64,000 bases of DNA, taken from NCBI GenBank assembly GCA_000004695.1, contig CM000155.2, positions 2,720,001 through 2,784,000 of the forward strand, written 5' to 3'. The position numbers were made by a program, and so were the translations under genes. Shown piece by piece: positions 1 through 64,000 of the stretch. Position 1 is the stretch's first letter. Each line of letters opens with the position of its first letter. The notes below the pieces were generated by a model. It was not told the origin of the DNA, did no database searches, and was given only the letters and a program-made list of their open reading frames with translations. This stretch comes from Dictyostelium discoideum (Eukaryota).

Positions 1-315
1 ACCTTCATAGTGATTGGGATTCGATCGCACAAGTGAATTTGGACAATCCATGTTTTTACCTGCAAATCCATTTTCAATGAATCTTGATCTTGATAGACTA
101 TCGATTGACTCTACTCTACATTCTTTGGTTGGACATTCTTTGGTTGTTCTAAATATTTCAATCCAACAATTTTTGCATGCCCAACTACCATTTTTGCATT
201 GATAGACTTCAGAGACCTTATCAAAGTCATAAATTAATATTTTGCATTTTGGACATGAAAAATTCTCACCTGGGTTGGTTTTTGTAAATAAAAAATGAAA
301 TATGTTAACATCCAT
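1..315 (-). CDS. Partial CDS (N-terminal part; continues beyond the window start). Cys/His-rich zinc-finger protein of TRAF/B-box type.
   Basis: Minus-strand ATG at 313-315, open to position 1. Translation reads [79 protein letters not shown]... Regular Cys spacing suggests a zinc finger. The frame is not in the ORF track because it runs off the window. Confidence 0.4.
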
Positions 316-658
316 ATTATTAATAAAATGATAAAGATATAAATGTTAATGCTATTAATTAATATAAAAATATAAAAATAAAATAAAAAAAAATAGAAAA
401 TAATAATAAAAAAAAAAAGAGGATAAAAAAAAAAAATAAAAAAAAATAAAAAAAAATAAAAGTATTTATGTTTATAAAATTTAATTACCATTTTTATTTT
501 TTTAATAAAGGCTTGAAAATTTAAGGGTTATAGAGGTAAATTATTAAAGAAAATTATTATTAAAACTTAAACTTTTTTTTTTTTTTATTACATTTTGAGC
601 TTCAAAAAATTTTCACAACTTATTTTTTTCAAAAAAAAAAAATAAATAAAATTTAATC

Positions 659-689
<31 letters not shown>

Positions 690-801
690 TAAAAAAAAAA
701 TTTAATCAGGATATGGTTTAAGTTATATAAACAAACAAGATTTTTTGATTCGTCTCATCAAAGGCTCATCACCATCTTAAAGGATGCAAGTGTATGGTCT
801 G

Positions 802-840
<39 letters not shown>

Positions 841-1105
841 AAAAATTTAAGAGATAACCACCTTAATTTTTTTATTTTTTAAAATTCAGTTATTTTTTCT
901 AGTATTTGGCTCATTGTGTTTTGCTCTTTGTTTTATTATTTTATATTTTAAATTATTAGATTTTTTTTCCACACAAAAAAAAAAAAAAAAAAAAAAAAAA
1001 ACTTAATTTTATATTGAAATTCAGTAATTAAAATGGTCGACCAATATATATTTTATATTTTATTTGTTTGTTTATTTTTTATATGTTTGCTTGTTTTATT
1101 TATTT

Positions 1106-2663
1106 TTAATCATTTAAAAAAGTTAAGACTGGGGATTGATAGGGTTGATTATTTCCTTTTGGTGTTATAAAATGTTTGAAGGTATCAGTTTTAATGATTG
1201 TAGCAACAGTGGATGGTATTGAATTTGGGGATTTAAAAGGTAATTTTATATCACACAAATAAAGATTTTGTACAGAGGGAGGAATGATATCTTGGCTAAT
1301 TGGTTCAGAGAATCCATCATGAAGAAATAAATCAGTTACACCATTTGGAATTGAGCCAACTAATAAAGGTGTTTTGATGGTGCAAATATGAAGATGAGTT
1401 ATTGTGGGTGCCAAAAATCCTGGTTCCAAAGGTTGATTAAATCCATCTAATAATAAACAGTGTTTTACATTGGCTGGTATATAGGCACCACCTTCAATAA
1501 TTTTTATATTACTATTTGATGGAATAGCTAAATGAGTGATCTCAGTTGAGATGATACCATTATTTTCATCCTTATTATAATAGGTGAAAACTTTATCACC
1601 AAATTGAACTCTTTTTGGTTTTTTAGCAAAATTGATAGATTTAGAATGAATGATAAATATTGATTTCATTAATTCCTTCATTGAATCAATAGATTGTTGA
1701 TTCAATGTAACAGTTGAACTTCTATAATCATCTAATATTTCCTTTCTATAATTATTTGTATCTTCCGATAATAAAATTTTAGATTGTTGATAATCTTTTA
1801 TTAATTCAATGTGCTCATTATTTTCAAACATTTCTCTAATATTATAATTTTTAAAAATAATTTCTGGTTGTTGATCTTCTTGTGGTTGATCTTGTTGGGG
1901 TTGAGGTTGTGGTGGTTGATCTTGAGGTGGTTGATCTTGAGGTGGTTGATCTTGAGGTGGTTGATCTTGAGGTGGTTGATCTTGAGGTGGTTGATCTTGA
2001 GGTGGTTGATCCTGTGGTGGTTGATCTTGAGGTGGTTGATCTTGAGGTGGTTGATCTTGTGGTGGTTGATCTTGAGGAATTTGCTCCTGTTGCTGTTGTT
2101 GTTGTTGTTCTTGTTCTTGTTGTAGTTGTTGTTGTTTTTGTTTTTCTTGTTCTTGCTCTTGCTCTAGTTGTAATTGTCTTTGTCTTTGTTTTTGTAATTT
2201 TAAGATTAAATCTTCTTCAACTTTATGGCTTTTAATTATTTGATCAGTTAAATTATTATTTCTTTCAACATTAAAAGATATTTGTTTGTTAATATCTTGA
2301 TTTTGATCGAAAATTGTAAGTAACTGATCAATACCATCATTTAAAATTGTATCGAGTAAAGTTTGTATTGGATTAATTACACCTTGTAATAATTTAACAT
2401 TTGTTTCATGTTCATCTCCAATCTTTTTAAAATCTAAATTGGATTGTTTTAATAATACTTGATCCGAGTTGTAACATTCGTTTAATTTTGGGAAAAGTTG
2501 ATTCTTAAATTCTTCCAATATTGAATTTGTATTTTCAAATTTAATTTCATCAAATGTATGACCTCTATGTTTTGGTGAAACAACACAAGAATTACAAACT
2601 GGGTCACTTGAACAATCTACACAAAGAAATTTAATTGTTTTATCTTTATGTGTAACACATTTA

Positions 2664-2695
<32 letters not shown>

Positions 2696-2728
2696 TTTAT
2701 TGGCTTTAAATAATTTATTGGAAATCAT
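1106..2728 (-). CDS. B-box-type zinc finger, coiled-coil, PQDQP-repeat and FNIP-repeat protein (540 aa).
   Basis: N-terminal CVDCSSDPVCNSCVVSPKHRGHTF (B-box-like C/H pattern). Central Q/E-rich coiled coil and 11x PQDQP. C-terminal FNQPLEPGFLAPTITHL...IPNGVTDLFLHDGFSEPI... matches the Dictyostelium FNIP repeat. Single exon with ATG at 2726-2728. Confidence 0.75.
1866..2075. repeat. Tandem 21-bp repeat, about 10 copies (ggtggttgatcttgaggtggt...), encoding (PQDQP)n on the minus strand.
   Basis: Perfect periodicity is visible in the sequence. It translates to PQDQPPQDQP... within the 1106..2728 CDS. Confidence 0.85.
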
Positions 2729-3068
2729 GATTTAGATTTATTTGTTTTTGTGATAAAAACAAAAATAAAAAAAAAAAAAAATAAAAATAAAAAAAAAAAT
2801 TAAAAAAAAAAAAAAAAAAACTTGCCACAATAAATAAAAACCACTGCCCTTTTCGGTTATGTATTTTTAAGTTTTTGTTTTTTTTAAGTTTTTTAAATTT
2901 TTAAATACAACAAATTTTTACAAAAATAAAAATTTCAGGTGAAAGTACTTATTTACATAAGCACTTTTCAGTTTTGTTTTTTTAAGTTTTTTTTTTTTGT
3001 TTTTATAAATTTTTATAACTAGCACCTATCGATAATACTTATAATATATTTTTTTTTTTATTAAATAG

Positions 3069-5650
3069 TTATTGGTTTTTCGCCAACTTTCTTAATTTTA
3101 ATTGACTAACTTCAACTTTCTTTTTTCTATAAACCAAAAAACCAGATGCACCAATTGCAGCCACACCAACAAATGATGTAACAACTGCAACTGGAATAAT
3201 GTAAGATTTTCTATTGTCATTATCTCCACATAAATCTTTAAAATTTGTAGTTAATAGTAAAGAGAAATCTGAAAATTAAAAAATTAAAAATTAATAATGA
3301 GGAATTTTTTTTTTTATCAGAAAATAAAAAAAAAAAAAAACATACCTGGATCGATTAAACAGTTTTTGCAATGTGGTAAATCCATTCCCATTGTAATGGT
3401 TGATTTACTTTTATCACTTGAAATTATTGAAGTTTTCAAATGAATTGGTCTACCATCAGAGATAACTTTATTTATGAAACGACCATAAAGAACCTTATTA
3501 TCTTTTTTAATTGTTATAAAGTTTAATAGTTGATTTGATGTTGTTTCGATTTCAGTTTCTTTATTATTACATTTATCTTTTTTAATTTCTTTTTCTTCTG
3601 TTTTTGTAACTATTTGTAATTGTAAAGTATTTAATGTACTTGAATATGTATAGTTATAAATAAAAATAGAAATTTTAATTGAATCCTTTTCTAACCTATA
3701 ATTTAAATCAGAGAATGTATAATCTTTTGTTTGATCTATTATTTCTACTTTATAAATTAATTCAACTTGGTTATCATCTAATTTTTGATTAAATAATTGT
3801 ACTGATTTATCAATGTTGGTGGTATCGTTTTTTACTTTTTCCCATTTTTGGTTTATATCATAAATTTTAACTTGTTTACCATTAAAATTTAATTCAATTA
3901 ATTTATCAATGAAAATTTCATAATTATTATAACTATCATCAATTGTTGTTTTACCATTTGTATCTTTTGAATCCACTGTATTATTTGGAGAATTACAATC
4001 TAAACCTTTCCACCATCATTACATCTACATTCACCTGATGATAAACAAACACCTTTACTATTACAATTTTTTAAACAATTATTTTTTATATTTGGATCTT
4101 CATTATCTAAATAGATGAAAAGATCTTTTCCCATCCAAATAATTTGATTTTGTGTGACATTAACATTTTGAATACCTGATTGACCTTGTGGAAGTTCACA
4201 TTTTATAGTTTTATTATCAATTGCTTTTGGATCTTTACAATTTAATTGACCAATGGTAACTGTTAAATCAAAATGAATACCTCCAAACCATCCAAACAAT
4301 GTAACTTCACCACCTAAATGATTTGGAATTGAACAATCTTTACCTATAACTCTATTGTTGGACATTTACAAACACCAATTTCTGCATCACATTTTCCTTG
4401 ATTAAAACATTGAGTTGGGCATATGAAATTACAATTACCAGTTTGATTATTACAATAACCATTATCTTGATAAATATTTTCACATTCAATAAATGGTAAA
4501 GAACAATCATCACCTTGATATCCATTAATACATTGACATTGGTAGGTTGATAAATCACATGTTCCACCATTCAAACAAGAGGTTAAAATACATTTATTTG
4601 AAGAGCAATCTTCACCTTGATATTGATTTAAACAATTACATTCACCTGTAGTATGATCACAAGAGCCACCACTCATACAAGACTTGGGACAATTAATAGA
4701 TAAACAATCATTTCCAAAGTAAATACCAATATATTTACATTCACCTAGAGTTGTATCACAATTACCACCATTTTGGCAATTATTAGTACAGTTAATTGAT
4801 AAACAATCATCGCCAAAGTAATTGCCAATACATTTACATTTGCCTTTAGTAAAATCACAAGTACCTCCATTATGGCAATTATTTGTACAGTTAATTGATA
4901 AACAATCATCCCAAAGTAATTACCAATACATTTACATTCACCTTTTGTCGTATCACAAGTACCACCATTTTGGCAAATTTTTACAATAAATTGATAAACA
5001 ATCATCTCCAAAGTAATTGCCAATACATTTACATTCACCCTTAGTCATATCACATACACCACCATTAAAACAGGTCTTTTGGCATTGAATTTCTGAACAA
5101 TCTTTACCTCTATATTGATTACAACTACAAATTCCTGTTAAATAGTCACATGTTCCACCACCAATTGAAATTGAACAATCATTTATACAATCATAGTGAA
5201 TTGTAGTACAATCAGGTAAACCTGTAAAACCATAATTACATATACAACTTGCATTATTTGTTAAACAATATGAATTTTGACTACATTGATTCTATAAACA
5301 CATTTTAATTGGACTATTGGTTATTCCTATATTAATTGAAAGTTGATTTGTATAAATACCAATTTTAATAATAACCTTTATATTTGATTCATCTTTTAGT
5401 TTTAAGAAATTTGAAATATTACATGAAATTGTTGTAAAAGTTGAATCACCTTGAATAACTGGACAACTATATGATTGACCTATTTTATCGAATAGATTTT
5501 TTTTTTTTTTTTTAGATTTTTGGTAAATAAGAAAAAAATGTTTTTTGTAAATAATAATATAAAAAAAAAAAAAAAAATATTTACACGCTATAAATCCTTT
5601 CTTTTGCTTTTTGAGGGAATTTACCAAGAAAACCTGGCTCCATTGAGCAT
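3069..5650 (-). pseudogene. EGF-like-repeat single-pass transmembrane protein gene whose CDS is broken by at least three frameshifts and one in-frame TAG. Likely a pseudogene unless these are sequence errors.
   Basis: Minus-strand fragments 5292..5627, 4745..5038, 4344..4676, 4000..4365 and 3317..3976 all carry CxCxxGxxGxxC EGF modules. Four near-identical ~96-bp repeats encode NCxNGGTCDxTxGECKCIGNYFGDDCLSI. Frame breaks occur at about 5290 (TAG), 5040, 4700, 4350 and 3990. The 3' end is intact: donor CCAG|GTATG at 3346, a 77-bp intron 3269..3345, and a last exon 3069..3268 encoding a TM helix (IIPVAVVTSFVGVAAIGASGFLVY) followed by RKKK. Confidence 0.5.
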
Positions 5651-5989
5651 TTTGAAAAAATTAGAATAAAAACTTCATCAAAATATAATTTAAAAAAATT
5701 ATTAACAAAATCTGAGGCTTTAATTTGATTTTGTAAAGAACATTCCATAAATCTTTATTTAAAAAAATAAAAATAAAAATTATTAGTTTTTTTTTTTTTT
5801 TTTTTTTAAAATTGGATCGGTTTTTTTTTTAAAATTGGATCGGTTTTTTTTTTTTTTAAAATTGGATGATAAAGCAATTGCTATTTGCTTGTCTTTGTAA
5901 TACTTCTCATTTTATTCTATTAAGTTTCTTTTTAATTGTTTTGGTGCCTAAAAAAATTTTTAGAAAATAATCTTTGAAATATGAATAAG

Positions 5990-6538
5990 ACCTTAATTTT
6001 TTTTTTTTTTAAAAAAATGCACATTTTTTATAGAGTACTACAAAGTGAATCGTTGTGTTTTGAGATGTTGAGAAGTGCTATTGCGTGAAGTGGTGAGTTC
6101 CATTGTCTGCTGAATTGTAATAGTTTTAGCGAGATTAAAGAGCATAGTTTGTTTTGTTCTTGTAAACCTCTATCAAAATATCCGGCAAAAACAAATGGAT
6201 ATTTTGATAGAGGTTTTTTTTTTTTTGAATTGGATAACGCAATTATTATTTGCTTCTCCTTGAGATGCTAGATCTCATTTTATTTTTTTTTTTTTTTTAC
6301 AGGGTCTTTTTGATTAAAACATCTTTTTTGTCCAAACTTTTTTCTAAATCTTTTTTTATTTTATCGTCTGGTTCGTGATTGATGTTTATGACGTATTTGA
6401 ATTGTTTTTTTTTTAATTGAGTTTTATCCACAATTTCGCTTATTTTTTGTAGGCATTTGTGTTGCTTAATATTTGTGGTGTTGTTTGTGATTTTCATTTT
6501 ATTTTCTTTCTATCTTTTTTATTTTTCTGATTAACTTG

Positions 6539-6578
<40 letters not shown>

Positions 6579-8284
6579 TTATAGAAAGTACTGAGTGAAT
6601 TATTGTATTTTTTGAGATGTTTAGGAAGTTCTATTGCGGGTGTTGATGATGATTTGTGACACCCCTTGTCCTGTTTTATCAATTGGTGCGTGGTGTGTTA
6701 TTTTGTTTTTATATTGTTGATTTATTGAGTAAATTTTATTTGTTTTTATATTTGTTTCAGTTAGAAGTGCTGCGTCCAGCTTGTTGTTGTCTAAAACGGT
6801 GTTTATTATGCTGGCAGATTGGATGGTGTTGGATCCTTGGACGTTCCAAACACCTATTCTTATTGTGTTTTTCTTTATAGTTTTATTTGGGGTAGATTTT
6901 TATCTACCTTTTGAAGTTTCTGGTTTATTTTGTCTTCTAACTGATCTTTACTTTGTTCATTGTGTTGTTGGTCTTGTGTGTTTGTGGGGTTTTTTGATTT
7001 ATTGATTTGTTTTAGAATTTCCTTGTTGAAGTTGTCTATATCTTCATCCATTTTTGTTTTTATGCTTTTTTGTCCATATTCACCCAATTTTGGTTTGACT
7101 GGTGTTTTGTTGGTCTTGTTTGTTTTGTCTTGTTGTTTCTTTTTTGGTGTGTTTAACAATTTACTTGGTGAATCGATAATTTTCGATGGTGTACCATAGG
7201 TTGGGCTGAAACTCATGATATGTTTTATTGGAGAGGAGAAGAACCATTGATTTGAAGGGATTGAAAGTGGGAATTCTATTTTTCTTATTGCATCAGTGTT
7301 TGGGCTGGTGAAGTCGAAGATATCATTTGCCTCTCTAAGTTTTTCTTCCGTTGTTAGTCCCTTTGTTTCGCCGTGTTGTTTTATTGGTGTATTGTATGGA
7401 GATGGTGGTTCGATAGGTTTTTCTGATTTTGTTTTAATTTCTTGATTGTTTATCGATTGTGTATTGATCTCATTCTCTATTCTTGTTAGTTCATCTACGT
7501 TTTCTAGTGATGCTTCTATTACCTTTTGAGCTGTATCATCTAGGGCCATAAATGTTTTATCATTAGATGAGGATGTGATTGGTGGGATAATGATTGTTCT
7601 TTTTCCTTGTTTTGGTATTTGTTCTGATGTAGATTGTGGTTGTTGTTCATCTGATTGTTTTTTATTTTTGTTTTCTTCTTGATTTTCTGGTAATGAGGTT
7701 TGATCTCTCCATCCTTTGTTGGAGTGTCCAATTAATGTTAGATTGTCTAGTTCAATGATAGTGTCAAATTCTTCTACGACTCTTTTCACTGTTTTGATAA
7801 TTAGAGTTTCGCCTTTAATTTCTGATTTAATTAGTTTACATCCTTCATTTTNTATTACCCNNTCTATTTCTGTGAGTGATTTATACCNATCAAAATCTGN
7901 ANACANATTTTTTGGTCTTANAGTGGNTANAAANTGTCCNTTTAATTNTGCNTCNAACATATTTNCNAAATAGATTNCTGNACTAANACNGTCTGTGAGA
8001 ATTTTGAANGTANTATTACTTTTGATTAAAACATCTTTTTTGTCCAAACTTTTTTCTAAATCTTTTTTTATTTTATCGTCTGGTTCGTGATTGATGTTTA
8101 TGACGTATTTGAATTGTTTTTTTTTTAATTGAGTTTTATCCACAATTTCGCTTATTTTTTGTAGGCATTTGTGTTGCTTAATATTTGTGGTGTTGTTTGT
8201 GATTTTCATTTTATTTTCTTTCTATCTTTTTTATTTTTCTTTAAAAAGTTAAAAATCTGGAAATTTTCTAATTAACTTGGTTCC

Positions 8285-8334
<50 letters not shown>

Positions 8335-8407
8335 TCTTTTTTATATGAAAAATGAAATAATCAAAAAAAGAGATTGTTGTTGTTGTTTGTTTTTTCTTTG
8401 ATAGAGG
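5990..8407 (-). mobile_element. TRE5-A-like (DRE) non-LTR retrotransposon, internally deleted (TRE5-A.2-like), 5' end facing tRNA-Leu. It also includes an extra 3' fragment.
   Basis: On the minus strand the order is: A-module-like fragment (8331-8407, similar to the 47.5-48.35 kb tandem units), oligo(A), ~270-bp B-module-like block (8020-8290) containing the ORF1 ATG, ORF1 (6875..8209), then a second B-like block (6300-6540, direct repeat of 8020-8250). A C-module-like end follows (rc 6230-6300: ...tctcaaggagaagcaaataataattgcgttatccaattc(A)n), also seen at 11041-11090, 50585-50650 and 52630-52680. A further ORF2-C-terminus-like piece lies at 6060-6110 (ggaactcaccacttcacgcaatagcac, compare 10842-10868) with oligo(A) at 5995-6010. 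The element ends about 35-48 bp from tRNA-Leu. Ambiguous n bases at 7850-8010 indicate low read quality. Confidence 0.6.
6875..8209 (-). CDS. TRE5-A-like ORF1 protein (444 aa, Gag-like), containing ambiguous bases.
   Basis: Long minus-strand ORF whose start lies inside the duplicated B-like module. The same N-terminal 63 aa (MKITNNTTNIKQHKCLQKISEIVDKTQLKKKQF...) reappears at 6297..6497. Its size matches the roughly 51 kDa ORF1 reported for TRE5-A. Confidence 0.55.
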   Translation of the reverse strand: MKITNNTTNIKQHKCLQKISEIVDKTQLKKKQFKYVININHEPDDKIKKDLEKSLDKKDVLIKSNXXFKILTDXXSXXIYXXNMXXAXLXGXFXXTXRPKNXXXDFDXYKSLTEIXXVIXNEGCKLIKSEIKGETLIIKTVKRVVEEFDTIIELDNLTLIGHSNKGWRDQTSLPENQEENKNKKQSDEQQPQSTSEQIPKQGKRTIIIPPITSSSNDKTFMALDDTAQKVIEASLENVDELTRIENEINTQSINNQEIKTKSEKPIEPPSPYNTPIKQHGETKGLTTEEKLREANDIFDFTSPNTDAIRKIEFPLSIPSNQWFFSSPIKHIMSFSPTYGTPSKIIDSPSKLLNTPKKKQQDKTNKTNKTPVKPKLGEYGQKSIKTKMDEDIDNFNKEILKQINKSKNPTNTQDQQHNEQSKDQLEDKINQKLQKVDKNLPQIKL

Positions 8408-8441
8408 TTTAATTACATTTTAATAATTAAGTTTCAAAAAA

Positions 8442-8523
8442 GTAAGCTTGCCCGAGCTGGTCTAAGGGGTTGCATTAAGGCTGCAATATCATTGATACAA
8501 GGGTTCGAATCCCTTAGCTTACA
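8442..8523 (+). tRNA. tRNA-Leu (anticodon AAG), class II with a long variable arm.
   Basis: Acceptor GTAAGCT/AGCTTAC. D-arm CCCGAGCTGGTCTAAGGGG. Anticodon stem TTGCA/TGCAA with loop TTAAGGC. Variable arm ATATCATTGATAC. T-arm AAGGG-TTCGAAT-CCCTT. Discriminator A. Confidence 0.85.
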
Positions 8524-8552
8524 AAATATTTATTTCAATTGGTTGAGTCAAG

Positions 8553-8563
8553 GGTTCGATTCC
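8553..8563 (+). promoter_or_regulatory. External B-box (exB, GGTTCGATTCC) about 30 bp downstream of tRNA-Leu.
   Basis: A B-box-like consensus lies outside the tRNA body. Such extra B boxes are a known feature of many Dictyostelium tRNA genes. Confidence 0.5.
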
Positions 8564-9049
8564 AGAATAGATTAACAACAAATCACAAAGATTACTATAT
8601 TTCAACCTCAGCCTTCCCAAAATATTTAAAATTCTAATATAGAAATAGAATCTATTTATAATATTTCTAATATAAAAAAAATAAAAAAAAGATTATCAAT
8701 TTTTTATTATTATTTAAAAAAAAAAAATTTTGACCAATATATTTCTCATTTTATAAAAAATTATTTGAAATTTTGTAATATAATCCGACTCTTCATTATT
8801 AATTAAATTTCATAATCGGTCGGTCTCCGACCTGGTTTTAAACCTCGGAAATTTTAAAAAATAAAAATTCGAAAAAGATTAAGTAATGGAAAAAGTTTTG
8901 TTTGTTTTTTTTTTTTTTTTATTTATAAAACACCATTTTGATTTTTTTTTATTAAATTTTAATTTTTTTTTTTTTTTTTTTATCATTTAAAGTTATTTTA
9001 GGTTTAAAAAAATTAGAGTTAAAAATTGTATTATATTATTTTTTATTAG

Positions 9050-9962
9050 TTGCTTATTTTTTAATAATGCCAAATCACAAGATCAATCACCAATCACATT
9101 AATAGTAAATCCAAATATTAATAATACTTATATTATTGGTGAAAAATGTGGTATTAAAGAGAGCCTTGTTAATTTATATCAATTTAATTGTTCAATTTCC
9201 CCACTGGAAGTTGGAGGAGAAATCATTTTAAATGGTAACATTAATCCATTATCTCCTTACCAAACAAAGATTCAAATATTACAAACAAACAATTCAACAT
9301 CAGTATTAATTAGTATTGTTATTGGTGACTTTACATTATCAAATTCAATTATTTCAAATATTACAAATGAATATAATGGATATCCTTCAACCAACTATTT
9401 AATTTATACAGATAGAATAAATTTTACATTGAATAATGTTAATATTTTCGATATTGGATCTAGTATTGAAACAGTAATACAATCTGAAAATAGTATTCTT
9501 AGTATAACAAATTGTTTATTCAACATTCTTACCACTGTACTTGGTGCAATATCTGGTGGTAGTTGTAATGTAATAATCAAGAATTCAGTTTTCACTTCTT
9601 TATCATCATCATCTGGACCAAGTGTATTGAATTATCTCACAAGTACAGAAAATGTTGAAATAACACTTATAATGAAAAATTGTCAAGTTTATAATTGTTA
9701 TTCTCAATCAAATGGTGGAGTTTTATTTATGTCAAATTATTTTAATTCAAAAAATGTTCCAAATTTGATTATTGAAAATTCTGTCTTAAAGAATAATAAT
9801 GGTTCAAAGGGTGGAGTACTCTATAGTTCAAAGTATCCATTAATTATTAACAATTGTACTTTTGATTCAAATGTTGCAGGACTTGGTAGTATTTTATATG
9901 TTTCAGGAGGATCAATAACAGTTACAAATTCTACAATTATTAATGTAATTAATCCAACAAAA
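9050..9962 (+). CDS. Partial CDS: secreted right-handed beta-helix (PbH1/pectin-lyase-like) repeat protein. The 5' exon and the 3' end are unresolved.
   Basis: The frame is open from 8991. A hydrophobic signal-like segment (IILFFISCLFFNNAKSQ) follows a probable acceptor tttttattag at 9049. Repeats such as GGSCNVIIKNSVFTSL, NCQVYNCYSQSNGGVLFMS, IIENSVLKNNNGSKGGVLYSS, NCTFDSNVAGLGSILYVSGGSITVTNSTII are typical of parallel beta-helix repeats. The frame runs into the tRNA-Glu region, so the gene may be truncated by the tRNA/TRE insertions. Confidence 0.4.
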
Positions 9963-10029
9963 AATTTATATCTTTGTTTTCTTTTTTTTTTTTATTTATA
10001 TCTATCGTGTGGTTGGGTGAGTATCGAAC

Positions 10030-10050
10030 CCTTGATTTTATTTTCGGGTA
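10030..10050 (-). promoter_or_regulatory. exB-like B box (rc GGGTTCGATACTCACCCAACC) about 12-30 bp downstream of tRNA-Glu.
   Basis: B-box-like motif immediately 3' of the minus-strand tRNA. Confidence 0.4.
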
Positions 10051-10061
10051 TAAGTAAAAAC

Positions 10062-10133
10062 CTCCCCATTCGGGAATCGAACCCGAGGTACCAGTGTGAA
10101 AGACTAGAGTGTTACCGACTACACCAATGAGGA
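10062..10133 (-). tRNA. tRNA-Glu (anticodon UUC).
   Basis: On the reverse complement: TCCTCAT TG GTGT AGTCGGTA ACAC T CTAGT CTTTCAC ACTGG TACC TCGGG TTCGATT CCCGA ATGGGGA G. Anticodon loop CTTTCAC gives TTC. Confidence 0.8.
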
Positions 10134-10235
10134 ATTGGATGAAAATTTTTTTCAATAGCGATGATATTAGGTGTAAAAATAACCCCATTACGAAGTTCTC
10201 CCCAACCTCAAAACAATATACAATGATCTCATGAA

Positions 10236-10923
10236 AAACCAATATCTAAATTACGATTCTTTCAACCCAACTCCGGGTCAGACCCAAATCATGAAAGAAA
10301 TTAAAAAAACAACTCTCCCTTTTCTAGAAATCAGGAAAATAGTCAACTTGAAAGGAAGAGACCTCCTCTGGAGATTAGCTCTTAAAGCTCTTCCAAAGAT
10401 CCACAACGCCCCTTGCATCTGGTGTAACGAACAGGAAACCTCAGAACACATCTTCTTCAAATGCAAATCACACATTAAAGAAACTCAAGAGTGCATCAAC
10501 TACATTCAAGAAAAATCTGGAGGATCCAGAATCAATTGGGGAATAGAAATCTTCAACAGACTAGACATTCCATTAACAGCCAACGCCATAGCCATTATTT
10601 GCGAAAACATCTGGAGAAGAAGAAACAAGAAAATCCGGATAACACTAGGAATAACACTCAAAAACTTAAGAAAACAACTACTAGTACACGAACTAAAGAA
10701 AACTCAAACAGCAGCCTGGGAAAGAACAAAAAACAACATATACAAACTAATCAGACAAGAAAAAAAAGCAACCAACAACGAACAAATAAAAAAATTCAAA
10801 AACATCATCTCCCTACAACTCGAAAGATTTAGCAAACACTGGAACTCACCACTTCACGCAATAGCACTACCATCAAACCTCAACAAATATATTACGTCAC
10901 TAAACACACTCTACACCCCCCAA

Positions 10924-10975
<52 letters not shown>

Positions 10976-11095
10976 CTTACAACCTTAAAGGCACCTGTAA
11001 TATCTAATAATAAAATTAATAAAAGGAGTTATATCTCAAGAAAAAGCAACTAAAAATGGCGTTATTCCATTCAAAAAAAAAAATTCCTATTAAAT
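10236..11095 (+). mobile_element. 5'-truncated TRE5-A-like element: ORF2 C-terminus, C-module-like end and oligo(A). It lies about 100 bp upstream of tRNA-Glu with its 5' end towards the tRNA.
   Basis: ORF 10231..11007 ends in a Cys/His motif (CIWCNEQETSEHIFFKC) typical of non-LTR ORF2 C-termini. A(50) run at 10920-10970. Terminal motif at 11041-11090. Nearly identical copies occur at 50503-50580 and 52085-52560. Confidence 0.6.
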
Positions 11096-11967
11096 ACTTT
11101 TAATAATTGGACCCTTGAACACCCAGAAATAATTAATAATAAATAATAAAAAAAAAATAATATTATATCTCTTATATAAAAATTATAAGTTTAGTTTGTG
11201 CACAATTTGGAATAAAACAACAATGAATTTTTATTTTATTTACTATTTATACTAAAATAAATTTTACTAAAATTTCTGAGAATAAAGTAAGAATCTTGTA
11301 TTTGTTAACGTCTTTTCAGCTACAGATCTATTTCTATATTTGTATTTTACCAGGGATAAAAACTTAAATATAAATTTATGTCGCTTAATTATTCGCGATT
11401 ATTACATTTTTCATCATTTGAATATATAATAATTTCCATTATTCAAGATTCACAAAAAAAGAAAAAAATTAATAAAAGTAAAAAACATTTTGAAACTTGT
11501 ATAAAATACATAATATACGTGAACCCCCAGAAATAATAATAATAATAATTTATATATATAATATATTTATCTCTTTTACTACTAAAAATAATGTTTATCT
11601 TTATTTTATTTAAACTATTTATACTAAAATTAATTTTATAAAGAAACGAATTTTTTAAATTTAGATCACCAAAATACCTTTTTTTTTTTTTTTTAAAAAA
11701 AATCATAATTTTCTATTGCAATAACTCTTTTTTTTTTTTTTATATATTTTCAAAATTTTTTTTTTTTATTAATTATTATTTAAAAATAAATATAATATAA
11801 ATTTTAAATATTATTTTAATATAAATATAATATATTTTATTAAATATTTACACATATTAATTTTTTTTTTTTTTATTTTTTTTTTTTATTTTTAGAAGTT
11901 TTAAAGATTTAATTAAATGTAAAGTATGTACTATAATGTGTTCACAATCAATATTTTATAATTGAGG

Positions 11968-12067
11968 NNNNNNNNNNNNNNNNNNNNNNNNNNNNNNNNN
12001 NNNNNNNNNNNNNNNNNNNNNNNNNNNNNNNNNNNNNNNNNNNNNNNNNNNNNNNNNNNNNNNNNNN
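11968..12067. other. Assembly gap (100 N).
   Basis: Run of n characters. Confidence 0.95.
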
Positions 12068-13200
12068 ACGGAGGAGGCTCGGGGGAAGAGAGAGGAGGCA
12101 GAGCAGGGGGGCGCATGGTGGATGGTCGAGAAGAGATGGCACCGCCGAGGGCGGGCAAGGGAGGGAGTCGAAGACCAGGCGGCACACGACCGCGGGGGCG
12201 GGAGAGGCAAAGANAGAAGCGGGCGTGGCGAGAGGGAGGGGGGCGCGACGGGAAGGTGCAGGACGAGACGAAGACGAGGGAATCGGTCTCGAGGGGCAGG
12301 GGGAGAGGCGCAGCGTAGACGCGCGCACGGTGTAAGGTAAGAGAAGGGAGAGCGGGGGGAGAACGAGAGCCGAGAAGACTGCTGATACGAGGAAACGACG
12401 GGAGATCGCGGGAGAACCACAGAGGAGGAGGCGAAGAGGGGTGGTGGAGGGGACGCGCCGACAGATGACAAANACAAGGCGCGCGCGGGGTGGGCGCCTC
12501 AGAGAGGGGGGGGGCGGAAACGAGGTCGGGGGCGAATAGAGGGAGAAATGAGGGAGCGAAGCCGAAAAGACACCCGAGGAGACGCGGACACAACAGGGGG
12601 GGGGGATCTCCTCTGGGGGGGGACGGGAAAGAAGAGAGGGGGATGTCTTCGCGAAAGCAAACGTATGTGGTGTGTTTAGAAAAATGTATCGGGAGGGGGG
12701 GGGGAAGAGACACAGGGGTGGTGTGTGTCGAGAGACAAAGGCTCACCCAGTGTTAGAAAGAAAAAATGTTTTGTTGCAAGAGAAAACATTGCCCCCCCCA
12801 GGAAGGGTGGGGCGCCAGGGGAAAAAAAAAGATGTTTTCCCCCAAATGAGGTGGGGGGGAAAGGGAGGGGGGGGGGAAAGGCTCCCCCCCCTCCGGGACA
12901 TTCCGCCAAGCGGAAAATGGTCTAAAGAGGGAACTCCCCCCAGGGGAAAAGGGAAAAAAGATTTGGGAGGGCGAGGGGGTTTATAAAGGATTTGGGGGAG
13001 GAGACATACGGCAAGACACTCCAGGAAATGAACGAATATCCCCCGGCCCCCCCTTGAAAGTTGGAGGGAACACAAATTAACATGGTGGAGCAAAAATGCG
13101 GGTATAAATAAAATTTCCCCGGGGGGGGAATATAAACCAGGGAGAATGCCCACTTGTTCCCCAAAGGGAGGGTGGGGATGAAAATAAGTGCCCCGTTGGT
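12068..13200. other. Anomalous GC/purine-rich low-complexity segment (roughly 60% GC, long G/C/A homopolymers) abutting the gap. Probably a low-quality read or assembly artefact.
   Basis: Composition is completely unlike the rest of the window. Homopolymer runs such as gggggggg and cccccccc with embedded n bases. The ORFs here (11931..12746, 12743..13153 and others) are composition artefacts. Confidence 0.6.
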
Positions 13201-13215
13201 TAAAAAAAAATTCCG

Positions 13216-13250
<35 letters not shown>

Positions 13251-13344
13251 CCAATAATTCAAAAAAATTAAAATTCAATCTCTCAATTGCCCTAATTTAA
13301 TTTCCCACAGCAACAAATAATTATTATTATTTTTTTTTTATATT

Positions 13345-16998
<3,654 letters not shown>

Positions 16999-17415
16999 AA
17001 AAAAAAATTAAAAAAATTAAAAAATTAAAATAAAAATAAAATTTAAAAAAAAGATATTATTATTTTTAAATAATAATACTAATAATAATAATAATTAAAA
17101 AAAAAAATATATGTGCCGATTTTTTTTTATTTAATACATATTATCAAACCCACATCTCAGATCTAAATATTTTTAAAATATAAAAAAAAAAATAAAAAAA
17201 ACAATTTAAATAAAAAAAATAAACATTTACCACAAAGAGGGGATGGTTTTTTTTTTTTTAATGACACAATTTTTTTTTTTTTTTTTTATTAAATATTTAT
17301 TATTATTAATAATACTATTGGTTTTTTTAATCATTGTATATTTTATTTGTTTTTTCAAATATTTTTTTTTTTAATATTTTTTTTATTATTAATATTAATT
17401 ATAATTTTATTTTAT

Positions 17416-17469
<54 letters not shown>

Positions 17470-17482
17470 AAGATAGTGGAGA

Positions 17483-19659
17483 ATGAATTTATTTATTAAA
17501 AATTTTTTAATAATTATTTCATTATATTTTATAATTTTAAATTTTTTAATTACTAGTTTGGTAATTTTAGTAATAGTAATGTATTGTGGATATATTTATA
17601 AATTAGGTCAATTCTTATATAAAAAGAGATATTTCGAAATAATTTATGATCATGATCAAATATTATTGGAAAATCAACCACATTCATCTTCACCAAAATT
17701 ATGTTATTATGACAATGAAAATAAAAAATATAAAAGAGGTTCAATAGAAATTCAAGATATTTTATATTTTAATATTTCAAAAGAATACTCCTACAATCAT
17801 GGTAATGTTTTTGGATTTGAATTAACAAGTAAGTAAAAATAATATGGGTTAATTATTATTAGTAGTAAATACACTCACTCACACTCACTCACACACACAC
17901 CACTAAATTCCAATTTTTTTTTTTTCAAAAAAACAATTATTATTTTAAAGTACCAGGAAGGGTTTTTTGTTTTTATACAAATACAGAATCAGAGAGAATT
18001 TATTGGATTGAAGCAATTACAACAATTTCATCAAAATTAAAACAAAATAAAATTGATAATAGAATTAATGATAATTTAAAATCAACCAATTTTTTACCAC
18101 AGTCACCACAACTTTCTATAAAAAATGATCATGATGAAAATGAAAATGGGGAAAATGAAAAAGATGAAAATTATGGTGATAATAATGAAAATGAAAATGA
18201 AAATGAAAATGAAAATGAAAATGAAAATGAACTAAAAAATAATAATCAACAATTAAATAATGAGAATCAAAAATATTATTTCAAAGAAACACTATTTGAA
18301 ATTTTCAATTTAATTGATAATTTAAATAATAGAAAAATAAAATTATTAAATTATCAAAATATATTTAATAAAGAAATTATTTATAATATCAATAACAACA
18401 ACAATAATCCCAATGAAAATAAATTTAATCAAATCAATATTTTTAAAAATCAAATATTTGAAACTCAATTTAAAATTAATTCAATTATTTATCCATTAAT
18501 TAAATCAGAATTAAAGTCAATTAAATTATTTTTAAATGGTTCATTAGATAATAATAATTTTAATAACTCTTTTTTAATAAATAATGAAAATAAATTATTA
18601 GAAATCTTAAATGAAAATAATAACAATAACAATGAAATGGAAAATTTTGATGAGAAAATTAAAATTTCAAGAGAACAATTAATTTTCAAAACAAATTTAT
18701 TAAAAGAAGAAATAAACCAATCAAATAATAATTACAACAATTCATCAATTTCAAATTTAAGTATTTTATTTAAAAAAATTTCAAAATTAAATTCAGATAA
18801 TAATAGTAAAATAAATAGTAATATAAATTATAGAAATAAAATTGATGACCACCAAAATGAATGTAGTGAAATTAAAAAATGTGATATTTTAGAACTTTTT
18901 TTTAATGATGGTATGTTAAATAAAATGGAAGAATATAATATTATCAAAGAAGGATTTAATGAAAAAATTAAGGAAATGGATGAAAAAATAATAAATATTG
19001 AAAATGATATTAATCTTTATAAAAATTCAAACATTAGCAGTGAAAATCAAGAATTAAATGAATTATTAATTTTATTAAATGAAATTAGATATTATAATGA
19101 TTTCACTATTAATCATTTTAATCATTATTTAAATTTTATAAAACAAGTTTTACTATTAAAAAGTCAATGTAAAAATATTAAATTACAACAAAAACCAATA
19201 ACCTCAAATGAACAAAATAATAATATTTCACAATTAGATTTATTGGTAGAATCATTAATTAAAAAACATAATAATAATAACATTAATAATAACAATAACA
19301 ATAACAATAATAATAATAACATTGGTAGATGTTATAGTGTTGGAAGTGATAGATCATTAAAAGAATCAATTAGGTCAACCTCATCTCTTTCAAATTTTAG
19401 TGTTTCATCTTTAAATACAGCACCAATTTTAAATCCAAGTGGTAAATGGATATTACCATCAAATTTTAAAAAGATTAGCACTGGATTATATCAATTTGGA
19501 AGCAAAAGAATTAATGCTTCAATTCGTGATTCTGATGGTAATTTAGTAGTCCGTGTTGGTGGTGGTTATTTATTATTTGTTGATTTCGTTTATAAATATG
19601 GTGAAAGAGAATCTTTAAAATTAAAATCTCAATTAAAATCTTCACAAAATACAATTTGA
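17483..19659 (+). CDS. PH-domain protein with an N-terminal hydrophobic segment. Two exons.
   Basis: Exon 1 17483..17828 (donor ACAA|GTAAGT), intron 17829..17950, exon 2 17951..19659. The PH domain spans the intron (GYIYKLGQFLYKKRYFEI...GSIEIQDI...FGFELTS | IPGRVFCFYTNTESERIYWIEAIT). The exon 2 frame is open with no ATG for about 700 bp upstream of the track's 18637 start, which supports splicing. Confidence 0.7.
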
Positions 19660-19725
19660 AAAAAATAATAAAAATAAAATAATAATAATATTAATGTTTT
19701 TTTTTTTAATAATTCTTTAATTTAT

Positions 19726-20511
19726 TTATTTCTTTTTTTTATTACCATTATTATTATTGCTATTAAGTTTTGGTAATTTTGGTAATTTTGGTCTAACTTT
19801 TAAACACATTAAAAAGAAAGAAAAGATTGAAGAGATGACAGATAATACTGATTTATGTTTACTTGTTAAAAAGAATAATGCAGAGAAATCTAATAAAGAG
19901 ATGATATAAGATACTATTAAACCCATATAAGCAAATTTTGAGAATATTTCAGATTGAGTTGAAAGTACATAAGTATTGAATAATAATAAAAAGAAATTCA
20001 AAGTGAGTGATAAATTTATAAGTATTGATTTAGTTGATTTCTCTTTTTGAATTAATGCCAATAATGAAATTAAGCATTGGAAAATTGCAACTAATGATAC
20101 CATTAATGTATACATTGTTACAACTGATATTAAAATTGGATTTTGATATAATGGTATAAATTCATTATTATTGTTATTGTTATTATTGTCAATTTGGAAT
20201 TCATTTTGATTATCTAATAAATTATTATCATATGTACTATATTGTTCTTCTGTATTGATATTATTATTATTATTATTATTATTTGAAATACTACTATCTG
20301 TATTGTTGAATAAACCAAGGTCTGATTTTGAATAATTTAATAAAGTTATCAAATTAGATGGTTGATAAAATCCAAATCCACCTAAAATTAAATATATGAA
20401 ACAATCGAATCTTAAATAAACATCAATAATAAATTCTCTACTTTTGAACATAACTTCATATAATGTTTTCTTTTTTTGGACTTCTGTTGGTTTTGGTTTT
20501 GTTTCTACCAT
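19726..20511 (-). CDS. Multi-pass membrane protein (261 aa), function unknown.
   Basis: ATG at 20509-20511. At least four hydrophobic helices. N-rich linker. Confidence 0.5.
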   Translation of the reverse strand: MVETKPKPTEVQKKKTLYEVMFKSREFIIDVYLRFDCFIYLILGGFGFYQPSNLITLLNYSKSDLGLFNNTDSSISNNNNNNNNINTEEQYSTYDNNLLDNQNEFQIDNNNNNNNNEFIPLYQNPILISVVTMYTLMVSLVAIFQCLISLLALIQKEKSTKSILINLSLTLNFFLLLFNTYVLSTQSEIFSKFAYMGLIVSYIISLLDFSALFFLTSKHKSVLSVISSIFSFFLMCLKVRPKLPKLPKLNSNNNNGNKKKK

Positions 20512-21327
20512 TTTTTTATTTTTATTTTCTTTTATGTATAAAAAAAAAAGATATATATAATTGATTTTTTAAATTACAAAAATGTAAATGTAATTTAATT
20601 TTAAAAATAAATAAGATATACAAATCGACCGAATGAAAAAATGAAAAACAAAAAAACAAATTAAAAAAAAAAAAAACTGAAAAAAAAAAAAAAAAAAAAA
20701 AAATTATAAAAAAAAAAAAAAAAATCCCAGGATTCAGTATTTAAGTATGAAATAATTTGTTTATTTTTAAAATGTTCGTTTATTTTAAAATAAACAAAAA
20801 ACTGGGATCAAAAATATCTTGGGAAAATAAAAGAATTAATGAAATGAAATGAATTTTATTTTGGTAATGTTTAAATTTTTTATTTTTTTTTGTTAGGCAA
20901 ACATGGACAATAAAATATGTCATTGTAATTGTATTTGATTTATTTGTTTATTTATTTATTTTTGGCGGTTTGCTTTTTTTTTTTTTGTGAACATACTTTT
21001 TTAATTAAAAATTTAATTTAAAAAATATAAAAAAAAATAAAAAAAAAATAAAAAAAAAATATTTGGTTCACAGAACAAAAGACCAATTATTAAAATATTA
21101 AAATAAAATCTATCTTAAAGTTTTTATTTTTAAATAACAATTACATAATATGTTTATTTATTTATTTCTTTTAATTTAGTTTATTTTAATTTTCTTTTTT
21201 ACCATCTTTGTTATTTTTTATCATTTTTTTTTTTTTCATTTTTTTTCACTTTTTTTATTTTTTATTTTTATTTTCTTTTTTTTTAAAAACAGTTAAATAA
21301 TAGCACAAATAAGTATTTTTTAAAAAA

Positions 21328-22563
21328 ATGGCAACGCCTTATAGAGAGAAAATTGAAAAAATGAGTTCAGAGGTTATTGATAGTAACCCATACTCAAGAT
21401 TAATGGCATTAAAGAAAATGGGTATTGTTAATAATTATGAAGTATGATTGAACAACAAAAATAGAAAGTATATGTATATATATTTTTAAAATTATTATTA
21501 ATTTTATTTTTATTTTAAAAAAAAAAAAAAGAATATTAGAAATTTATCAGTTATAATTGTTGGATTAGGCGGTATTGGTAGTGTTGCAGCAGAAATGTTA
21601 ACAAGATGTGGTATTGGTAAATTATTATTATTTGACTATGATACTGTTGAAATTGCAAATATGAATAGATTATTTTTTAGACCTGAACAATCTGGTAAGA
21701 GTAAAACTATGGCAGCACAAGAAACTTTATCATCAATTAATCCAGATGTTCAATTTGAGTCACATAATTATAATATCACCACCATTGATAATTTCGAGCA
21801 TTTCAAAGGACGTATTGAAAAGGGTGGTTTGGTAGAAGGTGAGCCTGTGGATTTAGTATTGGGATGTGTTGATAATTTCGAAGCACGTACAGCAATAAAT
21901 CAAGCATGTTTAGAATTGGGTAAAAGTTGGATGGAGAGTGGTGTATCAGAGAATGCAATCTCTGGTCATATCCAATTGATCATACCTGGTGAAAGTGCTT
22001 GTTTCCAATGTGTACCACCATTGATTGTTGCAAGTGGTATCGATGAACGTACATTAAAACGTGAGGGTGTTTGTGCAGCTTCGCTACCAACAACTATGGG
22101 TATAGTTGCAGGTATGTTGGTTCAAAATACTCTCAAATATTTATTAAAATTTGGTGAAGTCTCTTCATTATTAGGTTATAATGCATTATTAGATTACTTT
22201 CCAAAAGATAACATGAAACCTAATCCAGAATGTTCAAATTCATTTTGTATTATTCATCAACAAAAATATAAAGAATTTTTAAAAAATAATCCAAAAGAAA
22301 ATTTAATTCAAAATAATAATAATAATAATATTAATAATAATGAAAAGAAATCTACATATGAAAATGAATGGGGTATTGAATTAATTGAAACTTCTGAAGA
22401 TTTTAATAATAATAATAATAATAATAACAAACCTTCAAATAATTCATTCGAATTTTCTTATGATAAAAAACCAACTGTAGAATTAAATGAACAATCAACT
22501 GTGAAAGTAAACTCATCTTCAAATCTTGAAGATTTAATGAATCAATTAAAAAATATGAAATAA
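21328..22563 (+). CDS. uba5: Ubiquitin-like modifier-activating enzyme 5 (UFM1 E1), two exons.
   Basis: Exon 1 21328..21441 ([38 protein letters not shown], donor GAA|GTATGA). Intron 21442..21531. Exon 2 21532..22563. Conserved UBA5 core: [43 protein letters not shown]...[15 protein letters not shown]...[14 protein letters not shown]...[32 protein letters not shown]...[25 protein letters not shown]. Confidence 0.9.
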
Positions 22564-23222
22564 AATAAAAATAAATTAAAACAATAATAAAAATGAAAAT
22601 AAAAATAAAAATAAAAATAAAAATTTTATTTTATCTTGATTTCTTGAATTTTTATTTTTTTTTTATTTTTATTTTTATTTTTTTATTTTAATTTTATCTT
22701 GATTTCTTGAAAAGTATTTTCATACAAGGTTACAATGATTAAAAAAATGAAAAAAATTTTTTAATAATTTTAAAAAATTAACTTCACAAATCAATTATTA
22801 GGAGATCTAAATCTTCCTATGTGGCATTCAAACGATAATTTTGGTCTGAAAATTCTCATAATTATTTGAAATGTTTGTAAAAAAGAAAAAAAAAAAAAAA
22901 TTAAAAAAAAATAAAATTTATTAAATTAGGCACCCCCATATAAAAAAGAAAAAAAAAATTAAAATTAAAATAAACAAAAAAAAAAAAAAAATTATTTCAG
23001 TTAAAAACCCAGTACTACTGTTTTTTCTTTTAAAACCCTTTACAAAAGAAAAAAAAAAAAAATAAAAAAAACAATCAATCACTTTTTTTTTTTTTTTTTC
23101 TGATTGCCCTACATATATGCAATCAATAATAAAGGTTTTTAAAAACAAATAATTTAATCGACTTTTTTTTTTTTTTTTTTTTTTACACAAACAAAAGAAA
23201 AAAAAAAACAAAACGAAACAAA

Positions 23223-26200
23223 ATGTTTTCCCAATTTAAACAAATCATAGGTATGATATTTAATTGATTATTTATTTATTTTTATTTCATTTTTATTTTT
23301 TTATATTTTTATTTTTGAATAATAATAATTAAATAAATTATATGTTAACATTTTTTTTTATTTTTTTTTTTTATATTATTTTTATTTTTTTTTTATTATT
23401 ATTATTAAATTAGATTCAAAAATTGATAATAAAGTTAATACAATCAGTAAAAAGATTCAAAATAAATTAGTAATATTAAATGGAGCAGGAGGATCACCAA
23501 ATAAAGGTAATAAGGATAGAAATTTTAAATTATCATTTTCAAGTATGATATTTATACCACCACCATTACCAACAATACAAAGTGATCCAAATTTATTTAA
23601 AGGTGCACCAGAGACAGAGATGAGTCAATATAGTGAGAATGGATTTTCATTCTATTATGAAGAGTTTGAGGAGGTGGGAATGACAGCACCAAATTTAATA
23701 GTACAACAAAATATACCAAACATTCACCCAGAACCATTGGAAGGTATGCATCCGTATGGATTTAATTTTGAAGAGTATAATCAAAGAAGGGCGAATATGA
23801 ATTTAAATCATGCAAATGTAGATTGTAAACCACATTTCCTACGTATTCAAAATGAGAATCCAATAAAGAATTATGCAATGACACCAACTAATCAAAGGAT
23901 TTTAAGCAAGGCAGAGTTGATGCAATGTTTGCAACCCACTAATATCACCTACATTTGCATCACCGATCAATCGTTTACCAATAAGGAGAGAAGAGCGTTC
24001 TTGAAGAAACTTGCTCAGTTTAGTTCAGTTGAGACTTTGATTGTTAAAGGGTGTGGTATTAAAAGTTTTGCCAATGGTAGTAGATTCCCAGTACTACGTT
24101 TTGTTGATTTATCACAGAATAGTATTAAAAATTCATCAGGTATTAAGAAATTAATAAAATATTCACCATGGTTAGAATTTTTAAATTTAAGTGGTAATGG
24201 TATATCGGCATGCACGGAATTGGAGTGGAAACAACGTTGCAATCGTCTCCTATCGACATTGACTCAATTGGAGAATATAAATTCAAAAGCGATACCAATA
24301 GATGATCGTATTGGTGCAATTTCATTATATGGTCCAACCAATAGAAAACAACAATTGGAGAAAATCAGATGGGAACTTCATTTAGATTCATTGGCTGATG
24401 TTAGAGCATTGAGACCCATTCATCCAGGTTGGCAACCACAAGGTATACTTCATATTCAATTGAATAATTGCCAATTACGTCATTTCTACATTGGTGCAAT
24501 GGTAAATTTAAATAGTTTAGATTTATCAAGAAATCTTTTAACTGATATCTCTTTTAGTGGTATTGAAAAATGTACATATCTACAATATTGTAATCTATCA
24601 AATAATCAATTGGCTCGTGTAGATACTACTTGTCAAATGTTTGAATTCACTCCATCGATTCGTTGTGTTGTACTATCAGGTAATCCAGCTACCTTTTCGA
24701 GAGATCTCTATAAAAAGGAGTTAATTTATCGTACTAGAAATGGGTGTGGTACAAATAGATCATTGGGTATTCAACAAATTGATACGGAAATGATATCGAT
24801 AGATAATAAAGTTTCGACAATTCATGAATATGAATTAAAGACAAGTGGTAATCAAGAGGTTGCAAATAAAGTCTCATCAGAACTACGTTGGAAATTATTA
24901 ATAATTGAAAGGTTTGGTCATAAACAGTTACAAAGTATTCCAAACTTTTTCGATAGCATTAGACATATTGCATTCCCAAAATCAAATATTCAAATGGTTG
25001 ATGTATTTTGTTTTAAGAATATTGAAATCATTGATTTCAGTGGTAATGATCTATTCCAATTCAATGGTTTAAGAGCATTATATTCTTTACGTGTACTTTT
25101 ATTACAAGATAATCCAAGATTGGATACGAAATCAGTCACTGATCAATTGGATCAATTGGAAAGTTTAGAATCTATAAATTTATCGGTAAATGGTGATCAG
25201 ACACATCAAAGGTATCCAAAGAATACTCAAAACTCTCAATACAGAGCATTGGTACTTGGAGTGGTGATACCAAAGAATCGATCATTCATTCTATTGGATA
25301 ATAATGTTATTTCAAATTTAGAACGTGTTGAAGCCTATAGAAACGCAGGTTACTCTAATGATTTAGTCGAACGTTATAGATTCTTTTTAGCATTGACAAT
25401 TAATTGCACTCTACCATTTGGTCGTCAAGTTTATCCTGATCAAGTTGAAATTGGTAAACAATATGATCCAACACAAGTTACAATTCTTAGAAGGCTAAGA
25501 GAATGGCAATTGACTTCAGAGTTTATCAATTTCTCTTACTTTACAAATGTTCAAGAAATTGATTTAACCAATAATCGTCTAACTGATATTTTAAATATTG
25601 GTTTACAACAATTGAATAATCTTTCAAAACTTTGTTTAATTAATAATCAAATTAATAATCCATTACCATTGATAGCTCAATTATTGGATTCAATAAAGTC
25701 ATTGGAGATCATTGCAATTCGTGGTAATCCTTGTATGAGAAGCCCAAATGATAGATTATCATTGATTGGTCATATGTCAACAATGAAGTCAATTACAGAA
25801 TCAACATTAAAAGTAATAGATACTGAAATTACAATCTATGATAAAGTTGAAGGTTGGAAACTAGTTGGTGGTCCTTTAAAAGATGCTGAAATTTTAAAAT
25901 TAAATTATATCGTTAAATTTAAATCAATAGATTTATTCGATCATCATTCTTTATTTAATTTAGAACTTTGTGATTGTGCTTTAGAATATTTAGATATTAC
26001 ACCATTTATAAATTTAAGAACACTATTGTTAGCAAATAATAAATTTAAATTATTATCAAATATAGTTGGTTTGGGTAGTGGTAGTTGTCAACAATTGTTT
26101 GCATTGGATTTAAGAAATAATCAATTGGATTCAATGTCTGATTTTAAAACATTGCTATTATCATCATCATTACCACAATTATCAGTTATTGGTTTATCAG

Positions 26201-26940
26201 GTAACGGTTTCACTAAATCATCAACTAGTCAAACTTTTAATTATCGTTCAAAATTCTTGGCTTTAATTACACCATTATCTCAATCTCATCTCTATCCATT
26301 GTCAATGTTGGATTCAAATGAAATCACTCCTGATGAAATTAATGATTGTCAACCATTGGTTGGTGTTGATAAAAAGGAATCGTTATTTAATATTTGTCTA
26401 TTAAGAAGATCAACTTCTCCTGATTTCTTTAATTTAACTGAATTGGATTTATCAGGTTGTAATGTAACATTTTGTAATTTTGGTTTACTTCAAAATTTAA
26501 TTATACTCTCATTATCAGATAATAATATCTCTGATTCAAATTTAAAAGATAGTAGTATCTCTTCTTTAAATAATCTTAAAGCTTTAGATTTAAGAAATAA
26601 TAGATTAAAAGATTTATCAATTTTATGTAAAATTATTGATTTATTAAATATTGAAGTAAGTAAAAATATTAATAATTATTTATAATAAATTATAAATTAT
26701 AAATAATAAATAATAATAATAATATTAACTATTTTTTTTTTATTTATTTATTATTATTATAATTATTATTAGACATTATTTGTTGAAGAAAATTCATGTT
26801 TTGAAAAAGATACTCCAAAAGATAGAATTAAATTCTTTAAAAAATTAACAAATTCCAGAGTTTTATCAACTATGAAATATTTAAATGGTTCTGAAGTAAC
26901 TTCAAATGATACTATTAAATTTAATAATAAAAAGAAATAA
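23223..26940 (+). CDS. Large leucine-rich-repeat protein (about 1145 aa), three exons.
   Basis: Exon 1 23223..23250 (MFSQFKQII, donor G|GTATGA). Intron to acceptor TTAG at 23413. Exon 2 23414..26655 (donor GAA|GTAAGT). Intron 26656..26772. Exon 3 26773..26940 (TLFVEENSCFEKD...LNGSEV...). Many LxxLxLxxNxL repeats, for example LDLSRNLLTDI, LSNNQLARV, IDLTNNRLTDI, LDLRNNQLDSM. Confidence 0.75.
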
Positions 26941-27655
26941 ATAAATAGTTTTTTAGAATTGTAAATCTTAACAATGACCAAGATTTTTTTTTTTTTTTTT
27001 TTTTTTTTGGAAAATAAAATTTAAAAAGAGATATTACAATTATTTTAAAAAGATTTAAAAAAAAAAAAATGTTTTTTAATATTCATAGCTATGATTTTAG
27101 TTTTAAAATTTTGAATCTTCCCTGTATTAAAAAGAACTGTAGAAAAAGAAAATTATTTTACTAATTATTATTTTTTATTTCTATTAAAATTTTTAAAAAG
27201 TATACATACAAACTTTTTCAAATCTTCCAAAAATATAATGATATTCTTTGTTCCTTAACCAATTTGAACCAAAATAAACTAAAAAAAAATGATTTATCTT
27301 TATTATTAATATTTTAAATCATTGTTTTAAAAAATTTGAATCTTTTCATTGTATTTTCTATGTAAAAGAGAAAAAAAATCAAATAATTCAGAAAAACAAT
27401 TAAAAAAAAAAGAATTTAATTGATTTTTTACATAGAGAATATTGTAAAAGTATTCAAATGTTGAAAAAAGTAATCAAAAATTTCAATAATAAAGAATTAA
27501 ATCATTCTTTCAATTTGTTGTAGTTTATTTTGGTTATCTCTAATCAAATCTGATAACAATAAATATAATCTAAATATTGATGTGCTTTATTTATATTACC
27601 ATTTGCATATCTATGTTTAAATTGATTCTTTAAACTTTTATGAATGCATCATCCA

Positions 27656-27689
<34 letters not shown>

Positions 27690-28332
27690 AAATTATCGAT
27701 AAATTGGTATTTTTATTTATTTTTTATTTATTTATTATTAGTATTATAGTTTTTAAAAAGTTTACTTAGTAACTTTTGGATCATTATTCCTAGGAAACAT
27801 TAATATTATTCTTTTCTTTTCAGAGTTTAAATATTTCATTCGCTCTAGAGATTGAATCAATTGGAGAAAGATAAAACATTGAATAATATCACTTTTACCA
27901 GGACCATTGGCTACATTAAAATTGATTACATCTAAAAGCATGATTCTAGATCCATTTGTAGTTTCTTAATCTCCAATATACAAATATTTTTTTTTATTTT
28001 TTTTTTTTTTATAGTAGCATTTAATTAAAATGGGAGATTCGATGTATCATTTTGAAAACAATTATTTGGTGTATATAAAATTGTTTCTAAATTAATATTT
28101 ACCTCTTTTTTTTTTTTTTAATAAATAAATTATAAAAATTATTAAAAAAAAAAAGTAAAAAAAAAAAAAAAAGTGTTGAAAAAAAAAATTAAAACCAGAA
28201 AAAAGAATTAAATAAATAACCAAAAAAAAATAAATAAATTTTCTATTCAAGTATCTCAATCAAATTAATTTTTTTTATTTTTTTTTTTTTAAAAAATCTA
28301 TTTATTAAATATATTTCTTCTCATTGTTATTC

Positions 28333-28363
<31 letters not shown>

Positions 28364-28517
28364 CCGATTCAGTTCCTAAAATAATCCGTATTTAAAAAAA
28401 ATGATTAAAAAAATATAAAAAAATAAAAAGAAAGCATTGATTTTTTAAAAAAAAGAATTTAATTGTGTTTAATTAATTTTTTTTTTTAATTTTTGGTGGA
28501 GGGGTTTTGGAAAAGTG

Positions 28518-28557
<40 letters not shown>

Positions 28558-28674
28558 AAAAATAAATATTTTTTTTTTTTTTTTTTTTTTTTTCATAAAC
28601 ACACAAACCATCAGATTTTTTTTTTTTTTCTTTTATTTATTTATTTTTTTTCATTACCTTTTAATTTAAAAATC

Positions 28675-53534: not shown

Positions 53535-53722
53535 TAAAAAAAAAAATTAAAAAAAAATTAAAAATAAAAAAAAAAAGATAAAAAAAAAAATTATATATTA
53601 AATAAAAAAAAAAAAAAAAAAAAAAAAAGGATCTAAAAAAAAAAAAAAAATTGAAATTTTATAAAATAAAAATAAAAAAGGTAATGAATTTTAATTTACA
53701 AATTTACAATATGTGTGTTTTA

Positions 53723-53760
<38 letters not shown>

Positions 53761-53872
53761 TATCAAATGATTAATAACTGTAAAAAAAATAATAAAAAAT
53801 TTCAAAATATCAACGGCTAAAAATTATTTTTTTTTTTTTTTCATAAATTTTTACCCGACCAAAAAAAAAAAA

Positions 53873-53962
53873 AAATTTAAAACAAAGAAACAAATAAACA
53901 AAGAAACAAACAAATAAACAAATAAACAAACAAACATATAAACAAATAAACAAACAAACAAC
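53873..53962. repeat. (AAACA/AAATA)n-type microsatellite.
   Basis: caaagaaacaaataaacaaagaaacaaacaaataaacaaataaacaaacaaaca... This explains the spurious ORF 53851..54033. Confidence 0.8.
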
Positions 53963-54065
53963 AATATTTTATTGAATAAATAAAATAAAATAAAATAAAA
54001 TAAAATAAAGTTATAAACATAAAAAAAGACCATTAAACTGTAAAGTTTTAATAGATCTTATAAAA

Positions 54066-54174
54066 ATGGAAGAACAATTTCCAACACCACCAATATCATC
54101 ACCTCAAGAAGAACCACTTCTAACTCAACAATTTGATAATGAGTTATACCAACCCCAACAACCCCAACAACCCC

Positions 54175-54215
<41 letters not shown>

Positions 54216-54219
54216 CCCC

Positions 54220-54284
<65 letters not shown>

Positions 54285-54875
54285 GAAGAACAACAAAGAC
54301 AACAACCACTACGACAACAACAACAACAACAACAACAATTACCATTACCATCACCATCAAAATCAGGAGGAGGAACAAATGTAGGATTAAATAAAAGAGA
54401 TGGAATGTTTCTAATTAAAGATATACCAAGAGAAGAATATGAAAGGATTAGGGAATATAAAGTAAATGGTAGTTTTATACAATGTTTTTCAATTTCAGAA
54501 TTAAAAGAAGAGATTAGAAGAAGAGAACCATCTGGAAACATTCAAGGTAAAAAAATAGATTTAATAAGAAGGTTAATTTCAATTTGTGATGGTGGTGTTT
54601 CCTCAGTAAATAAAAGAGTAAGATCAGCAACTGATGATGATGATGATTATGGTGCGCCAAAAAAAAATAATTTAAAACGTAAAAAAAAATATAAAAAATC
54701 TAGAGATATAGCTTTACCATCAATCGATACAACTGATGATGATGATGATGATGATGATGATGACGATGATAATAATAATAATAAAGAAAAAGAACAACAA
54801 AAAGAAGATGGTAATCAAGAACATGAAAATGGTCATAATCATGAGAATGGTTTAAATAATAATGTTAATAATAAT

Positions 54876-54911
<36 letters not shown>

Positions 54912-55953
54912 TTTAAAACTGGCAAAAGAGGTCGTCCACCTAAAAATTCATCAGCATCATTATCATTATCATCATATAAAAAGAAAAATAAAATAAGGAG
55001 TAAAAATAAAAATAAAGATAGTGATAGTGATAATAATTTAACAGATTCAGATACATTTAGTAATGAATATTCATCATCAGGATCAGAATCATCAGGATCA
55101 GAATCGGATAAAGAGGAACCATTATCAAAAGAGATAAATTATTTAAAACAACAATTGAAATCTAAAGAGATGGAAAAAGATATGAAAAAGAAAACCAAGG
55201 AAATGAAACAATTACAAATGAAAATTAAAAGTCAGAATAGAAAAATTCAAAAATTAAAAGCATTAAATTTAAATAACCTCTATTTGGATAACAATAGCAT
55301 TGTGGAAGACAGTTGTGATTTTGCATTACAACTATTTGAAAGGGTTTCCAGTCAATTCAAATACCAACACATATCTAAAAAGGTCAATGATGAACCCAAT
55401 GAAAATAAAACAAAAACTCATTCAGAGTTTATCAGATTCATTGTATTGAAAGTAATGAACTCTGATTTCGATTATAATCAACCAACTAAGTTAATACCAT
55501 CACCTCTTATATTTCTCTATTGGAAGAAATTGGTACTCGATACTCATAGGTATAGACATTTCAGTAAGATTTTAGGCTATGATATACCATTTAAAGTATC
55601 GGATAAAAAGGATCTAAACGATCCTGAAAAACATGATCATTGGCGTTCAAGATATCAATACACTATCTCCCAATATAAAAAATATTTCCCTGATGTCGCT
55701 TACGATGTTTTCGGTGATATCACCTTAAAAATTGTTGCCAAACCCGATTCAAATTGGCCATTAGATTATTTAAAATTTTCAACTTACTCAACTCCTTTAC
55801 CAATTATTAATAATTATAAAATTAATTCATCATTTACAAATGATTATGAAAATAATCAATTATTTTCAACACCACCATTATCTATTTCAACACCATTTGA
55901 TAATAATAATAATATTAATAATAATAATAATATCAATAATAATAATAATAATA

Positions 55954-56010
<57 letters not shown>

Positions 56011-56742
56011 TCACCAAAAATACAACATCAACTACTTCAAGTTCAACAACAATTAATCCATCATCTTCTTCTTCTCCTTCTTTAGAATATTTATTATCTA
56101 ATCCTTTACAATATGAACCATCAAAAACTCCACAACAAATTTTAGATCAACTTCAACAACAAAAACAACAAACAGGTTCACCACAAAAACAAAATCCTCA
56201 ATTGAGAAATACAAAACAAAGACAACAACAGCAACAAATACTTCAAGAGTTTCAACAACAAGAACAACTATCAGTACATATCCCACCTATTCAAATTCCA
56301 CTTACACCAGTAGCACCACATAAAACTGCCACTATTGCCTCTCCTTTACCAAATATTATTAATACACCATCATCAGCAACATCATCATCATCAGCAACAG
56401 CAGCAACTACAACTACAACTACTATAGCACCTTCAACACCATCATCATCTCTAAATACACCACACTCTGAAAAAAAACAAATTAAACATATCACACTTTC
56501 AGTAAAGAGTAATGAGAGTGAAGTATTTATAAAGGTTGCTGAAACAACAGCATTGGGAAGATTAATTAATGCTTATTGTCAAAAGATGGGTATTCAAAAG
56601 AGTTTAAATTCTTTTAAATATAAAGGTAAAGATATTGAAACTAGTAATCCTAAAGAATTAGGTATGAAAGAAAATGATGTTATTGATGTTATACCACTCA
56701 ACGCTTCAACTTCATCTATTGATAATGGAAGTGGTCCTTTGG

Positions 56743-56830
<88 letters not shown>

Positions 56831-57149
56831 TAATAGTAATAATGATAATAATAATGATAATAATAATAATGATAATAATAGTAATAATAATAAAGATAAT
56901 AATAATAATAATAATAATGATAATAAAAATAAAGATAACAATAATAATAGTGATAATAATAATAATAAAGATAATAAAAATAATGATATTAACAATAATA
57001 ACAATAATAATAATAATAATATTAATAGTAATGATAATACTAATAATATTAATAATAATACATCATCATCATCAAATGATTCATCTGCAACAACAGCAAC
57101 ACCTACTCAAACTTCTTCTATTTTATCATCTGGTTCAATTGAGGCATAA
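54066..57149 (+). CDS. Nuclear protein (1027 aa) with a SAP domain, an AT-hook, long Q/N/D tracts and a C-terminal SUMO-like domain (Esc2/Rad60/NIP45-type architecture).
   Basis: SAP motif FIQCFSISELKEEIRRREPSGNIQGKKIDLIRRLISI. AT-hook KTGKRGRPPKNS. C-terminal IKHITLSVKSNESEVFIKVAETTALGRLINAYCQKMGIQKSLNSFKYKGKDIETSNPKELGMKENDVIDVI aligns closely with the SUMO core (...KMTTHLKKLKESYCQRQGV...[29 protein letters not shown]) but lacks a C-terminal GG. Confidence 0.7.
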
Positions 57150-57485
57150 AAAGAACAAAATCAAAATCACCAATAATACATCTAAATCAAGATAAAACTT
57201 ATATTGAAATTAAAACTTAATAATCTTTAATCAATAAATTATTTTTTGTACAAAATTTTTTCTCTTTTTTTTTTTTATTATTTATTTATTTATTGAGTTG
57301 AATTTAAAAATTAGTGTTGAATGAGTTAAATTCAACACTAATTTTGGAGTTTGGAATTAATATTAGGATCTTTTTTTTTTTTTTTAATAACATCACTCAA
57401 TTTGGGTGTGTTCTAGGGATTTTGTAGTTTTTTTTATATCATATAGGATCAAATACACGTGATTGAAATCTATATTTCACAAATA

Positions 57486-57557
57486 TCCTTGTTGGTCTAG
57501 TGGTGAGGATTTTCGCCTGTCACGCGAAAGGCCCGGGTTCAATTCCCGGACAGGGAG
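57486..57557 (+). tRNA. tRNA-Asp (anticodon GUC).
   Basis: TCCTTGT TG GTCT AGTGGTGA GGAT T TTCGC CTGTCAC GCGAA AGGC CCGGG TTCAATT CCCGG ACAGGGA G. Confidence 0.85.
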
Positions 57558-57876
57558 CTTTTAAATCAAAATTATTTTTACGAACTTCCTAAAAAACTTA
57601 AATTTCTATTACGAATAACTAAAAAAACACTACAGTTGATCAAACGGATACTAGATACAGAAAAACATATCCATCATCAATCTAACATCAACTACATTCA
57701 ATCTATCTACTCTACACACTAATTCCTTCAATCCTTGGATTGGGAATAAGAATAGATCTGAATAAACGAGAAAGAAAAAAAAAAAAAATAAAAATAAAAA
57801 TCAAAATTTTTATATAAACACATAATTAAAAAAAAAAATAATAAAAATAATATAAAAAAAAAAAAAAAAAAAAAAA

Positions 57877-58545
57877 ATGAATTTTTTCGATAAACTTAAA
57901 GGTGAACTCAACTTAGGCGAAGAAGAGTTAAATAAAAAAACTATTCAAATAAGGTTATTCTACCCACATACCTTGGAATTAAATAGTAATTCAACAAAAT
58001 TAATAGATAATTTCATAGTTAATGGTACTCTTAACATTGTCAGAAGACAAAAGGGTATAACAGTATTCGGTAGAATACTAAAAGAAAAATTCACATTATT
58101 ACACGAGTGTTACAGCACTTTCAAGTATGAAGATTTCCCACTGCAAAAATTCATACTTTACACCCCAGGATATCACTATGTCCACTTCTACACATTTACA
58201 AAAAACATAATAAAAAAAATAAACAATCAAATGGTAAAAGAAAACTGGGGATTGGAGCCATTACTAATAGATGAATGCAACATAGTAATGCTACCAGATG
58301 TGATTAGATATTCATGCATACTATTATTTAATAAAGAAGATGATATCTCAATCATTAAAACAAACATTGATGCTATAAAAGGTAGTAAGCATCCAATAAG
58401 AGCCTTCATCTCTGAATATAACAATAAAGAAATAAGAGATGTTAGAAAAAAAAAAAACACAAGTAATAAAAACCAACTACAAATACAACTAAATCAATAC
58501 CATCAACTCCACCAACAACTAATGCATCAACAACCACACCAATAA
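57877..58545 (+). CDS. TRE3-type ORF1 protein (222 aa).
   Basis: First ORF of the element, followed 190 bp later by ORF2 in a different frame. Ends in a Q/H-rich tail. Confidence 0.65.
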   Translation: MNFFDKLKGELNLGEEELNKKTIQIRLFYPHTLELNSNSTKLIDNFIVNGTLNIVRRQKGITVFGRILKEKFTLLHECYSTFKYEDFPLQKFILYTPGYHYVHFYTFTKNIIKKINNQMVKENWGLEPLLIDECNIVMLPDVIRYSCILLFNKEDDISIIKTNIDAIKGSKHPIRAFISEYNNKEIRDVRKKKNTSNKNQLQIQLNQYHQLHQQLMHQQPHQ

Positions 58546-58738
58546 CAACCACACCAATAACAACCACACAAACAACAACCACACCAACAACAACCACACA
58601 TCAATTACCAACAAGCAATACAACAATCTACAACCTAAACAAAACTACTACTACTACTACTACTACTACAAAACCTATCAATAAAATTACTACAAGCAAT
58701 GGTACCAAGTTTCCAATTGCCAGTAGTATTAGAAAATA

Positions 58739-61700
58739 ATGGAACAATTAAAATTATTACTATGGAACTGCAGAGGTAATCAATCAACCAACGCTAAGAA
58801 TAAAACAGAAGAAACGATAAAAAGAATTGGCACTCAATTAGCACTCCTAACTGAAACTAATTTCAATGGATTCAACCACCACAAAACAATGTTCAACTTT
58901 GAAAGAATAGATCATGGTTCAGGTAAAGGGACTGGCATAGCAATAGAAAATAGAGATACAAGAAAAGGCCACATATCAATAAACTTCAAAGACGATGATG
59001 GTAGAATACTATCAATTAAATACAATTCCTTTAATTCTATCAACATATTATTGATCTATGCTCCAGCGACTATATCTGAAAGAAACACCTTCATAATCAA
59101 CTCAAAATCACTGTTTAAAAAATATAATTCAATCAACCATCAAATAATAGCAGGCGACTTCAATAACAACCACGATTGCAACAGCTTCTTCGGTACTGAA
59201 TTACGTAAAATAATAGACCAAGACATGCTTCTAGATACTGGTATTGAAGAAAACACTCAAACATTTCCAAGATCAATGAAGAGACTAGATAGAATCTACT
59301 GTCATCCAACACTACTAAACCAAAATTCAAAACTGGTAGTCCACAACACAGTATTTAACAAATCAGATCACTTTCCCATCACAATCACAATACAAACCAA
59401 CAGAGAAACAACAACAACAACAACAACCAAACTAGAAAGACTCCCTTGGACATTATGTAAAGAAATTCTCAACAACAAACATATACATGATGGGTTATCA
59501 GAATTAATCAGTAAGAACAAAGATAAGATCAAATCAGTGGAGGAATGGACGAAATTTAAAAATAATGTCATCAGAGATTATTTAAAAAAAGAACAAAACA
59601 AAATAAAGAAAGAAAAGAACAAAAGAAAATACGTAATCCACAAATTACTTGGAAATAGTGATATCATTCCAAAGATGAGAAAAGAACTCAATGAAGAAAT
59701 AAGTAGAATATTAGAAGAAGAAAGAAAGGTAAAAGCATGGGATATCAAATTAAAACTCCACCTGCATCAAGAAACACCAAGCAAATACCTCACAAGTATC
59801 CTTAAATCCAGAGCCAAAGATAAATCAATATTCCAAATAAAAGATAAAGATAATAAGACCATATCAGATAAAGAGAACATAGCAAAAAGATTTGTTGAAT
59901 TCTATCAAGATCAATATGAAGAGAAAGAAGATAACGAAGAAACCCACAAGAAGTTATTAGAAAAATGGGAAGTAGACGTTGATTTAATCAAGAAACTCGA
60001 GATAGACAGACCGATAAGAATACATGAAGTGACCAAAGCAATCAAAACTTCAAGTATCCACAAATCTCCAGGTTTAGACGGTATCAATGCACTATTCTAC
60101 AAGTACCACATCAACTCAATAGCAAGAATATTGACTATAGCTTTCAACGACCTCCTCACAAATAAGAAAGAAATCCCCACAAAATTCAAAGAAGGAGTAA
60201 TAACAACAATATTCAAAAAAGGAGATGAACTAAACATTTCAAATAGAAGACCAATCACCCTTCTCAATACAGATTACAAAATTTTAAGCAAAATTCTCAA
60301 CAGTAGATTATTAGATATCACCAGTAAAATTATCAACAAATTTCAAAACGGCTTTGTTCCAAACAGGTTCATCCAAGACAATATTCAGATCATGAAGGAA
60401 GTAATAGAAATAAGTAACAAAAGAAAGAACAATACACTCATTACCTTTTACGATTTTAACAAAGCATTCGATTCAATCAGCCACAAGAGTATCACAAGAA
60501 CATTAGAGCATATTGGTATCCCCCCAAAATTCACAGCGATCCTACTAAACCTACTCAAAGATACTAAAAACAAAATAAAGATCAACGACTTTTTAGTCAA
60601 TGGAATAACAATCAGAAGAGGAACAAAACAAGGAGACCCAATATCACCAACAATCTTTGCTCTAGTTTTAGAACCACTTCTAATAGATATCATCAATGAT
60701 AATACAATCAAAGGCTTCACTCTACCAAATTCCAAATCATTAAAACTCACTGCATTTGCTGACGACATAGCAACATTTACAAACTCCACTGAAGAACTAA
60801 TGAAAATTAATACTAAAATCCAAAAGTACTGCTCAGCAACATCATCATCGTTAAACAAAGAGAAAACAGTAATGATAGCAATAGGAGATAAACCACACGA
60901 TCTACCATTCCAAGAGAGTACAGTCCCAGAAAGATATCTTGGCCTCAATTTCACCAAAACAGGTTTAAATTCAAAATACAACACTTTAATCCAAGAAATG
61001 AAAAACAATCTAATCAAATGGAAATCACAAGCAATAACGATGAAGGCAAAGATGACAATTCTCAAAACATACGTTCTATCCAAATTAACATACCATCAAT
61101 ACATGGATAATCTAAATGAAGAACAAATTGAGGAAATCAATAACATGACCAGATGGTTCTTATTCTCCTCAGTTAAGAATACATATACAGAAGAGAGAAA
61201 ATACAAAACTATGATGAAAATAGACAGAGCATATGCAGATTGGAAAGAAGGAGGCATAAAATTATGGGATATAGAACTAAGACATATAGCATTCAAAATC
61301 TGGTACATGAACAGGCTACTCCATAACAACTACAACAACAACAACAATACCTTACAAGAATGGTACATGGAGCAATTAAGTAGAAAAAAAGCCCACACTT
61401 CAACCCTCAACGATATGTGCAGACACTGGGGTGTATTCAGAGTCAAATTTTACCAAAACCATCCAAAGATAAATGAACTTCCAGACTGTATAAGAAACGA
61501 CAATGACGAACCACTAAAACTAAAAGAAATTTACGAACTCATGATCAAAGACAGACACCCAACACCAAGAAGAACAGAATGGCAGAAGTTATGGGCGGTG
61601 AGATACAACACAGCAATACCCAAAGTATTCATAAACATCAACAGCATTTCTCACCAAAAAGGTAGAAACACCCTCTTCAGATTCTTCTCAAGATCACTTC

Positions 61701-62182
61701 CAGGTATCAACCACGAAAGAGACACCAGATGCAAGATCTGTGGCCACCTATTCAGAGACCCTTATTCTCACCTCTTCACTCTATGCCAAGATATCCTAGA
61801 TATTGAAAAAACCATCATATCAACAGTTAACAAATTATCATTCATCAAAATCCACAGATGGTCAATGGATACCTTAGACATATCAAAATACAACAGAACT
61901 GAGAGAATCTTCCCCAATCTCATAGGAATAATAGCACACCAATTATGGAAGATAATCTGTCACAAATTGTTCAACACTGATGAAAGCAAACCAGAGCCAA
62001 AATTCGAGCAAAAGGTCATAGAAACAGAATTACTAAATCTCATCGAAACTGAAAAATTCATCACACTAAAGAAAATCAAACACGACGAAGCAATACTAAA
62101 AAACACCAATCAAGATCTTCACAAATACAAATTCAACAAAGCCTGGCAAACCCCAGCAGCTCCGAACCCTCTTCCAATTTAA
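58739..62182 (+). CDS. TRE3-type ORF2 polyprotein (1147 aa): N-terminal APE-like endonuclease, reverse transcriptase, C-terminal Cys/His motif.
   Basis: The N-terminal region (LLWNCRGNQSTNAKNK...LALLTETNFNGFNH...IAGDFNNNHDCNSFFG...RLDRIYCHP...SDHFPI) carries the endonuclease. RT motifs: KSPGLDGINALFY, FYDFNKAFDSISH, FADDIATF. C-terminal CKICGHLFRDPYSHLFTLC. Confidence 0.85.
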   Translation: MEQLKLLLWNCRGNQSTNAKNKTEETIKRIGTQLALLTETNFNGFNHHKTMFNFERIDHGSGKGTGIAIENRDTRKGHISINFKDDDGRILSIKYNSFNSINILLIYAPATISERNTFIINSKSLFKKYNSINHQIIAGDFNNNHDCNSFFGTELRKIIDQDMLLDTGIEENTQTFPRSMKRLDRIYCHPTLLNQNSKLVVHNTVFNKSDHFPITITIQTNRETTTTTTTKLERLPWTLCKEILNNKHIHDGLSELISKNKDKIKSVEEWTKFKNNVIRDYLKKEQNKIKKEKNKRKYVIHKLLGNSDIIPKMRKELNEEISRILEEERKVKAWDIKLKLHLHQETPSKYLTSILKSRAKDKSIFQIKDKDNKTISDKENIAKRFVEFYQDQYEEKEDNEETHKKLLEKWEVDVDLIKKLEIDRPIRIHEVTKAIKTSSIHKSPGLDGINALFYKYHINSIARILTIAFNDLLTNKKEIPTKFKEGVITTIFKKGDELNISNRRPITLLNTDYKILSKILNSRLLDITSKIINKFQNGFVPNRFIQDNIQIMKEVIEISNKRKNNTLITFYDFNKAFDSISHKSITRTLEHIGIPPKFTAILLNLLKDTKNKIKINDFLVNGITIRRGTKQGDPISPTIFALVLEPLLIDIINDNTIKGFTLPNSKSLKLTAFADDIATFTNSTEELMKINTKIQKYCSATSSSLNKEKTVMIAIGDKPHDLPFQESTVPERYLGLNFTKTGLNSKYNTLIQEMKNNLIKWKSQAITMKAKMTILKTYVLSKLTYHQYMDNLNEEQIEEINNMTRWFLFSSVKNTYTEERKYKTMMKIDRAYADWKEGGIKLWDIELRHIAFKIWYMNRLLHNNYNNNNNTLQEWYMEQLSRKKAHTSTLNDMCRHWGVFRVKFYQNHPKINELPDCIRNDNDEPLKLKEIYELMIKDRHPTPRRTEWQKLWAVRYNTAIPKVFININSISHQKGRNTLFRFFSRSLPGINHERDTRCKICGHLFRDPYSHLFTLCQDILDIEKTIISTVNKLSFIKIHRWSMDTLDISKYNRTERIFPNLIGIIAHQLWKIICHKLFNTDESKPEPKFEQKVIETELLNLIETEKFITLKKIKHDEAILKNTNQDLHKYKFNKAWQTPAAPNPLPI

Positions 62183-62187
62183 GTAGT

Positions 62188-62244
<57 letters not shown>

Positions 62245-63282
62245 GTTTAAAAAATTTAATACAATTGAATAATAAAAATAAAACCGTTTAACAAACACCG
62301 CCGAAAAGACACAAGGACATTCCTTGAAGGTCTGATCACAGGTAAAAAAAAAAAAAAAAAAAGTGAGTAACAACTACAATCAATCATAGGATTTGTTCAA
62401 CATAAAATTTTAAACTTTTATTCGAAGAAACCCAATCTTATTCAAGTAACTGATGTTCATTGTGACAGTAATGGAACACCACTCTAAAGATCCAAATTTA
62501 AGATCCAAATTTCCTTTTTATTTAAACTCATGTATTTCCTTGACAAAGAACATTTTACTGTATCCTAGCCCTGATTTCAAGATTTTGGTGATACTGGTGA
62601 GGTTTATGTTTGGTCAATTGATTCAAAGGTACAATCTTTAATATTGGTTTAAAACTATTAACAAGTTTTCAATTTAAATCCATCAATAGACCATAATAAT
62701 AATAATAATAAGGACAAGTTGTTTGATTTATATTGTAGATATCTTTTAAAAGAAACTCCAATATGTCCAAGGGCAACGACAATTAAGATGAGTAAGCGGT
62801 TTATAAAGTTCTAAATGGTACTACTCATGTAGCGATTGCACCAAGTACTAAAACAATTAAAACAGGTTCAATTCCAACATCGGTTCAAGCTTTGCTATTA
62901 CTTGATGGATTCAATGTTGAACTAACAGAAGGTATGCTACCACAGTCAATTATCTCTATTGGTTGGTGCTATTAAAAAACCATTATCAATATAAAAGATA
63001 TCACAAGGGCTAGTGATATCTTTTATATTGATAAGTCGTCCTCTGGTAGATCCAATTTCAACATCAATAATCTTTTAGATTCTATCCCAAGTACCCATGA
63101 TACTGATAAGGGGGAGTTGTCACATGTTAATAAGAAGGCAATGGTGTAGGTGATCAGTCAAATAGATTATTTAACAAAAAGATGTCAAAACAATAAAAAA
63201 ATTAAAAAAATTAAACTTTATAAAATTAATGTATTATTTTGTTTTTTTTTTTTTTGTTTATTTGTTTAATTTTTTATTATCA

Positions 63283-63365
63283 ATTATTTTGTTTTGTTTT
63301 GTTTGTTTTGTTTTGTTTTTATTTTGTTTTTATTTTGTTTTTATTTTGTTTTATTTTGTTTGGGA
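63283..63365. repeat. (GTTTT/GTTTTATTTT)n microsatellite.
   Basis: ttttgttttgtttgttttgttttgtttttattttgtttttattttg... Confidence 0.85.
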
Positions 63366-64000
63366 TTTTGTATGGGATCCAACATAATAGGAAACACCGA
63401 TTTTAGCAAAATTTAGTGTACTAAACTTTGATTTTTAATTTTAGTTTTATACCAATCAACCTATAATATAAATTAATATTAGTAAAAATTATTATTATTA
63501 TTAAAATATTAGAATAAAAAGTATTTTTAAAATTTACCTTGATTGAAAATTATAAAATTTCCATATTTCAATCTGTGTTTAATGTAAAAAAAAGTTTTTT
63601 ATTTATTTAAAAATTTATATATTATTTAGTGATACAGCTGTTTAATATACAATCTACCTATCAACAATACCCGAGAATGAAAAGATATATCTTAAAAAAG
63701 AATAAAATCCTATGATTCTCTGGCAATTGGATTAGTACCGATTCATACTAATAACTAACAAAATATCTATTGAAAAAAAAAAAAAAAAATCCCATTGACA
63801 TAAAACAACCTATTTTTAAAAAGATATCTAATTAAAAAAAAAATTTTAATAAATTTTTTGTATGTTTTTTTTTTTAAAAAATTAAATAATAATTACCTCT
63901 TTAATTTTGTCAAAGTATAAATTTTATAATTTTTTTTTTATAATAATAATTTTTTTTTTTTTATTTAATTATAAGTTATAACTTTGTCTTTTATGAATGA

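Follow-up and report, generated by a model that had tools for sequence, protein, structure and literature searches.

To our knowledge, few proteins carry an integral SUMO-like domain (SLD), and the characterised ones, Rad60, Esc2 and NIP45, all act through the backside of Ubc9. In these RENi proteins (S. pombe Rad60, S. cerevisiae Esc2 and mammalian NIP45/NFATC2IP), two tandem SLDs without a di-Gly (one in plants) stand at the protein end, behind a long polar, charged and low-complexity N-terminal half (PMC549199) that carries SIMs in the characterised members. The second domain, SLD2, binds the backside of Ubc9 through a conserved acidic residue, and the corresponding interaction of Smt3 is destroyed by the D68R substitution; a DNA-binding region is likewise present in Esc2 (PMC7849368). 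A D. discoideum RENi homologue, JC3V1_0C0008_11033, has been described as a protein of ~449 aa with protein-terminal SLDs at residues 230-340 and 340-449 (PMC549199).

Other systems share single parts with the protein described here. SDE2, a chromatin-associated regulator of replication stress, has a ubiquitin-like domain (UBL) at its N-terminus and a SAP DNA-binding domain at its C-terminus, and its UBL is cleaved after Gly-Gly in a PCNA-dependent manner (PMC5131917, PMC9399289). The plant proteins GRDP1 and GRDP2 (DUF1399, PF07173) have a helical domain with the motif ...SP..ID..WH.H.L.T..Y..., together with glycine-rich regions and no UBL. We know of no biochemical activity of GRDP1 or GRDP2 that could be transferred to a relative. 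Their phenotypes in plants relate to stress, auxin and the size of seeds (PMC4299439, PMC8585784, PMC13001069).

We analysed a window of 64,000 nucleotides from D. discoideum AX4 chromosome 6, in which a complete single-exon ORF of 1027 aa plus stop (54066..57149, plus strand, as are all features given below) is flanked by DDB_G0293334 and DDB_G0293348. Its start codon lies in the context AAAATG, and the spacer upstream has a GC content of 6-9%. Low complexity makes up more than 60% of the protein. It includes an N-terminal poly-Gln/Pro region (54147..54344, aa ~28-93), with an entropy of 0.6-3.0 bits and 36 Gln in 40 aa, and an Asn-, Ser/Thr- and Gln-rich linker (55863..56480, aa ~600-805). 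The segment 54657..54773 contains a basic, NLS-like cluster, KRKKKYKK (aa 204-211), and, after it, 12 consecutive Asp (aa 224-235). A long helix rich in Lys and Gln, probably a coiled coil, spans aa 353-400 (55122..55265). The helices 353-364 and 367-400 are the top-scoring part (pLDDT 54-76) of the full-length AlphaFold model; this single-sequence model is poor as a whole (pLDDT 38), and our statements on the SLD surfaces rest on alignment. In the paralogue sequences, too, this element lies ahead of the middle domain. The exact protein was absent from a collection of 15 billion proteins in which the proteins of the neighbouring genes are present. A word-index homologue search with the middle domain or the SLD alone gave no match, not even to itself, which suggests a limit of the index.

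The initial annotation had proposed a SUMO-like beta-grasp in the last ~70 residues, followed by ~150 aa of N/D-rich tail. The similarity was borne out; the terminal position was not, the SLD occupying aa 807-876 of 1027 (56484..56693), as the mention of a tail itself implied. On the whole protein, the Pfam Rad60-SLD model (PF11976) scored 40.5 bits (E 2.4e-10, aa 809-876), and on the isolated segment 47.3 bits, both above its cut-off of 23.8, while the Pfam ubiquitin model reached just 24 bits. The best 60 phmmer matches in the PDB were all SUMO1, SUMO2 or Smt3, with E values from 1e-8 to 1e-19, and BLASTP against human SUMO1 gave 31 identical residues in 75 (41%, E 5e-16), a resemblance far above chance level. 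In an alignment with related UBLs, the SLD was 39-41% identical to SUMO1 and at most 28% identical to the UBLs of its paralogues; it retains the YCQxxG and PKELGMxxxDVIxV signatures of SUMO. A UBL profile from which the query had been left out matched aa 807-876 with E 4.9e-18. In a scan of the whole protein this profile matched that segment alone, and Pfam likewise identified one SLD; a cryptic second SLD, equivalent to RENi SD1, was searched for with the UBL profile and none was found. Judged by its sequence, the C-terminal module is a genuine domain of the SUMO fold, and it is nearer to SUMO proper (human SUMO1/2 and yeast Smt3) than to the UBL of any paralogue.

Unlike SUMO proper, the SLD is internal. 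Residues G96-G97 of SUMO1 align with S881-T882, and no Gly-Gly was found at any point beyond the fold; the closest Gly residues are the non-adjacent ones of N-G-S-G at aa 886-889. The fold is followed by an Asn/Asp-rich C-terminal tail of 151 aa (56694..57146, aa 877-1027), a feature peculiar to this protein; among 26 UBL-bearing relatives, 22 have a UBL that ends no more than 12 aa from the C-terminus. Being internal and devoid of Gly-Gly, the SLD can undergo neither processing nor conjugation, and it is an integral domain and not a SUMO precursor, as had been proposed from the missing di-Gly and the tail. A conjugatable giant UBL, processed to a C-terminal glycine, might be suspected because, in some distant relatives, QQGGC or LRLRGC closes the protein right after the UBL, but with Ser-Thr at the Gly-Gly position, no Gly-Gly past the fold and a 151-aa tail beyond it, we regard such a precursor as extremely unlikely.

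Most of the hydrophobic residues of the SUMO SIM groove are common to the SLD. The groove is largely retained (I822, V824, L830, L833 and Y837, plus K823, R832 and K840), while the basic groove residues K39 and H43 of SUMO1 are replaced by A825 and A829; because of these two Ala, SIM binding is not assured. On the Ubc9-binding side, the position of Smt3 D68 and SUMO1 E67 is occupied by Lys853 (FKYKG versus FLYDG, FLFEG and FRFDG). Among 10 related UBLs aligned, only one (P0039) has an acidic residue at this position, and all dictyostelid paralogue UBLs have K, N, Y, T or R. With the SIM groove largely kept and the charge reversed at Lys853, SIM partners appear more probable than Ubc9, and the SUMO mimic would therefore more probably recruit SIM-containing partners than act as a RENi-style E2 cofactor.

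These residues also bear on the proposal, made in the initial annotation, of a genome-stability factor of the Esc2/Rad60/NIP45 type, whose SLD would dock on the backside of Ubc9 and promote sumoylation at replication or repair structures. The protein resembles RENi members in having a non-conjugatable SLD without di-Gly that clears the threshold of the same Pfam family, a long polar, charged and low-complexity N-terminal half, motifs of DNA-binding type and a presumed nuclear, DNA-associated setting. Nevertheless, it has one SLD followed by the tail where RENi proteins have two at their end, it carries Lys853 where Ubc9-backside binding relies on an acidic residue, and the globular domain before the SLD is an all-alpha GRDP-like domain and not a second beta-grasp. 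It further differs in its coiled coil and SAP-like motif, and a regular-expression scan outside the folded segments found no SIM-like motif in the disordered N-terminal half. None of the best 60 PDB matches was a RENi SLD. Finally, the published layout of JC3V1_0C0008_11033 sets that homologue apart and is incompatible with a protein of 1027 aa. With one SLD, Lys853, a separate RENi homologue, no N-terminal SIM and a different family membership, the RENi assignment is not supported, and we consider a RENi-type function quite improbable.

The initial annotation overlooked a middle domain of 130 aa (55299..55775, core aa ~412-545), an all-alpha GRDP-like/UCP032817-like domain related to PF07173 and PF27765, beyond whose core lies a conserved WPLDYL motif (aa 565-570). 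A phmmer search against 1.8e9 proteins gave 12 matches with E values from 4.8e-16 to 1e-3, one of which (P0010) clears the Pfam GRDP-like threshold with 34.9 bits versus 22.7; a profile search collected 426 proteins carrying PF27765 or PF07173, most of them annotated as PF27765. Comparison of the middle domain with bacterial GRDP-like members by hhalign gave a probability of 82% (E 1e-5), and the bacterial member P0060 is itself above the Pfam GRDP-like threshold (27.1 bits versus 22.7). In the Pfam scan, the middle domain of our protein lies below the PF07173 threshold. Its AF2 model consists of six helices (pLDDT 76, pTM 0.74), for which no fold match was found in the PDB. A match to DUF6601 was discarded as noise (E 0.02-0.04, 14-15 bits versus a cut-off of 27). 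Taken as a whole, these comparisons identify the middle domain as a homologue of GRDP-like domains, including, distantly, the helical domain of plant GRDP1 and GRDP2. As a separate observation, the bacterial family members are found in a conserved cassette near defence genes, a context from which nothing is transferable to the D. discoideum protein.

The family carries a near-invariant D...WHxH...HH motif, i.e., at least 90% conserved in an alignment of 116 sequences (A3). The columns D79, H83, H85 and H105 of this alignment correspond to F483, K487, L489 and F509 of our protein, which is thus a degenerate GRDP-like member that has lost the conserved Asp/His/His/His. The sequence WKKL...PF stands in place of WHxH...HH in this protein, in D. 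firmibasis RB653_009360 and in DDB_G0278103. An alignment of the degenerate-clade paralogues (A4) contains 18 invariant columns, indicating continued constraint.

The loss of the catalytic-looking motif, the low complexity of more than 60% and the lack of any exact copy or close orthologue among the sequences returned from the collection would also suit a gene that evolves fast, encodes a largely disordered product and makes no specific use of its SLD, for example a decaying paralogue or a fortuitous fusion to a SUMO-derived fragment. This explanation has to contend with an intact reading frame of 3 kb, an undisrupted SLD that is 41% identical to human SUMO1, the 18 columns invariant in the degenerate clade and an architecture common to several dictyostelid genera, and we find it very improbable.

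The pairing of the middle domain with a UBL is not confined to this locus. Twenty-six relatives carry both domains; they come from dictyostelids, Allomyces and Catenaria (Blastocladiomycota), a dinoflagellate and metagenome or transcriptome sequences. They share our protein's two-domain core and its order, with direct phmmer E values from 1e-5 to 5e-16, and include Cavenderia fasciculata DFA_05895, Tieghemostelium lacteum DLAC_01270 and DLAC_07958, Allomyces AMAG_00079 and Catenaria BCR44DRAFT_1443619, all uncharacterised. Those from dictyostelids have the SAP-like motif and the coiled coil in common with our protein as well. The fused UBL ranges from ubiquitin-like to SUMO-like while the fusion itself is retained. 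Most relatives keep WHxH...HH and have a terminal UBL, which often ends in Gly-Cys, and a conserved terminal Cys closes many of these UBLs; by comparison, our protein has a far more SUMO-like SLD and the long Asn-rich tail. We did not find this fusion in the literature searched, which likewise contained no functional information on the protein or on any member of the family. The family is expanded in dictyostelids, with an architecture of a SAP-like motif, a charged low-complexity region, a coiled coil, a GRDP-like/UCP032817-like helical domain, a low-complexity linker and a ubiquitin-like domain. It is to this uncharacterised GRDP-like + UBL family that our protein belongs. SDE2 has no GRDP-like domain, its UBL and SAP stand in reverse order, and it has no detectable homology to our protein beyond generic folds.

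The conservation of this pairing across eukaryotes suggests that the UBL may serve the GRDP-like domain and not the SUMO pathway. The two could form a coupled module, inherited from a wider eukaryotic family, in which the UBL would serve the GRDP-like domain, for instance as its partner within the molecule, its regulator or its substrate, and the likeness of the UBL to SUMO would be incidental to that pathway. The 26 relatives with both domains, the near-terminal position of the UBL, at most 12 aa from the C-terminus, in 22 of these relatives, the persistence of the fusion while the UBL varies and the conserved terminal Cys are all in keeping with such coupling. However, both candidate 'active' features, the His motif and the terminal Gly-Cys, are gone in our protein, a low-complexity linker of ~230 aa separates the two domains, and the SLD is unusually near to bona fide SUMO (41% identity, YCQxxG and PKELGMxxxDVIxV), a closeness that suggests constraint on SUMO-specific surfaces. 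We view the coupled module as a possible, albeit unlikely, account of this particular protein.

Upstream of the coiled coil, a divergent SAP-like helix-loop-helix (54462..54593, aa ~133-176: KVNGSFIQCFSISELKEEIRRREPSGNIQGKKIDLIRRLISICD) and an AT-hook (54918..54953, aa 285-296, core KRGRPPK at aa 287-293) were located, the latter within the charged low-complexity region. The membership pattern of SAP is a helix-extended loop-helix with L..L...L..RGL...G.K..L..RL. Pfam SAP (PF02037) was the sole Pfam match on the first segment and remained below its 23.9-bit threshold, with 11.5 bits (E 0.25) over the second helix only. Among the family copies, 3 of 6 matched Pfam SAP (best E 6.5e-4), and the paralogue P0003 scored 21.8 bits. 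Searching the PDB with the N-terminal segment alone by phmmer retrieved no SAP domain; only the family profile (A2) did, with the Tho1 SAP domain first (E 3.1e-3), followed by the SAP-like FluMu gp35 and MANF-C. The low-confidence full-length model places two helices, 143-156 and 161-179, in this segment. The SAP motif that had been annotated here is thus weakly confirmed through the family profile and fails the Pfam threshold, and we describe aa ~133-176 as SAP-like, though not as a threshold-passing SAP member. An AT-hook is defined by an R-G-R-P core with basic flanks. For the annotated AT-hook, Pfam AT_hook (PF02178) gives 13.9 bits, under the cut-off of 17.4, but the core is present, and a [KR]GRP core occurs in just 0.5% of shuffles of the protein.

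Considering these elements together, our preferred reading, to which we assign a rough probability of 0.45, is that of a nuclear, DNA- or chromatin-tethered scaffold of the GRDP-like + UBL family that would display a SUMO mimic permanently. The protein would be brought to AT-rich DNA by its SAP-like motif, AT-hook and basic cluster and multimerised through its coiled coil, and the degenerate GRDP-like domain would serve as a non-catalytic binding module. The SLD would act as a non-removable mimic of SUMO and would engage SIM-containing partners more probably than Ubc9. We count it against the scaffold that the SAP-like motif and the AT-hook are both sub-threshold in Pfam.

A further explanation, which we hold to be rather improbable, takes the protein as a chromatin-targeted 'dead' derivative of an undescribed eukaryotic ubiquitin-like system, now a DNA-tethered SUMO decoy. 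Family UBLs typically end in Gly-Cys, in the place of the Gly-Gly of ubiquitin and SUMO, and in such a system a functional coupling would link the His-motif GRDP-like domain to the C-terminal UBL of the same protein. Self-processing, thiol chemistry or an attachment step of a non-canonical kind could be involved in it. The Dictyostelium lineage may then have lost the His motif and the terminal Cys and kept or re-acquired a near-canonical SUMO fold. The Lys at the Ubc9-backside position would be a natural charge reversal, and the decoy would engage SIM readers and not the E2.

The SLD of this protein is nearer to SUMO than the SLDs of Rad60, Esc2 and NIP45, has a charge-reversed E2-binding residue and is fused to DNA-binding-type motifs. 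The scaffold with its SUMO mimic would thus be a natural separation-of-function case, in which SUMO mimicry is read out through SIMs only, and D. discoideum is genetically tractable, which makes these predictions directly testable. At the level of the family, a SUMO/ubiquitin fold is here linked to a GRDP-like/UCP032817-like domain that is widespread in plants, fungi, protists and bacteria, and the repeated fusion of the two provides a concrete handle on what the GRDP-like domain does.

The ORF at 54066-57149 (+) is a single unbroken frame of 1027 codons with the start context AAAATG, preceded by a spacer with 6-9% GC. The window belongs to chromosome 6 of D. discoideum AX4, where the flanking ORFs match DDB_G0293334, DDB_G0293340, DDB_G0293348 and DDB_G0293350 exactly. 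Two large protein collections that contain the neighbouring AX4 genes held neither an exact copy of the 1027-aa product nor an orthologue more than 50% identical to it. Long ORFs overlapping the gene in other frames or on the opposite strand, at 54058-54541 (-), 54133-54384 (+), 55840-56085 (+), 56594-57004 (-) and 56674-57195 (+), encode poly-Val, poly-Cys, poly-Ile and poly-Leu; they were rejected as genes and regarded as by-products of CAA/AAT codon repeats. A tRNA-Asp(GTC) gene (57486-57558, +) lies 340 bp 3′ of the stop codon, followed ~320 bp further on by the gag-like ORF DDB_G0293348 (57877-58545, +), which clusters with the D. discoideum 'Gag' protein Q9Y1H4, and by the reverse-transcriptase ORF DDB_G0293350 (58739-62182, +). 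The arrangement looks like a TRE-type (tRNA-gene-targeted) non-LTR retrotransposon inserted beside the tRNA.

The initial annotation had described an integral SUMO-like domain (SLD) without a di-Gly, unfit for conjugation, and our analyses agree. Pfam Rad60-SLD passed its cut-off of 23.8 bits, scoring 40.5 bits on aa 809-876 of the whole protein and 47.3 bits on the isolated segment, while the ubiquitin model reached just 24 bits. The best 60 phmmer matches among all PDB chains were SUMO1, SUMO2 and Smt3 (E 1e-8 to 1e-19), and BLASTP gave 41% identity to human SUMO1 over 75 residues. A ubiquitin-like domain (UBL) profile built without the query recovered aa 807-876 (E 4.9e-18) and no second UBL or SLD in the protein. 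The strong resemblance to SUMO is real. Since S881-T882 align with G96-G97 of SUMO1, and 151 Asn/Asp-rich residues follow the domain, the SLD is integral and non-conjugatable. In the alignment, most positions of the SUMO1 groove for SUMO-interacting motifs (SIMs), which we take from established structural work, are conserved or conservatively replaced (F36 by I822, K37 by K823, V38 by V824, L44 by L830, K46 by R832, L47 by L833, Y51 by Y837 and R54 by K840); the basic residues K39 and H43 are missing, replaced by A825 and A829.

The same annotation proposed an Esc2/Rad60/NIP45-type (RENi) factor, an assignment that we reject. In RENi proteins, a polar N-terminal region precedes two SLDs in tandem, with which the protein ends (PMC549199), whereas the SLD described here is single and non-terminal. 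The characterised RENi mechanism is docking of SLD2 on the backside of Ubc9, which is abolished by Smt3-D68R or Esc2 D447A/D449A (PMC7849368). The aligned counterpart of Smt3 D68 (SUMO1 E67, SUMO2 D63) is Lys853; all dictyostelid paralogues lack an acidic residue there, and among the 10 related UBLs aligned it is present only in one distant relative (P0039). No SIM-like motif was found in the disordered N-terminal half. Another D. discoideum protein, ~449 aa long and bearing its SLDs at 230-340 and 340-449, has already been assigned as the RENi homologue (PMC549199). On these grounds, RENi membership was rejected and a RENi-like mechanism seems unlikely.

Residues ~405-570, overlooked in the initial annotation, are not of low complexity. 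A HMMER search with this middle domain against 1.8 billion representative proteins returned 12 relatives (E 4.8e-16 to 1e-3), the best being a paralogue with 36% identity. Eight of the 12 are dictyostelid-type, including one known only by a EukProt entry and six assigned to species (D. firmibasis, D. dimigraforme, D. cf. discoideum, D. discoideum DDB_G0278103, and Tieghemostelium lacteum DLAC_01270 and DLAC_07958); the others include one Cavenderia fasciculata and one dinoflagellate protein. The dictyostelid proteins share, in this order, a SAP-like start, a coiled coil, the middle domain, a low-complexity linker and a C-terminal UBL. DDB_G0278103 (P0002, 384 aa, AX4), another paralogue in D. 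discoideum, combines the SAP-like start and coiled coil with a degenerate middle domain (WKTL), directly after which the chain stops, without a UBL. DLAC_01270 (P0003, 1465 aa) carries a tandem pair of full SAP-like/coiled-coil/GRDP-like/SLD modules and then ~590 residues; among the paralogue UBLs, its second SLD is nearest to the SLD at aa 807-876 (28% identity).

The profile of the middle-domain alignment retrieved 426 proteins, whose precomputed Pfam families are PF27765 (UCP032817-like) and PF07173 (GRDP-like/DUF1399). The set includes numerous proteins from Allomyces, Catenaria and Rhizophlyctis as well as stand-alone bacterial proteins of 167 aa; many Allomyces proteins and one Catenaria protein have a C-terminal ubiquitin or Rad60-SLD domain. 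The Pfam GRDP-like threshold was passed by a bacterial (P0060) and a dinoflagellate (P0010) relative, and hhalign supports the view that the Dictyostelium clade and bacterial GRDP-like proteins are homologous (probability 82%, E 1e-5). The near-invariant D...WHxH...HH positions of the family are F483, K487, L489 and F509 here. The closest paralogues have likewise lost this motif, yet 18 columns remain invariant among them, WKK and WPLDYL included. This marks the domain as a degenerate version that is still under constraint and probably non-catalytic.

Clustering of family genes, with at least six on one Allomyces macrogynus contig (1,031,938 bp; AMAG_10621-10656) and two adjoining ones 700 bp apart in Catenaria (L005, 1784-3813), indicates tandem expansion in Blastocladiomycota. 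In the wider GRDP-like/UBL family, the UBL is usually the C-terminal end of the protein. In at least 12 relatives (P0009, P0010, P0019, P0022, P0024, P0033, P0039, P0041, P0046, P0062, P0064 and P0071), it ends in Cys at the second-Gly position of ubiquitin/SUMO (LRLRGC, RLSGC, QQGGC, LRAC), a conserved C-terminal Gly-Cys; P0033 and P0062 also have a canonical ubiquitin at the N-terminus. In Pseudomonas (L001, 3068-5504; L002, 2035-4504; also L003 and L004), a conserved five-gene cassette encodes three unknown proteins of about 190, 111 and 240 aa, then a ParE-like toxin (93 aa) and, last, the 167-aa UCP032817-like/GRDP-like protein. Beside it lie the S subunit gene of a type I restriction-modification system and PDC-S11, a candidate defence gene called by PADLOC (E 3.5e-158), which suggests a defence-island or mobile-element setting for the bacterial members.

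The AT-hook and SAP motifs of the initial annotation both stayed below their Pfam thresholds. The AT-hook core KRGRPPK is present at aa 287-293 and occurs in only 0.5% of shuffles of the protein, but it scores below the Pfam cut-off (13.9 versus 17.4 bits). SAP was the sole Pfam family matching aa 118-182, at only 11.5 bits, and phmmer with this N-terminal segment alone found no SAP domain in PDB. A profile of the equivalent motif from six family copies had the Tho1 SAP domain as its top PDB match (E 3.1e-3), followed by the SAP-like FluMu gp35 and MANF-C. Three of the six copies match Pfam SAP (best E 6.5e-4), and others match HeH/LEM and ARMET_C. Given the low score of the sequence itself and the support from relatives, we term this putative element a divergent SAP-like motif rather than a threshold-passing SAP domain.

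The SUMO-like and GRDP-like domain assignments are shown by the searches; from the domains we propose a nuclear scaffold and infer its localisation, DNA binding and partner choice. The SAP-like motif, AT-hook and a KRKKK cluster would anchor the protein on AT-rich DNA, the coiled coil would mediate multimerisation, the degenerate GRDP-like domain would be a binding module, and the SLD would act as a permanent SUMO mimic recruiting SIM-containing partners, not the E2. The main rival explanation sees the UBL as serving the GRDP-like domain, since their fusion is kept across distant eukaryotes (26 relatives). Against this, in the protein described here, the His motif is gone, a long linker separates the two domains, and the SLD is unusually near genuine SUMO, with 39-41% identity to SUMO1 versus at most 28% to any paralogue's UBL.

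Paralogues already carry the automated label 'Rad60/SUMO-like domain-containing protein' and the middle domain is catalogued in Pfam; therefore, single pieces of the architecture were known. No literature was found on the family, the GRDP-like/UBL fusion or the gene. The protein is best seen as a variation on proteins with SUMO-like domains: its architecture is distinct, and its mode of action is predicted to differ.
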